A stretch of 64,000 bases of DNA. Origin: an uncultured Candidatus Saccharibacteria bacterium (GTDB lineage Bacteria; Patescibacteriota; Minisyncoccia; UBA6257; 2-01-FULL-56-20). Both the position numbers and the translations under genes were made by a program. The notes under the pieces were generated by a model. That model had not been told where the DNA came from and did no database searches. It saw nothing but the letters and a program-made list of their open reading frames with translations. Below are positions 1 through 64,000 of this stretch, piece after piece. The first letter of the stretch is position 1. Each line of letters starts with the position of its first letter. The DNA lies in NCBI GenBank assembly GCA_964387675.1, contig CAYLWL010000001.1, positions 74,819 through 138,818 of the forward strand, given 5' to 3'.

Positions 1-89
1 TTTTCGAACCAGTTCAAAAATCTCCTCGTTGCTGATTTTGTTGGCGTCTAAAAATTTAAGGGCGCGCGACGTGAACGATACGTTCCAGT

Positions 90-284
90 TCATGCCGCAA
101 TCTTGTATGTTCTGTGTGCCCCACGAGACGGTTTCCCATAGAGACGTTCTATTTCCCTTTGCTCTTTTAGTGAAACGTGTTGCGAAACAAGAGCTTGAAG
201 CTTCATAATCTCGGTTTTGAAAGCTTCTTTGACGCCCTCTTTGATAAGGGTTTTCAGTTGTCGCTCGCTTAACTTTGGAATCAT
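90..284 (-). CDS. hypothetical small protein (64 aa), divergent from gpmI
   Basis: Intact ORF on the minus strand; no recognisable domain. The larger antisense ORF 297..1292 is rejected as a shadow of gpmI. Confidence 0.25.
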   Translation of the reverse strand: MIPKLSERQLKTLIKEGVKEAFKTEIMKLQALVSQHVSLKEQREIERLYGKPSRGAHRTYKIAA

Positions 285-377
285 AGTACGTTAACTTTAA
301 GCTCGTATTGAGAATCTGTCAACCTCTCTGAAAATTTCGTGGACCACTATTTTGTTTTTTCTGTTAGAATTAAACTC

Positions 378-1913
378 ATGACAAAGAAAACCGTAATTCT
401 CGTGGTGCTCGACGGCTGGGGCATCGGACGCGAAGACGAATCGAACCCGATCCACGTCGCAAACCCCAAGAGCTTTTCGTGGCTCAAGGAAAACTTTCCG
501 ATGACGAGCTTGCGGGCCTCGGGCATCGCCATCGGACTCCCGTGGGGAGAAGTCGGCAACAGCGAGGTGGGGCACCTGACCCTTGGCGCCGGAAAAGTGC
601 TCTATCAGTACTATCCGAAAATCATGATGGCCATTCAGGACAAAACGTTTTTCGGCAACCCCGCGCTCAAGGGCGCATTCGAGCACGCCAAAAAGAATAA
701 TTCCGCGGTGAACCTTGTGGGGCTTTTGAGCAAAGGCAACGTGCATGCCTCGCTCGACCATGTGCGCGCGCTCCTCGAGATGGCTACACGCGAGGGGGTT
801 TCGAACGTGAAACTCCATCTCTTCGCGGACGGAAAAGACAGCCCCCCGAAGACCGTGCAAAGTTTTCTTAAAGAAATCCCCCAAGACAAACTCGCGACGC
901 TCGTCGGCCGCTATTACGCCATGGATCGCAACCAGAACTGGCGGCTCACGGAAACCTGCTACCAAAATATGACAGGGGGAAGCGGCACGGTTGTCGCCGA
1001 TCCGAATCCCTCCATCGAAGCGACTTTTAAGAAAGGACTCACGGAAGAATACCTGCCGCCGCTCCGTTTCGGCGAAGGGAAAACAATCGCGGAGAACGAC
1101 GCCGTCATCTTCTTCAATTTCCGGGAAGACAGCATGCGGCAGCTTGCGGAGGCCTTCGTCGTGAAGAGCTTCGACAAGTTCGCAGTTAAAAACTTTCAGA
1201 ATCTCCATATCGCAACCATGACCAACTACGAAGAAAAATTTACCGTGCCGGTCGCCTTCGCGGCGGATACGGTGGAGCGACCCCTCGGCCAACTATTGAG
1301 CGATGCGGGGAAAAATCAGATGCGGCTCGCGGAGACATACAAATACGCCCACATCACGTACTTCTTCAACGGCTATCGGGAACAGCCGTTCAAAAACGAA
1401 TACCGAGCCCTGATTCCTTCTCTCTCCACGCCGCGCCCGGAAGAACACCCCGAGATGATGGCCGGGCCGATCACCGACCGGCTCATCGACGCGATTCAGG
1501 AACTTGCTTTCGATTTCATTCTCGTAAACTATTCGAACGGCGACACGATGGCACACACCTCGAGCTACGACGCTGGCCTCAAGGCAGTCCAGATCATCGA
1601 CCGAGAAATGGAAAAGTTGCTCAAGGTTGCCGTAAGCGACAAGATCGCGCTTCTCGTCACCTCCGACCACGGCAACGTGGAAGAAATGATAAATCCCGCG
1701 ACGGCACTCCCCGAGAGCCAACACGACGCAAACCCGGTTCCATTTTATCTTGTCGCTCCGGAATTCAGAGGCCGAAAGTTCGCGAATTGGAAAAACCTGG
1801 CCAACGAGACCATGGGCTCCCTCGCCGACGTCGCCCCGACCGTTCTCGAACTCATGGGAATAAAAAAGCCGGAAGAAATGACCGGCAGAAGTTTGCTTGA
1901 GGGGCTGATGTAG
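378..1913 (+). CDS. gpmI: 2,3-bisphosphoglycerate-independent phosphoglycerate mutase
   Basis: N-terminus 'MTKKTVILVVLDGWGIG' and full-length similarity to the iPGM family. ATG at 378 is preferred over the GTG at 339 of the track ORF. Confidence 0.85.
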   Translation: MTKKTVILVVLDGWGIGREDESNPIHVANPKSFSWLKENFPMTSLRASGIAIGLPWGEVGNSEVGHLTLGAGKVLYQYYPKIMMAIQDKTFFGNPALKGAFEHAKKNNSAVNLVGLLSKGNVHASLDHVRALLEMATREGVSNVKLHLFADGKDSPPKTVQSFLKEIPQDKLATLVGRYYAMDRNQNWRLTETCYQNMTGGSGTVVADPNPSIEATFKKGLTEEYLPPLRFGEGKTIAENDAVIFFNFREDSMRQLAEAFVVKSFDKFAVKNFQNLHIATMTNYEEKFTVPVAFAADTVERPLGQLLSDAGKNQMRLAETYKYAHITYFFNGYREQPFKNEYRALIPSLSTPRPEEHPEMMAGPITDRLIDAIQELAFDFILVNYSNGDTMAHTSSYDAGLKAVQIIDREMEKLLKVAVSDKIALLVTSDHGNVEEMINPATALPESQHDANPVPFYLVAPEFRGRKFANWKNLANETMGSLADVAPTVLELMGIKKPEEMTGRSLLEGLM

Positions 1914-1963
1914 GGAGTAACATGCGACAAGTGACAGGGGACATGGGCGGGTTATAATATAAA

Positions 1964-2317
1964 TTGATGAAGTTTTTGGCGAAAATCGTAGTCGCGATTC
2001 TTGCGAACGCAATCGCGCTCGTGGCGGCCGCTACCTATATTTCCGGATTCAACCTGGACGGCGATTTCAAAAAAATCGTCGGGATTGCGATTATACTCAC
2101 CGTTCTCAATTTTGTTCTGAAGCCGATTTTGAAGCTCGTCTTCGGTCCTGTTATCGTGCTTACGCTGGGCCTGGGAATCATACTGGTGAACGCATTGGTT
2201 CTTTATGTTCTTGACATTATCGCAAAAAACCTTACCATTGAAACAATTCCCGCCCTCTTCTACGCCACGATTTTAGTGGGCGTCGTGAACTTCGTGTTCC
2301 ATCTGGCAACAAAGTAG
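1964..2317 (+). CDS. DUF360 / phage-holin-4-like small membrane protein
   Basis: 117 aa with 3-4 hydrophobic helices, YvlD/DUF360-like pattern. Its TAG stop at 2315-2317 lies inside the terminal inverted repeat of a family-1 element. Confidence 0.5.
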   Translation: MMKFLAKIVVAILANAIALVAAATYISGFNLDGDFKKIVGIAIILTVLNFVLKPILKLVFGPVIVLTLGLGIILVNALVLYVLDIIAKNLTIETIPALFYATILVGVVNFVFHLATK

Positions 2318-2410
2318 TAATCGCGAATAATGCTAATTGATTAAAAATAACGCGAATTATTAGATTATTAGCGTTATTTGCTGGCATTCGCGTTATTAGC
2401 GAACACTCCC
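2313..2410. repeat. Family-1 palindromic MITE-like element, copy 1 (AATAACGCGAAT / ATTCGCGTTATT sub-repeats; TIR ~GGAGTARTCGCGAATAAC)
   Basis: Seen in sequence. Shares terminal inverted repeats and internal motifs with copies at 5561-5677, 21429-21518 and 59576-59668. Sits between the DUF360 stop and the secG start. Confidence 0.7.
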
Positions 2411-2632
2411 ATGATAATCCCCATTCTCCAAATCATACTATCAATCGTCATCGTGGTTTTAATCTTGCTCCAAGAGCGATCCGCGGGGCTTTCCGGCATT
2501 ATGGGCGGCGAAGGCGGCGGTGGCGGTTTTTATCAGACAAGGCGAGGATTGGAAAAGGTGATTTTTCGGGCGACCGTGGTGTTGTGCGTGATTTTCGTGG
2601 GGCTTGCCGTCTTCCAGCTCGTGGCACGTTAG
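2411..2632 (+). CDS. secG: preprotein translocase subunit SecG
   Basis: 'MIIPILQIILSIVIVVLILLQ' followed by a Gly-rich loop and a second TM, which is the SecG architecture. The start at 2411 avoids translating the repeat element (the track ORF starts at 2378). Confidence 0.65.
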   Translation: MIIPILQIILSIVIVVLILLQERSAGLSGIMGGEGGGGGFYQTRRGLEKVIFRATVVLCVIFVGLAVFQLVAR

Positions 2633-2707
2633 AACCCATCTCAAAAGCATGCTTCAAGCCGAAGATACTTTCGAGATGGGTTCTAGTCTCCTCACCTCAC
2701 ATTCGAG

Positions 2708-4357
2708 ATGACAAAGATAAGAAAAATCTTTTTTGCGCTTACTGGGCGGGAGCGGGTGGTATTTTTATCCGCGGCGGCTTTGGCGATTGTGAGCGGCATA
2801 ATCCTTACCGGCTTGGGCTTCGCCCAAAACACGAGAGTCGTCCCGGCCTCGGGCGGAGAATACACGGAGGGCTTCCTCGAACAGCCGATCTATATAAACC
2901 CCGTCATCGCCTCTCTTGTTGTCGACAAAAGCATCGTGAAGCTTGTCTTTGAGAACATCCGCGGCATCGCCGAGAAAATAGAAACGTCGCCCGACGGCAG
3001 AATCTGGAATATCAGAATAAAAGAAAACTTGGAGTGGCACGACGGCGAAAGATTGACCACCGACGACGTCGTATTCACCATCCAAAAAATCCAGGACCCG
3101 GAAAGCTCGTCGCCGCTCGAAAAAATATGGCGCGGAGTGTCGGTGAAAAGGGTGAGTGGCCTTGAACTCCAATTGAGCTTGGTGAACGCGGACCCCTTCT
3201 TTCGGGAAACGCTCAACACTCTTTACGTCCTGCCGAAGCATCTCTTCTCGGAAATACCTCCGGCAAACTGGCGGCTTTCCGATTACAACCTGAAACCTGT
3301 CGGCGCCGGCCCCTACAAGTTTTCCTCTTACGAGAAGAAGCCCGACGGATTCATCGGCCTCTACCGGCTGGAGCAGTGGAACGACTACCCGGGAGAAAAA
3401 CCGCTGATCGGCAACTTCACCCTCAAGTTCTTCTCCGATCTTCAGGGTGTCATTGGAGATTTCAATTCCGGCCAGATCGACGGCATAGCCGGGCTTGAAC
3501 CCGATGCCGTGAGCCAAATAAAAAGACCTCACGAAACCTTCTCTTTTTATCTTCCGAGCTACTACGCGGTCTTTTTGAACCAAAGCAAGAGCATACCGCT
3601 CAAGGACTTGTCGGTGAGAAGGGCTCTTAGCGCGTCGGTTGGCAGGGCAGGCCTCGTCGAGAGCGCCCTCGGCGGACGAGGCAAACCGGCCCTTGGGCCG
3701 ATTCCCGCGGAGACGCCGTATTTTGACGAAAGCATATCCTCGTCAACGGAATCCATCGAATCGCTTGGAGACGCGCTCGACAGAGCCGGCTGGAAAATGA
3801 ACGACCAGGGGGTCCGGGAAAAAACGATAAAAAATACGAAGCTCCCGCTCGAACTGAATCTTACCGTCCCGCAGATAACATTCCTTACGAAAACCGCTGA
3901 AGTCCTTGCAAAAACATGGCAGCCGCTTGGTTTCAAAATCAACATCAACACGCCGGGGCTCGAAGAGATCGCAAAGAACACCATCACGAACCGGGACTAC
4001 GAAATGCTCGTCTTCGGCAATGTCCTCAATAAAAATCTCGACCTTTTTTCTTTCTGGCATTCTTCGGGCAGATTCAATCCCGGCCTGAATCTTGCGCTCT
4101 ACAACAATAAAAAGGCGGATGCCTTGATCGAGTCCATTCGGCTCGACTCAAACGAAGAAAGCCGCGCGAAGAAGCTCCGCGACCTCCAGACAATAATCAC
4201 GAGCGACTATCCGGCGGTATTCCTTTATTCGCCGGAATACACCTATATCACGACCAAAAACCTTCAGGGAGTTTCGGCGGGTCTCGTTGCCGACCCGTCC
4301 GACCGTTTTGTTGACGCGAAACAGTGGTATGTGAAAACGGCGCGAGTTCTAAAATAG
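2708..4357 (+). CDS. ABC transporter substrate-binding protein, family 5 (peptide/nickel type)
   Basis: 549 aa with an N-terminal TM/signal and a length and motif pattern typical of SBP_bac_5. Confidence 0.5.
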   Translation: MTKIRKIFFALTGRERVVFLSAAALAIVSGIILTGLGFAQNTRVVPASGGEYTEGFLEQPIYINPVIASLVVDKSIVKLVFENIRGIAEKIETSPDGRIWNIRIKENLEWHDGERLTTDDVVFTIQKIQDPESSSPLEKIWRGVSVKRVSGLELQLSLVNADPFFRETLNTLYVLPKHLFSEIPPANWRLSDYNLKPVGAGPYKFSSYEKKPDGFIGLYRLEQWNDYPGEKPLIGNFTLKFFSDLQGVIGDFNSGQIDGIAGLEPDAVSQIKRPHETFSFYLPSYYAVFLNQSKSIPLKDLSVRRALSASVGRAGLVESALGGRGKPALGPIPAETPYFDESISSSTESIESLGDALDRAGWKMNDQGVREKTIKNTKLPLELNLTVPQITFLTKTAEVLAKTWQPLGFKININTPGLEEIAKNTITNRDYEMLVFGNVLNKNLDLFSFWHSSGRFNPGLNLALYNNKKADALIESIRLDSNEESRAKKLRDLQTIITSDYPAVFLYSPEYTYITTKNLQGVSAGLVADPSDRFVDAKQWYVKTARVLK

Positions 4358-4475
4358 TATCTAGAATTTAGAACCTAGTATCCAGGATTTAGCGGCCTGG
4401 TGCGCTTGCGGTTTTTTTAATATTGGTTTAACCTATATTCTAGATTCTAGTTACTAAATTCTAGATTCTGATCAA

Positions 4476-4745
4476 ATGCCTATCATCCAATCGGCCAAAA
4501 AGGCCCTGCGGCAAAACATAAAAAGGCGGGAAAGAAACCTGGCGAAGAAGGAGGTATATAAAAAAGCGGTGAAAACGTTTCGAAAACTCGTTACCGATAA
4601 GAAAACGGAAGAGGCCAAAAAACAGTTAGGGGTTGCGTACAAAGCGCTCGATAAAGCCGCGAAAACCGGCGTCATCAAGAAGAACAAGGCAAGCAGGTTG
4701 AAATCGAGATTATCGAGGATCCTGCGAAAGAGTCAGGTCCAGTAA
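4476..4745 (+). CDS. rpsT: 30S ribosomal protein S20
   Basis: 'MPIIQSAKKALRQNIKRRERN...' is a basic 89-aa S20-like sequence. Confidence 0.8.
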   Translation: MPIIQSAKKALRQNIKRRERNLAKKEVYKKAVKTFRKLVTDKKTEEAKKQLGVAYKALDKAAKTGVIKKNKASRLKSRLSRILRKSQVQ

Positions 4746-5555
4746 GGACTCCTCGTATTCCATTCTTCCCGATTTCACCATCGCGTCATACTCCGCCATC
4801 CGCGAAACTTTTTCGCGCTCGCGGCGAGCATCGCCGGACCGCCACTGCGACGCCAGAATATTGAAGACCTTCGCTCCCGGCTCGTTCTGCGCGAAGAGTT
4901 TCGCAAGCGACGAGAGCCGATACGCGACATTCGAACTTCGGAGACCGCTCATCACCGCCCAATAATCGGGCAGTACTTCAATGCTCATCGCTTCGAGATC
5001 GGACTTTGTAATTTTGCTCTTGCCAAAGTTGCTCAATTTTTCAAGCTCCGTGATCAATCCCCAAGTGTTATTTTGATAGACCAAAGCAAGAACACCGAGG
5101 GCCGACGTGTCGACTTCGACGCCAAGCCGCCCTGCTTCTTTCTCAATATACGCGTTCCACTCCGACCCCGTAAGATAATCAAAACTCTGCGAAACGACTG
5201 CCTGCGGTGAGCCGCGTCGAACCGGCCTCGACAATAAAAAGCCGGCCCTTTTTGTCGGTTTGTCTTTCTCTGAAAGAAGGATGGTTGTTTTTTTGTCGTT
5301 CATGGCCGCCTCGAGCTCTTTTGCCAATCCCGATTCGGAACCTCCCCCGAAGACCCCTTCTACGACCGCGAGTTTCATCGCTCCGAAAACCGACTGGGCG
5401 CGCATAAATTCTTTCAGATCGGCGAGCGCGTCTTTTTCTTGGAGGTCAAAAAAACCCACGCCGAGATTGGAGCGTTTTTTTTTGAACTCCGCAATGATCG
5501 ATTTCTTTTTTTGTTCCCGCCGATACTCATCGGGGCCGTAGAGAAAGATAATCAT
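4710..5555 (-). CDS. holA: DNA polymerase III delta subunit-like
   Basis: N-terminus 'MIIFLYGPDEYRREQ' and ~280 aa length match HolA-like proteins. The call rests on N-terminal motif and length only. Confidence 0.45.
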   Translation of the reverse strand: MIIFLYGPDEYRREQKKKSIIAEFKKKRSNLGVGFFDLQEKDALADLKEFMRAQSVFGAMKLAVVEGVFGGGSESGLAKELEAAMNDKKTTILLSEKDKPTKRAGFLLSRPVRRGSPQAVVSQSFDYLTGSEWNAYIEKEAGRLGVEVDTSALGVLALVYQNNTWGLITELEKLSNFGKSKITKSDLEAMSIEVLPDYWAVMSGLRSSNVAYRLSSLAKLFAQNEPGAKVFNILASQWRSGDARREREKVSRMAEYDAMVKSGRMEYEESLLDLTLSQDPR

Positions 5556-5560
5556 GTTAA

Positions 5561-5677
5561 GGAGTATTCGCGAATAACTCGAATCTTTAAATTAATAATG
5601 CGAATCATTAGGGTTGTTTAAGTCCGTGTATTCGCGTTATTGGCGGTTCGTTCATTCGCGTTATTCGCGACTACTCC
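5561..5677. repeat. Family-1 palindromic MITE-like element, copy 2
   Basis: TIRs 'GGAGTATTCGCGAATAAC' and 'GTTATTCGCGACTACTCC'. Its right TIR contains the TAG stop (complement) of the histidine kinase gene. Its left end abuts the holA-like start codon. Confidence 0.7.
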
Positions 5678-6999
5678 ATTGCCACTTCGTGTTTCGGCAC
5701 AAGATTTGGATCCGTGGGCAACGTAAAGTGAAACGCGCTTCCCCTGCCAAGCTCCGACTCCGCCCAAACTCGCCCGCCATGGGCCTGGATGATATTTTTC
5801 GCGATGTAGAGCCCAAGACCGGATCCTTCGGTCTGGGATTTCAAAACATTCTCGGCGCGAAAGAACTTTGTGAAGAGCTTCTCGATATCTTCTTTGGGGA
5901 TGCCAAGCCCCGTGTCGCTCACGGCGATCTCGACGTACGGCCCATCGCTTCGTTGTTCTACTTTCACAACAACCTCTCCGTTTTCAACGTTATAGCGTAC
6001 GGCATTTTCCAAAATATTAACGAGGGCGATAGAGAGCTTCTTCGGATCAATGAGGATTTTTGGCAGGGGAGATTTCGGCCGGTCGAAATACACTTTTATG
6101 CCGCTCTTTCTCGCAAGGGCGGCCACTTGCGCCAACGGCGCGCTCACAAAATCGATGATGTCGGCTTCCTCGAACGCGTATCCAAAACGTCCCTCCTCGA
6201 CCCTGGCGATATCAAGAAGGTCCTCGACGATTCTTTTGAGCTGACGGGCCGAAACAAGGGCGCTCTCCACGATGGTCTTATTCGTATCACCGAACGACTG
6301 GTCTCCCGCCAAAGATTCGATCGCCCAGTTGAGTTCCGTGATCGGAGTGCGAAGCTGGTGTGACGCAATCGTAAGAAACTCTGTTTTTGACTTCATTAAC
6401 GACTCCTCCCGTGTTCTGTTTTTGATGATTTTCATAAAACCGATCTGGGCGCCAGAACTATCGGCAACGATGGAGGTGGAGACCCTGAGTTCCAAAATCG
6501 GGTCCGAGAAAGACAAGTCAACCACTTGGGGATATTGTCCGGGCGTGGAACGATTAATGACCGACGGGGCAAGAGACGGAAAAATCACTTGAGCCAGCAA
6601 TTTGAACGAAGGATCTTCCACGCCTTTGGGCTCCAGACGGCGGCCGGAAACGCTTCCCCTCTCCAGGTGAAAGAGTTTTTCCGCCGCCGGATTAAAAAGA
6701 AGAATCTGGAAGTTGTTATCGTAGACCACGAGCGCGTCCTCCAGGTTCAAAAAAACGCTTTTGAGTTCGTTTTTCTCTATTTTCGTTCCCCGTTCGATCT
6801 TTGCCGCCCGGTAAGCGCCAAAAAAAACCAAAATTCCAAGAACCACAATCAAGCCCGCCTGAACGAAAAACACCCCTCTTGGTGAAGAAATATACGAACT
6901 CGCAAGCAGAGCGACGAGGAAGGCGGCAACAAGCCAAGCGATCCTCAATTCCGGCCACAATATTATTTCTCGTATTTTTCCCACATCCATACTTTTCAT
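5671..6999 (-). CDS. sensor histidine kinase (TM - PAS - HisKA - HATPase_c)
   Basis: H-box 'HQLRTPITELNWAIESL' and ATPase motifs 'GLGLYIAKNIIQAHGGRVWAE'. Start placed at 'MKSMDVGK...' (TM follows); the longer track ORF would overlap the upstream gene by >100 nt. Confidence 0.75.
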   Translation of the reverse strand: MKSMDVGKIREIILWPELRIAWLVAAFLVALLASSYISSPRGVFFVQAGLIVVLGILVFFGAYRAAKIERGTKIEKNELKSVFLNLEDALVVYDNNFQILLFNPAAEKLFHLERGSVSGRRLEPKGVEDPSFKLLAQVIFPSLAPSVINRSTPGQYPQVVDLSFSDPILELRVSTSIVADSSGAQIGFMKIIKNRTREESLMKSKTEFLTIASHQLRTPITELNWAIESLAGDQSFGDTNKTIVESALVSARQLKRIVEDLLDIARVEEGRFGYAFEEADIIDFVSAPLAQVAALARKSGIKVYFDRPKSPLPKILIDPKKLSIALVNILENAVRYNVENGEVVVKVEQRSDGPYVEIAVSDTGLGIPKEDIEKLFTKFFRAENVLKSQTEGSGLGLYIAKNIIQAHGGRVWAESELGRGSAFHFTLPTDPNLVPKHEVAME

Positions 7000-7012
7000 C
7001 GTATCATGAATT

Positions 7013-7942
7013 CTATAAAATCCTCTGATCTCTTTTTCTGGGCTTTTGCGCGACACGGGCGCTACCCTCAGTCCCTTCTTGCGCCGCCTCGGCTCTCGCG
7101 GCAAGGGTCTTAAATCCCAATTTTTCAAAATAGTTCTTTATTTCGGGAAAATTGTCTTTGGCCTCCAATTCTTCAAGATCGCGGATGGCGACGGGAACGT
7201 CCCTTTTTAAGGTGACCAGGTCTTTCGAGCGAAGCGCTTCTTTTTGAAAGGGTCCTAGTTTCAATTCGATTCTCGGATATTCTTTTAGTTTTTCATACGC
7301 CTCCTCGACGCTCCCGAACTTCTTGAGTATCTCTGCGGCTGTTTTCGGTCCGATGCCGGGAACTCCCTTGATATTGTCGGACGGGTCGCCGACGAGCGCT
7401 TTGTAGTCGATGATCTGGCTGGGGTTTAGGCCATAACGCTCCCGAACCGCGTTGTCGTCGTATGTAACGGTGTCCGTGATCCCCTTTTTGAACGCACGGA
7501 CGACGACGCGCTCTCCGTCCACGAGCTGGAGCGTGTCCATGTCTCCGGTCAAAATGACCACCCTGATATCGTCATCGCGCTTGAACTTCTCCGCGAGCGT
7601 GGCGATCAGATCATCCGCTTCAAATCCCGGCTTTTCGAATGTCTTGATGCCGAACGCCTCAAAGAGGCGATGCGCTTCGATGATCTGAGAAATAAGCTCG
7701 CTCGGAGCGGGCGGACGCTGGGCTTTATATTCTTCGAACTTTTCTTTTCTAAATGTCGGCTCCGGCCTATCGAAAAGCGCCGCCGCGTAGTCCGGTTTTT
7801 CTTCACGCCGCAACTTTAGCAGGATGCTCGCCAGGCCATAGATCGCCTGTACCGGTTTTCCGTCGGGACTCGTGAGCGGCGGCAGAGCATGGAACGATCG
7901 GTGGATTATAGAATTGGCATCGACGAGGAACAACGTTTTCAT
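7013..7942 (-). CDS. 5'-3' exonuclease (stand-alone PolI N-terminal / FEN-like domain)
   Basis: 'MKTLFLVDANSIIHRSFHALP' and a helix-hairpin-helix region. 309 aa with no polymerase domain. Confidence 0.8.
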   Translation of the reverse strand: MKTLFLVDANSIIHRSFHALPPLTSPDGKPVQAIYGLASILLKLRREEKPDYAAALFDRPEPTFRKEKFEEYKAQRPPAPSELISQIIEAHRLFEAFGIKTFEKPGFEADDLIATLAEKFKRDDDIRVVILTGDMDTLQLVDGERVVVRAFKKGITDTVTYDDNAVRERYGLNPSQIIDYKALVGDPSDNIKGVPGIGPKTAAEILKKFGSVEEAYEKLKEYPRIELKLGPFQKEALRSKDLVTLKRDVPVAIRDLEELEAKDNFPEIKNYFEKLGFKTLAARAEAAQEGTEGSARVAQKPRKRDQRIL

Positions 7943-8046
7943 TTATGAGATTCCTTATAATTAATTTTACAACGCTTTCCGTCTGCGGTATAAATCTCAA
8001 TCGACGAGTGGGTGAATGAGGTTGCAAAGTAGGAAAAATGGCTGCC

Positions 8047-8499
8047 TCAAGCGAGGCGGCACTTTATTTTCCGCTCGTTTTCTTTTTTGCCGTGGCTGAA
8101 TTTGACCCAGATCGTATCTTTCGGCAGCAACTTTTTGACTTTTTCCGCCCATTCTATAAGGATTATGTTTCGCGGGTCGGAAACGGTTTTTTTGAAATCA
8201 AATATCTCCAGATCGCGGTGATGCTTGAGACGGTAGCTATCGATGTGGTACGCATACTTAAGGCCCTTGTGGCCGACGGGGTGTCGTTTTATGAGAACGA
8301 ATGTCGGACTCGTAACCTTGCTCCGCGCGCCAAGCGCCTTCAAAAAACCCTGAACAAACGTGGTTTTTCCGGCACCGAGGTCTCCCACGAAGCCGATAAC
8401 CACGGCGTGCGGGCGAGGCCGTAGCTTTACAACTTTTTGAGCGAACTTCGCGGCCAGCTTTTTAGTTTCTTCCGAAGAAGAGGTTGTGTAATTCTTCAT
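8047..8499 (-). CDS. tsaE: tRNA threonylcarbamoyladenosine biosynthesis protein TsaE
   Basis: P-loop 'GDLGAGKTTFVQG' and 'SPTFVLI' motif. Confidence 0.8.
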   Translation of the reverse strand: MKNYTTSSSEETKKLAAKFAQKVVKLRPRPHAVVIGFVGDLGAGKTTFVQGFLKALGARSKVTSPTFVLIKRHPVGHKGLKYAYHIDSYRLKHHRDLEIFDFKKTVSDPRNIILIEWAEKVKKLLPKDTIWVKFSHGKKENERKIKCRLA

Positions 8500-9049
8500 T
8501 TCTTTTTATGAGAAACAGCGCGATAGCGGCGAGTACGATGCCAGTTCCGAGCGCGAGAAAAACTATCCCATGGAACCCCGGCGGTTGATTCAACGGCTCG
8601 CCCGTCGGATGCGCATTTTTCACCATACCCGTGTCGAGCGATATTTTATTCTGCGCGCCCGGGGTGGGGTCGGACCACGCGAAACCCTGCCCGTTCGTCA
8701 ATCGAGAGAAACTTCTCCCTTCCGGCGCGGACCCGAGAAACGATGATTGATCGATCAACGTTCCGCCGGCATCGTACAACGATACGCTCTCGTCGCTGTT
8801 TTTCAAAACGAACTTCGTTTTTGTTCTTTGTAAAACAAGATATTCTCCCGGACCGATCTGCCCGCTTAAAATCACCTTACTATCACCACCCGTCTTCACT
8901 TGCCAACCAGAAACATCAACTCCGCTTGTTTCGCTGTTCCACAATTCAATCCATTCACCCGCCGAAGTTTTGCCGGGCAAAATTTTGGCGGGCGAGCCCG
9001 CCGCGTCCGCGCCCGTGGGGTTCGGCAACCATTCGTTGATAACGACCAT
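8462..9049 (-). CDS. lamin-tail-domain (LTD) protein with C-terminal TM anchor
   Basis: 'INEWLPNPTGADAAG...EWIELWN...DVSGWQV' is the LTD signature. A hydrophobic helix sits near the C-terminus. Confidence 0.6.
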   Translation of the reverse strand: MVVINEWLPNPTGADAAGSPAKILPGKTSAGEWIELWNSETSGVDVSGWQVKTGGDSKVILSGQIGPGEYLVLQRTKTKFVLKNSDESVSLYDAGGTLIDQSSFLGSAPEGRSFSRLTNGQGFAWSDPTPGAQNKISLDTGMVKNAHPTGEPLNQPPGFHGIVFLALGTGIVLAAIALFLIKRNEELHNLFFGRN

Positions 9050-9050
9050 C

Positions 9051-10043
9051 TTAAATCAGTTCTCCTTTGCTCTTGATCCCCAAATGTTCGTAGGCGGCCG
9101 GGAGCGCGATCCTGCCGGACGGAGATCTCTGGAGAAATCCCAAGGTCATAAGATACGGCTCGTAAATATCCTCAATCACCCCCCTGTCTTCGGAAAGCGC
9201 CGCGGAGATGGTGTTGATTCCGACCGGCCCCCCGTTGAACTTTTGTATGATGACTTCGAGCAATTTCCTGTCCTGCGGCTCAAGGCCGAGAGAGTCGATT
9301 TCCAGCATCTCCAGGGTCTTTTTGGCAACCTGCTCGTCAATACTCTTTTTCCCTTGCACCTCGGCATAGTCGCGAGCGCGCTTCATAAGCCGGTTCGCGA
9401 CCCGCGGCGTTCCCCGGGATGCCTTCGCAAGAACGGCCACCGAAGACGGATCAACGTTCATATTTAAAATGTTCGCCGACCGGCCGATGATTTTTTTGAT
9501 ATCTTCGAGGTCGTAGTACCCGAGCCGGAACGTGGCGCCGAATCTTGACCGCAGGGGCTGAGACAGCAAATTTTCCCTCGTCGTCGCGGCGATAAGCGTA
9601 AAAGCCGGCAAATCCAAGCTGATGGTTCTCGCGCTCGGACCTTTGCCGACGACGAGATGAAGTTTTCTCGACTCCATCGCGGGGTAAAGAACTTCTTCGA
9701 TCAAAGGATTTATTCTGTGGGCCTCGTCAATAAAGAGCACCTCTCCGGGATCGAGGTTCGTGAGAATAGCAGCCAAATCGCCGGTCTTCTCGAGAGCCGG
9801 GCCAGAGGTGGTCTTCACGCGCGAGCCCAATTCTTTCGAGACGATATAGGCAAGCGTGGTTTTCCCCAAGCCGGCAGGACCGGAAAAAAGCATATGATCC
9901 GCCGACTCTTTTCTTTTTTTCGCCGCATCAATCAAGACCCGAAGGTTGTTCTTGACCTTCGCTTGACCGACGTATTCATCCCATCGGATCGGCCGCAATG
10001 TTTGATCGATGCTTAGGTCCTCTTTGGCAATTGTTTGTTTCAT
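9051..10043 (-). CDS. ruvB: Holliday junction branch migration ATPase RuvB
   Basis: Walker A 'GPAGLGKTTLA' and RuvB N/C domains. Confidence 0.9.
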   Translation of the reverse strand: MKQTIAKEDLSIDQTLRPIRWDEYVGQAKVKNNLRVLIDAAKKRKESADHMLFSGPAGLGKTTLAYIVSKELGSRVKTTSGPALEKTGDLAAILTNLDPGEVLFIDEAHRINPLIEEVLYPAMESRKLHLVVGKGPSARTISLDLPAFTLIAATTRENLLSQPLRSRFGATFRLGYYDLEDIKKIIGRSANILNMNVDPSSVAVLAKASRGTPRVANRLMKRARDYAEVQGKKSIDEQVAKKTLEMLEIDSLGLEPQDRKLLEVIIQKFNGGPVGINTISAALSEDRGVIEDIYEPYLMTLGFLQRSPSGRIALPAAYEHLGIKSKGELI

Positions 10044-10288
10044 GTGTTTTACGGCTCTTTGGTTTTGATCATAGCAGGTATTGACAGAATATTGCTTTTA
10101 TGCTAGCATTACGTCAGTACTGTTATTCTCAATAGTTGCCTCAAACCTGGGGGCGGGAATTATTTTTAGCACCTAAGGATGGTCAAGTTCCGGCTCGTCC
10201 ACTCCTCAAAGTGATTCTAACCTCTTTTAAATTTTATTTAAAAGGGAACTTTGATCCTTCACGGGATTTGCCCCCAGATTTGAGACAG

Positions 10289-11965
10289 CTACCATTCGAT
10301 TTGTCCGGTTATATTTTCAATCTCCTCGAAGCTTGTTTCTCCTCGCAGAACTTTGAGCACGCCGTCTTCCTGCATCGTCACCATACCTCTTCGTTCGGCG
10401 AGTTTTGTGAGCGAAACTTCCGACGGCTCTTTGAGGACCACCTCTTCGAAATCCGGCCCTCCTTCCAAAAATTCGAAAACGCCGATCCGACCTTTATAAC
10501 CGAAATCGTTGCACCGGTTACAACTGCCCGCTTCGTACACGGTGAACTTTTGATATTTGCTCTTGTCTACGCGCGGCGGAAGTTTTTCCAGGAATTTTTT
10601 TATTTTGGATTTTAGCTCTGGGGTTTGGTTTACTGTTTTTTTGCAGTCGGGGCATAACTTCCGCACTAATCTTTGGGCAATAATAAGATTCAGGGCCGGA
10701 CCGATGCTCACCGGCTTCACGCCCAAATTGATCAGCCGAGGGACAGCGCCGACGGCGTCGTTCGTGTGGAGCGTGGAAAGCACCAAGTGGCCGGTGAGGG
10801 CCGATTGCATGGCGATATCGGCCGTCTCCAAATCCCTCACCTCCCCCACTAAAATAACGTCGGGGTCCTGGCGCACGATGGCTCGGAGCCCCTTCGCGAA
10901 CGTATAGCCGGCTTCCGTGTCAACCTGGGTTTGCTCGATTCCCAGAAGCCGATACTCGATAGGGTCTTCAAGGGTGATGATTTTCACCTTCGGATCGTTC
11001 AGTTCTCCGAGAAAAGCGTAGAGGGTGGTGGTTTTTCCCGATCCGGTTGGACCGGTATTCAAAATCAATCCGTTCGGCTTTGAGAGCTCTTTCTCGACGA
11101 TCGCCATGTCGTCTTCTCGGATCCCCAAAACCGCGATGCCAATGCTTGCCACGTCGGGATCAAGAATCCTCATTACGATATTCTCGCCGAATTCCGAAGG
11201 AATAACCGAAACCCTGATTTCGATTTCTTTGTTCCCGAAGCCGATCGTAAATCTGCCGTCTTGCGCCTCATCTCGCACGTTAATCTTCATTCCCGCGAGC
11301 AGTTTGATTCGGGAAACAAGCGCGTCGTAATTCTTGGGCGGCAGTTCGTTGAAAACGTCGTGGAGCAGGCCATCGACCCTTAATCGGACTTTCGCCTTTT
11401 TTTCTTCCGCCTCGAAATGAATATCCGATGCCTTGAGGGCGAACGCGGACGCGAGCACTCTTTCTATCAGATCGACTGGCGTGGTTTTGAAAAAGTCCAA
11501 ACCCGCGACTTCCTGTTTTGCGGCGGCAAGATTCACGATTCTCTTGACGAGCTCCTCCAACCTTTTTTGGGCGATACTCACTTTTCCCGTGATGTCGCCG
11601 GTGGATTCTTTTATGAACTTGTACTGATGCCAAACCTCTTGCAGTCCGGAAAGCGACGCTATGAAAATCTTGATGTCGTATTTTTTATCATGTAAATCGT
11701 CGATGGCTTTTTTGGTTGCGGGGAGCCGCGGGTCGGCTACGGCGAGAGCGATCTTTTTCGCATTCACCTGGATGCTTGCCGCCAGGGCTTTTTTGGCGTC
11801 ATCTTCTTTCAAAAACTTCAGAGCGTCGCTCGAAACCGGCACTTTGGAAAAATCCGCATACGGAAGGCCGAGTTCGCGCGCCAAACGCTCGGCGGCGCGT
11901 TCTTCGCCCTCCCTTCGGAGCAGATCCAGCTTCTGGATGAGGTTTGTTTGTTTTGGAGGAACCAT
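10289..11965 (-). CDS. pilB: type IV pilus / type II secretion assembly ATPase (PilB/GspE family)
   Basis: T2SSE_N-like N-terminus, Walker A 'GPTGSGKTTT', Asp/His boxes and a C-terminal tetracysteine motif. Its ATG is embedded in the family-2 element arm 'TTCTAACGGGATG'. Confidence 0.8.
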   Translation of the reverse strand: MVPPKQTNLIQKLDLLRREGEERAAERLARELGLPYADFSKVPVSSDALKFLKEDDAKKALAASIQVNAKKIALAVADPRLPATKKAIDDLHDKKYDIKIFIASLSGLQEVWHQYKFIKESTGDITGKVSIAQKRLEELVKRIVNLAAAKQEVAGLDFFKTTPVDLIERVLASAFALKASDIHFEAEEKKAKVRLRVDGLLHDVFNELPPKNYDALVSRIKLLAGMKINVRDEAQDGRFTIGFGNKEIEIRVSVIPSEFGENIVMRILDPDVASIGIAVLGIREDDMAIVEKELSKPNGLILNTGPTGSGKTTTLYAFLGELNDPKVKIITLEDPIEYRLLGIEQTQVDTEAGYTFAKGLRAIVRQDPDVILVGEVRDLETADIAMQSALTGHLVLSTLHTNDAVGAVPRLINLGVKPVSIGPALNLIIAQRLVRKLCPDCKKTVNQTPELKSKIKKFLEKLPPRVDKSKYQKFTVYEAGSCNRCNDFGYKGRIGVFEFLEGGPDFEEVVLKEPSEVSLTKLAERRGMVTMQEDGVLKVLRGETSFEEIENITGQIEW

Positions 11966-12080
11966 CCCGTTAGAAGCAAGTCGCGATCTGCGATTTGTAA
12001 GGTTTATTTAGTTTATGGCAACGACGATGCATATTTGAAGATTCTATGATTTCCGGGCGCGATCGCGGCTTCTAACGGGA
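11963..12080. repeat. Family-2 hairpin element, copy A (arms CCCGTTAGAAGC ... GCTTCTAACGGG)
   Basis: Perfect 12-bp inverted arms about 90 nt apart, extended by a GC-rich imperfect stem. One arm is fused to the pilB start codon. Confidence 0.7.
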
Positions 12081-12207
12081 CTATGTGATTTGATTGTATT
12101 CCCGAAACCTCGATAATTCAAGCCATTTGCCGGAGAAACTTGACGAAACGGTACTTGTGGTATATAATTTAGGCAGTACAATTCGATTTCTGGTCAGGAG
12201 AGTGTGT

Positions 12208-12882
12208 ATGCGTAGCATGATGATTGCAGTTCTCGCAGTTGTTCTCTTTCTCGTCGCGACGGACGCCGTTGCTCAAGCGAGCTTCTCGCAACGGGCGTGG
12301 CTCCACGGAACGAAGGTCGTGGTCTTCAATGCGACCTACGACTGCACTCCGCTCAGGCTCTTGCTCGATGACAAAACAATCGACAAGGTCCTGAAGTGCG
12401 GGGATCCCTGGAGCGCAAGCTTCGGCGGAGGGCTGCCGATCGTCTACACGAGCAACCAGCAGATTTCGCTCGTGATCACGGCCAAGGGTTGTGATACCAA
12501 TCCGACGCGGCTCGTCGTTGTGCCGCCGGACTGGGCAAGGGACGAGTCGTTTCTCGGGGCGCTGACCATGACCGACGAGTATCTGAACTCGCGGCCGTCG
12601 CGGCCGGAACTCAAGAAGCGCGTTGAGGAGATCAAGAAGTTCCTCGATCACCAACTCGGCGGAAAGCGGATGAAGGGCGAAATCAGCGACTGGTTCAAGG
12701 CCGCAAAAAAGATCGGCCTCGCCTTCACTGGACTCGACTGCAACGGCCCCGACATCGAAGGCGTGCGGGTCGACTTCAACGTCGACTCGTACAACGAGTC
12801 GCACCGAGCGATCGCGATCTACATCCGCGGCGACCGCGCTCGCGGCTACGTGATGGAGCCGCCGCGCTGGATCGCGTGGTAG
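12208..12882 (+). CDS. hypothetical secreted protein (GC-rich island)
   Basis: Start at 'AGGAG'-N7-ATG with signal peptide 'MRSMMIAVLAVVLFLVATDAVAQA'. Local GC is markedly higher than the flanks. A strong terminator follows. Confidence 0.5.
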   Translation: MRSMMIAVLAVVLFLVATDAVAQASFSQRAWLHGTKVVVFNATYDCTPLRLLLDDKTIDKVLKCGDPWSASFGGGLPIVYTSNQQISLVITAKGCDTNPTRLVVVPPDWARDESFLGALTMTDEYLNSRPSRPELKKRVEEIKKFLDHQLGGKRMKGEISDWFKAAKKIGLAFTGLDCNGPDIEGVRVDFNVDSYNESHRAIAIYIRGDRARGYVMEPPRWIAW

Positions 12883-12893
12883 ATGGTAAGTAA

Positions 12894-12925
12894 GGCCCCG
12901 ACTTCGGTCGGGGCCATTCTTTTTA
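12894..12925 (+). terminator. rho-independent terminator
   Basis: 'GGCCCCGACttcgGTCGGGGCC' followed by a T-run. Confidence 0.8.
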
Positions 12926-12968
12926 TAAAATACTAGATTCTAGATTCTAGATTCTATATTCTTAATAT

Positions 12969-13556
12969 ATGTCCGGGCACTCCCATTGGGCGGGAATCAA
13001 GCATAAAAAAGGCGTTGCGGACCAAAAACGCGGGGTGGCTTTTTCAAAACTCTTGGCGGCAATTTCTGCCACCGCAAAGTCCGAATCAAATCCGGACTTT
13101 AATCCGCGCCTCCGGACCGCCATCGAGAAAGCAAAGGAACAAAGCGTCCCTGCAGAAAACATCGAACGGGCCGTGAAGCGCGCCTCCGACTCGGCCGACG
13201 ACCTCGAAGAGCTGACTTTTGAATGCTACGGGCCGGGAGGAGTTGCAATCATCGTGGAAGCAATCAGCGACAGCAGAAACAGAACGGTGGCGGAGATTAA
13301 AAAGGTGTTGAGCGACTTTGGCGGAAAGTGGGCGGAGTCCGGAAGCGTCCGCTGGGCCTTCAATCGGGGCGCGGATGAACGCGGACGAGACGCGGACCCG
13401 CTTCGCCGAAACTTCAGCGAGGCGAGTCAACGCGGAACATGGAGGCCAAAGTTTACGCAAGAGATCGGCGAAGAGGAAAAAAACAAACTAAAAGAACTCA
13501 TCGGGGCGCTCGAAGAACACGACGACGTTCAAAAAGTTTATACCAATGCGAGATAA
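12969..13556 (+). CDS. yebC: YebC/PmpR family DNA-binding regulator
   Basis: 'MSGHSHWAGIKHKKG' and C-terminal 'DDVQKVYTN'. At 195 aa it is shorter than typical, so an internal deletion is possible. Confidence 0.75.
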   Translation: MSGHSHWAGIKHKKGVADQKRGVAFSKLLAAISATAKSESNPDFNPRLRTAIEKAKEQSVPAENIERAVKRASDSADDLEELTFECYGPGGVAIIVEAISDSRNRTVAEIKKVLSDFGGKWAESGSVRWAFNRGADERGRDADPLRRNFSEASQRGTWRPKFTQEIGEEEKNKLKELIGALEEHDDVQKVYTNAR

Positions 13557-13595
13557 GTCGTATTCTACTTTCTACATTCTACTTTCTACATTCTC

Positions 13596-14087
13596 ATGGT
13601 CATCCTAGGTATCGACCCCGGCACAAGAAGAATCGGATACGGGGTTATCAAAAAGTCATCCGCGGAACTCAAATTGCTTGACGCCGGACTGCTCGCCATA
13701 AAAAGCAAAGACGACTTCGGCGCGATGAAAGAAATGAAACAACAGATCGATGCGGTCATAAAAAAGTTCAAGCCGGAAGCGCTCTCTATCGAAAAGGTAT
13801 ATTTTGTGAAAAATCGGAAAACGGGCATAAAAGTCGCCGAGGCGCGGGGGATCATAATTTCTTGCGCCCTCACCCTGGGTCTGCGGGTAGAAGAATACGG
13901 CCCAAACGAGGTGAAAGCGGCTCTTACCGGCTATGGCTTTGCCGACAAGAAAGCCGTGCTTAAAATGGTGCGAATTATCCTCAAAGAACCGGGTCTCAAG
14001 GTTATCGACGACGCAAGCGACGCCCTGGCGCTCGCCATTGTTGCTGGGTATAAGTATGGGGTTGACAGCCGAGCAACTCACCTATAA
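13596..14087 (+). CDS. ruvC: crossover junction endodeoxyribonuclease RuvC
   Basis: 'ILGIDPGTRRIGYGVI' RNase-H-fold resolvase. Confidence 0.85.
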   Translation: MVILGIDPGTRRIGYGVIKKSSAELKLLDAGLLAIKSKDDFGAMKEMKQQIDAVIKKFKPEALSIEKVYFVKNRKTGIKVAEARGIIISCALTLGLRVEEYGPNEVKAALTGYGFADKKAVLKMVRIILKEPGLKVIDDASDALALAIVAGYKYGVDSRATHL

Positions 14088-14156
14088 TCTTCTAAAAAAC
14101 GACTCAACGAGTCGACGTTGAAACAATGAAAAAGGTCGTTAAGATACGAGCAAACC

Positions 14157-14339
14157 ATGGTTGAGGAATTTCAAAAAATTGACCTGGGGTTGAAGGCGAT
14201 GAGCGACCCGCCTCGACTCGCCGTTTTCGGCGAGGCGGGCGACGACAGCGACGCCCTCGAAGAGGATGACGACGTGGACGAAGACCCGGACGATGAAGAC
14301 GATTCGGATTCTGGCGAAGAAGAAGCCGGCTTGGAATAA
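14157..14339 (+). CDS. small acidic hypothetical protein (60 aa, D/E-rich)
   Basis: Intact ORF followed by a clean terminator. Confidence 0.3.
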   Translation: MVEEFQKIDLGLKAMSDPPRLAVFGEAGDDSDALEEDDDVDEDPDDEDDSDSGEEEAGLE

Positions 14340-14359
14340 TAGGGTCTGAAAAACAAAAC

Positions 14360-14398
14360 GGCTCTCGACGCACTTCCTTGTGTCGAGGGCCGTTTTTG
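14360..14398 (+). terminator. rho-independent terminator
   Basis: 'GGCTCTCGAC...GTCGAGGGCC' followed by 'GTTTTTG'. Confidence 0.6.
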
Positions 14399-14405
14399 CA
14401 TAATA

Positions 14406-16850
14406 ATGAATGCGATGGAGGTGATAAAAAAGTTTTTGTTGTGGGTCGCGGCCGCCGTCGTTTTTGGCGGGCTATTTTCTTTTCTCTACGCCGTCTATCT
14501 TTCCCGCAATCTTCCGACAATCGACGAGATATCCGCGCGACAAGTGAGCCAGTCAACCAAGATATACGACCGGACCGGAACCGTCCTTTTGTACGAAATC
14601 AGCAAAGGGGAAACGAGAACCGTTGTCCCGCTCGCGGAAATTCCAAAATTTTTGCAGGACGCGACAATCGTAACCGAGGATGAGAAGTTTTACGAAGAAT
14701 CCGCGTTCGACGTCAAAGCGATCATACGAGCGCTCTTCGTAAACGCGCTCCATGGAAAAATACTCCAAGGGGGCTCGACGATAACCCAGCAACTGGCGAA
14801 AAACGCGTTTCTAACTTCCGAACAAACGATTACAAGAAAAGTAAAGGAGCTTCTCTTGGCCATCCGGCTCAACCGGCACTACTCCAAAGACCAAATTCTC
14901 GCGCTGTACCTCAACGAAATTCCCTACGGGCCGACGATTTACGGCGTGGAGGCGGCAAGCGAGTCCTACTTCAATAAATCGGTAAAAGATCTTACCCTGG
15001 CCGAATCCGCGCTTCTTGCCGCCTTGCCGAAAGCTCCGACCTATTATTCGCCCTGGGGCAGCCACGGCAAAGAACTGCTGGGCAGAAAAGATTTTATTCT
15101 GAAAAAGATGCTCTCTTTGGGAAAAATAAAAAAGTCGGAATTCGAAGAAGCAAGTAAGTTCAAGTTCAGTTTTGCTCCGCAGCGCCACGGGATAAAAGCT
15201 CCTCATTTCGTCATGGAAGTTCAGGAGTATCTCGCGCGGAAATACGGGGAAGAAAAAACGAGAACGGGCGGCCTAAGGGTTGTTTCTACGCTTGATTGGA
15301 ATCTGCAACAAGCCGCGGAGAAAGCGGTGGAGGACGGCGCAAAAAACAACGAAAAACTGTATAACGGCAAAAATGCCGCCCTTGTCGCCGAAGATCCGAA
15401 GACCGGCCAGATACTCGCGATGGTGGGGTCAAGAGATTATTTCGACGCCGAAAACGAGGGTACGTTCAATGTGGCAACCCAAGGACTGCGCCAACCGGGA
15501 TCAACGCTGAAGCCGTTTGTATATTACACGGCGTTTACCAAAGGATATTCTCCGGATACTGTTGTCTTTGATGTTCCGACTGAATTTGCCGCCAAAAACC
15601 CCGCTTGCCCCCCTTCCCTGGACTTCAAAAACTCCAATAACGAATGTTTCCACCCGGAAAACTTCGACGATAAGTTTCGCGGGCCGGTCGCCTTGCGCCA
15701 GGCGCTTGCCCAATCGATCAATATCCCCGCGGTGAAGATGCTGTACCTCGCCGGACTCAACGATTCGGTAAAAAATGCTTATACCTTTGGCATGGGCACC
15801 CTTACAAGCCCAAATCTCTACGGCCTGTCTCTTGTTTTAGGAGGGGGGGCCGTCAAATTGATTGATCTCGTAGGAGCTTATTCCGCGCTCGCGCAAAACG
15901 GAGTGAAACATCCCCAAGTAATCACCCTAGAAGTGAAAGACCACAGCGGCAGTACGCTTGAATCCTACGAAGACCGCGGCAACGTCGTCGCGGATTCTCA
16001 AGCGGCCAGATTGATCAATAATATTCTTTCCGACTCGAATTCGAGGAGTGGATTATTTCAAAACAGTTTATATCTCACAGTTTTCCCGGATCGGGATGTC
16101 GCGCTCAAAACCGGCACCAGCAACGACTATCGCGACGCATGGACCGTAGGATACACACCCTCTCTCGTAGTCGGCGTCTGGGCGGGGAATAACGACAATT
16201 CCCCGATGCAAAGACACGGATCGAGTATTTTAGCCGCCGTCCCGATTTGGAACGCTTTCTTTGCGGAAGCGATAAAAAATCTCCCCCTCGAAACGTTTAC
16301 CCGGCCCGATCCCGTCTATCCGCAAAAAAGCATATTGCGCGGGGACTATTCGAGCGGAAAGCAAATCCACTCGATACTCTATTATGTCGACAAAAAAGAC
16401 CCTCTCGGCCCGCAGCCGGCCGACCCCGGCCTTGATCCGCAATTCGAGAATTGGGAAACGGGAGTTGTCGATTGGGCAAAAAAGAATATTCCCGATTTCC
16501 AGGACTATAACAAACCGATAATGGAAACAGAAAACCAACTTCTCCAAAAATCAAACGGACCTCGGCCACAAGTAACAATACAAGCGCCAGCTCCGGGAAG
16601 TTTCATAGGAGAAGGCATAGACATATCCGCTCGCCTGGAATCCGGCGCCGGCTTAAAAAGAGCAATCATATATTGGAACGGCCGCGGTGTCCAAGAATTT
16701 TCTTTGAATCCGGCTTCTTTGTATGAGTTGCGGTGGTCATTCGCGCCGCCGGAACCGCAGGCGCAAAACCTTCTGGAAGTAGAAGCGTACGACGAAAAAA
16801 ACTTTTCGGGTAAATCCGGAGTTATTGTATATCACGAGAACACTCTCTAG
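14406..16850 (+). CDS. mrcA: penicillin-binding protein 1A (bifunctional transglycosylase/transpeptidase)
   Basis: N-terminal TM, GT51 motifs ('ITQQLAKN', 'RKVKE') and transpeptidase 'STLKP' / 'KTGT'. Confidence 0.85.
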   Translation: MNAMEVIKKFLLWVAAAVVFGGLFSFLYAVYLSRNLPTIDEISARQVSQSTKIYDRTGTVLLYEISKGETRTVVPLAEIPKFLQDATIVTEDEKFYEESAFDVKAIIRALFVNALHGKILQGGSTITQQLAKNAFLTSEQTITRKVKELLLAIRLNRHYSKDQILALYLNEIPYGPTIYGVEAASESYFNKSVKDLTLAESALLAALPKAPTYYSPWGSHGKELLGRKDFILKKMLSLGKIKKSEFEEASKFKFSFAPQRHGIKAPHFVMEVQEYLARKYGEEKTRTGGLRVVSTLDWNLQQAAEKAVEDGAKNNEKLYNGKNAALVAEDPKTGQILAMVGSRDYFDAENEGTFNVATQGLRQPGSTLKPFVYYTAFTKGYSPDTVVFDVPTEFAAKNPACPPSLDFKNSNNECFHPENFDDKFRGPVALRQALAQSINIPAVKMLYLAGLNDSVKNAYTFGMGTLTSPNLYGLSLVLGGGAVKLIDLVGAYSALAQNGVKHPQVITLEVKDHSGSTLESYEDRGNVVADSQAARLINNILSDSNSRSGLFQNSLYLTVFPDRDVALKTGTSNDYRDAWTVGYTPSLVVGVWAGNNDNSPMQRHGSSILAAVPIWNAFFAEAIKNLPLETFTRPDPVYPQKSILRGDYSSGKQIHSILYYVDKKDPLGPQPADPGLDPQFENWETGVVDWAKKNIPDFQDYNKPIMETENQLLQKSNGPRPQVTIQAPAPGSFIGEGIDISARLESGAGLKRAIIYWNGRGVQEFSLNPASLYELRWSFAPPEPQAQNLLEVEAYDEKNFSGKSGVIVYHENTL

Positions 16851-17959
16851 GCGGCGGCTATCGGCTTCAAGACATACACATACGAACCGTCCCCTACGGA
16901 TTTTATTTCGGCCGGCTCACTATCGCCGTTTATTCCCAAAAAAACATCTTCGGAGTTCAAAACGCTTAAAACATCGCTCATATACCTCCAGTTGAAAATA
17001 ACTTCTCTCGATTTTCCTTCAATCTTGGCCGGTAAGAGATAATTATTTTCTCCGAGCGACTGGTCGGAAGAAACGAGTTCGAGAACTTTCTTATTACCCT
17101 CGATTTTCAGTTTAATTTCATTTGTTTTTCCGCTAAAAATACCCACCAGCTTCAGCGCGTTCATCAGTTCCGTTCTCGATGTGACAATTTTAATACTACA
17201 GTCCTTCGGTATAATGGCATGATAATCGGGAAAATTTCCTTCAACGAGTCGCGAAAGAAGCTCGAATTGTTCTGTTTTGAAGAGAATTTGGCTATCGTCG
17301 TGATATATTTTGAGAACTTGATCGTCTTTTAAAACCCTCGCGAGTTCTCTGGTTGTTTTTAACGGGATAAGGAGTTTGAATATTTGTTGATGATTTGTGG
17401 TAAATTGGTCATCACTTATTGTTTTTTCGGATAATCGAAAACTGTCCGTGCCGACGATTTTTATATTACTCAAAGAAAAATCGAAAAGAATATTATTAAG
17501 CTCCGGTCGTATCTCTGAAAATTGAGTTGAGATAAGAATTTGATTGAGGGCGTTTTTGAAAATATCCGATTTTATCTCAATGTAATCGCTTTGATTTCTT
17601 ATTTTTGGCGTCAAAGGAAATTCATCTGCCGGAACTCCTTGTATTTTTGCTTCATAATTATCGGTTTTTATTTCCAGTTGATTTCCGATTTTTTCTATAT
17701 TAAGCCGTTCGTTTTGAATACTATTGACTACATGAGAAAAAGTATTCACCGGAACAGTAAATTTTCCGTTTTCTATCACTTTTCCGCTGATAAAGTACGT
17801 GACGGCTATTTCTAAATCTGTTGAGGTTAGTTTTATTTTATTATCTTGTGTATTAATGAGAGTATTTTTTAAAATTGGCAAACTGGTATTTACTGAACTT
17901 ATTCTTTCAATTACAGAAATTCCTTCTTTGAGATTATTTTTGATTACTATAAACTTCAT
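16847..17959 (-). CDS. dnaN: DNA polymerase III beta sliding clamp
   Basis: 370 aa directly downstream of dnaA with a beta-clamp N-terminus. The region is noticeably AT-rich. Confidence 0.75.
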   Translation of the reverse strand: MKFIVIKNNLKEGISVIERISSVNTSLPILKNTLINTQDNKIKLTSTDLEIAVTYFISGKVIENGKFTVPVNTFSHVVNSIQNERLNIEKIGNQLEIKTDNYEAKIQGVPADEFPLTPKIRNQSDYIEIKSDIFKNALNQILISTQFSEIRPELNNILFDFSLSNIKIVGTDSFRLSEKTISDDQFTTNHQQIFKLLIPLKTTRELARVLKDDQVLKIYHDDSQILFKTEQFELLSRLVEGNFPDYHAIIPKDCSIKIVTSRTELMNALKLVGIFSGKTNEIKLKIEGNKKVLELVSSDQSLGENNYLLPAKIEGKSREVIFNWRYMSDVLSVLNSEDVFLGINGDSEPAEIKSVGDGSYVYVLKPIAAA

Positions 17960-18078
17960 TTCTTATATAAATATTTATTGTTACTTTTATTGTTAGTGGT
18001 CTGTGTTTTTGTGTATAATTCTTATTCCATTAATGTTTACTGGGATATATTCAAAAAAATAGTTTTATATTCTGTGTA

Positions 18079-19434
18079 TTAGCTGTGGTAAATCGCTTCC
18101 TTAATCATTAATATCTTCTGATTAAGGTTTTGATTCTTATTGACTTCTTGATTGATTTTTTCGTAGGAGTGAATGGCGGTGGTGTGATCTCTCCCCATTT
18201 TTTCCCCAATATACGGATATGACAACTCGGAAATATCCCGCAATAAGTACATTGCTATCTGCCGCGGCTCCACAACCTCTTTCCTCCGGTTGTGACTCAC
18301 TAAATCTTCCAAAGAAATATTGAAGAAATCGGCCACTGCTTTGAGTATTTGGCTGTCACTCACATATCGAGAAGAAGATTGGAGGGTTTTATTAATGATC
18401 TCTTCCGCCGACTTTTCGTTAATATCGGTTTGTTTTCTGTCTTGAGTGAAGAGTATTTTCTTCAAAACACCCTCCAATTCACGGATATTTCTCTTTACTC
18501 TCTTCGCGATAAGGTCTATAACGGCGTCGTTGAGCTGTAAATTCGCCTCTTCCAGCTTGCTTTTTATGATTGCCACGCGCATTTCGTACTCGGGGTACCC
18601 AATATCTGCCGTAAGCCCCCCTTCGAATCGGGAACGGAGCCGTTCTTCGAGGGTGGGGATGGCTTGCGGCGGCCGGTCGGAGGAAATGATGATTTGTTTA
18701 TTCGCTTCGTATAAAGCATTGAACGTGTGGAAGAATTCTTGTTCTGTTTTTTCTTTTCCGCCGATGAATTGGATGTCGTCGATGATCAACACATCGATAT
18801 CTCGGTATTTCTTTTTCGTATCCTCCATCCTTTTATTTTTTATTCCCCACACGACGTCGCTGGTGAACTTTTCCGAAGAGACATACTTCGGTTTTATTTT
18901 ATTTCTGTACTTTAAGATTATTTCGTTGCCAATCGCCTGGATGAGGTGGGTTTTACCTAGGCCGACACCTCCGTAGATAAAGAAAGGGTTATACTTTTTT
19001 CCTATTTCCTGGACGATTGCCGAAGCGGCGGCGAAAGCCAGTTCGTTCGACGGCCCGACAATGAAGGATTTCAAAGTGTACCTTTGGTTCAGGTTCGTTT
19101 CCGGATCGACTTTGAAATCCAAATCGATTGAATTGTCTATTGTCGAAAGATCGTTGCTGATTGCTTTTGAGGGACTGAACACGCTTGTCGCGCTCGTTAC
19201 GGTAAACTCCAGTTTTTTCACCGAACTATCCATGTTTCTCAATATGCCAAGTATATTTTTGTGGTATTTGTTCTCCACCCATTCTTTCGCGAAGTTGTTC
19301 GGGAGGGAAATATAAAAAGTACCGCCCTTTTTATCGATTAATTTGCTGTTCTTGAGCCAGGTGGCGAAATTAGCCCTTGATAATTGCACCTCCATTTCTC
19401 CCAACGTTGATTGCCAAATTTGATCAAGTTCCAT
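18079..19434 (-). CDS. dnaA: chromosomal replication initiator DnaA
   Basis: Walker A 'GGVGLGKTHL', AAA+ and a C-terminal DnaA-box-binding domain. Start taken at 'MELDQIWQ' (the track ORF extends 9 codons further). Its ATG lies in the family-2 arm 'TTCTAACGGGATG'. Confidence 0.9.
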   Translation of the reverse strand: MELDQIWQSTLGEMEVQLSRANFATWLKNSKLIDKKGGTFYISLPNNFAKEWVENKYHKNILGILRNMDSSVKKLEFTVTSATSVFSPSKAISNDLSTIDNSIDLDFKVDPETNLNQRYTLKSFIVGPSNELAFAAASAIVQEIGKKYNPFFIYGGVGLGKTHLIQAIGNEIILKYRNKIKPKYVSSEKFTSDVVWGIKNKRMEDTKKKYRDIDVLIIDDIQFIGGKEKTEQEFFHTFNALYEANKQIIISSDRPPQAIPTLEERLRSRFEGGLTADIGYPEYEMRVAIIKSKLEEANLQLNDAVIDLIAKRVKRNIRELEGVLKKILFTQDRKQTDINEKSAEEIINKTLQSSSRYVSDSQILKAVADFFNISLEDLVSHNRRKEVVEPRQIAMYLLRDISELSYPYIGEKMGRDHTTAIHSYEKINQEVNKNQNLNQKILMIKEAIYHS

Positions 19435-19553
19435 CCCGTTAGAAATAGGACGCGGACGCAACCGTCCACCCCAATTTTAGTTTTTTTACGTGAATTATTG
19501 CCATTTCGAAGTAAGACATCTGGTTTTTGGCGCGTCCGCGATTTCTAACGGGA
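19432..19553. repeat. Family-2 hairpin element, copy B (arms CCCGTTAGAAAT ... ATTTCTAACGGG)
   Basis: The arms carry a compensatory AT-for-GC change relative to copies A and C, plus an extended stem 'CGCGGACGC/GCGTCCGCG'. One arm is fused to the dnaA ATG. Confidence 0.7.
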
Positions 19554-19719
19554 TCAATTTTTATTTTATGAAAGCGATAGATTCATTCTATTTTTTATCT
19601 GGACGAAGTCAAAGAGCGAGAATCGGCAACTTTGGGGATTACCTGTTAATAACTTTTTCAACCGAGACAAACCGGGTCTCGTTTGTACCCATCAACAGTA
19701 CCATGTTAGTATAGATGAT

Positions 19720-19854
19720 ATGTCGGTTACCTATCAACCGAAGAAAAAGAAGAGAAAAAGGGCGCACGGCTTCCTCGCGAGGCAAAGAAGGTCGTCGGGA
19801 CGCAATGTGCTCAAAAGAAGGCGCGCCAAAGGACGACGCCGGCTTACTGTCTAA
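19720..19854 (+). CDS. rpmH: 50S ribosomal protein L34
   Basis: 44-aa ORF '[44 protein letters not shown]'. It is absent from the ORF track because it is under 60 aa. Classic position between dnaA and rnpA. Confidence 0.8.
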
Positions 19855-19925
19855 TTTGTGGCTTTTAGGTTATAGGTTTTAGGATATGAAAACTGACACC
19901 TCATAGCTGAAACCGAGCACCTCGT

Positions 19926-20252
19926 TTGATGTTTCCCAGGAAATACAGACTTCCTATGCGCGAGAAGGTCGCCCTCCGAGAAACTTTCAGGACCCCGTAC
20001 TTTTTACTCAAAACGTCCTCCAGCGAAAGCGGACACAATAGATTCGGCATTATCGTTTCAAACGCGGCGGTAAAGAAATCCGTCCGCCGTCACCTTTGGA
20101 AAAGAAGGTTCGCCCATCATATCCGCCTATGGCCGAACATCAGGAAAGACATTTTGGTAATCGTTTCTCCGAACATAGAAAATGTATCCACGAAGGACTT
20201 AAAGAAAGAATTGGACAAGATGCTACAAAAGTTATTAATTACTAATTTCTAA
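19926..20252 (+). CDS. rnpA: ribonuclease P protein component
   Basis: Basic 108-aa protein directly after rpmH with an RnpA-like 'RLRK...F' pattern. Confidence 0.7.
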   Translation: MMFPRKYRLPMREKVALRETFRTPYFLLKTSSSESGHNRFGIIVSNAAVKKSVRRHLWKRRFAHHIRLWPNIRKDILVIVSPNIENVSTKDLKKELDKMLQKLLITNF

Positions 20253-20297
20253 ACAATACACAAACCCCAAACCCCGAATTTTAGAAATTTTAACACC

Positions 20298-21035
20298 ATG
20301 TTGTATCTCTACGACACGCTTCTCTATAATCCCCTTCTCAACGTCCTGATTTTCTTTTATAACACGATCGCGTTTGGAGATTTCGGTTTGGCGATAATAT
20401 TTTTCACAATTTTCGTGAGAATTATCCTCTTCCCGCTTTTCCAAAAGAGCGCCAGACATCAGATTGTGATGCAGCGGCTTCAGCCGGAATTGAAAAAAAT
20501 ACAAGAGAAGCATCGGAACAATCGTGAACACCAGGGCATAGAAATGATGGCGCTCTACAAAGAGAAGGGCATCAATCCGTTTTCCGGTTTTCTGTTTTTA
20601 CTGGTGCAGCTGCCGATTTTGATCGCGCTCTACCAAATTTTTTTAAACAGCCAAAGCAAAGATTTTTTGTCGGGACTGTACGGTTTTATGTTCCGCCCGG
20701 ACCACATCAACACATCGTTCGTGGGCTTGATTAATTTGGGGGGACAAAGTATTCTGATGGTGGGCCTTGCGGCTTTAGCCCAGTATTTCCAAGGGATTTT
20801 GACCCTCCCGAAGGCGGAAAAACACCGCGAGCCGACGCCGGCGGAGAAAATAAACCGCCAGATGATCATCGTGGCTCCGTTCATTACCCTTCTTATTTTT
20901 TACAATCTGCCGGCGGCCGTGAGTTTGTACTGGCTTATCGCGACCATTTTCTCCGCCGCTCAGCAGTTTATGATCAACAAACAAAACAAACGCGAACATG
21001 GACAACCCGGAATCATTCGTCAAAAAAATAATTGA
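20298..21035 (+). CDS. yidC: membrane protein insertase YidC (short form)
   Basis: Five-TM Oxa1/YidC core with 'FPLF..S' motifs. Confidence 0.8.
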   Translation: MLYLYDTLLYNPLLNVLIFFYNTIAFGDFGLAIIFFTIFVRIILFPLFQKSARHQIVMQRLQPELKKIQEKHRNNREHQGIEMMALYKEKGINPFSGFLFLLVQLPILIALYQIFLNSQSKDFLSGLYGFMFRPDHINTSFVGLINLGGQSILMVGLAALAQYFQGILTLPKAEKHREPTPAEKINRQMIIVAPFITLLIFYNLPAAVSLYWLIATIFSAAQQFMINKQNKREHGQPGIIRQKNN

Positions 21036-21441
21036 ATATATGGGCTTCAAGGATTATCGCCTGGAAATTAAACCGGAGCAGAAGAGAGGAGCAGTTTTTA
21101 TTTATGACAACCCGACTTTGGTGAAAGAAAATTTGCCGACTCTTGTGGACAGCTTGAATCACGTCGTGCAAATGGCGGTGAGAAAAAACGGCGAACAGGC
21201 GATTCTTTTCGACATCAATAATTACCGGCAAGAAAGAGAAAGCTTAATTACCGAACTCGCGAGGGCGGCGGCGAAAAAGGTCTTAATGACCAAAGAGAAA
21301 ATTTCTCTCCCGGCGATGAACTCTTACGAAAGAAGGTTGGTCCACATCGAGCTTTCGGTGCACCCGGAAGTTACGACCGAAAGCGCGGGAATGGGCAGGG
21401 AGAGATGCGTGATCATAAGGCCAATCGAGAGTAATCGCTAA
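20998..21441 (+). CDS. jag: Jag/SpoIIIJ-associated KH-R3H RNA-binding protein
   Basis: R3H motif 'SYERRLVHIELS'. Follows yidC as in rpmH-rnpA-yidC-jag clusters. Its stop lies inside a family-1 element. Confidence 0.7.
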   Translation: MDNPESFVKKIIEYMGFKDYRLEIKPEQKRGAVFIYDNPTLVKENLPTLVDSLNHVVQMAVRKNGEQAILFDINNYRQERESLITELARAAAKKVLMTKEKISLPAMNSYERRLVHIELSVHPEVTTESAGMGRERCVIIRPIESNR

Positions 21442-21518
21442 TCACGCGAATGGCGGCAAATAACGCTAATATGATTCGCGTTATTACCTAGCGATTAGCG
21501 TTATTCGTGATTACTCCC
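21429..21518. repeat. Family-1 palindromic MITE-like element, copy 3
   Basis: TIRs 'GAGTAATCGC...GTGATTACTCCC'. Supplies the TAA stop codons of both convergent genes (jag and 21501..22739). Confidence 0.7.
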
Positions 21519-22739
21519 AAGCGACACAGCGTAGACCTTGCTGTCCAACCTATTGACAAAGAATAAGTTTTGGCCAAACACCTTCAGGTTTGAGGCGTCG
21601 AAAAGTTGGCTCTCGTCGTTGAAGATAGGCATTATATTTCCTTGAGAAAGATCAATTTTGTAGAGATCGTCGGCGGTGAAAAGCGCTTTCTTGGAATAGT
21701 CATCGGGCAAGCGGGCTTTCGAGAACGCGTTCGCATCGCGCGGTACGGCGCAGTAGAGAACATCCGAAGAACCGGAAGCATTCGGTGAACTTGAGCTCGC
21801 GGCATCCGAGGTTTGCGGCATGGTTTGTTCCCTTCCGAACGCACATTTACTTGGCAGGGTGGCAAGACGGAGCCGTTTCACGACATTGCCGAGGGCATCG
21901 ATCAAACTCAATATGCCGCCGTGCCCGCTTCGTGCCGCGGAAAAAACCAAGCCGACGTTGGTAGATGTCTCGTTCCAAAAGGATTGGAGTCCCAGACCCT
22001 CAGATACCAAAGTTAATTTGCCCGACGCAGTGTCATACATCCACATGGCGCCCGTCACGGCGGCGCTGCTTTTCTCGACAAGGAGAATGTGGCTTTGTCT
22101 TACCCAGTTCAAACTGACGTCTTGAACGCGAAGTTTCGCGAGCTCTTGCGGTTTTGTCGTGGTCTTTGAGACGTTAAGCACCAACAATGACTTGTAATCG
22201 GCGCCCTCTTTGAAATACGCTATCTGATGGCTCGTAGGAGACCAAACAGCGGATTCTGCGCCGAGCGGGAGCGGTTGCCAGGACTTGGAGGCCACGTCGA
22301 AGACGCTTGCTTGCGGCGCCGACGGGTCGCCGAAAGAGGCCAATACTTTTTTTCCGTCATAAGAAAACTCCGCGGAAATAAGCCCGGCGATAACCGACGA
22401 ACTCAAAACGACCGGTTCGCCTTTCGTGACTTTTACGACTTGGCCATCGGGCTGTACGATAATGACGTTGTTTTCTCGATCGACGAAGAAATCGGCCGCG
22501 GGGTTTTGGGCTACAAGACCGAATGTGCCGGAAGCGGATGGCAGACCGGCTTGTTGCGGAGTTTGGGAGCCGGTCGGGGAGGCGGGATTTTGTTGGATAT
22601 TCTGATTTTGGGCGCCGGGCAGGGTTCCGCTCGTTGTTCCCGACGGCGCCGCGCCGGGCCGGTAGCGCAAATAATATCCTACGAGAACCACAAGGACAAT
22701 CGCGGCGATGATGATGAATAAATAAAGGAAACGACTCAT
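21501..22739 (-). CDS. membrane-anchored hypothetical protein (N-terminal TM, Pro/Gln-rich linker, possible beta-propeller)
   Basis: 412 aa; the domain assignment is inferred and weak. First gene of the T4SS-like block. Confidence 0.4.
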   Translation of the reverse strand: MSRFLYLFIIIAAIVLVVLVGYYLRYRPGAAPSGTTSGTLPGAQNQNIQQNPASPTGSQTPQQAGLPSASGTFGLVAQNPAADFFVDRENNVIIVQPDGQVVKVTKGEPVVLSSSVIAGLISAEFSYDGKKVLASFGDPSAPQASVFDVASKSWQPLPLGAESAVWSPTSHQIAYFKEGADYKSLLVLNVSKTTTKPQELAKLRVQDVSLNWVRQSHILLVEKSSAAVTGAMWMYDTASGKLTLVSEGLGLQSFWNETSTNVGLVFSAARSGHGGILSLIDALGNVVKRLRLATLPSKCAFGREQTMPQTSDAASSSSPNASGSSDVLYCAVPRDANAFSKARLPDDYSKKALFTADDLYKIDLSQGNIMPIFNDESQLFDASNLKVFGQNLFFVNRLDSKVYAVSLGSNHE

Positions 22740-22743
22740 GATT

Positions 22744-23124
22744 TTATCTCGCTGCCGGCGCGCCGGAAACGGGCGCGAGCGCCGGGAGCGACAGTTTAGT
22801 GATATCGGGGTTTATAATATTCAGTATAAAATACGCCCCGAAAAGAAGCAGTAAGCCGAAAATTGCCCCCTTGATCCATTCTTTGCCCTCGGTTTGCCCG
22901 GAAGGGTTTCCGGCGGCAGTCATATATTTTACGCCGCCGAAGACCATCGCTCCGAGCGCCAAGACCCCTGAAATCATCAGGGCGAAGTTGTAGAGTTGCG
23001 CTATGAACTCCGTGGGTTTCGGCTCTGCCGACAAGCCGGGGATGCCGACGCTTATGGTAACCGCTTGGGCCGTACCGGTTAAAGCGAGAAGTAAGAAGTA
23101 GGGAATAAGAAGTAGGAGCTTCAT
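22744..23124 (-). CDS. VirB2/TrbC-like pilin
   Basis: Signal peptide plus two hydrophobic helices separated by a short loop ('...ALMISGVLALGAMVFGGVKYMTAAGNP...AIFGLLLLFGAYFILNI'). Confidence 0.55.
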   Translation of the reverse strand: MKLLLLIPYFLLLALTGTAQAVTISVGIPGLSAEPKPTEFIAQLYNFALMISGVLALGAMVFGGVKYMTAAGNPSGQTEGKEWIKGAIFGLLLLFGAYFILNIINPDITKLSLPALAPVSGAPAAR

Positions 23125-23134
23125 GGCGTAGTGG

Positions 23135-23860
23135 TTATTTTACAAAAATAAGGTTTACTCCGGCGTTCGCAACTTCGGTAATACTCCCCGGAATCCCGGC
23201 CGTGAAGTTTACGTTGACCGGAGAGCCGGAGGGAGCGTCCGAATTAAGAGTCACCGTCAAGGACTCCGGACTCTCGAGATTTTGCGAAGATTGCCCGTTT
23301 ACAGACCAAGAAAAATTTAGTTGAGACGACTTTCCCACGTTGAAGAAGAACGGCCATCCTTTGAATCCGATTGAAGTCGAAGAAAATCTGCCGCGAGGGA
23401 ACGGCGACTCGATGACCGCTTCGGGAACCACGACCGGAATCTCGATTGTTTTTAAGACGGGATTTGCTTGATCCGATCCGTACGATGGCAGTTCCACCCG
23501 GAGATCAATGGTGTTTTGCGCGACGCTTGGAGCGTTGAAACTGATTTTTCGCAGACCTACACCCCCCGCGGTAAATTCGCTGTTTACGTACCAATACACT
23601 TGTTGGCCGGAGAGGTCGACGCGAGTTCCGTTGTCAATAAGCTCAACCGAAGCCGTGATGGGAGAATTGGCCGTGGGGAGCGCTTTTCCCGTAAACCAAG
23701 AAGGAACGTACGTATTTGTTTTCCAGGTAATCATAAGCCGTGGCCCTTCGACGCGGCTCAGGACAAGCCCGGATTGTTGAGCTCGCGCCGGCGCGAGAAA
23801 AATAAACAGGGCGGCCGTCACGGTAAGCGTTGTGAGTATAACTTTTTTGCGGTGCTTCAT
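23135..23860 (-). CDS. secreted hypothetical protein (T4SS-like locus)
   Basis: Signal peptide, Ser/Asn-rich, no recognisable domain. Confidence 0.4.
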   Translation of the reverse strand: MKHRKKVILTTLTVTAALFIFLAPARAQQSGLVLSRVEGPRLMITWKTNTYVPSWFTGKALPTANSPITASVELIDNGTRVDLSGQQVYWYVNSEFTAGGVGLRKISFNAPSVAQNTIDLRVELPSYGSDQANPVLKTIEIPVVVPEAVIESPFPRGRFSSTSIGFKGWPFFFNVGKSSQLNFSWSVNGQSSQNLESPESLTVTLNSDAPSGSPVNVNFTAGIPGSITEVANAGVNLIFVK

Positions 23861-23891
23861 ACTTTCGGCAGACTTCCTACTCCTCTTATTA

Positions 23892-24644
23892 TTATATCAC
23901 TTCGGGAGATTTTTCTTCGCCTTCTTCCTCTTCTTCGCTTTCCGGCTTTTCTTCCTCCCGGGGCGTTTCTTCGAAAAGTTTTTGAAGCTTTTCAAGAGGC
24001 GTGAGCTCTTCGCCGAGGGCCTCTTTGGATACCTCAGGTTTCTTGGCTTCTTTTTCGGCTTCGGGGACTTCGGATGGCTTTCGTTCCGGTGCATATTCGG
24101 TCGGTTCCGTGATTTCTCGCGGGGCAGTTTCTACAGCGGTTTTCCCGGCAGTAGCCCCGGCTTCGGCGACTTCCGTTTCGGCTCTGGCCGCTCCGGCCTT
24201 GACCCCCGTTGCCGTTTTTTCTCCCGCGGTAATTTCTCCAGTCGCCGATTCCACGGACGCCGCTTCTTCGCCAAGGGCTTTTTCGGCTCCTCCAACCTTG
24301 CCGGTTGCGAGCGCCGCAACGGCGGCGGCCTTGGGATGATTGACAAGCCATATTCCCAAAAGAACACCAATCGTTCTTCCGGGGATTCCTACAAACGAAG
24401 CAATCCCTGATATTGTTTGCACAAGAGCCGGCCCGCCAAAGACCCCTAGTTTTATGACGTACCAGAACATAAGGAGTGCCCAGACAAATCCGTCAACAAG
24501 CCACGCGAAGCCGTACAGTATTTCACCGATAACGGGGATGGCGAGACCAATGTCGGCAATGATCGTAAGCGCGTCGTTCGCGAGCGCGATCATAATCATC
24601 AGGACTATTTCTACCGTATTAAATTTCTTTCCTCCCTCCTCCAT
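23892..24644 (-). CDS. polytopic membrane protein with acidic Glu-rich C-terminal tail
   Basis: Three or four TM helices followed by a Glu/Lys/Pro low-complexity tail. Confidence 0.4.
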   Translation of the reverse strand: MEEGGKKFNTVEIVLMIMIALANDALTIIADIGLAIPVIGEILYGFAWLVDGFVWALLMFWYVIKLGVFGGPALVQTISGIASFVGIPGRTIGVLLGIWLVNHPKAAAVAALATGKVGGAEKALGEEAASVESATGEITAGEKTATGVKAGAARAETEVAEAGATAGKTAVETAPREITEPTEYAPERKPSEVPEAEKEAKKPEVSKEALGEELTPLEKLQKLFEETPREEEKPESEEEEEGEEKSPEVI

Positions 24645-24662
24645 TTTTTATTTCCTCAAGCC

Positions 24663-26402
24663 TTACCCGCTCTCCTCGAGTAGTTGCTGGGGATTCGTGG
24701 TAATCACTTTATCCTCGAAAAAAGAAGATACGATCTGGATCGCCACGTGTTTCTTGCCCGCGAAAAAGAGTCCGGTTCCGACCTCCGACCCCAGGAGAAA
24801 GTTTTTTTCGGCGTTCGTGAGGTCGAACGCTTTCGCCACGACATCAATCGTCGCCGGCGCCTGTTTCAATAAGAGCTGGAGCGAGGAATTGGTGATAATG
24901 GGCCGGCCGTAGGGAGAGCGCAAGAAGTCCTCAACGTCCTGGGTGATGGTCGAAACGCCGAGATAATACTTTCTCGCTCTTTTCACGAGGCCGAACAGGA
25001 ACGTGGCGCTGTCTTCGTTTTTCATCATCCACCACGCCTCGTCGATGATCAAAAGACGCCGTTTGAGTTCGGCTCGAATCAGGTTCCAGATAAAGTTCAA
25101 AATCACAAACATCGCGATCGGCCGCAGTTCTTCTTCAAGGTCGCGGATCGAGAAAATGATCAATCGGTTCGTGATGTCGATATTCGTTCTTTGGTTCAAA
25201 AATCCCGAAAAGCTCCCTTTCGTGAATTTATAGAGCCGTTCGGCCATCGTCCTCCCTCCTTCGATACTTCGCAGCACGGTTTCCAGGTCTTCGAGGAGCG
25301 GCGGCTCGGCTTGCGAAAAATCCTGATCGGCTACGATTTCTCTCGAAGCGTACGTTTCCGTGATCGCCCTGTCGAGGAGCGCGTCTTCTTCGGCCGTGAC
25401 TTTGCCTAACATTAACTTCACCAAACTCGCGAGGTTTACGATGTGCGAGCGGAGGACGTCCGATGGCGATTCGTCTTTCGGCACGATGGGAATGTCGAAC
25501 GGATTGATGTGCTCGTGGGACGAGAGAGAAATGTTGAAAACGCTTCCGCCCAGGGCCTCCGCCAGCTTGCGGTATTCGTTTTCCGGATCGATGACGATTA
25601 CGTTTTCCACGCCGATCATGAGCGATCGCATGATTTCGAGTTTGGTGGCATAGGACTTTCCCGATCCCGATTTCGCGAAGACGACTTGATTCGCGTTTTC
25701 CAGAGAAAACCGGTTGAATATGACCAAACTGTTGTTGTGAAGGTTCACGCCATAGAGAATTCCTTCATTCGACGAAAGGTCTTCGGATACGAAAGGAAAA
25801 AGGGAAGATATAGGTTGTGAATTCATAGGATTCCACACTTGGAGCTGGTCGTCGCCCAAAGGAAGGATCGAGCAAAACCCCTCCAATTGTTCGAAAAGCG
25901 CCGGCCTCGCGTAAATCAACTTTGATTCCGTGATTGATGTTAGTTTTCCTTCGAGGCGGGATAACTCCTCTTCGCTATCCGCGTAAATCGTGATATACAC
26001 GCCGAGGTTGAACAGTTTTTCTTCCGATTGCTGGAGCGTGTCGCGCAGTGTCTCCACGTCGCGGAGCGCCGTCTCGAGCATGGGATCTCTTACGAGTCCT
26101 TTATCCTGATTTTCCATAATTTGGGATTCCAGCTGGGCGGACTTTTTGCGCAGGTTCTTGAGAGCGGTGCCGGTGTCCACGGGATTCACGAAAATCGATA
26201 CGTCGAAAAGGTTGGGCAGATTGATCAGCTGTTCGGCCCATCCCGTCGAGAGGTAGCGGGGGTACGAGAACAAAAAGAAACTCTTGGCGAGTTTATCGCC
26301 GATTTTGAGATGAGAGGGGAGTACTTGGATTCCTGACGGAGCGATAATTTTTACTATCCCTTCGAAGCCGTTTTCTTTTTTTTCTTTTTCCTGCTCGGCC
26401 AT
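24663..26402 (-). CDS. VirB4/TrbE/CagE-family conjugative ATPase, C-terminal ATPase part
   Basis: Walker A 'KSGSGKS' and Walker B 'LLIIDEAWWMM'. Confidence 0.65.
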   Translation of the reverse strand: MAEQEKEKKENGFEGIVKIIAPSGIQVLPSHLKIGDKLAKSFFLFSYPRYLSTGWAEQLINLPNLFDVSIFVNPVDTGTALKNLRKKSAQLESQIMENQDKGLVRDPMLETALRDVETLRDTLQQSEEKLFNLGVYITIYADSEEELSRLEGKLTSITESKLIYARPALFEQLEGFCSILPLGDDQLQVWNPMNSQPISSLFPFVSEDLSSNEGILYGVNLHNNSLVIFNRFSLENANQVVFAKSGSGKSYATKLEIMRSLMIGVENVIVIDPENEYRKLAEALGGSVFNISLSSHEHINPFDIPIVPKDESPSDVLRSHIVNLASLVKLMLGKVTAEEDALLDRAITETYASREIVADQDFSQAEPPLLEDLETVLRSIEGGRTMAERLYKFTKGSFSGFLNQRTNIDITNRLIIFSIRDLEEELRPIAMFVILNFIWNLIRAELKRRLLIIDEAWWMMKNEDSATFLFGLVKRARKYYLGVSTITQDVEDFLRSPYGRPIITNSSLQLLLKQAPATIDVVAKAFDLTNAEKNFLLGSEVGTGLFFAGKKHVAIQIVSSFFEDKVITTNPQQLLEESG

Positions 26403-26413
26403 TTTAATTTTTT

Positions 26414-26443
26414 AGCTTTTAGCTTTTAGGTGTTAGCTTTTAG
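26414..26443. repeat. AGCTTTTAG iteron-like 30-bp repeat R1
   Basis: 'AGCTTTTAGCTTTTAGGTGTTAGCTTTTAG'. Near-identical copy at 27121-27150 and an inverted copy at 27584-27613. Confidence 0.7.
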
Positions 26444-26451
26444 CACTAAAA

Positions 26452-27114
26452 CTAGCGTTCCGGCAAAACAACTTTTTCTTTTTCGACCGTTCCCGGGTTG
26501 TAAAAGTTATAAAAAAGCTCGATCAGCTGTTCGTCGTTCAAGACGGTCGCTTCGAGGCCGATGACCAGAAGATTCTCCATCACCTGCCGCACCCGCTGTT
26601 TCAACTGCTCCAGGTTTTCTTCGAACGTGGCTTGCGTTTCTTTCTTCGCGCGCTCTTCCGCCGCCTTATTCTTTTTCTTCAAAAAAGGCAGGAGGCCTTC
26701 TATGCCGGTCGCGCTCGCGAGGACATTCGGAAAGAAAGGCACCACCAAAAAAAAGGATTTTTCCATAATGGGATTCTTCTCGATGAAGCCGGAAACGAAT
26801 TCGCGGTACTCTTCGGCCTGGTTCTGCAAAATAGGAGAGGTTTCTCTTTGCTGGAATTCTCGGAGCCCTTCCAGGTATTTGTCGATGTTGATCTTCCTCG
26901 AGTGGATGAGTATTTGCAGGGGGAAATCCAAGCTATTCAGAAGGTTCTGATACGCTTGCAGAACAATGTTTTGCTCCGTTTCCGATTTGAGGGCGAAATT
27001 AATGCCGCCCACCATGACTACTTGGCGCAAACTGCCATTTTTGAGGATAACCGTGCTGTCTTTGATATCCTTGATGGCGACGAGATCTTGGCTGTTGGCA
27101 AATTCTTTGGGCAT
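26452..27114 (-). CDS. VirB4-family N-terminal domain protein (split VirB4)
   Basis: N-terminus '...LVAIKDIKDSTVILKNGSLRQVVMVGGINFALKSETEQ...' resembles the VirB4/PrgJ N-terminal domain. The 49-bp gap to the C-terminal part contains repeat R1. Confidence 0.5.
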   Translation of the reverse strand: MPKEFANSQDLVAIKDIKDSTVILKNGSLRQVVMVGGINFALKSETEQNIVLQAYQNLLNSLDFPLQILIHSRKINIDKYLEGLREFQQRETSPILQNQAEEYREFVSGFIEKNPIMEKSFFLVVPFFPNVLASATGIEGLLPFLKKKNKAAEERAKKETQATFEENLEQLKQRVRQVMENLLVIGLEATVLNDEQLIELFYNFYNPGTVEKEKVVLPER

Positions 27115-27120
27115 GTAAAT

Positions 27121-27150
27121 AGCTTTTAGCTTTTAGGTGTGAGCTTTTAG
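27121..27150. repeat. AGCTTTTAG iteron-like repeat R2
   Basis: 'AGCTTTTAGCTTTTAGGTGTGAGCTTTTAG'. Confidence 0.7.
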
Positions 27151-27159
27151 TCCTTATAA

Positions 27160-27531
27160 TTATAACCCACCTTTAAGCTTCGTGCTTAGTTTTGTTATCA
27201 TGACGCTAAGCATTTTTTGAACTTCCTCTAAAAGAGAAACAACAGAGACGAAATCTAGGGTTGGATATAGTTTTTGAGAAATAATTACTTGGGTTTCCAA
27301 TTCCGCCGAAGACGCGTCTGCGATTCTTAGGAATTGTAAGTATTCCGGAAGGTCTTTTCTTCTCGATCCTTCGGCTATGTTTGACGGAATTGAAATTGCC
27401 GATCGTCTCATTTGAGAAATAAGGCCATATAATTCTTCTCGGGGGAATTGTTTGGTTAATTCGTATATTTTTTCAACCAAGCCAATCGATTTTTTCCAGA
27501 CTTCTAGGTCTTTGTACGATTTTATATACAT
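27160..27531 (-). CDS. four-helix-bundle protein (23S rRNA intervening-sequence / Avd-like family)
   Basis: '...KQFPREELYGLISQMRRSAISIPSNIAEGSRR...' matches the TIGR02436/PF05635 pattern. The gene is bracketed by R2 and the inverted R3. Confidence 0.65.
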   Translation of the reverse strand: MYIKSYKDLEVWKKSIGLVEKIYELTKQFPREELYGLISQMRRSAISIPSNIAEGSRRKDLPEYLQFLRIADASSAELETQVIISQKLYPTLDFVSVVSLLEEVQKMLSVMITKLSTKLKGGL

Positions 27532-27583
27532 TAAAAGCAGCTTTCAGCTGTTAGATGTTAGCTTTTAGTTTTTGTAATCGTAC

Positions 27584-27613
27584 CTAAAAGCTAAAAGCTA
27601 AAACCTAAAAGCT
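27584..27613. repeat. AGCTTTTAG iteron-like repeat R3 (inverted)
   Basis: Reverse complement is 'AGCTTTTAGGTTTTAGCTTTTAGCTTTTAG'. A partial direct copy lies at 27548-27573. Confidence 0.7.
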
Positions 27614-27614
27614 T

Positions 27615-28109
27615 TTATCGGTAGTCCACTCTCCGAGCCGCCTGCCGCTCCCCCGTCATTTTTTGGAATATCTGAAATCGCTGCCGTTGGGGTTTTTCTA
27701 TAAACTGCTCGCCGGATATCTTTGTTCCGGTTTGGAGTTTGGCCCACGCGTTGCGAAGCGCAAGTCCGGAGACCACGGATTCGAGAGACACCCCGCCGTT
27801 TTTCGCCTCTTCCGGTTTTTGCGCAGGCGCCGTTTCGGGCCGCCACACGTACGTCTGCGGTTGCCAATAGAACCTGATTGCCGAGAGGGCGGCGTGGCTC
27901 AGCGGCCTTCCTCCCACCTTCACGAGCGCGAGGGCGACCGCCGCGCCAAGAATAAAAACGGAGAGTAGCGCCCAGAGCCAGGGTTGAACCGTAAAATACA
28001 AAAGAAAACTGAACGCGCCGCCCGTTGCGACGTAAATAAACTGACGCATCGTGAACGGCCCGACGATTTTGTCTTCGGCCTCGATAAATTGTGGAACTTG
28101 GAATTGCAT
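27615..28109 (-). CDS. PrgI/VirB3-like small membrane protein
   Basis: 'MQFQVPQFIEAEDKIVGPFTMRQFIYV' then two TM helices, matching PrgI-family N-terminus. Sits upstream of VirB4 as in Gram-positive-type T4SS. The overlapping ORF 27598..28140 is rejected. Confidence 0.5.
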   Translation of the reverse strand: MQFQVPQFIEAEDKIVGPFTMRQFIYVATGGAFSFLLYFTVQPWLWALLSVFILGAAVALALVKVGGRPLSHAALSAIRFYWQPQTYVWRPETAPAQKPEEAKNGGVSLESVVSGLALRNAWAKLQTGTKISGEQFIEKPQRQRFQIFQKMTGERQAARRVDYR

Positions 28110-28164
28110 TTATGAGATACCAATATACGAATGCATACAAGTGATACTAATAATACTAATCGTA

Positions 28165-28563
28165 TTAATGCCCTTTTCCGACTCTTTTTACCGAGTGGAG
28201 GCGAAACCAAGCAGATATTGATTCTAGATCAAGTTTTTTGTGCACCACTTCAAGCGCGAAACTTTCTACTTTTCCCTCCTCCGCCTCAAACGTGTAACCA
28301 TTGTCATCAAGAAACACTATTGCCGCTGTTATGCCAGTCCTTTTATTTCCGTCAAAAAATGGATGACCCAGAATGATATTGCGCGCATAAACAGCCGCTT
28401 TTTCGAAAATAGTAGGGTATAATTCCGTGCCAAATGCTTTCTGCCCGGGAAGAAACTCCAGACTTAGAATTGTGTTTGTATCTCGTACGCCGTGCAGGCC
28501 GCCGGTTTCGTCAAGAACAAGTGAGTGAATCTGAAGAATATCTTTCGCAGATAAATATTCCAC
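28165..28563 (-). CDS. doc: Doc (death-on-curing) Fic-family toxin
   Basis: Fic motif 'HPFFDGNKRTG'. Confidence 0.8.
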   Translation of the reverse strand: MEYLSAKDILQIHSLVLDETGGLHGVRDTNTILSLEFLPGQKAFGTELYPTIFEKAAVYARNIILGHPFFDGNKRTGITAAIVFLDDNGYTFEAEEGKVESFALEVVHKKLDLESISAWFRLHSVKRVGKGH

Positions 28564-28565
28564 GG

Positions 28566-28805
28566 CTATTTTTTCGCGAGCGCTTGGAGATCTTTCCGAT
28601 ATCGATCAACGAAATTGAGCGTGAGGTATGCAATCCTTTCCTGGCGTTCTGCTATTTTATTGGATGGTCGAACGGAAAAAACACGCCGTTTTCGGTTAAC
28701 TTCTACTATTACCGAATCTCCGATATTAAGGCCGAGTTCTGCCAATGACTTTTTCGAGATGGTGACCGCGGCGGAAGAGCCGACCTTGAGGACTTTTTGA
28801 GTCAT
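28566..28805 (-). CDS. AbrB/MazE-fold antitoxin (Phd-like partner of Doc)
   Basis: 'LKVGSSAAVTISKKSLAELGLNIGDSV' SpoVT/AbrB swapped-hairpin motif. Ends 3 nt upstream of doc. Confidence 0.7.
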   Translation of the reverse strand: MTQKVLKVGSSAAVTISKKSLAELGLNIGDSVIVEVNRKRRVFSVRPSNKIAERQERIAYLTLNFVDRYRKDLQALAKK

Positions 28806-28853
28806 ATTCTTGATTATAATACTATTATAATACGTGGCCGTGTGTCAACCTCA

Positions 28854-30035
28854 TCAAGGTTGTACTGGCGGCGTTGGCGGTTTCGGGGGAAGTGGCGGTT
28901 TTGGTAGTATAGGTGGTTTAATCTCGCTGATTATCGGCGAGAGTGTTTTATGCTCATCAAGACCTCGAATGGCAGGTGCCGCTGGTGGTTTCGGGATGGT
29001 CGGAGACGTAAGCGGTTTCGGAACCGGAGGCAGAGAGGATGGCGTTTTGACTTCGCTTGTTGGGAGCTTGTCTTGGGCGGTTTCGAGGGGCTTGTTCGCC
29101 TGGGGTGTGGCTGGTCTGATTGCGGCGAGCTGTTTGAGAATATCGGATCCGCCAAGGGACGGCTTCGACGACTCAATAGCCGTGATTTCTTTTATTTCGC
29201 GCCCTGGCTTGCCCTCTGTAGCCTTAGCGAAGGAGGGGGCCGCGCCGGAAGGTTTATCCTGAGCCGCGCCGAAGGGCGTTTTGGACTCCGTGTAGTGCAC
29301 CACCCGCACCTGCTCCTTGTTACTTGTCACTTGTTGCCTGTTACTCGTCGAGGGTCCGAATTCAAGCACGGCCGGTTTCGTTGCTTCGGTTTTAAGTTTT
29401 ATTTCCGACAGTTTCGGCTGTGGCATTTCCAGTCGGAATTCTTTTTTGAGAGGAGCGGAAACCGGTTCTTCGTGAAGAATCATCGGCGGCGGTGTGCCGG
29501 GGCTTGGGACCGCCGGTTTGCCGGGCGGTACCGGAGAAATTGACGGAGTTAGTGGAGCGGGGGGCTTCTCGGCGCGGTTTATCACAGGCGGCATCGAAGG
29601 GCTTGGCGCAAACGGTTCGGCGGTTTTCGCCGCCGGAAGAAGCGGCGGTTTTATTTCCGTGACTGGTTTTAGCGGTTCGGTTTTACTTATCATAACGGGA
29701 GCGAAGGCGGACGGCGGCTCGTATATTTTTTCCAAGTCAGCCAAGAGCGGCTTAAAAACTCTTTCGTTTACGGCGTTGGCGATGGATGTCGCGATTTGAA
29801 TGTCCAAGCCGAGCGCGTCTTTTAATTCTTGCGCGAAGTCTCCCGCGTGGATAAAGCCCAAGAGCACATAGCCGGCAATTGCCGCGACGCGATAAATCTT
29901 TTCTTTTGGTACGTGCTCCGCTTCGCAGGTTCGCCAGAGGAAATCAGAATGTACGTCGGAATAGAGAGCCTCCTTTAATTTACTTGGTAGCGTGTCCCAC
30001 CGCGCCAACGCTTGATCTGGAGAAATCGTTATCAT
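28854..30035 (-). CDS. Pro-rich hypothetical protein (structured N-terminal domain plus long P/S/T/K-rich disordered region)
   Basis: 393 aa. Contains an in-frame GTGACA-family repeat coding 'QVTSNKEQ'. Confidence 0.4.
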   Translation of the reverse strand: MITISPDQALARWDTLPSKLKEALYSDVHSDFLWRTCEAEHVPKEKIYRVAAIAGYVLLGFIHAGDFAQELKDALGLDIQIATSIANAVNERVFKPLLADLEKIYEPPSAFAPVMISKTEPLKPVTEIKPPLLPAAKTAEPFAPSPSMPPVINRAEKPPAPLTPSISPVPPGKPAVPSPGTPPPMILHEEPVSAPLKKEFRLEMPQPKLSEIKLKTEATKPAVLEFGPSTSNRQQVTSNKEQVRVVHYTESKTPFGAAQDKPSGAAPSFAKATEGKPGREIKEITAIESSKPSLGGSDILKQLAAIRPATPQANKPLETAQDKLPTSEVKTPSSLPPVPKPLTSPTIPKPPAAPAIRGLDEHKTLSPIISEIKPPILPKPPLPPKPPTPPVQP

Positions 30036-32269
30036 GGATTTGTGGTATTGGCTGGACCTGTAGCGCTCGGGGTTGTCGCGCCTCCTCCCGTAGATGAAAA
30101 TCCGAAAGCATTATTGGCGAAAGCTCTGTCGAAAGCGTCGGCGGCAAAGGCCATCCGATTAAGCCGTTCTTGTTGCTCCGTCGATCCCGGGGCGGTTGTG
30201 TTTTCTATATTGTCTAGTTCCTTGTCGATCTCTGCTTTATAAACTACGTTGAAATTTTTCAGTGTGGGCGATTTCATTTTATTGAGCATGTTCGGCACGA
30301 GCTGCTGGGCATACACCGCAAGTTGTTTTGCGAGAACTTGCGCCATTCTTTGTGAGGCGGTCGGAGAAAAGACCTCATTCATATTCATTTTAGCGACGTC
30401 ACTCTTGTTCAGTTTTTCTACGAATTCTTTTGTGGCTTTGTTGAGGGCGTCGAACGCTCTCACGGTTGCTCCGGTCGCGTCCCTTATTTCTGCGGTCATC
30501 GGATTTCTTCCCTCCCTCTCCGCTTTCGCCATCGCTCTTTCGGAGTCCCTCATCGTTTTATCGCCTCCAAACGCTTTGTTTATATCAGAAGATAGTTTTC
30601 CTTGCCCGTATGCGGTGAAATCTCGTTGGTGAGAATCTATCCAATCCTTAGCGGTTTGATTTCCGATCGTGTCGGTTTCTTTAAGTTCTTCGTCGCGAAC
30701 CTGCGCGGCAAGGTTGGCGAATATTGCTTCTTTTTTCATCGAACCGCGAAGGTTCTTTCTCCGTTCCTCCGGATTGTCGGGCACATTCTTCGCCGCTTGC
30801 CTGACATACTCTTCGTTGGTGCCAATTCCGGCAAGCATTCTGCCCGTAGCGGCCAAGGGACGCAATCTGCTCTCTCGCAAGCGATCAATAATACCTCTCT
30901 GCCCCTCGCCAAATTTTCTTTCCCCCGCAGCCCTTAGCGCCGCTCTTCCGCCAATCTTTCCCTGTTTGAACGCAAATCCTTGTATCGCTCCGCCGGCGGA
31001 TTTTGCGAGTCCCATCGTCACGCCCGCGCCAGCGACGGAAAGGGCATTGGCCGCGACTAATCCGCCCAAAGAAAGGCCGGTGAGCAGAATTATGTCACCT
31101 AATGACTGAATAAAGCCAAGATCTTGTCCAGACTGTTGCGCGAGAGAAATAGCTGGAGCGTTAACAGCTTCTTTCACGTGAGCCGCTACGTTTCCCGAGC
31201 GGCTCTGGGATACGGCGATGGCGAGGTATAGGAAAAATACGACGGTCGGCGCGAAGAATGTCCATCGTATGAAATTACTCCACCACTTGTCCCAATGAGA
31301 TTTAAACTTCGGAAAAATCCAAAGAAGCCAAACAAGGGGCATGATGATCAAAAGTATTCCGAGATAGATGTAGCGTATAAAGAGCATAACCGCAAGCGCC
31401 ATGAACGTAAGGGCAATAATTGCGTTGAATACGATTACAAATACTAATCCTAAGAGATTTTGAAAAAACTTATCTCCTTGATTTTTATCTACATTCGTAA
31501 AGTAATTCACAAGGGCAGTAGAGGCGGCTCCAATTGCGGCTGTGCCCGCGCAAACCCCCGCTACTCCAACCGGCCCCGCCGCGAGCCCCAACCACCATGT
31601 AGCCGCACATGTTCCTACGACGCTGGCGGTTGTGAGTTTGGACCCTATGGAGCTGGCGAGCGATGAGGGGGTGGTACTGCTTGATCTGGAAAGCAGTACT
31701 TGAGGCTTAAATCCTATGACTAACTGATTCACGAACGCTCCGTTCGCATCAGAACCCGAACCGGGGAATGGTTTCATAAAGAAAGTGGTTAGGCTGTCGG
31801 AGAATCCAACTATTGAGCCAGCAATGACCAGGCTGAAGTTTACGAAAATAGCGGCCACCACTAGTTTCCAGAGAATTTGTTTTACTCCATAGGTTTGGCT
31901 TCGGAGAATTGTTGCGATGGCTATTATAATAATCGCAAGGACAAAGCCAAGGTTAGCTAAGGCGAGCGTTACGCCGAAACCGGTCGTTACCGCCGTCGAG
32001 TTAATTAGACCAGGGGTAAGAGAAAGTGCGAATTGTGTCAGCCACGCTCCGAGCGATACAAACCAACTCGTAATAGTACCAGCCGCATAAGTTACGAAAT
32101 ACAAAGCGCAATAAACCAGAGAATTGCTACCGAAAACACAGCTTAAAAGAGAACCGCCGCTGTTATTTGAATTAGTTTGAGCTTGAGTGGGTGACGGCAT
32201 CGCGGCCGAAAGAAACAGAATCACGAGAATTCCCGACACCATTAACTTTTTTGTTTTCCAGTTGGTCAT
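30032..32269 (-). CDS. VirB6/TrbL-like polytopic membrane protein
   Basis: Signal/TM then at least 6 TM helices and a long charged C-terminal region. Start chosen at 'MTNWKTKKLMVSGILVILF' (28 nt after the upstream stop); the track ORF extends to 32413. Confidence 0.4.
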   Translation of the reverse strand: MTNWKTKKLMVSGILVILFLSAAMPSPTQAQTNSNNSGGSLLSCVFGSNSLVYCALYFVTYAAGTITSWFVSLGAWLTQFALSLTPGLINSTAVTTGFGVTLALANLGFVLAIIIIAIATILRSQTYGVKQILWKLVVAAIFVNFSLVIAGSIVGFSDSLTTFFMKPFPGSGSDANGAFVNQLVIGFKPQVLLSRSSSTTPSSLASSIGSKLTTASVVGTCAATWWLGLAAGPVGVAGVCAGTAAIGAASTALVNYFTNVDKNQGDKFFQNLLGLVFVIVFNAIIALTFMALAVMLFIRYIYLGILLIIMPLVWLLWIFPKFKSHWDKWWSNFIRWTFFAPTVVFFLYLAIAVSQSRSGNVAAHVKEAVNAPAISLAQQSGQDLGFIQSLGDIILLTGLSLGGLVAANALSVAGAGVTMGLAKSAGGAIQGFAFKQGKIGGRAALRAAGERKFGEGQRGIIDRLRESRLRPLAATGRMLAGIGTNEEYVRQAAKNVPDNPEERRKNLRGSMKKEAIFANLAAQVRDEELKETDTIGNQTAKDWIDSHQRDFTAYGQGKLSSDINKAFGGDKTMRDSERAMAKAEREGRNPMTAEIRDATGATVRAFDALNKATKEFVEKLNKSDVAKMNMNEVFSPTASQRMAQVLAKQLAVYAQQLVPNMLNKMKSPTLKNFNVVYKAEIDKELDNIENTTAPGSTEQQERLNRMAFAADAFDRAFANNAFGFSSTGGGATTPSATGPANTTNP

Positions 32270-32297
32270 TTGTATTATTGTTGCGACTGCGATTCTC

Positions 32298-34259
32298 TTA
32301 AGGGTTATTAATATTGTCCCTCGACCCCCCTGGATAATCGCCGCTGAAATCACCCGGAACTTCATCGAGTAAGTCCCCGGCGCCGGGGCCGCTCTCGCCC
32401 GGTGGCACTTCACTCGGATTCTGCGGGGTTACCTCTCCCGGCGGAGGCGGCTCATTGCCGCTCACTCTGTCCCTTGTATTGAGTTCGGCAAGTCCGCGCA
32501 CTCCCGCGAGGACCAGCCGGTTGAGGGTAGAGTTCACAAACGCGGAAACGAGTCCCACGACATCTTGAGCGTTTACGATGTTGTGGAGCGGGGCGCCGAT
32601 GGCGCCCGCAACGGCATCGCCGGCCACTTGTCCCGGCGTCGTGTCCTTATCTTCTTCACACGACGGCCTGTCGGACAAGCTGATACATCGGCTGAAGTCG
32701 TAGTTTGGCGATTCTCCTGTTTCCCTGGCGACAAGATCTGCGTTTTCCGTTACGGAATCGACACAGGACTGCCGCGGGCTCGGTCCGAATTTTACGCACA
32801 CCTTAGTCGCGAGGAACCCGCCGCTTGATTCGGCGCTACTTTTTGCGGCTTCTTTCTTCGCTAACCGCTCCGCTTCAATTTGTTGTGTTGTTTCGAACAA
32901 GCTTCCGAAATAGTTTCCGCTCGGGAGTATGAGAGCCCCATATCCCACCCAGCCGCCCTGGTTGAAGTCGTTGTAGAAGTTTTTCACGTTTTGCACCACC
33001 TGTTCGAGCATACATGTTTGAAGAGGATTGGATAAGTAGACGTTGCTTAGTTGAAGCTTGATGAGGGGTCCGAGCGACTGGCAAAGACCGGGAATTTTTG
33101 CCTGGATAGCGTTCGACACGGCGTCTTTTTCCGTTTGGCGGAGAAATCCCCGCCAGTTCGTGATAAACTGGGGCTTGCCTCCGCCCTGAATCCAATTGAC
33201 TGTCTGCTGCATGATCCGGTTGACGAGCTGATTTTTAAGGGTTTGGAGAATCACGCTCTCGATATGCTTCCTCACCCACTCCCACACCATACGCGCGACG
33301 GTTATGGCCGCATCGACGCCGAAAAAGGCATGGGCGGATTTTATTTCAAAGAGACCCGCGAGCGCGAGCAACGCGTTTTCGCTCGATGAAGAGTTTCCGC
33401 TGATTGACGCGGCCTTCTTCGCCTCGTTTTCAAGATTTCTGAAAATCGACGAAATGTTCTGCTCCGCATTTTGCAGGGCGAGCATCTGCGAAAGGGGGTC
33501 GTCCGAGTTTACGGCGCCGACGGCCTGTTTTTCATACGCCACGAGCATGAGAAAGTTTTTGTGGAAATTCACGAGCGGCGCGGGAACCGGCAGTTTTTTG
33601 AGAGCGATGTCCGCTTCGTCAAAAGTGACCGAGAGCGCGTTGATCGTCCCCGGAGAGGCATCCCCCCTTTGGAGAGTGTTCTGAACTTCCGAGCTGCCGA
33701 TTCCGCCGCTCACGATTTTGCCGAATGAATCCAAGTAATTTTGAATATCGTTCGAAGAATAATTGTTTATGATTTTTATATCGGCGTCGGCAACGTGAAC
33801 ATTCCAGCCGGTCGGCGCCGCGCCGGTTCCTTTGCCCGCAATGGCTTCTGCGATCGTCGCGTCAAGATCGGGCGAAGCGACCGACAGTTGCCCCGCCTCG
33901 TTTTGCGATGGCCCCCCGGGGTTTTGTTTTACGACGCTCCGCACAATGGTCGCCGCGAGACGGTCGGTGAGGTTTGCCGATGCGGAGATGGGCGGCAGAC
34001 CGTCATCTTGCGAGTTGGCAATATTCGCGTCGCCGATCGGATTGCCTCTCGGAATCGGCTCCACAAAGACGTTGTCGGGAACTTTGACCTTGCTATGAAC
34101 GGAGTCGAGGAGCACGGCATTTTTACCTTGTTGCCGATCTCCGGCAACCCTCGTATTGCCATTACTCAAAAATCCCGAGAACAAAAACACCGAAGAGCTT
34201 GTGATGGCGGAAAAAACGAGAAATCCCGTAATAAGTTTTTTTATGGTTATCTCGGACAT
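32298..34259 (-). CDS. large membrane-anchored secreted hypothetical protein (T4SS-like locus)
   Basis: Start at 'MSEITIKKLITGFLVFSAI' (TM). 650+ aa with a Gly/Pro-rich C-terminus and no known domain. Confidence 0.4.
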   Translation of the reverse strand: MSEITIKKLITGFLVFSAITSSSVFLFSGFLSNGNTRVAGDRQQGKNAVLLDSVHSKVKVPDNVFVEPIPRGNPIGDANIANSQDDGLPPISASANLTDRLAATIVRSVVKQNPGGPSQNEAGQLSVASPDLDATIAEAIAGKGTGAAPTGWNVHVADADIKIINNYSSNDIQNYLDSFGKIVSGGIGSSEVQNTLQRGDASPGTINALSVTFDEADIALKKLPVPAPLVNFHKNFLMLVAYEKQAVGAVNSDDPLSQMLALQNAEQNISSIFRNLENEAKKAASISGNSSSSENALLALAGLFEIKSAHAFFGVDAAITVARMVWEWVRKHIESVILQTLKNQLVNRIMQQTVNWIQGGGKPQFITNWRGFLRQTEKDAVSNAIQAKIPGLCQSLGPLIKLQLSNVYLSNPLQTCMLEQVVQNVKNFYNDFNQGGWVGYGALILPSGNYFGSLFETTQQIEAERLAKKEAAKSSAESSGGFLATKVCVKFGPSPRQSCVDSVTENADLVARETGESPNYDFSRCISLSDRPSCEEDKDTTPGQVAGDAVAGAIGAPLHNIVNAQDVVGLVSAFVNSTLNRLVLAGVRGLAELNTRDRVSGNEPPPPGEVTPQNPSEVPPGESGPGAGDLLDEVPGDFSGDYPGGSRDNINNP

Positions 34260-34344
34260 CGGTTGACAGAAATCCCCTATTCTTATCATTATAGCTCATA
34301 TAAATTAAAGATATTGCGAGTTATCCCCAGGTTACTCACGGCCA

Positions 34345-35196
34345 TCATGAGGCCATGGCGCGGGCTATCCGAACTATATCTTCTACGCTCAAGTTCTGTG
34401 GTCTGCTTTTGGGGTCTACGCCCATTTTTATTAGGGTTTCGGCGATGCTTTCTTTGCTTTCTGGCTTACCGGTGGTTTTGCGGCTTCGGTCTTGACACCT
34501 GATACTTGACACCTGACACATATTATTGAGAATCGTTTTCCTCGGCTGGGCAAAAAGAATTTTCACGGTTTTATAGTAAAGTTGCTCCCTGACGCCTGAC
34601 ACATGACACTTGACGCTTAGTTTGACGATCGCCGAATCGACTTCCGGCTGTGGGTCGAAATCTTTTCTTGGGATGAGGCCGATCAATTGCGGGTCTGCCC
34701 AAAATTGGACGATCGCGGCCAAACGATTCATTCGCGGGGGCGCGGCGCAAATTCTTTCCGCGACTTCTTTCTGGATAGTGAAGACGCACAACTCTGGCTT
34801 CGTTGACAATTCGCTCAATATTCTCAAAAGTTTTCCGGTAATGTAGTAGGGAATATTGCCGACAATCTTATATTCAGATTTAAGATTTATGAATTTTGAT
34901 TTAAGAATGCTTAAGGCGTCACCGTTTAGAATTTCTATATCTTTAATTCCTAAATCATAAATCCTACTTCTTAAATCATTCGCAAGCTTTGGATCTTTTT
35001 CAATCGCAATAACTTTTATCGGCGGCGAGCCGTTTTTTTCTAAAAGCTCACAGCTAAAACCTAAAAGCTCTTCAGTCAGCTCTCCGTGCCCCGGGCCGAT
35101 CTCGACGATGGTGTCGCCGGGTTTCAATTCCACGGCACCGACGATTTTTCGAATCGCCGATCTATTTTGCAAGAAATGTTGGCCCAGCCGCTTCAT
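34345..35196 (-). CDS. rsmA: 16S rRNA (adenine1518/1519-N6)-dimethyltransferase RsmA/KsgA
   Basis: 'LGQHFLQNRSAIRKIV...IVEIGPGHGELT'. The C-terminal region carries two in-frame TGACAC-repeat insertions coding Cys/Gln/Val/Ser-rich peptides. Confidence 0.8.
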   Translation of the reverse strand: MKRLGQHFLQNRSAIRKIVGAVELKPGDTIVEIGPGHGELTEELLGFSCELLEKNGSPPIKVIAIEKDPKLANDLRSRIYDLGIKDIEILNGDALSILKSKFINLKSEYKIVGNIPYYITGKLLRILSELSTKPELCVFTIQKEVAERICAAPPRMNRLAAIVQFWADPQLIGLIPRKDFDPQPEVDSAIVKLSVKCHVSGVREQLYYKTVKILFAQPRKTILNNMCQVSSIRCQDRSRKTTGKPESKESIAETLIKMGVDPKSRPQNLSVEDIVRIARAMAS

Positions 35197-35235
35197 ATAG
35201 GAATTAAAAACTACGAGTAAACAATTATCAATTAT

Positions 35236-35279
35236 GTTGTTTGCTTGGCACTATGCTATAGCATAGTGCCAAGCAAACA
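35236..35279. terminator. perfect 20-bp palindromic hairpin (bidirectional terminator candidate)
   Basis: 'TTGTTTGCTTGGCACTATGC tata GCATAGTGCCAAGCAAACAA' between the helicase stop and the rsmA start. Confidence 0.55.
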
Positions 35280-35286
35280 AGCCTAG

Positions 35287-37143
35287 CTAATCAAGCGTTA
35301 CATAATCTTCCTCGAAAGAAGTGACGTCGGTTGCGTTTTGACCTTCAAAAACAGTGAGCTCTTCCGGAATTTCGGAAATAAATCTCGACGGCGTATTGTG
35401 GAAACCGATGCAGAGCTCGCGCTTTGCCCGCGTCATCGCGACGTACATCAGTCGCCGCTCTTCTTCCATTTGATACTCGTTTTCCATAGACATCGCGTGA
35501 GGCAGGAGCCCTTCGGAACAGCCGGCGATAAAAACGCGGTCAAACTCCAATCCTTTTGCCAAATGGATCGTCATGAGATGTGTTTCATTTTCGCCGTCTC
35601 TTGTCCCTTGTCCCTTGTTACTTGTTACACTATCGGCGGGCTGCATCAGCGTGATTTCTTCTAAAAACCGACCCACATCATCGAATCGCTTCGCGAAATT
35701 CAAAAGCTCCCCTATGTTTTCTTGTTTTTCCTCGTAATTCTCGAAGTTTCTTTCGAGATACCCAAGATAATCCGTGGCCTCGAGAAACGATTCGATCCAT
35801 TGAACCGGCTTCAGCTTTTTGCTTTTCGCGAGCCGTATCGTTTCTTCGAATCCGCTAAGTTTTTTCTTGGAGAAGTTCTTTTCGAGCCGATCGAAGCTGA
35901 TTTCGTCTTTATTGGTCGCGTAACGGAGCGCGGCAATGACGTCTTTGATTTCTTTCCGCTCGTAAAACCTCAAGCCGCCGAAAATTCGGTACGGTATTTT
36001 ATTTCTAATGAGCGCTTGCTCGATCGCTCTCGACTGGGCGTTCGTTCTGTATAGAACCGCAGTCGTTTGTTCATTGGAAATTGGAAATCGGAAATTGGAA
36101 ATTTGCTTTGCGATCCATTCCGCCTCATTGTTTTCGTCCGCCGCTCCGAAAACTTTTATCGATTCCCCCTTCTGATTTTTCGTCCAAAGGTTTTTCGGCC
36201 GCCGGTAATTATTATTACTCGCCACACTCGAGGCCCCCTTGATGATATTCGCGGTTGACCGATAGTTTTCTTCCAAGAACCGTATTTGGGCGCCCGGCCA
36301 GTCCTTTTCAAATCCCAGAAATATTTTGAGATCCGCGTATCGCCATCCGTAAATCAATTGTTCGTCATCGCCCACCACGCTGATATTTTTGTGTTCTCCG
36401 GCCAGGAGATTGACGAGCTCGTACTGTTTTGGATTGACGTCTTGATACTCGTCGACGAGGATCGCCTCGAACCTGCTTCGATGTTTTTCGAGCGCCTCGG
36501 GATGTTTTTGGAAAAGAGATACGACTTTCTCTATGAGGTCGTCGAAATCGAAGGCGTTATTTTCTTTGAGCCGCGATTCGTAGAGAGCATATACTTCGAG
36601 CGCCAGTTTGTCTTTTTGCTTTTCGGATAGCCGTAGTTTTTGGAGCGCCGAGTCGGTATTTTTTATTTCGGAGATTCTTCTCGCGAAAAACGACGGCTTT
36701 TCTTGGCTTGCGGCTGAGGAATCATCGTCGCCGCCGTTCCATAGTTTTTTCTTCACGATCTTTTTTATGAGATCGAACGAATCATGGTCGTCGAAAATGA
36801 CGAAGCGCGCATTGCGGCCGAGGAGGCGCGCCTCCTGCCGCAGGATGTTCGCCCCCAAGCCATGGAAAGTGCCGATAAACGCTCCTTGACACTTGACACT
36901 TGCCTGCCCGCCGTAGCCCCGGCGAAGGAGGGACGCTTGACACCTCGTAAACATCTCCCGCGCCGCCTTATTGGTAAACGTTATGGCGCAGATTTTATGC
37001 GCCGGGACCCCGGATTCTATGAGGTTGATGAGCCGGGCGGTCAGGGTGGTCGTTTTCCCGGTCCCGGCTCCGGCTACTATTAAAAGGGGTCCGCCGGGGG
37101 CTTTTGCCGCCTCTTCTTGCTGGGGATTCAATTTATGTGACAT
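35287..37143 (-). CDS. UvrD/PcrA/Rep-family ATP-dependent DNA helicase
   Basis: 'LLIVAGAGTGKTTTL', 'TFHG' and 'VDEYQD' motifs. Start placed at 'MSHKLNPQQ'. Contains three in-frame repeat insertions. Confidence 0.8.
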   Translation of the reverse strand: MSHKLNPQQEEAAKAPGGPLLIVAGAGTGKTTTLTARLINLIESGVPAHKICAITFTNKAAREMFTRCQASLLRRGYGGQASVKCQGAFIGTFHGLGANILRQEARLLGRNARFVIFDDHDSFDLIKKIVKKKLWNGGDDDSSAASQEKPSFFARRISEIKNTDSALQKLRLSEKQKDKLALEVYALYESRLKENNAFDFDDLIEKVVSLFQKHPEALEKHRSRFEAILVDEYQDVNPKQYELVNLLAGEHKNISVVGDDEQLIYGWRYADLKIFLGFEKDWPGAQIRFLEENYRSTANIIKGASSVASNNNYRRPKNLWTKNQKGESIKVFGAADENNEAEWIAKQISNFRFPISNEQTTAVLYRTNAQSRAIEQALIRNKIPYRIFGGLRFYERKEIKDVIAALRYATNKDEISFDRLEKNFSKKKLSGFEETIRLAKSKKLKPVQWIESFLEATDYLGYLERNFENYEEKQENIGELLNFAKRFDDVGRFLEEITLMQPADSVTSNKGQGTRDGENETHLMTIHLAKGLEFDRVFIAGCSEGLLPHAMSMENEYQMEEERRLMYVAMTRAKRELCIGFHNTPSRFISEIPEELTVFEGQNATDVTSFEEDYVTLD

Positions 37144-37162
37144 GTGACAAGCAACAAGTAAC

Positions 37163-38302
37163 ATGGAACACGTAACAACAGATAATGCGGGGAGGGGGAA
37201 CTTTTCTTTGCCCTTCGTCCTTGTCACTTGTTACTTGTCCCATGTCTCATCGTTATGCTATAGTTTACCTATTAGTAAGATTTTAAGCCAAATAAAGTCA
37301 AATAACGACCATAAGCCATTGAAAGTGGCCGTTTTTTTGATTGCCGGGCTTGCGTTCTGCTCCTTTTTCTATGATCCGGGCACCGGCCTATTAGGCGGCG
37401 AGAGGGGTATCTTTGGCGGACCCGTAGACCAGGTTTTTACCCCTGGCAACATCATCCTCGAAACGGCCTCGGCATTTGGCGAGGGATCTCCCACGGGAGG
37501 CGCCTCGCTCCACAACACGGCTCTTGAATCAAGCGTTTTTCCCGGCTCGTTGAGTGATAGAGAGTCGGGTTTTGGCCAGACCTCCTCTCGCGAGGGGCTT
37601 TTAGTGTATCGGGTTCAGAAAGGCGATACGCTCTCCGGAATTTCTTCTTATTTCGGCGTATCTTTGGATACGATCGTGAACGCGAACCCGAACGTCAAGG
37701 CGAGGTATCTGGTTCCGGGGGATGAGCTCAAGATTCTGCCCACCTCCGGAAGCGTGTATCTCACTCGGGATGGCGACACGATGGAATCGATTTCGGATTA
37801 TTTCAATGTGCCGCAGGACAGCTTGTTGAAATTTAACAGATCCGTCAATTTCAACTCTCTCGAAGCGGGCGTTTCCGTTGTCATCCCCGGAGTGAAGGGG
37901 TATGCCCAAAGCAAGAACTCGCTTCCGAACTTGAACAGCAACTTCATCATTCCCGCGCAGGGCTTTAATTGGGGCAAACTTCATCACTATAACGCGGTGG
38001 ACATCGCAAACTCCTGCGGAACGCCGGTTGTGGCTTCTGCCGAAGGGCTTGTAATCCCCGACAACAGTTTCGGAGACGGAAGGGGCGGCTGGAGCGGCGG
38101 TTACGGGAATTTCGTCTTGATAGAGCACCCGTTTGGCGACTCCGTTCGCACTCGCTATGCTCATTTGTCCAAAGTATTAGTTGATATTGGTGACTATGTT
38201 AAACAGGGCGAGGAGATAGGTGTTATGGGAGATAGCGGGGACTCTACGGGTTGCCACCTCCATTTCGAGGTGTACGGGGCGCAGAATCCATTTGTCCGGT
38301 AG
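37163..38302 (+). CDS. M23-family metallopeptidase with two LysM domains
   Basis: LysM 'YRVQKGDTLSGISSYFGV' and 'TRDGDTMESISDYFNV'; M23 motifs 'HYNAVD' and 'GCHLHFEV'. The true start is probably internal (TTG 37318 or GTG 37324) because the first ~50 codons overlap the helicase leader and repeat DNA. Confidence 0.75.
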   Translation: MEHVTTDNAGRGNFSLPFVLVTCYLSHVSSLCYSLPISKILSQIKSNNDHKPLKVAVFLIAGLAFCSFFYDPGTGLLGGERGIFGGPVDQVFTPGNIILETASAFGEGSPTGGASLHNTALESSVFPGSLSDRESGFGQTSSREGLLVYRVQKGDTLSGISSYFGVSLDTIVNANPNVKARYLVPGDELKILPTSGSVYLTRDGDTMESISDYFNVPQDSLLKFNRSVNFNSLEAGVSVVIPGVKGYAQSKNSLPNLNSNFIIPAQGFNWGKLHHYNAVDIANSCGTPVVASAEGLVIPDNSFGDGRGGWSGGYGNFVLIEHPFGDSVRTRYAHLSKVLVDIGDYVKQGEEIGVMGDSGDSTGCHLHFEVYGAQNPFVR

Positions 38303-38421
38303 TGAAATTCGGCCATCGTTCAGTAGCGAAGCTTGCCGAATTTCTACTATCCGGACGTTTGTGAAGTAGGGTTCAGAATATATCAGAATATAATAGAATT
38401 CGTGGATATCGCAAAAGAAAG

Positions 38422-38447
38422 CACCCCTAGCGCAGGGGTGGTTTTTT
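38422..38447. terminator. hairpin followed by T-run
   Basis: 'CACCCCtagcgcaGGGGTG' followed by 'GTTTTTTG', placed between convergent genes. Confidence 0.5.
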
Positions 38448-39320
38448 GTTTAAGAACATAAGTTCCATCAGGATTTCTTTCCTTTCGAGGCCGCGGAGCA
38501 GAAGTTGCTCCCGGGTGAAGCTTTTATGGGGTTCCGGCGCCTTGTCGGCTATCTCTCTCAAGGTTTTATTGTCCGGGCCTCGGGACAAGAGTATATTTGC
38601 CAGTTCTTCTTCAAATGGCTCGCCGATTGTGCCGAGAAGCCTGGCCAACACAAAATCTTCAGGGTTAAACGCAAGAAGTCGATCGAATGCCATCCTCTTA
38701 AACGGCTCCTGGAGGCCTCCGGAGGATCTAAGGAGCCAAGCCAAATTATCCTCGTTCGGATTAGTGGCCAGATAGATACTCCAGACCTCCAGCTTGTACT
38801 TTTCGGGGATATTGTAGCTGTACAGCAGATTTGGAATCTCCCAGCTCTCAAAGTAGGAAGAACGGCCCATAATCGCATTGAGCGCTTTTCTTTGGTATTT
38901 TTCTGAACCGTTTTCCAACACTCTTGCGAGGGCGGAAGCTTTGCCGTTGTCTTTGAGCCAGTTCCACGCATTTCCCGCCAGTGGCTCGGGCCCCCACGAA
39001 ACTAAGTACGAGGCGGCCCAACCCCCATATCTTTTTTCCTCCTCGGTTGTTGCATACTGTGTCCTTCCCAGGATTTCTTCGTTACACCAGATTTTGTATG
39101 GTTCTGCATTGTTGCAAACCCTGTCCAATTCGTCCAGCGTCGGCATCGTGTCGAGAAACGCCCTCCAGATCAGTTGAGGATTGTATTGTAATTTTCTGGC
39201 CAACTCTTCCATTTGAGCCGATTGCTCCGGCGTTTGGGCCCTTGCCGCTCCGAAGAAACAAAACAAACAAAGCAACATGAAAGCGATTGCTCTTTTCACA
39301 ACTTCTCCCCAAGGAATCAA
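38427..39320 (-). CDS. hypothetical secreted protein
   Basis: Signal peptide 'MLLCLFCFFGAARAQ', Trp-rich, no recognisable domain. Confidence 0.4.
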   Translation of the reverse strand: MIPWGEVVKRAIAFMLLCLFCFFGAARAQTPEQSAQMEELARKLQYNPQLIWRAFLDTMPTLDELDRVCNNAEPYKIWCNEEILGRTQYATTEEEKRYGGWAASYLVSWGPEPLAGNAWNWLKDNGKASALARVLENGSEKYQRKALNAIMGRSSYFESWEIPNLLYSYNIPEKYKLEVWSIYLATNPNEDNLAWLLRSSGGLQEPFKRMAFDRLLAFNPEDFVLARLLGTIGEPFEEELANILLSRGPDNKTLREIADKAPEPHKSFTREQLLLRGLERKEILMELMFLNKKPPLR

Positions 39321-39385
39321 GTAATTCTGGGATTAGGGTATTACGGGGCGTGGTTGTTTGTCAATCGTCGCGCACCGTCGTGGGC

Positions 39386-39631
39386 CTACTTTGGATGCTT
39401 CCTGATGGAAAGCAAGACATAGGTGTTGCCCTCAATCAGAAAATAAAAACGGATTTCTCGGTCAACCCGCGCCTGCCAGATACCGCGCGACTCGTCATAT
39501 TTTTTTGCCCTTAGCGACGGGTGGCGAATGCTACGAGAGAGATATTCAACTTGCTTATAAAACTTTGTTCTCGTTGCGAGCGGGAAATTTTTAAGTTCAG
39601 ATTTGAATCCGGGGTAGTACCCAACATTCAT
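39386..39631 (-). CDS. RelE/ParE-superfamily toxin, paralog 1
   Basis: 81 aa '...[43 protein letters not shown]', ~60% identical to the protein at 47041..47286. Overlaps its upstream partner by 4 nt. Confidence 0.6.
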   Translation of the reverse strand: MNVGYYPGFKSELKNFPLATRTKFYKQVEYLSRSIRHPSLRAKKYDESRGIWQARVDREIRFYFLIEGNTYVLLSIRKHPK

Positions 39632-39843
39632 CGCTCGAGAGATTTTTTCAGCGCTTTTATCGAGCCGAATGGTCCGACGACGCTTCCACTTTTCACGTTC
39701 TTGATGGCCTCGTCTAGTTTGCGGTCAAAACCGCCCCCCTGTCTTTTTCTTGCAATACGCAAAACCGTTTCGTACTCCCGACGGGGGATGATTATTAAAT
39801 CGTCGTTTTTCATTAGTTTTTTCGGGATCGTTATTGTCGCCAT
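39628..39843 (-). CDS. antitoxin partner of the RelE-like toxin (paralog 1)
   Basis: 71 aa with a 4-nt overlap with the toxin. Shares the C-terminal 'GPFGSIKALKK' motif with 46805..47044. Confidence 0.5.
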   Translation of the reverse strand: MATITIPKKLMKNDDLIIIPRREYETVLRIARKRQGGGFDRKLDEAIKNVKSGSVVGPFGSIKALKKSLER

Positions 39844-39946
39844 ATTATGTATTATAGCGTCACCAATCCAGCCGTCAAATTTTGTTGACTTTCACGATCC
39901 GCCAGTTACACTAATTACAGTTCTGGTAACACTGGAGGTAGCCAGA

Positions 39947-40246
39947 ATGTCATACCATATCGTAGATTTTCATGCTGATGGGGGCCAGATGTGCGTACCG
40001 GGTCGTCGTTCGTTCACCGACCCCGAAGAAGCAGGGCAGTTTGCGGAGAAAATGCGTCGAGAACCAGGTCACGTTTGCGGCCCCAATTCTGTCAAGGAAT
40101 ATACCTCGGAAACCGATCTTGGAAATGAGGGCGCTGTCTATCCGGGGGTAGCGAACCCTGAAGATGTAGCGAACATCTCGCCTCTAACGCCATCCACGTC
40201 CGTGGGTGGCTTTTTTTATCTCCAACATTTACACCTCTTCCCTTAG
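39947..40246 (+). CDS. hypothetical protein (~100 aa)
   Basis: GGAGGT RBS 8 nt upstream of ATG 39947. The upstream part of track ORF 39521..40246 is antisense to the TA pair and is rejected. Confidence 0.3.
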   Translation: MSYHIVDFHADGGQMCVPGRRSFTDPEEAGQFAEKMRREPGHVCGPNSVKEYTSETDLGNEGAVYPGVANPEDVANISPLTPSTSVGGFFYLQHLHLFP

Positions 40247-41770
40247 TCGATAACTGAACGCCTCGGCTAGATGCTCCTCCGAGACCTTCTCCGCGCGTTC
40301 CAAATCCGCGATCGTCCTGGCGGTTTTGAGCAATCGGTAGTAGCCGCGCGGCGAAAGGCGTGTTTTATCGAGCGTTTCCAGGAATTTTTCCGCGCCCGGC
40401 TCAATCCTGACCATATCTTCTGTCTGGCGAGAGCTCATTTCCGAATTCGTGGTTATTTTATGACTCTTCGCTGACGTTTTATGGAATCTTTCGGCCTGGA
40501 TTTCCCTTGCCAACTCGATTTTGCGCTTGATTTCCGGACTTATGGCCTCCGTTTTGCCTTTTCCCCGAAGGTCCGCGATATTTATTCGCTGGACCCTTAT
40601 TTGGAGGTCTATCCTGTCAAGCAATGGCCCGGAAATCCTTTTTTGATAACGAATCACCTCGTATGCCGAGCAACGGCACTCTTTTTCCGGGTCGCCATAA
40701 TAGCCGCAAGGGCAAGGGTTCATCGCGGCAATGAGCGTGAACTTCGCAGGGAATACGAGGGTTCCTTTGGCCCTTGCCACGTGGACCATGCCGGACTCCA
40801 TTGGCTGTCTGAGGGATTCGAGGATATTTTTCTGGAATTCTGGAAGCTCGTCAAGAAAAAGCACTCCCCGGTGCGCCAAACTTATTTCTCCCGGCTTCGG
40901 GTCGGTTCCCCCTCCAATGACGGCCACAATTGAAGCGGTTTGGTGCGGAGATCTGAAGGGTCGTTGGCTTATGAGCCCGGGAAGAGCAAGGCCCGCGGAA
41001 CTATAAATCTTTGTAATCTCTATTGCTTCGTCTCTCGTGAGGTTCGGCAAAATACCGATTACCGCCTGGGCAAGCAAGCTTTTTCCTACCCCGGGAGGGC
41101 CAACCATCAGGAGATTATGACCTCCGGCGGCGGCAATAGTGAGGGCGCGCTTGGCATTCTCTTGGCTTTTTATTTCCGAAAAATCCGGCGACCGGATTTC
41201 TTCTGATTCTATCGGCGCGAATGTTTCCGGCTTGATTAACTTCTTTTCTTCCAGAAAATCTATGGCGTCTTGGAGGGTTTCGAGTGGTATTACTGAAAGT
41301 CCGGCAACAACCGATGCCTCGTTTGCGTTTTGGTTGGGCAGTAATAAGTATTCAAATCCTGCTTTTTGAGCCATCTCCGCGATGTTAAGCGCTCCGTTTA
41401 CTGGTCTCAATCGTCCGTCAAGCGCCAACTCTCCGAGAAATACTTTGTTTTTGGCGTCGAATTCCTTGATTTGCTTTGTTGCGAGCAAGTAACCGATCGC
41501 AATGGCAAGATCGTATTGAGAGCCGGTTTTCTTGACGTCGGCGGGGGCGAGATTGATGGTAATCTTCCTGTTTTCCCTGTTCGGCGGCTTGACGCCGGAG
41601 TTTTTGAGGGCAGAGTTGACGCGTTCTTTGGCTTCGTTCAGCGCCTTGTCTGCCAACCCGACGATGTTAAAAGAATGAAGGCCGACGTTTAAGTCGACCT
41701 CCACTTCGATTAACTTCGCCTTTATTCCTTCAAGCTCCGCCGAGTATACCCGAGCCAAATTCTTCGACAT
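40229..41770 (-). CDS. comM: YifB/ComM-family Mg-chelatase-like AAA+ ATPase
   Basis: N-terminal Lon-like domain and Walker A 'GPPGVGKSLLAQA'. Confidence 0.85.
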   Translation of the reverse strand: MSKNLARVYSAELEGIKAKLIEVEVDLNVGLHSFNIVGLADKALNEAKERVNSALKNSGVKPPNRENRKITINLAPADVKKTGSQYDLAIAIGYLLATKQIKEFDAKNKVFLGELALDGRLRPVNGALNIAEMAQKAGFEYLLLPNQNANEASVVAGLSVIPLETLQDAIDFLEEKKLIKPETFAPIESEEIRSPDFSEIKSQENAKRALTIAAAGGHNLLMVGPPGVGKSLLAQAVIGILPNLTRDEAIEITKIYSSAGLALPGLISQRPFRSPHQTASIVAVIGGGTDPKPGEISLAHRGVLFLDELPEFQKNILESLRQPMESGMVHVARAKGTLVFPAKFTLIAAMNPCPCGYYGDPEKECRCSAYEVIRYQKRISGPLLDRIDLQIRVQRINIADLRGKGKTEAISPEIKRKIELAREIQAERFHKTSAKSHKITTNSEMSSRQTEDMVRIEPGAEKFLETLDKTRLSPRGYYRLLKTARTIADLERAEKVSEEHLAEAFSYRLREEV

Positions 41771-41782
41771 CCCTTTTCTTTT

Positions 41783-42115
41783 TTATTTTATCTTGCAATT
41801 CTGGCAATATCTCGATTCGGGAGAGACGTCTAAAACCGCTTCGCTTATTGCCCCGCCGCATTTTTCACATACAGCGTACTTTCCTTCTACGATTTTATTG
41901 AGGGCGGCATCTATTTCGTTGATCCGTTCTCTTGCGACTTGTCCCAGTGAAAGCTGATTGACCAGGCTTTCTGCCTCGTTGGTTTCTTCATCTTCGTGTT
42001 GACCGACATCGCTGCCAAAATCTTCCGGAGATTCTTCCTTTAAGAGTTCATCAATGAGCCGGAGTCGCTCTTTTTCGAGTTTTTCTTTGTATTCTTGAAG
42101 TTTATTTTGGTCCAT
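41783..42115 (-). CDS. DksA/TraR-family C4 zinc-finger protein
   Basis: C-terminal 'CEKCGGAI...CQNCK' with an N-terminal coiled coil. Confidence 0.7.
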   Translation of the reverse strand: MDQNKLQEYKEKLEKERLRLIDELLKEESPEDFGSDVGQHEDEETNEAESLVNQLSLGQVARERINEIDAALNKIVEGKYAVCEKCGGAISEAVLDVSPESRYCQNCKIK

Positions 42116-42538
42116 GGCCAGTTTTGACTTTAAGGGTATTGGTTTATGGCCCAGTAGTCAATGGGTTTAATATTCAAACGACTACCATCGAGCATCTTGG
42201 TCGTGTCAAGCCGCCAAGAATCCGCAAACGACAACACCCGTTCTTTTTAATTAAGTTTAAGACAACAGATTGCGGCAAAGCGGCAATAGTGCGGCAACGC
42301 CGATACGGCAACTCTATTTTACTATGTTTTTCGACTTTTGCCGCACCACTCTTACTATACGACAAACACTTATGTTTATACCCAAGAAAACCTGAAAAAC
42401 TCGACCGTCAAGCAAAACATAGCATTTTTACTTTCCAGACGTTTGTCGAGAAACGCAACGGAAAATAAAGGAGACGTTCTATGGCGAAACACTTTCGAGG
42501 GGTTTATCGATAAACGTCATGCTTATATTTCTCGTTAG

Positions 42539-42934
42539 GTGTTAAGATACATAGTATTAATCATGATAAGAAGTAATATCTTTGTTGGAAAAACAGGCGA
42601 AGATCTTGCGTGTGAATATCTTGTTAATAAGGGATATAAGATTATCGATAGGAACTACCGGACCAAATGGGACGAAATAGACATAATTTCTAAAGCAAAA
42701 GACGGAACACTCGTTTTTGTTGAGGTTAAGACGTTAAATGCTGTTTTGGGCGGCCTTGTGCCGGAAGACAATCTAACTGGCGACAAGCACAGAAAGATTA
42801 GCCGCGCCTGCCAGCTTTTTGCCAATCAAAGAGCCGATTTAATAAAAGAGGACAAGGGTTGGCGAATTGATCTTGTGGCTATCTCGATAGATGAGAATGA
42901 CCGGTCGGAAATCAAGCAATATGAGAATATTTGA
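42539..42934 (+). CDS. yraN: YraN-family (UPF0102) endonuclease
   Basis: 'GEDLACEYLVNKGYKIIDRNYR...EIDII...VFVEVK'. The true start is possibly at M 42563. Confidence 0.7.
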   Translation: MLRYIVLIMIRSNIFVGKTGEDLACEYLVNKGYKIIDRNYRTKWDEIDIISKAKDGTLVFVEVKTLNAVLGGLVPEDNLTGDKHRKISRACQLFANQRADLIKEDKGWRIDLVAISIDENDRSEIKQYENI

Positions 42935-43167
42935 ACCCCCGCTCCTTTTTTCAATTCAACCGACCCCCTCATTTTTTTGACTTTCTTAAATTTATCATAA
43001 AGAAAGAAGGACAGTATGAAATTATTGAAACCCACAGACCGGTTGAGTGGTATAAGAAAATTTTTGAGGATGCTGGGTTAAAGATTATAGGAATTTTCTT
43101 TACTCCAGAATATGAACTCAATGGTTACAAAATTGAGAATTACATATATTTTAAGTTACAAAAATAG
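42931..43167 (+). CDS. hypothetical 78-aa protein (possible C-terminal remnant of a methyltransferase)
   Basis: Weak resemblance to MTase C-termini; no N-terminal domain. Confidence 0.25.
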   Translation: MNPRSFFQFNRPPHFFDFLKFIIKKEGQYEIIETHRPVEWYKKIFEDAGLKIIGIFFTPEYELNGYKIENYIYFKLQK

Positions 43168-43312
43168 GGAGCCTCATTTTTAATTTTATCGCCAGTCAGC
43201 CCAAATGTGTATCCGACGGAGCAGAATATGGAGCTGATTCTCGAGCCGTGCCCGTTCTTTGGCCAACCGTTCTCGTTCCAAGGAATGCTCCCGTATTTAT
43301 TTGCCTGCTTTT

Positions 43313-43343
43313 TGACTTTTTATAGGGGACTATAGTATAGTGA
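43313..43343 (+). promoter_or_regulatory. sigma70-like promoter for nusA (TTGACT-N18-TATAGT)
   Basis: Exact -35 and near-consensus -10 hexamers about 120 nt upstream of nusA. Confidence 0.5.
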
Positions 43344-43384
43344 AATTATGACGATCCGCTTTTAAGGCGGATTTCTTCATAATA

Positions 43385-43448
43385 GTAATCACTAAATTAC
43401 GAATCTAAAACGAATTACGAATTCGTAATTCGTTGCTCAATTCGTAAT
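43385..43448. promoter_or_regulatory. palindromic operator-like array in the nusA leader (AATTACGAAT units)
   Basis: A perfect 22-bp palindrome 'CGAATTACGAATTCGTAATTCG' with additional half-sites on either side. Confidence 0.45.
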
Positions 43449-43461
43449 TCGAGAACACTCA

Positions 43462-44706
43462 ATGATCAATATCAAGGAATTAAGCAAAGCGCTCAAACAG
43501 GTTGCCGAAGAAAAAGGCCTTAAGCCGGAAGAGGTGCTGGAAGCCATCGAGTCCTCGATAGCTGCTGCTTACAAAAAAGAATACGCCGAGCGCGGAGCGG
43601 TGGTGAAGTGCAAGCTCGACATGAAAACCGGAGAGTTGAAGTTTTGGCAGGTTAAAACCGTCGTCGATGAAACAACCGTCCGTTTTGTCGAGGAGAAAAC
43701 GGAAGAAGAGATCCAAAAAGAGGAACAGGAGGGGAAAAAAGAAGAGCCGGCGCCTGTCGTAGATTCGGAAGAACTCAAGCTTCCTCGTTATAATTCAGAG
43801 CGGCATATCTTGTTTGAAGAAGCGAAGAAAATAAAGTCCGACACCGAGCTGGGAGAAGAATTGATTTTTCCTCTTGAAACCCATGACGAGTTTGGAAGAA
43901 TCGCCGCGCAAACCGCGAAGCAGGTCGTGTTGCAAAAGCTAAGGGAATCAGAAAGGGATTCGATTTTGAAAGAGTGGCATGATAAAGAAGGACAAATTGT
44001 GAGCGGCGTTGTCCAGAGGTTCGAGCGGGGGCATGTGTATGTTGATCTCGTACGGACGATCGGAGTGATGTTCGCGAACGAATCTATCCCGGGCGAACAC
44101 TACCGGGCAGGCGAGCGTTTGCGATTCCTTGTTCTTGCCGTTCAAGAGGACTCGCGGCTTCCGGGCATCGTCCTTTCTCGTTCGCATCCGAGATTCGTGG
44201 TGGAGCTGTTTCGGATGGAGGTGCCGGAGCTTGCCGAGGGTGCCGTGGAAATAAAGGCGATTGCGAGAGAGCCGGGAAACCGCACAAAGCTTGCCGTTGT
44301 TTCTCATGTCGACGGAGTCGATCCCGTGGGAGCTCTCGTTGGCCAGCGCGGGACGAGAGTGATGGCGGTTAATAATGAGTTGGGCAATGAAAAGATAGAT
44401 ATTGCCGAGTGGTCCGAAGATCCGGAAAAGTTTATTGGGAACGCCCTTTCTCCCGCGAAAGTGCGGTCGGTTGAAGTATTGCCTCGACGCGAGGCGAGAG
44501 TGTATGTGCCCGAAGACCAATTGAGCTTGGCTATCGGCAAAGGAGGACAAAATGTTCGGCTTGCGGCAAAACTCACCGGATGGAAGATAGACGTTCGTTC
44601 GCAGACGCGGCCGAGCGAAGTGCAAGAAGGAGGAGTTGCCGCCGCCCTTGGAGAAGAAGAGCCGGCAAAAGAAAGTTTTGAAGAGAAGGGAGACGTGGCA
44701 ATGTGA
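43462..44706 (+). CDS. nusA: transcription termination/antitermination factor NusA
   Basis: NusA N-terminal domain, S1 and two KH domains; 414 aa. Confidence 0.85.
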   Translation: MINIKELSKALKQVAEEKGLKPEEVLEAIESSIAAAYKKEYAERGAVVKCKLDMKTGELKFWQVKTVVDETTVRFVEEKTEEEIQKEEQEGKKEEPAPVVDSEELKLPRYNSERHILFEEAKKIKSDTELGEELIFPLETHDEFGRIAAQTAKQVVLQKLRESERDSILKEWHDKEGQIVSGVVQRFERGHVYVDLVRTIGVMFANESIPGEHYRAGERLRFLVLAVQEDSRLPGIVLSRSHPRFVVELFRMEVPELAEGAVEIKAIAREPGNRTKLAVVSHVDGVDPVGALVGQRGTRVMAVNNELGNEKIDIAEWSEDPEKFIGNALSPAKVRSVEVLPRREARVYVPEDQLSLAIGKGGQNVRLAAKLTGWKIDVRSQTRPSEVQEGGVAAALGEEEPAKESFEEKGDVAM

Positions 44707-44762
44707 GTTCGTATGAGATAGAATAGAAAGATCTAACTCCTTTCAATTTTTAACGAAGCATT

Positions 44763-46784
44763 ATGGAACCAATTTTATTCTCAATCGTGAGCAGTGTCGT
44801 GGCGATCGTTTTCGCGCTGGTTTTGGTTTGGAAAATCAGCCGGTATCCCGCGGGCGACTCGAAAATGCAGGAGATCGCCCGCGCCATTCAAGTCGGGGCT
44901 CGGGCATATCTGAACCGGCAGTATAGAACTATCGCCGTCGCCGCGATTGTCGTCGCGATTCTTGTGGGATACTTCTTGAATATCACGACGATGGCGGGAT
45001 TTTTGGTGGGCGCGGTGTTCTCCGCGGTCGCCGGGTACATCGGGATGAGTATTTCGGTGCGCGCGAACGTCAAAACGGCCGAAGCCGCGAAGTCCGGCTT
45101 GCCGAAGGCGCTCAAAGTTGCTTTTGAGGGCGGATCGGTCACCGGCCTCCTTGTGGTGGGGCTTGCGCTTCTTTCGGTAACGGTTTTCTACTGGGCGACG
45201 CACGACATCAAGGCGCTTATTGGTTTGGGATTCGGCGGAAGCTTGATCTCCGTTTTTGCGCGGCTCGGCGGAGGAATTTTTACAAAAGGAGCCGACGTGG
45301 GAGCCGATCTCGTTGGAAAAGTGGAAGCGGGAATTCCGGAAGACGATCCGCGGAATCCCGCCGTTATTGCCGATAACGTGGGCGATAACGTGAGCGATTG
45401 CGCCGGTATGGCCGCCGATCTTTTTGAAACATACGCGGTCACCGCGATCGCGGCGATGATTTTGGGCAATTTAACTTTTCCGGGATCCACCTCGGCGATT
45501 CTTTTGCCAATTATGATAGGCGCTTTTTCGGTTATCGCTTCGGTTTTAGGAATTTTATTCGTTCGGTTAGGCAAAACCAAAGGTGATGCTGGGCGAACGC
45601 CCAGCATCATGGGCGCTCTTTACAAAGGATTGGCCGCGTCCGGTATTTTCGCGGTCATTGGATTTGCGATACTAAGTTCTGGTTATACAGCGTCCAAAAG
45701 TGGATTTCCGAACACTTTGGGATTCGAGGGATTGTTCTATCCCATGCTCATCGGTATCGCGGTAACCGCGCTCATTGTTTTGATAACAGAATATTATACT
45801 TCCAAAAAATTCAGACCGGTTCGCTCAATTGCCGAGTCGTCTACCACCGGCCATGGCACAAACATCATCACCGGTCTTTCGGTCGGCATGGAAGCGACCG
45901 CGCTCCCCATCGTCGTCATAGTTGCCGGCATTTTATCCGCGTATGCGGTGAGCGGGATATACGGCATTGCGCTTGCGGTTATGAGTATGTTGGGCATGAC
46001 CGGGATTGTCGTGGCGATTGATTCTTTTGGACCAATAACGGACAACGCGGGCGGAATCGCGGAGATGGCGGGGCTTCCGGATTCGGTTCGCGAAGTAACG
46101 GACGCGCTGGACGCGGTGGGGAATACCACAAAAGCGATTACGAAAGGATACGCCATCGGTTCGGCGGGGCTTGCGGCGGTGGTTTTATTCGCTTCGTATG
46201 CCGAAGAGCTTCACGGTCGTCTTGGCCAGTTGATTTTCGATCTTACTGATCCAAAAGTTATCGTCGGTCTTCTTATCGGCGGCATGATTCCGTATCTCTT
46301 TGCTTCCATTTCGATGAGAGCCGTGAGTAAGGCCGCGGGAAGCGTGGTGAAAGAGGTGAGAAGGCAGTTCAAAGAAATTCCCGGAATTATGGAAAGGAAG
46401 GCAAAGCCCGATTACGCGAAGTGCGTTGATATCGTAACCTCCGCCGCGATAAAAGAAATGACGGTGCCGGCGCTGCTTCCGGTCGTGGTTCCGATTATCG
46501 TGGCTTTCGCGTTGGGGCCGATCGCGCTCGGCGGGGTATTGATGGGATCGATTGTTACGGGAATTTTCGTGGCGATTTCCATGACCTCCGGCGGCGCGGC
46601 GTGGGACAACGCGAAAAAGTATATTGAAGAGGGGAATCTGGGCGGCAAAGGATCGGAAGCCCACAAAGCGGCCGTCACTGGCGACACGGTGGGGGATCCA
46701 TACAAAGACACGGCCGGGCCAGCCATTAATCCCGTTATTAAAATCATAAATATAATTGCGCTTTTGTTGGTGCCGTTTTTATAG
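44763..46784 (+). CDS. hppA: membrane-bound proton/sodium-translocating pyrophosphatase
   Basis: 673 aa polytopic protein with the '[15 protein letters not shown]' signature. Confidence 0.9.
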
Positions 46785-46804
46785 CATACTATTGATTTTC
46801 TCTG

Positions 46805-47044
46805 ATGTCGGTGGTAAGCTACGACTATAAGTTGTCATACAGAAATATGCCCGAGCTCACCGTAACAAAAACAAAAGACTACCTTATCTTGAAAATCCCG
46901 TTGCGTGCGGCGCAACGCGGGAAATTTGCTCTTTCTCCGAAAACGGAAAGAATTATTGCCGAGGGGCTGAAGGCGTATTCGCAAGGCCGCTTTGCGGGTC
47001 CTTTTGACGCCAAAGAGGCGATCGCCTATCTTCGTAGGCGATGA
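46805..47044 (+). CDS. antitoxin partner (paralog 2)
   Basis: 79 aa with a 4-nt overlap with the toxin. The 'GPFDAKEAIAYL' motif is shared with 39628..39843. Confidence 0.5.
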   Translation: MSVVSYDYKLSYRNMPELTVTKTKDYLILKIPLRAAQRGKFALSPKTERIIAEGLKAYSQGRFAGPFDAKEAIAYLRRR

Positions 47045-47286
47045 AAGTTGTTTTTACCGAGCCGCTTCTCCGCTGCCTTAAGAAGTTGCCGCAAGAGACA
47101 AAGAAAAAGTTTGAGAAACAAATTAAGTTTCTTTTGAAAGACATTCGCCACCCGTCGCTTCGTGCTAAGAAATATGATGAAGAGAGAGATATGTGGCAAG
47201 CGAGGGTCGACGACTTTTATCGGTTTTATTTTACGATTGAGACCAGTGCGTATATCATTTTGGCGGTAACTAAGCACCCAAAGTAA
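47041..47286 (+). CDS. RelE/ParE-superfamily toxin, paralog 2
   Basis: '[33 protein letters not shown]...KHPK'. Confidence 0.6.
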
Positions 47287-47290
47287 ACCC

Positions 47291-47887
47291 ATGGAAAAAC
47301 TCAATCAATACCTAATCCCAACAGTTATCGAAAAATCGCAGTATGGCGAGCGGGCGTATGATATTTACTCGCGTTTGCTCAAAGAGCGGATTATTTTCCT
47401 TGGCGGGCCGATACACGACGCCGTGGCGAACACGGTGATCGCCCAACTCTTGTTTTTGGAGCACGAAGATCCGAAGAAAGACATCAGGATCTATTTGAAC
47501 ACGCCGGGGGGATCGGTGACGGCCGGAATGGCGATTTATGACACGATGCAGTATGTAAAGCCGGATGTTTCCACTATTTGCGTGGGCATCGCGGCTTCGA
47601 TGGGCGCGTTTCTTTTGGCCTCCGGCAAAAAGGGGAAGAGATTTGCTTTGCCGAACTCCGAAATCCTTCTGCACCAGGTGATGGGCGGCGCCGAGGGGCA
47701 GGCGGTGGAGGTGGAGATCGCGGCGAAGCAGATTTTGCGCACGAAAGATAAACTCAATAAGCTTTTGGCGAGGCACACGGGGCAGTCGCTCGCAAAAGTG
47801 GAAAAGGACACAGATCGCGACTTTTGGTTGAGCGCGGATGAGGCGAAGGCGTACGGATTAGTAGACGAGATCATTAAAAATAAATAA
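47291..47887 (+). CDS. clpP: ATP-dependent Clp protease proteolytic subunit
   Basis: '[14 protein letters not shown]' active-site Ser region and 'HQ' His motif. Confidence 0.9.
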
Positions 47888-47896
47888 TCTCAAAAA

Positions 47897-47939
47897 ACCT
47901 TTCCATTATAACATAATATTATGTTATAATGGAAAGGTT
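47897..47939. terminator. perfect ~21-bp palindrome after clpP
   Basis: 'ACCTTTCCATTATAACATAAT/ATTATGTTATAATGGAAAGGT'. Confidence 0.5.
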
Positions 47940-48091
47940 GCGGGGCAGATGATTATGGCCGCCACGAGGCGTGTTCGATGAGACTCACCGCAGGCGGCTT
48001 TTTAATTCGCGACAGAACTTTTCGATAGTTGTTTTCTTGCTCGTGCTGTGCCATGGCGCAGAACAAGAATCCGACCCACCGACCCTGTTGG

Positions 48092-48127
48092 GCCGCACGT
48101 AACTGTGCGGCCCCATTTTTTTATCAT
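48092..48127 (+). promoter_or_regulatory. intrinsic terminator/attenuator hairpin in the tyrS 5' leader (T-box-like candidate)
   Basis: 'GGGCCGCACgtaactGTGCGGCCC' followed by 'CATTTTTTT', 20 nt upstream of the tyrS ATG. It is preceded by ~150 nt containing further hairpins. Confidence 0.5.
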
Positions 48128-48146
48128 CGTGCTAGAATAATTTGTA

Positions 48147-49337
48147 ATGACTTCAAAAGAGGAGAAAATACAAAATCTTTTGACTCGCAACGTCGAGGAA
48201 GTTATTGACCGCGCCCACCTGGAGAAAGAACTAAAGAGCGGCAAAAAACTTCGAGTGAAGCTGGGGATCGACCCTACCGGCGGGAATCTGCACATAGGCC
48301 ACGCAGTAACGTATTGGAAGCTGAAGGAGTTTCAGGCCCTTGGCCACAAACTCGTCATTATCATCGGCGACTTTACGGCACAAATTGGCGACCCTTCGGA
48401 TAAACTTGAAAAACGGCCGTTCTTATCTAAAGCGCAAGTCGAAAAAAACTTGAAGAATTACTTGCCCCAAATAGGGAAAATAGTTGACATCAGAAAAGCA
48501 GAAGTTCATCGTAACAGCGAGTGGCTTGCGGGTCTTAACTTCCGCGAAACGGCAGAACTTGCGGAATCTTTCAGCTTTCAACAAATAGTAAAACGACGGA
48601 ATTTTCAAGAAAGGATAGCAAGAGACGAGGATATCACTTTGCGCGAGCTTATGTATCCGCTGATGCAGGGATATGATTCCGTTGCCGTGAAAGCCGACGT
48701 GGAGCTTGGCGGAAGCGATCAACTTTTCAATCTTACGGCGGGAAGGCGCGTACAAAAACATTACGGCCAAAAGCCGCAGGATATCATGACGATGAAGATG
48801 TTGGTCGGTCTTGACGGACGGAAGATGTCCAAGAGCTGGGGCAACGTGATCAATATCGCGGACTCGGCCGATGAACAATTCGGGAAGGTGATGTCGATGC
48901 ACGACGACTACATAATGAATTACCTCGAGTTGGCCACTGATTTGTCTATGGACGAGATCAAGAAACTCGGCGCCGAACTTAAAAAGGGGACTAATCCGAA
49001 AAAAATAAAAGAAAAGTTGGCGTTCGAGATTGTCCGGCGTTACCACGGCGAAAAATCCGCGCGTGATGCCCGCGATACTTTTGGCAAGCTTTTCTCGAAA
49101 AAAGAAATCCCGGCGGATGTTCCCGCGCTCAAACTTCCCTCGAAACATATTTCCATAAGAGAGGTTGTTTTATCATCCGGCGTCGCGAAAAGCAAAAGCG
49201 AGGCGCGGCGGCTCATCGAGCAGGGCGCCGTTGAGGTGAACGGCTCCGTGATAAACAATCCGGCAGAAACGATTCTCTTCAAAGGCGGAGAGATTTTGAA
49301 AGTCGGCAAGAGGAAGTTTTTCCGAGTGAAAGTTTAA
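48147..49337 (+). CDS. tyrS: tyrosine--tRNA ligase (with C-terminal S4 domain)
   Basis: 'HIGH' region 'GNLHIGHAV', 'KMSKS', and 'GGSDQ'. Confidence 0.85.
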   Translation: MTSKEEKIQNLLTRNVEEVIDRAHLEKELKSGKKLRVKLGIDPTGGNLHIGHAVTYWKLKEFQALGHKLVIIIGDFTAQIGDPSDKLEKRPFLSKAQVEKNLKNYLPQIGKIVDIRKAEVHRNSEWLAGLNFRETAELAESFSFQQIVKRRNFQERIARDEDITLRELMYPLMQGYDSVAVKADVELGGSDQLFNLTAGRRVQKHYGQKPQDIMTMKMLVGLDGRKMSKSWGNVINIADSADEQFGKVMSMHDDYIMNYLELATDLSMDEIKKLGAELKKGTNPKKIKEKLAFEIVRRYHGEKSARDARDTFGKLFSKKEIPADVPALKLPSKHISIREVVLSSGVAKSKSEARRLIEQGAVEVNGSVINNPAETILFKGGEILKVGKRKFFRVKV

Positions 49338-49726
49338 TTCCCTATTTCGGGAATGTCACGGTGTCCAGTTTGTTTATCGTCGCATATCTGGCATTTTTGC
49401 GAGGAAAATTTTGCTTAATGGATAAAATGTTTCAAGGAGCGAGCCTTTCTGTCTTTGAGAAGCTCTCGGACCCAGCCGCAGCTTGGTCTCCGACCGCAGT
49501 CGGAGTGCGGCTGGGGAGAGGCAGGCGATATTTAGCCGCTGGAGCTAAATAGACGCCGGTTCTCAAAGATAGAAAGGCGAGCGAAAGTTATCCACAGCCC
49601 CACGTTTGACGACCAGCGTCACGGAGTTAAGATTAAATCAGCTCACGGACAACTTCATACTTAATTTTTACGCGCAGCATACATGCCGCGCAAACGTTTC
49701 GGTCGCCTCAGGCGACCACCTACACG

Positions 49727-49762
49727 ACGGCCTTCCCCTGGAAGGCCGCCTCTTTTTATTTT
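49727..49762 (+). terminator. rho-independent terminator on plus strand, ~390 nt after tyrS
   Basis: 'GGCCTTCCCCTGGAAGGCC' followed by 'GCCTCTTTTTATTTT'. It bounds a structured noncoding region. Confidence 0.6.
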
Positions 49763-49821
49763 CACTTCATCATTCATCCTCGCCGCAAGTTGTGAGGTGC
49801 TCTGGAAAGTGAAAATAAAAA

Positions 49822-49861
49822 AGCGCCGCGTCCGGATGGGTCCGGGCGGCGCGCGAAGACG
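49822..49861 (-). terminator. rho-independent terminator for gene 49880..50482
   Basis: The minus strand reads 'GCGCCGCCCGGACCCATCCGGACGCGGCGC' followed by 'TTTTTTATTTT'. Confidence 0.65.
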
Positions 49862-49879
49862 GATCGGTCTTGGGTCCTC

Positions 49880-50482
49880 CTACGAGCGACCGTCGTCGGA
49901 GCTGTCGACGACCTCCAATCCCGCCGATCTAGGATGCTCCGTCTGGTACTTCTTGACGGCCTCCTTGATCCGGTCGATGAGTCCGGGCTCGACATCCGCG
50001 GCGATCTGTTCCTGGACCACGGGATCGTCGAGATCCTGGTCGCGCAAGAGGAGAACCGCGGCGGCGATTTTCTGCTCGTCGGGCATCGCCGCGATCCTGT
50101 TGCGAATGGCCTCGGCTCCCGCGGCGCTCACGTCGTGGCTGGAGACGAGGTTTTCGATGCTCCTCTCGAGAGCGACTTGGCTCGCGAAGCCGTACGAACC
50201 GCTGAAGTCGTTGATCACCGCCTCTTCTTTGGTCGTTGGCAGGCCGCTCTCGCCGAGGAGCTGATGAGTGAGCCGAGCGCGGTCCGCCTCGTTGATCGCG
50301 CCCTCGTGGACGAGCGCGCCGAGTACTTCTCTTCCTTCCTCGTTTGTGGGCCGTGTTTTTCTGGCGCCGTCTATGACGTACCAACGATACGTCACTCGTG
50401 CCAGAGCTAGTCGCAGATTATCATGGGTTCCGTGATAAGTCAATTTTTTTTGGAGTATCTTTACGACTTCACTCGAACTCAT
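49880..50482 (-). CDS. hypothetical protein (GC-rich island)
   Basis: 200 aa with no known domain. Local GC is about 60%, well above the surroundings. Terminators lie on both sides. Confidence 0.45.
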   Translation of the reverse strand: MSSSEVVKILQKKLTYHGTHDNLRLALARVTYRWYVIDGARKTRPTNEEGREVLGALVHEGAINEADRARLTHQLLGESGLPTTKEEAVINDFSGSYGFASQVALERSIENLVSSHDVSAAGAEAIRNRIAAMPDEQKIAAAVLLLRDQDLDDPVVQEQIAADVEPGLIDRIKEAVKKYQTEHPRSAGLEVVDSSDDGRS

Positions 50483-50717
50483 TTTATGCGAAATTCCTGA
50501 AAAAATCCAATCGCTCCGCCCCGCCGCCAGCCGCCGAGTACGGCGGCCTGCCTCGCAGAAAAACTTTCTTTACAATTTTGATTTTGCGCGCGTCAGTTTT
50601 TTCTCTAAAAGGAAAAGGTGATTTTTCTACGAGGTAGTGCCGCTTGGCGGCACGGCGGCGGGGCGGCTTCCTTTTGTCGGGAATTTTTGATAAAGTAGGT
50701 TCGAGCTGAGTTGTATA

Positions 50718-50791
50718 TGGAGCGGGATACCGGAATCGAACCGGCGTCTACTCCTTGGAAGAGAGTCGTACTGCCACTGTACTAATCCCGC
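50718..50791 (-). tRNA. tRNA-Gly (anticodon UCC)
   Basis: Cloverleaf folded by hand: acceptor GCGGGAT/ATCCCGC, anticodon loop CTTCCAA, T-arm GGTTCGATTCC, CCA encoded. Confidence 0.85.
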
Positions 50792-50861
50792 TTGCAGGTG
50801 TCCCGCCTCCGGCGGGACCTTCGCCAATTGCTATTCTATGAATCCTAAATCCTCAATCGTA

Positions 50862-50895
50862 AATCTTCAAGCAAAAGCGAAGGCCGGCTCCTGGA
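50862..50895 (-). terminator. hairpin terminator candidate after gene 50908..52311
   Basis: The minus strand reads 'AGCCGGCTCCAGGAGCCGGCC' followed by a T-rich tract. Confidence 0.4.
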
Positions 50896-50907
50896 GCCGG
50901 CTATTTA

Positions 50908-52311
50908 CTATCTCGTGATGTTCACCGCAATACTGTATTCGTCAGAATTTCCTGCCGCGTCTTTTACTTTGGTCTGTATGGAATGCCGCCCTTCGGAAAG
51001 AGAGCCGGCGTCTATAGTGAGGGAAACACCTTTTTGGTCTCCGGGAGCGATTCTTTGGCAGAAGACACCGTCCAGTTCTACGTCCAGTTGCGTAACGGCA
51101 ACGTTGTCTCCGAGAAGAACATTCACTTTGATTTTTTGCCGCAGCGTATCATATTGCACCGGCGGGACAATCAAGACGTGGGGCGACACGGCATCGACGT
51201 CTTTCGATCCGCCGTACAGTTCCCAAATCTTCTGTCGGGTAATGTCTATGTAGAGCCACGGAGAGTCGCCCCAGGAGTCTCTCTCTTGGACTTGATGACA
51301 TGGTTCTGTCCAACATCTTGCATCTGGCGTGCTCGACAGATGGCCATCCTTGAGGAAGTGGCTCATCGGAACCGCGGGATACATACCACTACCCTCCGCG
51401 TATTCGTTCCAGGATTCGACGTAAACGCGGTCAATGCTGTCCTTGTGGGCTATGATTTCGTCCCATCCCGCTTTGTAGGACTCGGCATTGTTTCGGGGTA
51501 AAAACCTCCGCGACGGGTAGCTTCTATCTGGAGGCCAAAAACCGACAAGCAAGTCTGCGCCCCTGCCGCTCCGCTGAACTGGTTCTGGTCCGGTGAAAAG
51601 GTAATTAATTTCGTCGGGGCCTCCACTAATCCAGTTTGGATGCACGCTCCAGAACGCTTCGAATCCGAAATCTAACAGCAGTTCCCCGCTTAAGTACCGG
51701 AAAAAATCAGAAGGTACGTAATTATCTTTGAGAGGGACATACCAGACGGCCACGAGAACTTTGCGGTCTATGCTGGCAAGTTGACTGGCGTCTAAGAGTC
51801 TGCCACTCGACTGGGCGCCGTAAAAGACCTCCAGATACATCTCGAACCATTTTTTGATGACTTGATAGAAATCCTCTCTTCCCCTAGCGGTGCGCAGATC
51901 TTTCTCCTCGGAATACGAGAGAAAGCTGGCCGATTCAAAAAATGGTACGATTTTAGGAGTCGAAAGCATTTTTCTTCTGTTATCACTTATCGCCAACAGG
52001 TGATTTTTCTGTTGAAGATCGTTGTGGTAAGAAACCTGGAACAGCTCCATATTGAAACCAGCTTGTCGCATTAGCCTTTCTTGGCTTTTCCAGAAATCTA
52101 CACCTCCGTCCCACGCTCGCCTTCCCTCGATTGGAATCCAAGGAGAAGTCCACTGGCCGGAATTTGCCGTGAACCAGTGAAACACCACCGGACCGATGAG
52201 TTTTTCGGTCGGGTTGGCGCCGGTTTCCGTTCGTCGAATTTGCCCTTCCGAGAATAGCGGCGGCGAGAAAATGGCAAGAGTTGTCAGCCACAGTACTATG
52301 GCCTTCCTCAT
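50908..52311 (-). CDS. secreted hypothetical protein (Trp-rich, possible glycoside-hydrolase-like fold plus C-terminal Ig-like domain)
   Basis: Signal peptide, 467 aa. The domain guess is weak. Confidence 0.4.
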   Translation of the reverse strand: MRKAIVLWLTTLAIFSPPLFSEGQIRRTETGANPTEKLIGPVVFHWFTANSGQWTSPWIPIEGRRAWDGGVDFWKSQERLMRQAGFNMELFQVSYHNDLQQKNHLLAISDNRRKMLSTPKIVPFFESASFLSYSEEKDLRTARGREDFYQVIKKWFEMYLEVFYGAQSSGRLLDASQLASIDRKVLVAVWYVPLKDNYVPSDFFRYLSGELLLDFGFEAFWSVHPNWISGGPDEINYLFTGPEPVQRSGRGADLLVGFWPPDRSYPSRRFLPRNNAESYKAGWDEIIAHKDSIDRVYVESWNEYAEGSGMYPAVPMSHFLKDGHLSSTPDARCWTEPCHQVQERDSWGDSPWLYIDITRQKIWELYGGSKDVDAVSPHVLIVPPVQYDTLRQKIKVNVLLGDNVAVTQLDVELDGVFCQRIAPGDQKGVSLTIDAGSLSEGRHSIQTKVKDAAGNSDEYSIAVNITR

Positions 52312-52427
52312 TATCCCTCCGTATTTCTTAACAAGATCCTATATATTGCGATATACGATATATCTGCCCCTGTCAATGAACTTGCGCGTAATTCATTTTT
52401 TATGGCCCTTGCTTCTCCTCGTCAAAT

Positions 52428-53042
52428 TTGCTAGAAATAATTGAACAAATGGCTCGCAAGGCAATCCTATTCTTCATTTTCGTGCTTGTGGTCGGCGGCG
52501 GCTACGCCTTCTATCATTTTTGGTCTTCCCCGGGCGCCATCTCTCCCGATTTCAACGAATCGCGGCTTCAGGGCGCGCTCATTGCGCAGAATATCGTTAC
52601 GCTTTCCAACCAGTCCGCGCTTGATTTGTCGAAGATCGGCGAGCTCGACAGAAGCGGAAAATTCACCGAAGCCCTTAATTTGACGGCCGACGCGGTGCGT
52701 CAAAGCCAAGAAATCAGAGATCAGGCGGTTGCGTTATCGAGCGAAACGGAACGGATGACAAAGTCGCTCTCGAGCATCGATTCGTTCGAGGCCCGTCAGG
52801 CGGTTTTGGAATCGATCGCGAACCGGCTGGCCCTGATCAGTCGGCTGATCAACTACAGCGGCTACTTGGGCCAACTGCTCGATGTTCTGCACAATCGTTT
52901 CAACGGGAAGTTTTCAAAGGGCCAAGCCGCGCAAATTTCCAACTTGGTTGAATCCATAAACGGAGAAGTGAGGGCGATCAATAACTTCAACCAACAAGCG
53001 AGCCAGGCGATGGATCGGTTTGATAAGACAGTGAATAGGTAG
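52428..53042 (+). CDS. membrane-anchored coiled-coil hypothetical protein
   Basis: N-terminal TM then Gln/Ser-rich helical region. Confidence 0.4.
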   Translation: MLEIIEQMARKAILFFIFVLVVGGGYAFYHFWSSPGAISPDFNESRLQGALIAQNIVTLSNQSALDLSKIGELDRSGKFTEALNLTADAVRQSQEIRDQAVALSSETERMTKSLSSIDSFEARQAVLESIANRLALISRLINYSGYLGQLLDVLHNRFNGKFSKGQAAQISNLVESINGEVRAINNFNQQASQAMDRFDKTVNR

Positions 53043-53296
53043 ATGGTTCCACCGCATTGCTCCTCGGAAACAAAACAGAGAAGACGACCATCGCAAGTCA
53101 TTTGGCTACCGCTCGCGTCCCCAGCGAGGACGCTCGCTGGCGCTTCTTCCTCGCTCTCCTTCGACACGGCTCAGGAACCATGCCCGCTCGGTCGAAGAGC
53201 CGCGCCGAATGACTTGCGACGGTCGTCTCCGGCGCGAGAGGAACCTCGGGGCAACGCGGGAGGGCTTTGTCTTGGTGGTTGAGGGGTTGGTAGAAG

Positions 53297-53371
53297 GGGC
53301 GCATAGCTCAATGGCAGAGCACCGAGCTTATACCTCGGCGGTTCTAGGTTCGAATCCTAGTGCGCCCACCA
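53297..53371 (+). tRNA. tRNA-Ile (anticodon UAU)
   Basis: Acceptor GGGCGCA/TGCGCCC, D-arm GCTCAATGGCAGAGC, anticodon stem CCGAG/CTCGG with loop CTTATAC, T-arm CTAGGTTCGAATCCTAG, CCA encoded. Confidence 0.8.
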
Positions 53372-54893
53372 GTATTAAACTTTCAGAAATTTTGCCAATG
53401 GATTTTGCCGCGCGAAGCGCGGAAAGGTATGGAAACACTGGCTCGCCGCGCACGGCGCGGCTCGCCAAGCGCAGGTTCGAGCCAAAGATTTCTTTGGCGG
53501 CAACCTTTTTCTCTTGAAGGTTGCTATCCCTTGCGATTTTGACGAGGTTTGAAGCGACTTTTATCCAGTTTTGGAAGGGTTCGAGCCAATCATTCTGCTT
53601 TTGTTCAATCCGCGTCATTTTCTCGTCCAGCGACTTCTTTTCAGACAACAAGATAGCTTTCTGTTCTCGGTATATTTCTCGCTCAATATCCTGTTCCAAA
53701 TAGCCATCCAGAAGTCGCTGGAGCTTCGTTTGTATCGCGCGGATTTTGATTTGGCTTTCTTGAACAAAAGCAGAAACGGATTGGGCGGATACCGCTTTGT
53801 CTTTTTCTGCCATTGCTAAAAGTTTTTCCGCCCAATCCGCGCGCAAAGAAAATTTTTGAAGCAGAGAGGAAATTTGTTTGTCCAGTTCCTCTTGGCGAAT
53901 ACAGGGTTCGAGACACTTTATTGATTTGTTTTTCTTGGTGCAATGATAGTAAATATAATCGTGGACATTTCCATTTTTCTGCTTCTTAACCCTGTATTCG
54001 CCAGTTATGGACATTCCACAAGTGCCGCACTTCAGTAGCCCGCACAAATGTTGCGGCTCATACTTTGTTTTGTGGTGCGGCCTTCCTCTCTGCTTCAAAA
54101 CTTCCTGAACTTTATCAAAAATTTTCTTTGCGACGATTGGCTCATACTTTCCTTCGTGGAGTTCACCGCTGTATTTGAATAGTCCGGTGTAAAAAGGATT
54201 TGAGAGGATAAAAGTCGCCCTCGTCTTGTGGATTCTCTTTCCACCGCGGGATAGTATCCCGCGGTGCGCCAAAAAGTCCGAAATGTCCTCTAACCGTGAA
54301 TTGCCCTCGGCGTAAAGTTCAAAAGCCCCGCGAATAACTTTTGCTTTCTTCCTATCCACTACCACTGTTTTTGTGCGGCTGTCGTTGATATAGCCGATGG
54401 GCGCGGGGCCGGGATATTCTCCGCGCTTTACTTTTTGGCGCAAACCGCGCTTTGTGTTTTCGGAAAGAGAATCCACATAGTATTTGCTTTGCCCAAATAC
54501 AATGTTCAACATAAATTTTCCTTGCGGCGTATTTTCAAACCACAGCGTTGGAAATTTCAAGCTCGCAAGTTTTTCAGTGTCCAAAAGATAAATGATACGC
54601 CCGCCGTCCACAGAATTGCGCGCCAATCTGTCCGCGTGCCAAGCCAAAATTCCGTTGGCCTCGCCTCGTTCTATCTTGTCCAGCATCTCGTTAAATATCG
54701 GCCTACCCGGAATTTTGGCTGATTGTTTTTCAATAAGGACATCAACGATATTCAAATTTTCTTGTTTTGCAAAGGCGCGCAATTCCGCGATCTGGTCTTC
54801 AATCGAGCGCACTTGTTTATCCTCCACATCGGTGGACTTGCGGGCGTAAAGGAAAAATTTATGTTGTTCCATATTCATAGTTTTATTGGGCAA
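53328..54893 (-). CDS. large serine recombinase (resolvase N-domain plus recombinase domain plus zinc ribbon)
   Basis: 'FLYARKSTDVEDKQVRSIEDQ' catalytic Ser region and 'CGLLKCGTCG' zinc motif. The 3' end reads through IR-A into the tRNA, so the true stop is uncertain. Confidence 0.8.
   Translation of the reverse strand: MPNKTMNMEQHKFFLYARKSTDVEDKQVRSIEDQIAELRAFAKQENLNIVDVLIEKQSAKIPGRPIFNEMLDKIERGEANGILAWHADRLARNSVDGGRIIYLLDTEKLASLKFPTLWFENTPQGKFMLNIVFGQSKYYVDSLSENTKRGLRQKVKRGEYPGPAPIGYINDSRTKTVVVDRKKAKVIRGAFELYAEGNSRLEDISDFLAHRGILSRGGKRIHKTRATFILSNPFYTGLFKYSGELHEGKYEPIVAKKIFDKVQEVLKQRGRPHHKTKYEPQHLCGLLKCGTCGMSITGEYRVKKQKNGNVHDYIYYHCTKKNKSIKCLEPCIRQEELDKQISSLLQKFSLRADWAEKLLAMAEKDKAVSAQSVSAFVQESQIKIRAIQTKLQRLLDGYLEQDIEREIYREQKAILLSEKKSLDEKMTRIEQKQNDWLEPFQNWIKVASNLVKIARDSNLQEKKVAAKEIFGSNLRLASRAVRGEPVFPYLSALRAAKSIGKISESLILVGALGFEPRTAEV
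53368..53480. repeat. IR-A (113 bp), left inverted repeat flanking the recombinase; starts within the tRNA-Ile 3' end
   Basis: Near-perfect reverse complement of 54921-55033. Confidence 0.8.
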
Positions 54894-54920
54894 AGCAAAT
54901 ACTTAAAATCGCAAGGGATT

Positions 54921-55033
54921 TCGAACCTGCGCTTGGCGAGCCGCGCCGTGCGCGGCGAGCCAGTGTTTCCATACCTTTCCGCGCTTCGCGCGGCAAAATC
55001 CATTGGCAAAATTTCTGAAAGTTTAATACTGGT
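54921..55033. repeat. IR-A' (inverted copy of IR-A)
   Basis: Reverse complement of 53368-53480, including 'CACCAGTATTAAAC' derived from the tRNA 3' end. Confidence 0.8.
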
Positions 55034-55182
55034 GCGTTTGTTTGACGAAATCCGAACCTTTTTTGAACAGAACTGACCGCCTCCGCTTCGCTCCAGCGGA
55101 ACGCTCGGGCGCGGCGGAATTCCCCCCTTGAACCCCCCTTCCGCCGCGCCCTCGCAAGAGGCCAGAATTTTTTCGCCGCCAA
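55034..55182. repeat. IR-B (GC-rich ~150 bp), left inverted repeat flanking the cargo genes
   Basis: Near-perfect reverse complement of 56766-56911. Confidence 0.8.
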
Positions 55183-55260
55183 TCCAATTAAGAAATGATT
55201 AAGCATAGTTATACTATAGTATAACCGTTGTCCAACAAAACAACAAGTGATAAACTGTGT

Positions 55261-55476
55261 ATGAAGAATATGCAAGAAATATCAAAGAAATTAGGCGAGA
55301 ACTTGAAAAAGGTTCGCGCCAAGAAAAAATTGTCGCAAGGAGCTTTAGCGCGGCTTTTAGAGGTTGATAAGGGCTATGTAAGCAACATTGAGAGTGGTAA
55401 GAAAAATCCTACCCTTGCGACAATTCAACGATTAGCTGACGCGCTCGGTGTGACGGCTGATGAACTATTGAAATAA
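55261..55476 (+). CDS. XRE-family helix-turn-helix transcriptional regulator
   Basis: 'LSQGALARLLEVDKGYVSNIESGKKNPTLATIQRLADALGV'. AT-rich cargo. Confidence 0.75.
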   Translation: MKNMQEISKKLGENLKKVRAKKKLSQGALARLLEVDKGYVSNIESGKKNPTLATIQRLADALGVTADELLK

Positions 55477-55477
55477 T

Positions 55478-55966
55478 ATGGTTTACTTTCGCGAACAAGA
55501 AAAATTTAGAGCGCGCGCAGAAGAATTATTTTTGAAAGAGCAAAAAAGAATTTTGCGCGTTGTTCCAAAGGCAGATATTCAGCACATCGGAAGCACTGCG
55601 GTTCCCGGCTCTCTAACAAAGGGCGACCTTGATATTCAGGTTAGAGTTAAAGAAAAAGATTTTGATAAAGCGCAAAATGCTCTTTCAAAAATGTATAAAC
55701 CAAATAAAGGAAATCCTTCCACGAAAACGTATGCGAGCTTTAAGGATGACAGTACAAAAATTCCTCTTGGGGTTCAGCTAACAGTTATTGGTTCTAAAGA
55801 GGATAATTTTACGACTTTGAGAGATATTTTGATACGCGATAAAAAACATCTGAAAGAATATAACTCCCTGAAAAAGCGGTACCAAGGAAAATCAATGCAA
55901 GAATACCGAAAAGCTAAAGGAAAGCTTGTTGGAAAAATTTTGAAATCAAAAACCAAGAGAGTATGA
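55478..55966 (+). CDS. GrpB/UPF0157-family nucleotidyltransferase-fold protein
   Basis: 'HIGSTAVPG...KGDLDIQV'. Confidence 0.6.
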   Translation: MVYFREQEKFRARAEELFLKEQKRILRVVPKADIQHIGSTAVPGSLTKGDLDIQVRVKEKDFDKAQNALSKMYKPNKGNPSTKTYASFKDDSTKIPLGVQLTVIGSKEDNFTTLRDILIRDKKHLKEYNSLKKRYQGKSMQEYRKAKGKLVGKILKSKTKRV

Positions 55967-56754
55967 AAAAGGATATTAACCTACGAACAACTTTCAATAA
56001 CGAAGCGGAGCTATATCGTGTAATCAGGCCGCGCTATCCAGAAGAACTTTTTGTCGCACTCGTTAAAAATGCTCAATTGCAAAGCGATGCGAAGTTGTTA
56101 GAAATTGGCCCGGGAACGGGCCAAGCGACAGAACCGCTTGCAAGGCGCGGCTACGACATAACCGCAATTGAGCTTGGTGCCGATCTTGCTGAAGTCGCAC
56201 AAAAAGTTTTGGCAAGGTATGCAAACGTAAAAATAATCACAGGCGCATTTGAGGATGTCGAACTTCAATTAGAATCTTTTGATTTAGTTTATGCGGCAAC
56301 TGCTTTTCACTGGATAAAGCCGGAAGTAAAATTTTTCAAGCCGCATAAACTTTTAAAAAAGGGTGGACACTTAGCAATTATTGGTACAAATCATGTTTCC
56401 GATGAGAAGGGCGACGAATTTTTCTTTGCCTCACAACCTATTTATAAAAAGTACAAACCCGGTGGGAAGCATGACGATAATTTCCGTTTGAAGCGCGCCG
56501 ATGAATTGAAAGCGGACGAAGTAGACGAAAATCTTTTTGCCCCTGTTTTCTTCCACGCTTTCCCGCTCGTTGTACCTTTTTCTGCGAAAGAATACGCTCA
56601 ATTGTTGAATACCTACTCACCAACTATATCAATGGAGCCAGATCAACGAGCGGGATTTTTGGAAGAAATAGAAAAGCTGATCGAAGAAAAATTCGTCGGT
56701 AGTATTCAAAAACACTTCGCGATGACTTTGACGATGGCGAAGAAAAAGAGCTAA
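55963..56754 (+). CDS. class I SAM-dependent methyltransferase
   Basis: Motif I 'LLEIGPGTGQAT', 263 aa. Confidence 0.7.
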   Translation: MKKDINLRTTFNNEAELYRVIRPRYPEELFVALVKNAQLQSDAKLLEIGPGTGQATEPLARRGYDITAIELGADLAEVAQKVLARYANVKIITGAFEDVELQLESFDLVYAATAFHWIKPEVKFFKPHKLLKKGGHLAIIGTNHVSDEKGDEFFFASQPIYKKYKPGGKHDDNFRLKRADELKADEVDENLFAPVFFHAFPLVVPFSAKEYAQLLNTYSPTISMEPDQRAGFLEEIEKLIEEKFVGSIQKHFAMTLTMAKKKS

Positions 56755-56765
56755 TATATTTCTGT

Positions 56766-56911
56766 TTGGCGGCGAAAAAATTCTGGCCTCCCGCGAGGGC
56801 GCGGCGGAAGGGGGGTTCAAGGGGGGAATTCCGCCGCGCCCGAGCGTTCCGCTGGAGCGAAGCGGAGGCGGTCAGTTCTGTTCAAAAAAGGTTCGGATTT
56901 CGTCAAACAAA
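56766..56911. repeat. IR-B' (inverted copy of IR-B)
   Basis: Reverse complement of 55034-55182 with a few substitutions. It is followed by A2 (56912-57080), a divergent (about 70% identical) copy of IR-A. Confidence 0.8.
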
Positions 56912-57270
56912 CGCACCAAAACCATACTTTTCGGTTTTTTGGAAGCCAAAATGCGGGACGCGCGAAGCGCGTCCCAAGGATTCCCGTCGAATTTCCCAAA
57001 CGAATTCAGAATTTTTGGCGCGCTGGCGCGCACCTGTCTTTCGCCGAGGAGGAGGTTCGAGCCAAAGATTTCTTTGGCTTTGACCTTTTTTGCAAGCAGG
57101 TCATCATCAGAAGCAATTTTGTCCAATGATTGTGCGTCTTTTATCCATTCTTTCATCGGTTCGAGCCAATCATTCTGCTTGTGTGAAAAAGAGGTCATTT
57201 CTTCTTGGAGAGACTTCTTTTCAGATAACAACTTTGCTTTTTGATTTCGATAATCTTGCTCGTCAATCAC
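56872..57270 (-). pseudogene. truncated second copy of the serine recombinase (C-terminal ~130 codons only)
   Basis: 'YRNQKAKLLSEKKSL...KQNDWLEP...AKEIFGSNL' aligns with the C-terminus of 53328..54893. The N-terminal portion is replaced by the IS200-like element. Confidence 0.65.
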
Positions 57271-57274
57271 TTGG

Positions 57275-57855
57275 TCTAACCTCGCGGGAGCTCCCCGCCT
57301 GTAAAGGCGGGGGTGTGAGCAGGGTCCCGCATCTTCCCGTACAATGAAAATGAATGAAACTACACAAACAAGCCCACGCGGTGTACAAAACCCAGTACCA
57401 TATTGTCTGGGTGACCAGATTCCGCCGAGCTATTTTGAACGAAGGGGTTCAGGCCTACCTCAAGCTGAAGCTCGCGGAGGCGAGGAAATACTACCCCGAC
57501 TGGTACTACGAGGAAATCGGCGTGGCAAGGGATCATCTCCGTCTGCATATGGTCATCCCGCCGAAATACAGCGCGAGCTTTGTCATCGAGACGCTCAAGA
57601 AAAATACGAGCAGGCACCTCCGCGAGCGGTTTCCATTCCTCGACGAGGTGTATTGGGATCGCGGCGGAATCTGGTCCAAGGGATACTTCGTCTCAACCGT
57701 GGGAGCGAACGAAGCGGTTATCAAACGCTACGTTGCCATGCAAGGTCGGGAAGATGCGGGACAAGCGAAGCTTGAATTCCGCTAAGTACCACGGCTGTAA
57801 AGCCATGGGTATCTATTGCACGAGGCCAGTTTCGCTGGCCTCGTGCTGATCTGCC
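57275..57855 (+). mobile_element. IS200/IS605-family insertion sequence (tnpA only)
   Basis: LE hairpin 'CCCCGCCTGTAAAGGCGGGGG' at about 57295, RE hairpin 'CACGAGGCCAGTTTCGCTGGCCTCGTG' at about 57813. Boundaries are approximate. Confidence 0.6.
57354..57785 (+). CDS. tnpA: IS200/IS605-family Y1 (HUH) transposase TnpA
   Basis: 'YHIVWVTRFRR', 'HLRLHMVIPP', 'GYFVSTVG' and 'KRYVAMQ'. Confidence 0.85.
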   Translation: MKLHKQAHAVYKTQYHIVWVTRFRRAILNEGVQAYLKLKLAEARKYYPDWYYEEIGVARDHLRLHMVIPPKYSASFVIETLKKNTSRHLRERFPFLDEVYWDRGGIWSKGYFVSTVGANEAVIKRYVAMQGREDAGQAKLEFR

Positions 57856-57918
57856 GCCGCCTTTTTGAAAAAATTGCCACCGGATTTCGTGCCGGTCAAA
57901 GACTGGCGCGCCGCCTAA

Positions 57919-58572
57919 TTAGTCCGTAAGCGAGGCTTTAGTGAGGATAACTAAATATTTCTCAAAATAACCCCCGTCTTCTTCGGCATCAAATTTTTTA
58001 TGTTCTACCCTTAAGCCAAATGAAGCCGCGGCTTCAAAGAATGCTTTATATTTCCTCAAAAATTCTTCCTCCGACTCTGCTTTAAAAGGATATAGCTTTG
58101 CCTCACCGCCCACTTTCAAGACACGGGCAATTTCCGATAGCCAGTTCAATACTTGTTGTTTATGTTCTTGCCTTAATTTCTGATGCATATCCTGCTTTTC
58201 TTCCGCCCATTCTAAATAACTTGGTTCTGAAAATCGAGAAACAGAATATAATCCGAAAATTCTGTCAAATGTTTTATCTTTGAATGGTAATGCTTCGGCT
58301 TCACCAGCAACAGATTTTCTTTGCCAATCTGGCAGACGAGTAACTTTTTGCCTCATTTTGGTTTTATAGTACTCTGGATTTAGAGATACAACATTAGTAT
58401 TTTGATCAGCCAATTCTCTCGATAGGTTTTCATTTTCCCCTGAACCCAAATCGAGAACTTTTTTTCCAGCTAACTCGCCGCGTTTAAAATCCAAAGCCTT
58501 CTCGTAATCTGAAAGGCTCCTGCCTGTAGGTATGGTGGTTTTTTCGGTTGTGCCCTCCCAATATTTTTCCAT
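57919..58572 (-). CDS. class I SAM-dependent methyltransferase
   Basis: Motif I 'VLDLGSGEN' with downstream 'FDRIF'. Confidence 0.6.
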   Translation of the reverse strand: MEKYWEGTTEKTTIPTGRSLSDYEKALDFKRGELAGKKVLDLGSGENENLSRELADQNTNVVSLNPEYYKTKMRQKVTRLPDWQRKSVAGEAEALPFKDKTFDRIFGLYSVSRFSEPSYLEWAEEKQDMHQKLRQEHKQQVLNWLSEIARVLKVGGEAKLYPFKAESEEEFLRKYKAFFEAAASFGLRVEHKKFDAEEDGGYFEKYLVILTKASLTD

Positions 58573-58789
58573 ATTCTAAGGCGTTTATGATTTATTAAAT
58601 TTTAGCGGTTTTTATATCGAAAAGAAAGGGCCCGCGAAATCTCGAATTGAGATAGTCACGGGCCCAGATGCCAGATGAGAGAATAGCCGAACTTTACGGA
58701 ACTCTGGCGAGTTCCGCGAACTCGTTGCAAGCCCGCGAACCATTAGCACCACCTCGGCGTAGTTCCAATCTTGCTGATATACGGGTTAT

Positions 58790-58818
58790 TGACGCCCGTT
58801 CGTTTTTGAGATACGATA
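58790..58818 (+). promoter_or_regulatory. sigma70-like promoter (TTGACG-N17-TACGAT) inside direct repeat DR-L
   Basis: A second similar promoter (TTGACT-N18-TATGCT) lies at 59504-59533 inside DR-R. Confidence 0.45.
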
Positions 58819-58863
58819 AACGTAATTAAAGAGTCGCTTATTCCTAAAAGTTCATTCGGATCA
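58790..58863. repeat. DR-L: ~75-bp direct repeat (promoter plus leader 'TTAAAGAGTCRCTTATTCCTAAAA') upstream of the 2-gene cassette
   Basis: About 75% identical to 59504-59575. Confidence 0.6.
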
Positions 58864-59067
58864 ATGAAAACTAACCTCAACAATATTGATTTAGGGAAAA
58901 TAGCGAAAGAGCTCCGACGTTTTGAGGAACAGTGGGTTGCTATTTCCGAAAACAACGAAATCGTGGCGAGCGGGAATACCTATGGAGAAACCGTGGATAG
59001 GGTGAAGAATCCCGACGAGGTGATTCTTTTTAAGGTGCCTGCTTTGGACTATTCTCTTGCTCCATAA
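58864..59067 (+). CDS. small DUF5678-like protein (67 aa)
   Basis: '...QWVAISENNEIVASGNTYGETVDRV...VILFKVP'. The family assignment is tentative. Confidence 0.4.
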   Translation: MKTNLNNIDLGKIAKELRRFEEQWVAISENNEIVASGNTYGETVDRVKNPDEVILFKVPALDYSLAP

Positions 59068-59072
59068 AGGGG

Positions 59073-59492
59073 ATGAAGTTTCGGTATCAGAAGTTTATTA
59101 TCGGAGGCCATGATCCCCACAAGCCGCTTATCGCGAGGCCGTATATTCCAGTTTCTCTTTTGGGAAAGAATAGAAAGACCCGTAGCCCCTATTACGCCTT
59201 GCTCGACTCTGGTGCGGACCGGATCATTTTCCCTGCGGACTTGGCAGTTGAAATTGGTATCAACGATATCACCACGGGGAATCTTGAGCCAACCGTCGGT
59301 ATCGCAAACCAAAAAGCAGATGTATTTTATCACCACCTTGCCCTTCAGGTAATGGGAGATCAAAGAATTTTGCCTTCAGAAGTCGGGTTTTCCAAGGAGA
59401 TATATCTGCCGATACTAGGCCGATCTTTCTTTGCGCATTTTAAGGCAGTAATCTTTACCGAGGCAAAAGAAGAGGTTGAACTGAAAAACTGA
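59073..59492 (+). CDS. retropepsin-like aspartic protease
   Basis: Active-site motif 'LLDSGADRIIFP' (D-S/T-G-A). 139 aa, starts 6 nt after the preceding gene. Confidence 0.6.
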   Translation: MKFRYQKFIIGGHDPHKPLIARPYIPVSLLGKNRKTRSPYYALLDSGADRIIFPADLAVEIGINDITTGNLEPTVGIANQKADVFYHHLALQVMGDQRILPSEVGFSKEIYLPILGRSFFAHFKAVIFTEAKEEVELKN

Positions 59493-59503
59493 ACAGTTCG
59501 ATA

Positions 59504-59575
59504 TTTGACTCTCCCGTTGGTTTCGGTATATGCTTACGACATCGTTAAAGAGTCACTTATTCCTAAAAAACTCAT
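59504..59575. repeat. DR-R (second copy of the promoter/leader repeat)
   Basis: See DR-L. Confidence 0.6.
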
Positions 59576-59668
59576 GGGAGCAATCGCTAATAACGCGAAT
59601 AAAAGCAAATAACGCAGATAATAATTCGCGTTATTAATTAAAAGATTCGAGTTATTCGCGACTACTCC
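59576..59668. repeat. Family-1 palindromic MITE-like element, copy 4
   Basis: TIRs 'GGGAGCAATCGCTAATAACGCGAAT' and 'GATTCGAGTTATTCGCGACTACTCC'. Confidence 0.7.
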
Positions 59669-59699
59669 AAATTTATGAAGAATTTAGGTTTTAAATTAA

Positions 59700-61223
59700 A
59701 TGATCGAAACGGCACTATACATCATTGCCGGCCTTTTGGTCGGTTTTACGCTAGGGTATCTCGTTCGCAGGTTCGTTGCGATAAAACAACTCGGATCGAT
59801 CGAGGATAAAATCCGGAGGTCGGCCGAAGAAGCGGAAACCCGGGCGAAAGAAATCATCATCGAGGCGAAGGAAAAAGGTGCCTCGCTTTTGGTTGAGGCG
59901 AAGAACGAAGAAAGGCAAAGACGGAAAGAGATAGAGTCGCTTGAATCGCGCCTGATGGGCCGCGAGGACGCGCTCGACAAAAAACTCGCCTCCGTGAGCG
60001 CCGAAGAAAAAGACGTCCGCGCCAAAGCCGACGCCTTGAAGCAGAGAGAGGAGGAATTCAACGCGCTGGAAACAGAGATGCAGTCGAAACTCGAATCCGT
60101 AGGCCGCCTTACCGCGAGCGAGGCCCGGGAAGAATTGTTCAAGCAGATCAAAGAAGCAAGAAATCAGGACCTCACGAGATTAATAGAGAAAATCGACAAA
60201 GAGAACAGGGAAGAGGTCGAGAAGAAGTCGATGGAGATCATCACAACCGCCCTCCAGCGATATTCCCGATCACATGTTTCGGAGATCACGACTACCGCTT
60301 TCCATCTTGCCGATGAAGAATTGAAGGGCAAGATTATCGGCCGCGAAGGGAGAAATATCAGGGCTCTCGAGAAAGCGACCGGAGTCGAGTTCGTGATCGA
60401 CGAGACGCCGGACACGATTATCATTTCTTCGTTTGATCCGTACCGGCGGGAAATAGCGCGGATGGCGCTTGATAAGCTGATCAAAGACGGCCGCATCCAG
60501 CCGGCGAAGGTCGAGGAAAAAGTGGAAGAGGCGAAGTCGGAGCTTACGGAGCGCACGAGAGAGATCGGGGCCGCCGCCGCGGAAGAAGTCGGCGTGTTCG
60601 ACTTGCCGAAAGAGATTTTACAGCTCGTGGGGAGGTTGCATTTTCGAACGAGTTTCGGCCAAAATGTGTTGACCCATTCGATCGAGATGGCGCATATCGC
60701 GACTATGATGGCCGGCGAACTTGGTTTGAATGTTGACATCGCGAAGCGCGGGGCGTTACTCCACGACATCGGCAAGGCCATCGACCACGAGGTGGAAGGG
60801 ACGCACGTGGAGCTGGGCCGCAAGATTCTGAAGAAATACGGGATCAACGAGAAAGTGATCGAAGCGATGCAATCCCACCACGAGGACTACCCCTACGCCA
60901 TTCCGGAAGCGTACGTCGTGACCGCCGCGGACATCTTGTCCGCCGCGCGCCCGGGAGCTCGCCGCGGGACTGTGGAAAACTATATTAAGCGTTTGGCCGA
61001 CCTCGAGCGCATCGCCACCGACTTTCCGGGCGTCAAAAACGCTTATGCCATATCGGCCGGAAGGGAACTCCGGGTGTTCGTGATCCCCGAGAAGATCGAC
61101 GACTTCCGGGCGCTCGAGCTTGCCCGCGAGATTGCCAACAGGATCCAATCCGAGTTAAAATACCCGGGAGAGATTAAAGTCAATGTCATCCGGGAAATGA
61201 GGGCGGTCGAGTACGCCCGGTAA
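59700..61223 (+). CDS. rny: ribonuclease Y
   Basis: N-terminal TM, coiled coil, KH domain ('IIGREGRNIRALE') and HD domain ('HSIEMAHIA...LLHDIGKA'). Confidence 0.9.
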   Translation: MIETALYIIAGLLVGFTLGYLVRRFVAIKQLGSIEDKIRRSAEEAETRAKEIIIEAKEKGASLLVEAKNEERQRRKEIESLESRLMGREDALDKKLASVSAEEKDVRAKADALKQREEEFNALETEMQSKLESVGRLTASEAREELFKQIKEARNQDLTRLIEKIDKENREEVEKKSMEIITTALQRYSRSHVSEITTTAFHLADEELKGKIIGREGRNIRALEKATGVEFVIDETPDTIIISSFDPYRREIARMALDKLIKDGRIQPAKVEEKVEEAKSELTERTREIGAAAAEEVGVFDLPKEILQLVGRLHFRTSFGQNVLTHSIEMAHIATMMAGELGLNVDIAKRGALLHDIGKAIDHEVEGTHVELGRKILKKYGINEKVIEAMQSHHEDYPYAIPEAYVVTAADILSAARPGARRGTVENYIKRLADLERIATDFPGVKNAYAISAGRELRVFVIPEKIDDFRALELAREIANRIQSELKYPGEIKVNVIREMRAVEYAR

Positions 61224-61227
61224 AAAG

Positions 61228-61294
61228 CGTCAAGTATCAAGTGTCATGTATCAAGAGTTTTTATCATGACACCTGACACCTGACACCTGACACA
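61228..61294. repeat. TGACAC/GTGTCA repeat hairpin between rny and the downstream gene
   Basis: 'GTCAAGTATCAAGTGTCATG...CATGACACCTGACACCTGACACCTGACAC' is an inverted arrangement ending at the ATG of the next gene. Confidence 0.6.
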
Positions 61295-62641
61295 ATGTTG
61301 TTAAAACTATCTAAATTCTTTCTCTACGCTTCGGTATTTGCCGTTTTGATCGTGATGATTTCGGCCTTTTTCCCGTTTATCGGCGGAAAGGATTATTATT
61401 TCAGATTCACGGTTGAGTTGGCTTTGATTTGTTTCGTGCTTTGGTGGGGATTCGTGGCAGAGCCCGGCGCCGCGCGCAAGATGGCAAAAGCATCTTTCGC
61501 GAAGCCGATGTTCATAGCCGTTTCGCTTTTTGTTCTTGTGTTCCTTTTGGCGTCGGCATTCGCGTATGATCCCGTTTCGGCTTTTTGGTCTAATTATGAG
61601 CGGGGAGAAGGGGGGTTTCAGATGATTCACTATTACGCTTTCTTCGTGCTCCTTTCTCTTTTATTCACGACGAAAGAAGATTGGGCGATGTTAATGAAGG
61701 TTTCGGTCATGGCGGCGGTTTTCATGATCCTCTATGGCGTTCTTGCGAATCTTGGTTTGGTGAAAACGTTCATCAGCGTATATCAAGAAGGAACGCCGCC
61801 GGCGGGCGTTTGGAGCCGGTTGACGCAAGGAAGGTTCCAGGGGTCGTTGGGAAACCCGGCGTATGTGGCTCCATATCTTTTATTTTCGCTTTTTTATCTT
61901 GCGTATCTTTGGGTGAGTAGGTCGGCGAAGACCGTATTGAGCGGTCTGGGGTACGGCGGATTGGCTTTGGTCTTCTTGTTCTTGTTTGTTTTAAGCCAGA
62001 CGAGAGGCGCCTTTGTCGGTTTGGGAACCGCGGTCTTCGTTTTTTTGGCATATCTTGCTTGGCACTCGAAGGATTTGAGAAAATGGCTTCTGTCGATTCT
62101 CGTCGTATGCGTGGCGCTCGTCTCGGGATTGATCTATTATCACGACTCGGCTTTTGTGAAGAAGCTGCCGGGCGGCAGAATCTTCGACATATCGATTTCT
62201 GATCAAACAGTCACGACCCGTTTGTGGACGTGGGGATCCGCGTGGGAGGGGTTCAAAGAGAGACCGATTTTGGGATGGGGGCCGGAAAACTTCAGCGCCG
62301 TGTTCGACAAATATTTCAATCCGGGCCACTACGTTCCGGGCAAAAACACGGAAACGTGGTTCGACCGGGCGCATAGCTTGTACTTCGACGCCCTTGTTGA
62401 GACCGGCGCTCTGGGATTCCTGTCATACTTCGGGATTTTCGCGGTGCTTTTTTGGCAACTGGCCCGCTTCTCCGCGAACAACGTTCGAAGCGCCGTCGTT
62501 CAAAAAGGGTTGATCATCGCGCTTTCTCTGGGATACCTGGTGCAGGGACTTGCCATTTTCGACGTACTGCCCATTTATATCAATCTTTTCTTGTTTTTCG
62601 CGTTCAGCAACTTTTATGTAAACCAATATGAATCCCGTTAG
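61295..62641 (+). CDS. O-antigen ligase/polymerase-family membrane protein (Wzy_C)
   Basis: About 12 TM helices with the 'SQTRGAFVGLG' motif region. The TAG stop lies in the family-2 element arm. Confidence 0.65.
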   Translation: MLLKLSKFFLYASVFAVLIVMISAFFPFIGGKDYYFRFTVELALICFVLWWGFVAEPGAARKMAKASFAKPMFIAVSLFVLVFLLASAFAYDPVSAFWSNYERGEGGFQMIHYYAFFVLLSLLFTTKEDWAMLMKVSVMAAVFMILYGVLANLGLVKTFISVYQEGTPPAGVWSRLTQGRFQGSLGNPAYVAPYLLFSLFYLAYLWVSRSAKTVLSGLGYGGLALVFLFLFVLSQTRGAFVGLGTAVFVFLAYLAWHSKDLRKWLLSILVVCVALVSGLIYYHDSAFVKKLPGGRIFDISISDQTVTTRLWTWGSAWEGFKERPILGWGPENFSAVFDKYFNPGHYVPGKNTETWFDRAHSLYFDALVETGALGFLSYFGIFAVLFWQLARFSANNVRSAVVQKGLIIALSLGYLVQGLAIFDVLPIYINLFLFFAFSNFYVNQYESR

Positions 62642-62746
62642 AAGCCGCGATCACTCTGCCAAATAAAAAAGTTTACCATATGTATAGTCGTCACCATAAA
62701 ATAATCTGCAGATTTGCGAAGATTGCGATCTGCTTCTAACGGGATG
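62633..62746. repeat. Family-2 hairpin element, copy C
   Basis: Arms 'TCCCGTTAGAAGC' (contains the upstream TAG stop) and 'GCTTCTAACGGGATG' (contains the downstream ATG). Confidence 0.7.
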
Positions 62747-63373
62747 AATCAGCCACTCGCTAGGAAAGCGTGCGCGGTCTTACTCTCCGCCTTTATTCTT
62801 CTCGGCGCCTATTACGGCAGTTTTTTGCCGATGAGAAAGTCGCAGATTTTTATCTCGGCGATGAGGGATCTGCGCTCCGTGACCTCCGTTGCCGAATTCA
62901 AGAATGTTTTTGCCCGTCCGCTGGGCGTTCCTTCTCCTATCGGTCAGGAAGAGCTGGTTCGCAACGGCGCGAACACGGTGCTCAACGTTCTTCAGCAGAC
63001 CGACAAGCCGGAGGTCATAGCGGAGCTTATGGACTTCGTCGAGAGCTCGTATCGGCCGATCATCGAACGGGGTCGAGGCATGAGCTTCGAGCAGAATTTA
63101 TATATTATGGGAACGTTGAACGAACTGGCATTTATCAAGACCCAGGACAACAAATATTTCGCCGCCGCCAAAAGTTATTACAGCGAAGGACTCAAGCTCG
63201 GTCCAAAGCGGCCGCAATTCCTCTACGGCCTCTTCGACATTTACCGGATAGAGGGAAATGTTGAGGCCACCAAGGAAATTGCCGCGCAGATACTTTCGCA
63301 ATGGCCCGAAGATCAGCGCACCAAAGACGCCCTCGACGAGTTCATGCAGAAGATATTGACGGTTAAGAAATAA
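62744..63373 (+). CDS. membrane-anchored hypothetical protein (helical, possibly TPR-like)
   Basis: Start at the ATG inside the family-2 arm; N-terminal TM. Confidence 0.4.
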   Translation: MNQPLARKACAVLLSAFILLGAYYGSFLPMRKSQIFISAMRDLRSVTSVAEFKNVFARPLGVPSPIGQEELVRNGANTVLNVLQQTDKPEVIAELMDFVESSYRPIIERGRGMSFEQNLYIMGTLNELAFIKTQDNKYFAAAKSYYSEGLKLGPKRPQFLYGLFDIYRIEGNVEATKEIAAQILSQWPEDQRTKDALDEFMQKILTVKK

Positions 63374-63391
63374 GGTGATAGAATAGGGGGA

Positions 63392-64000
63392 ATGAAAAAA
63401 GCGCTGATAACCGGGGTTACCGGCCAGGACGGTTCATATCTTGCCGAGTTTCTTCTCGAAAAAGGATACGACGTTCATGGCATTATACGCCGGGCTTCCA
63501 CATTCAATACGGGCAGAATCGACCACATCTACAAAGATCCGCACAATGAAGGGTCTCGTTTTCATCTTCATTACGGCGATCTGGCTGACGCGAACACCGT
63601 GCGCAGTTTAATTTATAAGATTCAGCCGGACGAATTCTACAATCTTGGCGCGCAGTCCCATGTTCGGGTTTCTTTCGATATTCCGGAATACACCGCGAAT
63701 GTGACGGGCGTCGGCACGCTCCGGGTTCTCGAAGCGATCAAGGATTTTGAGGAGCACACCGGAAAAAAGGTAAAATTCTACCAGGCATCCTCTTCGGAAA
63801 TGTTCGGGGCAACGCCCCCGCCGCAGAACGAGAAAACCCCGTTCCATCCGAGGAGTCCGTACGGCGTTTCGAAGGTGTTTTCTTTTTACGCGACCCAGAA
63901 TTATCGGGAGGCGTACGGAATGTTCGCGGTCAACGGCATTTTGTTTAATCACGAATCGGAACGGCGCGGGGAAACGTTCGTAACGAAAAAAATCACGAAA
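63392..64000 (+). CDS. gmd: GDP-mannose 4,6-dehydratase (5' partial; runs off the window)
   Basis: '[47 protein letters not shown]' with an SDR Rossmann fold. No stop before the window end. Confidence 0.85.

What the first reader, a model, noticed from the sequence alone, without database searches (positions are those of the whole stretch)
58790..59575. Two-gene cassette (DUF5678-like small protein plus retropepsin-like aspartic protease) bracketed by ~75-bp promoter-bearing direct repeats
DR-L (58790-58863) and DR-R (59504-59575) are ~75% identical. Each carries a sigma70-like promoter and the leader motif TTAAAGAGTCRCTTATTCCTAAAA. Between them a 67-aa protein and a 139-aa protease with the retroviral-type DSGA active site are translationally coupled (6-nt spacing). 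This configuration looks like a duplicated promoter created by insertion of a small mobile or selfish module upstream of rny. Retropepsin-like proteases paired with small partners are poorly characterised in bacteria and could be a toxin/antitoxin- or defence-like pair.
Basis: partly seen in the sequence, partly recalled or inferred. Interest (0 to 1): 0.6.

Follow-up and report, generated by a model that had tools for sequence, protein, structure and literature searches.

The report
Mobile protease pair inside rny leader
A horizontally mobile, uncharacterised gene pair (a small DUF5678 protein and an HIV-protease-like enzyme) sits directly in front of the RNase Y gene of a Liptonbacteria genome. 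It carries a second copy of the first ~30 bases of a conserved, previously undescribed RNase Y leader, so it is probably expressed and controlled together with RNase Y.

Summary
The repeat is real but shorter than claimed. A 24-nt core (58826-58849 and 59545-59568) is 23/24 identical, with 0 matches expected by chance. The flanks are only marginally similar.

The core is not a generic promoter feature. It is the 5' end of a conserved rny (RNase Y) leader found in relatives:
- a promoter-proximal box, AAAGAGTCA;
- the strand TTCCTAAARAAYTCA, which pairs with TGAAGAATTTAGGRA 25 nt before the rny ATG.

None of 80 related genomes, and none of 16 metagenomic rny leaders, has the cassette there. DR-R is therefore the native leader and DR-L is a copy placed in front of the cassette.

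The two genes are confirmed. One is DUF5678 (Pfam E=1e-10). The other has a retropepsin fold (AF2 pLDDT 92.7; top PDB hits are APRc and HIV protease; DSGA and ILGR motifs).

The pair is adjacent in 10 unrelated genomic contexts across several phyla. Elsewhere it has its own promoter and no flanking repeats.

Its function is unknown. My working model is that the small protein is a partner or inhibitor of the protease, acting through its invariant disordered C-terminal tail. A toxin-antitoxin or defence role is possible but unsupported.

Interest is moderate.

The parts
58789..58817 (+). Promoter-like site in front of the cassette (TTGACG, 17 nt, TACGAT); the upstream part of DR-L
   Evidence: By consensus only; no expression data.
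58826..58854 (+). DR-L: a copy of the 5' end of the rny leader. It holds the box AAAGAGTCG, the species-specific spacer CTTA and the strand TTCCTAAAAGTTCA. The 24-nt core is 58826-58849.
   Evidence: It is 23/24 identical to 59545-59568. The spacer is shared only within this genome.
58864..59067 (+). DUF5678 small protein, 67 aa, with a conserved C-terminal tail KVPALDYSLAP
58891..58898 (+). TTTAGGGA within codons 9-12 of the DUF5678 gene, complementary to the DR-L strand TTCCTAAA. It could form a P1-like helix enclosing the start codon. This may be chance.
   Evidence: The minimum-free-energy fold contains the pairing, but z=-0.49. This codon choice is unique to the window among 8 cassettes.
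59073..59492 (+). Stand-alone retropepsin-like aspartic protease, 139 aa. Motifs D45-S-G-A-D and L115-G-R. No signal peptide or transmembrane segment is evident.
59505..59534 (+). rny promoter-like site (TTGACT, 18 nt, TATGCT). It begins 13 nt after the protease stop codon, so there is no room for a terminator.
   Evidence: Promoter-like sites are also visible at the equivalent position upstream of rny in relatives.
59545..59574 (+). DR-R: the native 5' end of the rny leader. It holds the box AAAGAGTCA, the spacer CTTA and the P1 5' strand TTCCTAAAAAACTCA (59560-59574).
59576..59668 (+). MITE-like hairpin (GGGAGCAATCGC...GCGACTACTCC) inserted in the loop closed by P1
   Evidence: (perfect 13-nt arms). 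Other copies lie at 5561-5678, 21430-21517 and about 2346-2402.
59676..59688 (+). P1 3' strand TGAAGAATTTAGG. The conserved ATGAAGAATTTAGG box starts exactly 25 nt before the rny ATG and overlaps the probable ribosome-binding site.
59700..61223 (+). rny (RNase Y: N-terminal, KH and HD domains)

Best explanation
**What is shown**

The window comes from a Candidatus Liptonbacteria genome. RNase Y genes in this clade carry a conserved 5' leader with three parts:
- a promoter;
- the box AAAGAGUCA at or near the 5' end of the transcript;
- the strand UUCCUAAARAAYUCA. It pairs with UGAAGAAUUUAGGRA, which lies just upstream of the start codon and overlaps the likely ribosome-binding site. The resulting helix (P1) closes a loop of variable content.

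In this lineage a two-gene module sits immediately upstream of that leader. It encodes a DUF5678 protein and a stand-alone retropepsin-like aspartic protease. The module is preceded by a second promoter-like site and by a copy of the first ~29 nt of the leader (box, species-specific spacer and P1 5' strand). The module itself is horizontally mobile: it occurs in many unrelated neighbourhoods in several phyla, and there it has its own short-leader promoter and no flanking repeats.

**What is inferred**
1. The cassette is transcribed from an rny-type promoter and leader. With no terminator before the rny promoter, transcription reads through into rny, so rny has tandem promoters and the cassette is co-expressed with RNase Y.
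2. The rny leader is an autoregulatory or translational control element. P1 would hide the ribosome-binding site, and the AU-rich 5' box containing GA is a plausible RNase Y entry site, as in Bacillus subtilis rny. The copied 5' end would then place the cassette under the same control.
3. The protease acts as a cytoplasmic homodimer. DUF5678 is its dedicated partner and docks through its invariant, disordered C-terminal tail KVP(P/S)(L/F)xxS(L/Y/F)AP, either as an inhibitor or as a substrate supplied in trans. That would give a toxin-antitoxin-like or stress-responsive pair.

**Confidence by layer**
- Anatomy and insertion history: about 0.8.
- Co-regulation through the copied leader: about 0.4.
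- Partner/inhibitor model for DUF5678: about 0.3.
For: **The repeat**
- The core occurs twice, with 0 matches expected by chance.
- The spacer CTTA between the box and the P1 strand is identical in the two copies. In other species this spacer varies from 3 to 33 nt in length and also in sequence. That points to paralogy rather than convergence.

**The motif is specific to rny**
- AAAGAGTCA (1 mismatch or fewer) occurs in 37 of 85 unique rny upstream regions, against 3.1 expected.
- 35 of 89 unique rny upstream regions carry both P1 boxes, with a near-constant distance of 25 nt to the ATG in most of them.
- 16 of 25 hits in the metagenome-wide scan are promoter-proximal rny leaders. The other 9 lack a promoter or a pairing partner.
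- AAAGAGTC is not next to a promoter-like site anywhere else in the window.

**The P1 helix**
- 92.4% of cells are paired, and 3 pairs show compensatory changes. No shuffle out of 500 reached the observed covariation score, and all slid registers score worse.
- RNAalifold predicts the same helix independently.
- The window leader folds at -40.3 kcal/mol, z=-4.2.
- No Rfam family matches.

**The insertion**
- No cassette is found within the up-to-4-kb flanks retrieved around rny in 80 related species.
- In most of the close relatives examined rny sits next to gpmI with a single leader.
- The cassette has lower GC (about 46%) than rny (53-58%).
- All contigs encoding the identical RNase Y carry the cassette.

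**The pair**
- DUF5678 lies next to the protease in 10 distinct contexts.
- The two proteins' identities track each other: 70/72, 64/73, 63/64 and 55/55 %.

**The protease**
- Invariant DSG, G76, GF105-106 and LG115-116, with R117 nearly invariant.
- AF2 mean pLDDT 92.7.
- Foldseek probability 1.00 to APRc (5c9f) and to HIV, SIV and HTLV proteases.
- 48 of 53 family members hit PF13650.
- 362 cluster representatives at E<=1e-10, nearly all 135-147 aa and stand-alone.

**The DUF5678 tail**
- K57 91%, V58 100%, P59 85%, P67 89% across 100 homologues.
- Mean pLDDT is about 60 for residues 61-67.

**Precedent**
- B. subtilis RNase Y autoregulates through cleavages in the first 50 nt of its own 5' UTR (PMC10303841).
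- RNase Y prefers a GA dinucleotide in AU-rich, unstructured RNA with structure downstream (PMC11780869).
Against: - There are no transcript data. Both promoters are consensus matches only, and the scan is not enriched over shuffles.
- Outside the 24-nt core, homology between the repeats is weak. 'Promoter duplication' is therefore not demonstrated, and which copy is the original cannot be resolved. DR-R has the consensus GTCA and AAAAAAYTCA; DR-L has the more consensus-like AATT before the box.
- P1 is mostly conserved in sequence, so covariation support is modest.
- The DR-L leader shows no significant fold of its own (z=-0.49).
- No DUF5678-protease fusion proteins are evident: the listed representatives are almost all about 135-147 aa.
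- In two contexts the two genes are convergent, which does not fit an obligate co-translated operon.
- No complex model could be run.
Confidence: 0.55

Rival explanations
1. The 24-nt repeat is a recombination scar with no regulatory meaning. It would be either the identical core of a site-specific integration (attL/attR) or an unusually long target duplication. On this view a small element targeted the conserved rny leader, much as integrative elements target tRNA genes.
For: - A sharp 23/24 core sits between flanks that are near-random. That is the classic look of an att core.
- The region is an integration hot spot. It holds tRNA-Ile followed by a large serine recombinase with nested repeats, and an IS200-like TnpA. 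A MITE-like element sits inside the same leader.
- Ancestral synteny is broken here.
Against: - The segment between the repeats contains only the two ORFs and no recombinase.
- No third copy of the core lies near the recombinase.
- Eight other cassette copies have no flanking repeats and carry their own promoter. The cassette therefore does not behave as an element with defined ends.
- Both copies lie the same distance downstream of a promoter-like site, which a plain scar does not predict.
Confidence: 0.2
2. The pair is a bona fide type II toxin-antitoxin or abortive-infection defence module. The protease is the toxin or effector, and DUF5678 is the labile antitoxin and transcriptional autoregulator.
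For: - Two small genes are tightly linked, usually with a 4-nt overlap.
- The distribution is patchy across Patescibacteria, Rokubacteria and Acidobacteria, in variable neighbourhoods, sometimes next to recombinase, GIY-YIG, MazE-like or methyltransferase genes.
- 31 of 53 family members hit component B of the PADLOC candidate PDC-M08 (best E=4.7e-6) and 5 hit PDC-M52B. PDC systems are untested candidates found embedded in defence systems.
- An inverted repeat, TCCTAGCCGCTAGGA, overlaps the promoter in L001.
Against: - No hit to any validated system.
- DUF5678 matches no PADLOC model.
- DUF5678 has no ribbon-helix-helix, AbrB, HTH or Phd-like fold.
- The genes are convergent in L125-L128.
- No link to phages.
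- No toxicity data.
Confidence: 0.25
3. The two copies are independent binding sites (operators or RNA sites) for one regulator that controls both rny and the cassette. They would have arisen by convergence rather than by duplication, and the cassette would be an old resident of this locus.
For: - Both copies keep the two conserved boxes and similar spacing from a promoter-like site.
- Conservation of the core, in contrast to the flanks, implies selection or gene conversion.
Against: - The spacer between the boxes is non-conserved and species-specific, yet it is identical in both copies. Convergence would not produce that.
- The motif was found only upstream of rny in an unbiased metagenome scan.
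- The cassette is absent from this locus in all relatives sampled.
Confidence: 0.05

Closest known systems
APRc (RC1339) of Rickettsia conorii, and retroviral proteases (clan AA, family A2-like)
   Same: - Single-lobe retropepsin fold. It is the best Foldseek hit: 5c9f, E=7e-6, probability 1.00, TM 0.65-0.68.
- A DSG active-site motif and a hydrophobic-hydrophobic-Gly (ILG-R) motif.
- Presumably needs to form a homodimer.
   Different: - APRc is membrane-anchored and acts at the cell surface (PMC4140852, listed). The window protein is a 139-aa soluble stand-alone domain.
- Only 14-20% identity.
- It has a dedicated DUF5678 neighbour, which APRc and viral proteases lack.
RimB (RimABK) and the Rlo retropepsin-like peptidases of Pseudomonas
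   Same: Bacterial retropepsin-like enzymes with regulatory or stress roles (PMC11957791 and PMC12239564, listed).
   Different: - Different partners (RimA/RimK, or secreted alone).
- No Pfam or NCBIfam hit links the window protein to those families.
- No DUF5678 partner is reported for them. The full-text search for DUF5678 found only one, unrelated paper.
Type II toxin-antitoxin modules
   Same: A small two-gene unit, often with a 4-nt overlap. It moves between unrelated loci and phyla and is often found near mobile-element genes.
   Different: - The partner has no antitoxin-type DNA-binding fold.
- Some copies are convergent.
- No family match.
- Toxicity is unknown.
PADLOC phage-defence candidates PDC-M08 and PDC-M52 (component B)
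   Same: Distant sequence similarity of the protease family: 31 of 53 and 5 of 53 members, with best E about 4e-6.
   Different: - The window protein itself scores only E about 0.01-0.02.
- DUF5678 does not match any PADLOC model, so no PDC-M08 or PDC-M52 partner was detected.
- PDC systems are untested candidates.
rny 5'-UTR autoregulation in Bacillus subtilis
   Same: - A leader in front of rny whose first ~50 nt are the control target (PMC10303841).
- A GA dinucleotide in AU-rich, unstructured RNA followed by structure matches the weak RNase Y consensus (PMC11780869).
   Different: - No sequence homology was shown.
- The Patescibacteria leader adds a conserved helix that masks the ribosome-binding region.
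- Cleavage has not been demonstrated here.
Integrative elements that duplicate the end of their target gene (for example tRNA-targeting islands)
   Same: Direct repeats of a conserved host sequence bracket the foreign DNA, and the host gene stays intact.
   Different: - The target is an mRNA leader, not a tRNA.
- The bracketed DNA is only 629 bp of ORFs and has no integrase.
- Other copies of the module have no such repeats.

Membership tests
Retropepsin-like aspartic protease (clan AA) | Catalytic Asp in a D-T/S-G-A motif | tested here: met
   D45-S46-G47 is invariant, and A48 is nearly invariant, across 53 homologues.
Retropepsin-like aspartic protease (clan AA) | Hydrophobic-hydrophobic-Gly motif (HIV I84-I85-G86-R87) | tested here: met
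   I114-L115-G116-R117. L115 and G116 are invariant and R117 is nearly invariant.
Retropepsin-like aspartic protease (clan AA) | Score at or above the Pfam gathering threshold for PF13650, PF13975 or PF00077 | tested here: not met
   The window protein scores 15.3-16.6 bits against cut-offs of 20.7-28.2. At E<0.01, 48 of 53 relatives hit PF13650 and 46 of 53 hit PF13975.
Retropepsin-like aspartic protease (clan AA) | Single-lobe retropepsin fold | tested here: met
   AF2 pLDDT 92.7, pTM 0.85. 71 PDB chains at E<=0.001; those listed are APRc and retroviral proteases.
Retropepsin-like aspartic protease (clan AA) | Homodimer formation and proteolytic activity | not testable with these tools
   Only monomer prediction is available, and there is no biochemistry.
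DUF5678 (PF18929) | Score above the Pfam gathering threshold | tested here: met
   41.7 bits against a cut-off of 23.2. Six partner proteins from other loci score 26.0-39.5 bits.
Type II toxin-antitoxin module | Two adjacent co-directional small genes in one operon | tested here: inconclusive
   Co-directional in 8 contexts, mostly with a 4-nt overlap (5-nt gap in the window; longer overlaps in L014 and L121). Convergent, tail to tail, in L125/126 and L127/128.
Type II toxin-antitoxin module | Antitoxin with a DNA-binding domain (RHH, AbrB, HTH or Phd) that autoregulates the operon | tested here: not met
Type II toxin-antitoxin module | Toxicity of one partner, neutralised by the other | not testable with these tools
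   Needs expression experiments.
Known anti-phage defence system (PADLOC-DB) | Both components match the models of one system | tested here: not met
   Only the protease matches, weakly, and only the candidate components PDC-M08B and PDC-M52B. DUF5678 has no match.
Transposable or integrative element with defined ends | Flanking direct or inverted repeats at other insertions of the same unit | tested here: not met
   No comparable repeats around 8 other copies. Those copies have their own promoter 12-15 nt from the ATG.
Known RNA family (Rfam 15) | The leader matches a curated covariance model | tested here: not met
   Only chance-level hits at E>0.1 in 58400-59900. Only two tRNAs in the whole window at gathering thresholds.
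RNase Y autoregulatory leader (B. subtilis type) | RNase Y cleavage in the first ~50 nt of its own 5' UTR that changes mRNA stability | not testable with these tools
   Only sequence context can be assessed: a GA dinucleotide in an AU-rich 5' box with a hairpin downstream.

The most novel reading that the evidence does not exclude
Two linked novelties are not excluded.

1. Patescibacteria (Liptonbacteria and Paceibacteria) may have an undescribed, conserved cis-regulatory rny leader. It would combine a 5' box with a helix that masks the ribosome-binding site, and RNase Y would use it to sense and set its own level.
2. A mobile protease/DUF5678 module may have captured the sensing end of that leader. 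Its expression would then report the cell's RNA-decay capacity. For example, the protease could be released when RNase Y is titrated or inhibited during phage infection or stress. That would be a new kind of toxin-antitoxin or abortive-infection trigger built on a retropepsin.
Probability: 0.1. Interest if true: 0.75.

Novelty: new variant of a known kind. Interest (0 to 1): 0.45.

Why it matters
- **The gene pair.** Stand-alone bacterial retropepsins are barely studied. This one belongs to a sizeable family (362 cluster representatives at E<=1e-10). Its dedicated small partner is conserved across phyla. I found no literature on the partner.
- **The leader.** The repeat led to a conserved rny leader in Candidate Phyla Radiation bacteria that is absent from Rfam. 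RNase Y is the main decay-initiating nuclease in many bacteria that lack RNase E, and its control in these reduced genomes is unknown.
- **The copy in front of the cassette.** If the leader copy really couples the cassette to RNase Y control, it would be a natural example of a mobile module borrowing a host housekeeping regulatory element.
- **If none of this holds.** The locus is then simply a gene-pair insertion in a rearrangement hot spot.

Tried and rejected
- **The motif as a general promoter or transcription-start feature: rejected.** AAAGAGTC lies next to a promoter-like site only at the two repeat copies in the window.
- **Repeats as a hallmark of the cassette's mobility: rejected.** There are no flanking repeats in 8 other copies.
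- **Deciding which repeat copy is ancestral: inconclusive.** I compared both promoter segments with 34 relatives' rny promoters.
- **An empty-site variant: none found.** All 7 contigs encoding the identical RNase Y appear to carry the cassette (3 places shown, the rest collapsed as similar).
- **The closest cassette relative (P0002, 84% identity).** Its DNA was not retrievable.
- **Phage origin: no support.** No viral contig and no PHROG hit.
- **Sequence search of the PDB.** Nothing for either protein.
- **NCBIfam.** Nothing.
- **First DUF5678 homologue search.** As a single 67-aa query it found only 3 proteins, because of the word index. Repeating it with an alignment found 192.
- **DUF5678 fold search.** No significant neighbour.
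- **Protease-DUF5678 fusions.** None evident from the lengths of the 150 best representatives.
- **A P1-like fold of the DR-L leader with codons 9-12.** The pairing is present in the minimum-free-energy structure, but the energy is not significant.
- **Literature.** The only paper mentioning DUF5678 is unrelated; nothing on PDC-M08, and nothing relevant on RNase Y leaders in the Candidate Phyla Radiation.
Full report
**1. The observation**

The window matches a Candidatus Liptonbacteria metagenome-assembled genome (GCA_016181795.1).

The motif TTAAAGAGTCRCTTATTCCTAAAA occurs exactly twice, at 58826-58849 and 59545-59568, both on the + strand and 23/24 identical. No match appeared in 100 shuffles, even with 3 mismatches allowed.

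Each copy lies a few bases downstream of a sigma-70-like hexamer pair: TTGACG-17-TACGAT at 58789-58817 and TTGACT-18-TATGCT at 59505-59534. That scan is not enriched on its own (4 found, 2.2 expected).

Outside the core the two 'repeats' are only weakly alike.
- The upstream flank gives p=0.04 by local alignment and the downstream flank p=0.37.
- The segment from the -35 hexamer to the core gives p=0.014 by global alignment, mainly because of a shared CCCGTTsGTTT.
- The DR-L versus DR-R promoter score (5) is within the range obtained against rny promoters of unrelated species, which reach 8.

The robust repeat is therefore 24 nt, or about 29 nt if the shared TTCA after a 1-nt indel is included. 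It is not 75 bp.

The two ORFs exist as described and are separated by 5 nt (AGGGG). Only 12 nt separate the protease stop codon from the second -35 hexamer, so there is no room for a terminator.

**2. What the repeated sequence is**

I fetched the rny loci of 80 related species and read their upstream regions. A clade-wide leader architecture emerged, with three features.
- A promoter.
- Immediately after the -10 hexamer, the box AAAGAGTCA. With 1 mismatch or fewer it occurs in 37 of 85 unique upstream regions, against 3.1 expected. The looser form ARVGTCA occurs in 55 of 85 against 7.4.
- In 35 of 89 unique upstream regions, two further boxes. One is TTCCTAAARAAYTCA. The other is ATGAAGAATTTAGGRA, which in most of them starts 25 nt before the rny ATG.

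The two boxes are complementary: TTCCTAAA pairs with TTTAGGRA, and TTCA pairs with TGAA.
- On 35 leaders, 92.4% of cells are paired, and 3 pairs show changes on both sides (for example A-U to U-A, and C-G to G-C). No shuffle out of 500 reached the observed covariation score, and all slid registers score much worse.
- RNAalifold, run on full-length short leaders without my structure, predicts the same helix.
- The window's own leader folds at -40.3 kcal/mol, z=-4.2.

In many species the 3' strand reads UAGGGAG about 8 nt before the ATG. It therefore overlaps the likely ribosome-binding site. This last point is my reading of the sequences.

An unbiased scan of JGI metagenomes for 'box, 3-33 nt, 5' strand' returned 25 hits. 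Of these, 16 are promoter-proximal leaders directly in front of rny. The other 9 have no promoter and no 3' partner, and their number is about what chance predicts.

Nowhere else in the window is AAAGAGTC next to a promoter-like site. Rfam has no matching family.

DR-R is therefore the native 5' end of the rny leader.

DR-L shares with it not only the two boxes but also the 4-nt spacer CTTA. In other species that spacer varies from 3 to 33 nt in length and also in sequence. DR-L is thus a paralogous copy, not a convergent site.

**3. The cassette is an insertion**

Within the 4 kb of flank retrieved around rny (less where contigs are short), none of the 80 related loci contains either cassette gene by tblastn.

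In most of the close relatives examined, including the closest (L096/L115, RNase Y 80% identical), rny is divergently adjacent to a gpmI-like gene. In the window that gene's homologue lies 57 kb away, at 378-1910.

One genome (GCA_964361095.1) has the cassette on one contig (L004), next to S1 and gyrA genes. Its intact single-copy rny leader is on another contig (L074).

Cassette GC is about 46%, against 53-58% for rny.

All contigs encoding the identical RNase Y carry the cassette, so no empty-site polymorphism was seen.

**4. The pair is a conserved, mobile module**

The protease has 61 homologues at 38% identity or more in the 5.8-billion-protein collection. A profile search of 1.84 billion representatives finds 362 at E<=1e-10 and 2,140 at E<=0.001. 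Nearly all are stand-alone proteins of about 135-147 aa, and none of the listed lengths suggests a fusion.

I examined ten distinct neighbourhoods: the window, L001, L004, L005, L014, L121, L122-124, L129/130, L125/126 and L127/128.
- They come from Patescibacteria, Rokubacteria and other lineages.
- Their neighbours are unrelated to one another: formate dehydrogenase, MerR/LysR regulators, DNA polymerase III tau, a sigma factor, isocitrate dehydrogenase, Ku and MscL.
- In every case a DUF5678 gene sits beside the protease gene.
- Eight are co-directional, mostly with a 4-nt overlap. Two are convergent, tail to tail.
- Identities of the two proteins track each other: 70/72, 64/73, 63/64 and 55/55 %.

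Elsewhere the pair has its own promoter 12-15 nt from the ATG, for example TTGACA-17-TAGGAT in L001 and L004. There is no rny-like leader and there are no flanking direct repeats.

No copy was found on viral contigs or in PHROGs.

**5. The proteins**

*Protease.*
- D45-S-G, G76, G105-F106 and L115-G116 are invariant in 53 sequences; A48, D49 and R117 are invariant or nearly so.
- AF2 gives pLDDT 92.7 and pTM 0.85.
- Foldseek against the PDB returns APRc of Rickettsia conorii and the HIV, SIV, EIAV, FIV and HTLV proteases at probability 1.00.
- The window sequence is below the Pfam gathering thresholds, but 48 of 53 relatives hit PF13650.
- It is a soluble single-lobe retropepsin and should need to dimerise. 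This follows from established knowledge of clan AA and was not tested here.

*DUF5678.*
- Above threshold in the window protein and in six partner proteins. 192 homologues were found with a profile.
- The AF2 model (pLDDT 88.5) has an alpha-beta-beta-alpha-beta core.
- Its C-terminal tail KVP(P/S)(L/F)xxS(L/Y/F)AP is almost invariant over 100 sequences, yet it is predicted disordered (pLDDT about 60). That is the signature of a docking peptide.

*Defence databases.*
- The window protease has only weak PADLOC hits.
- 31 of 53 relatives hit PDC-M08B and 5 hit PDC-M52B, with best E about 4e-6. These are untested 'guilt-by-embedding' candidates.
- DUF5678 matches no PADLOC model.

*Literature.* Full-text search found only one, unrelated paper that mentions DUF5678. 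The characterised bacterial retropepsins (APRc, RimB, Rlo) have different architectures and partners.

**6. How it most likely works**

*Shown.* The anatomy above; the insertion history; the conservation of the pair; the folds; the specificity of the leader for rny.

*Inferred: transcription.* The cassette is transcribed from the DR-L promoter with an rny-type 5' end. Transcription then runs into rny, which also keeps its own promoter and leader.

*Inferred: the leader as a control element.* P1 would mask the ribosome-binding region. The AU-rich 5' box containing GA, followed by a hairpin, fits the weak RNase Y target consensus (PMC11780869). It also parallels B. subtilis, where RNase Y autoregulates through cuts in the first 50 nt of its own 5' UTR (PMC10303841). 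The 24-nt core is nearly intact while its flanks are almost random. Either it is under selection or gene conversion in both copies, or only this tract was ever duplicated.

*A curiosity.* Only in the window does the DUF5678 gene encode D-L-G-K as GATTTAGGGAAA. This creates UUUAGGGA, which is complementary to the DR-L strand and would enclose the start codon in a P1-like loop. The fold energy is not significant (z=-0.49), so this may be chance.

*Inferred: the proteins.* My working model is a protease dimer controlled by, or acting on, the DUF5678 tail.

**7. Rivals**
- The core may be an att-type or target-duplication scar in an integration hot spot. Nearby lie tRNA-Ile followed by a serine recombinase with nested repeats, an IS200-like TnpA, and a MITE-like element inside the same leader.
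- The pair may be a true toxin-antitoxin or defence module.
- The two copies may be convergent operators. The shared spacer makes this unlikely.

None of these contradicts the anatomy. They differ on function.

**8. Verdict**

The finding comprises:
- a new association, a DUF5678 and retropepsin module;
- a candidate new rny leader element;
- an unusual duplication of the leader's 5' end.

All three are variants of known kinds: a two-gene mobile module, a leader that masks the ribosome-binding site, and insertion with duplication of the target. Interest is 0.45.

Noticed in passing
window 59545-59699; loci L016-L120, upstream of rny: A conserved rny 5' leader in Liptonbacteria and Paceibacteria that is not in Rfam. 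It has the box AAAGAGUCA after the -10 hexamer and a helix (UUCCUAAA/UUUAGGRA plus UUCA/UGAA) whose 3' strand lies a fixed 25 nt before the ATG. The loop is variable and often holds a small ACUAA...UUAGU hairpin. It is a candidate autoregulatory or translational control element.
   Followed up: partly
window 5561-5678, 21430-21517, 59576-59668, about 2346-2402: A dispersed MITE-like hairpin element of about 90-120 nt. Its termini are GGAGTAATCGC...GCGAYTACTCC and it contains internal CGAATAA/TTATTCG repeats. One copy sits inside the rny leader loop. Similar inserts occur in the rny leaders of L016, L032, L053, L073, L079 and L099/L119.
   Followed up: partly
window 53297-57270: tRNA-Ile(TAT) at 53297-53371 is followed directly by a large serine recombinase gene (53328-54893, minus strand). 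Copies of that gene's 3' end recur as nested inverted repeats: 53367-53480 with 54921-55034 (114 nt, 100% complementary) and 55007-55182 with 56766-56941 (176 nt, 93%). The second pair brackets HTH-XRE, GrpB and SAM-methyltransferase genes. This could be an integrative element, an invertible segment, or an assembly artefact.
   Followed up: no
window 57354-57785: An IS200-like Y1 transposase (PF01797, E=3e-24) lies between a recombinase C-terminal fragment and a methyltransferase gene. It might be related to the dispersed hairpin elements, as with REP/RAYT systems. This was not tested.
   Followed up: no
window 378-1910 versus 59700; L016 2006-2943: Synteny is broken at the rny upstream region. 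In most relatives the gpmI-like gene is the divergent neighbour of rny, but in the window it is 57 kb away on the same strand. The block tRNA-Ile / 204-aa gene / tRNA-Gly is inverted relative to L016. Low-GC DNA (39-47%) fills 53.5-58.9 kb.
   Followed up: partly
window 58630-58667: A GC-clamped hairpin, GGGCCCGCGAAATCTCGAATTGAGATAGTCACGGGCCC, lies in the divergent intergenic region between the methyltransferase gene and DR-L. Its function is unknown. A terminator-like hairpin (58781-58799 plus a T-run) also overlaps the DR-L -35 hexamer.
   Followed up: no
L001 3750-3790; L004 3755-3795: The native cassette promoters share TTGACA-17-TAGGAT. In L001 an inverted repeat (TCCTAGCCGCTAGGA) lies between the hexamers and could be an operator.
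   Followed up: no
L125 2501-3194; L127 2501-3156: In distant members the DUF5678 and protease genes are convergent and overlap at their 3' ends by about 10 nt. The gene callers annotated a short + strand ORF there, or the minus-strand gene without a family.
   Followed up: partly
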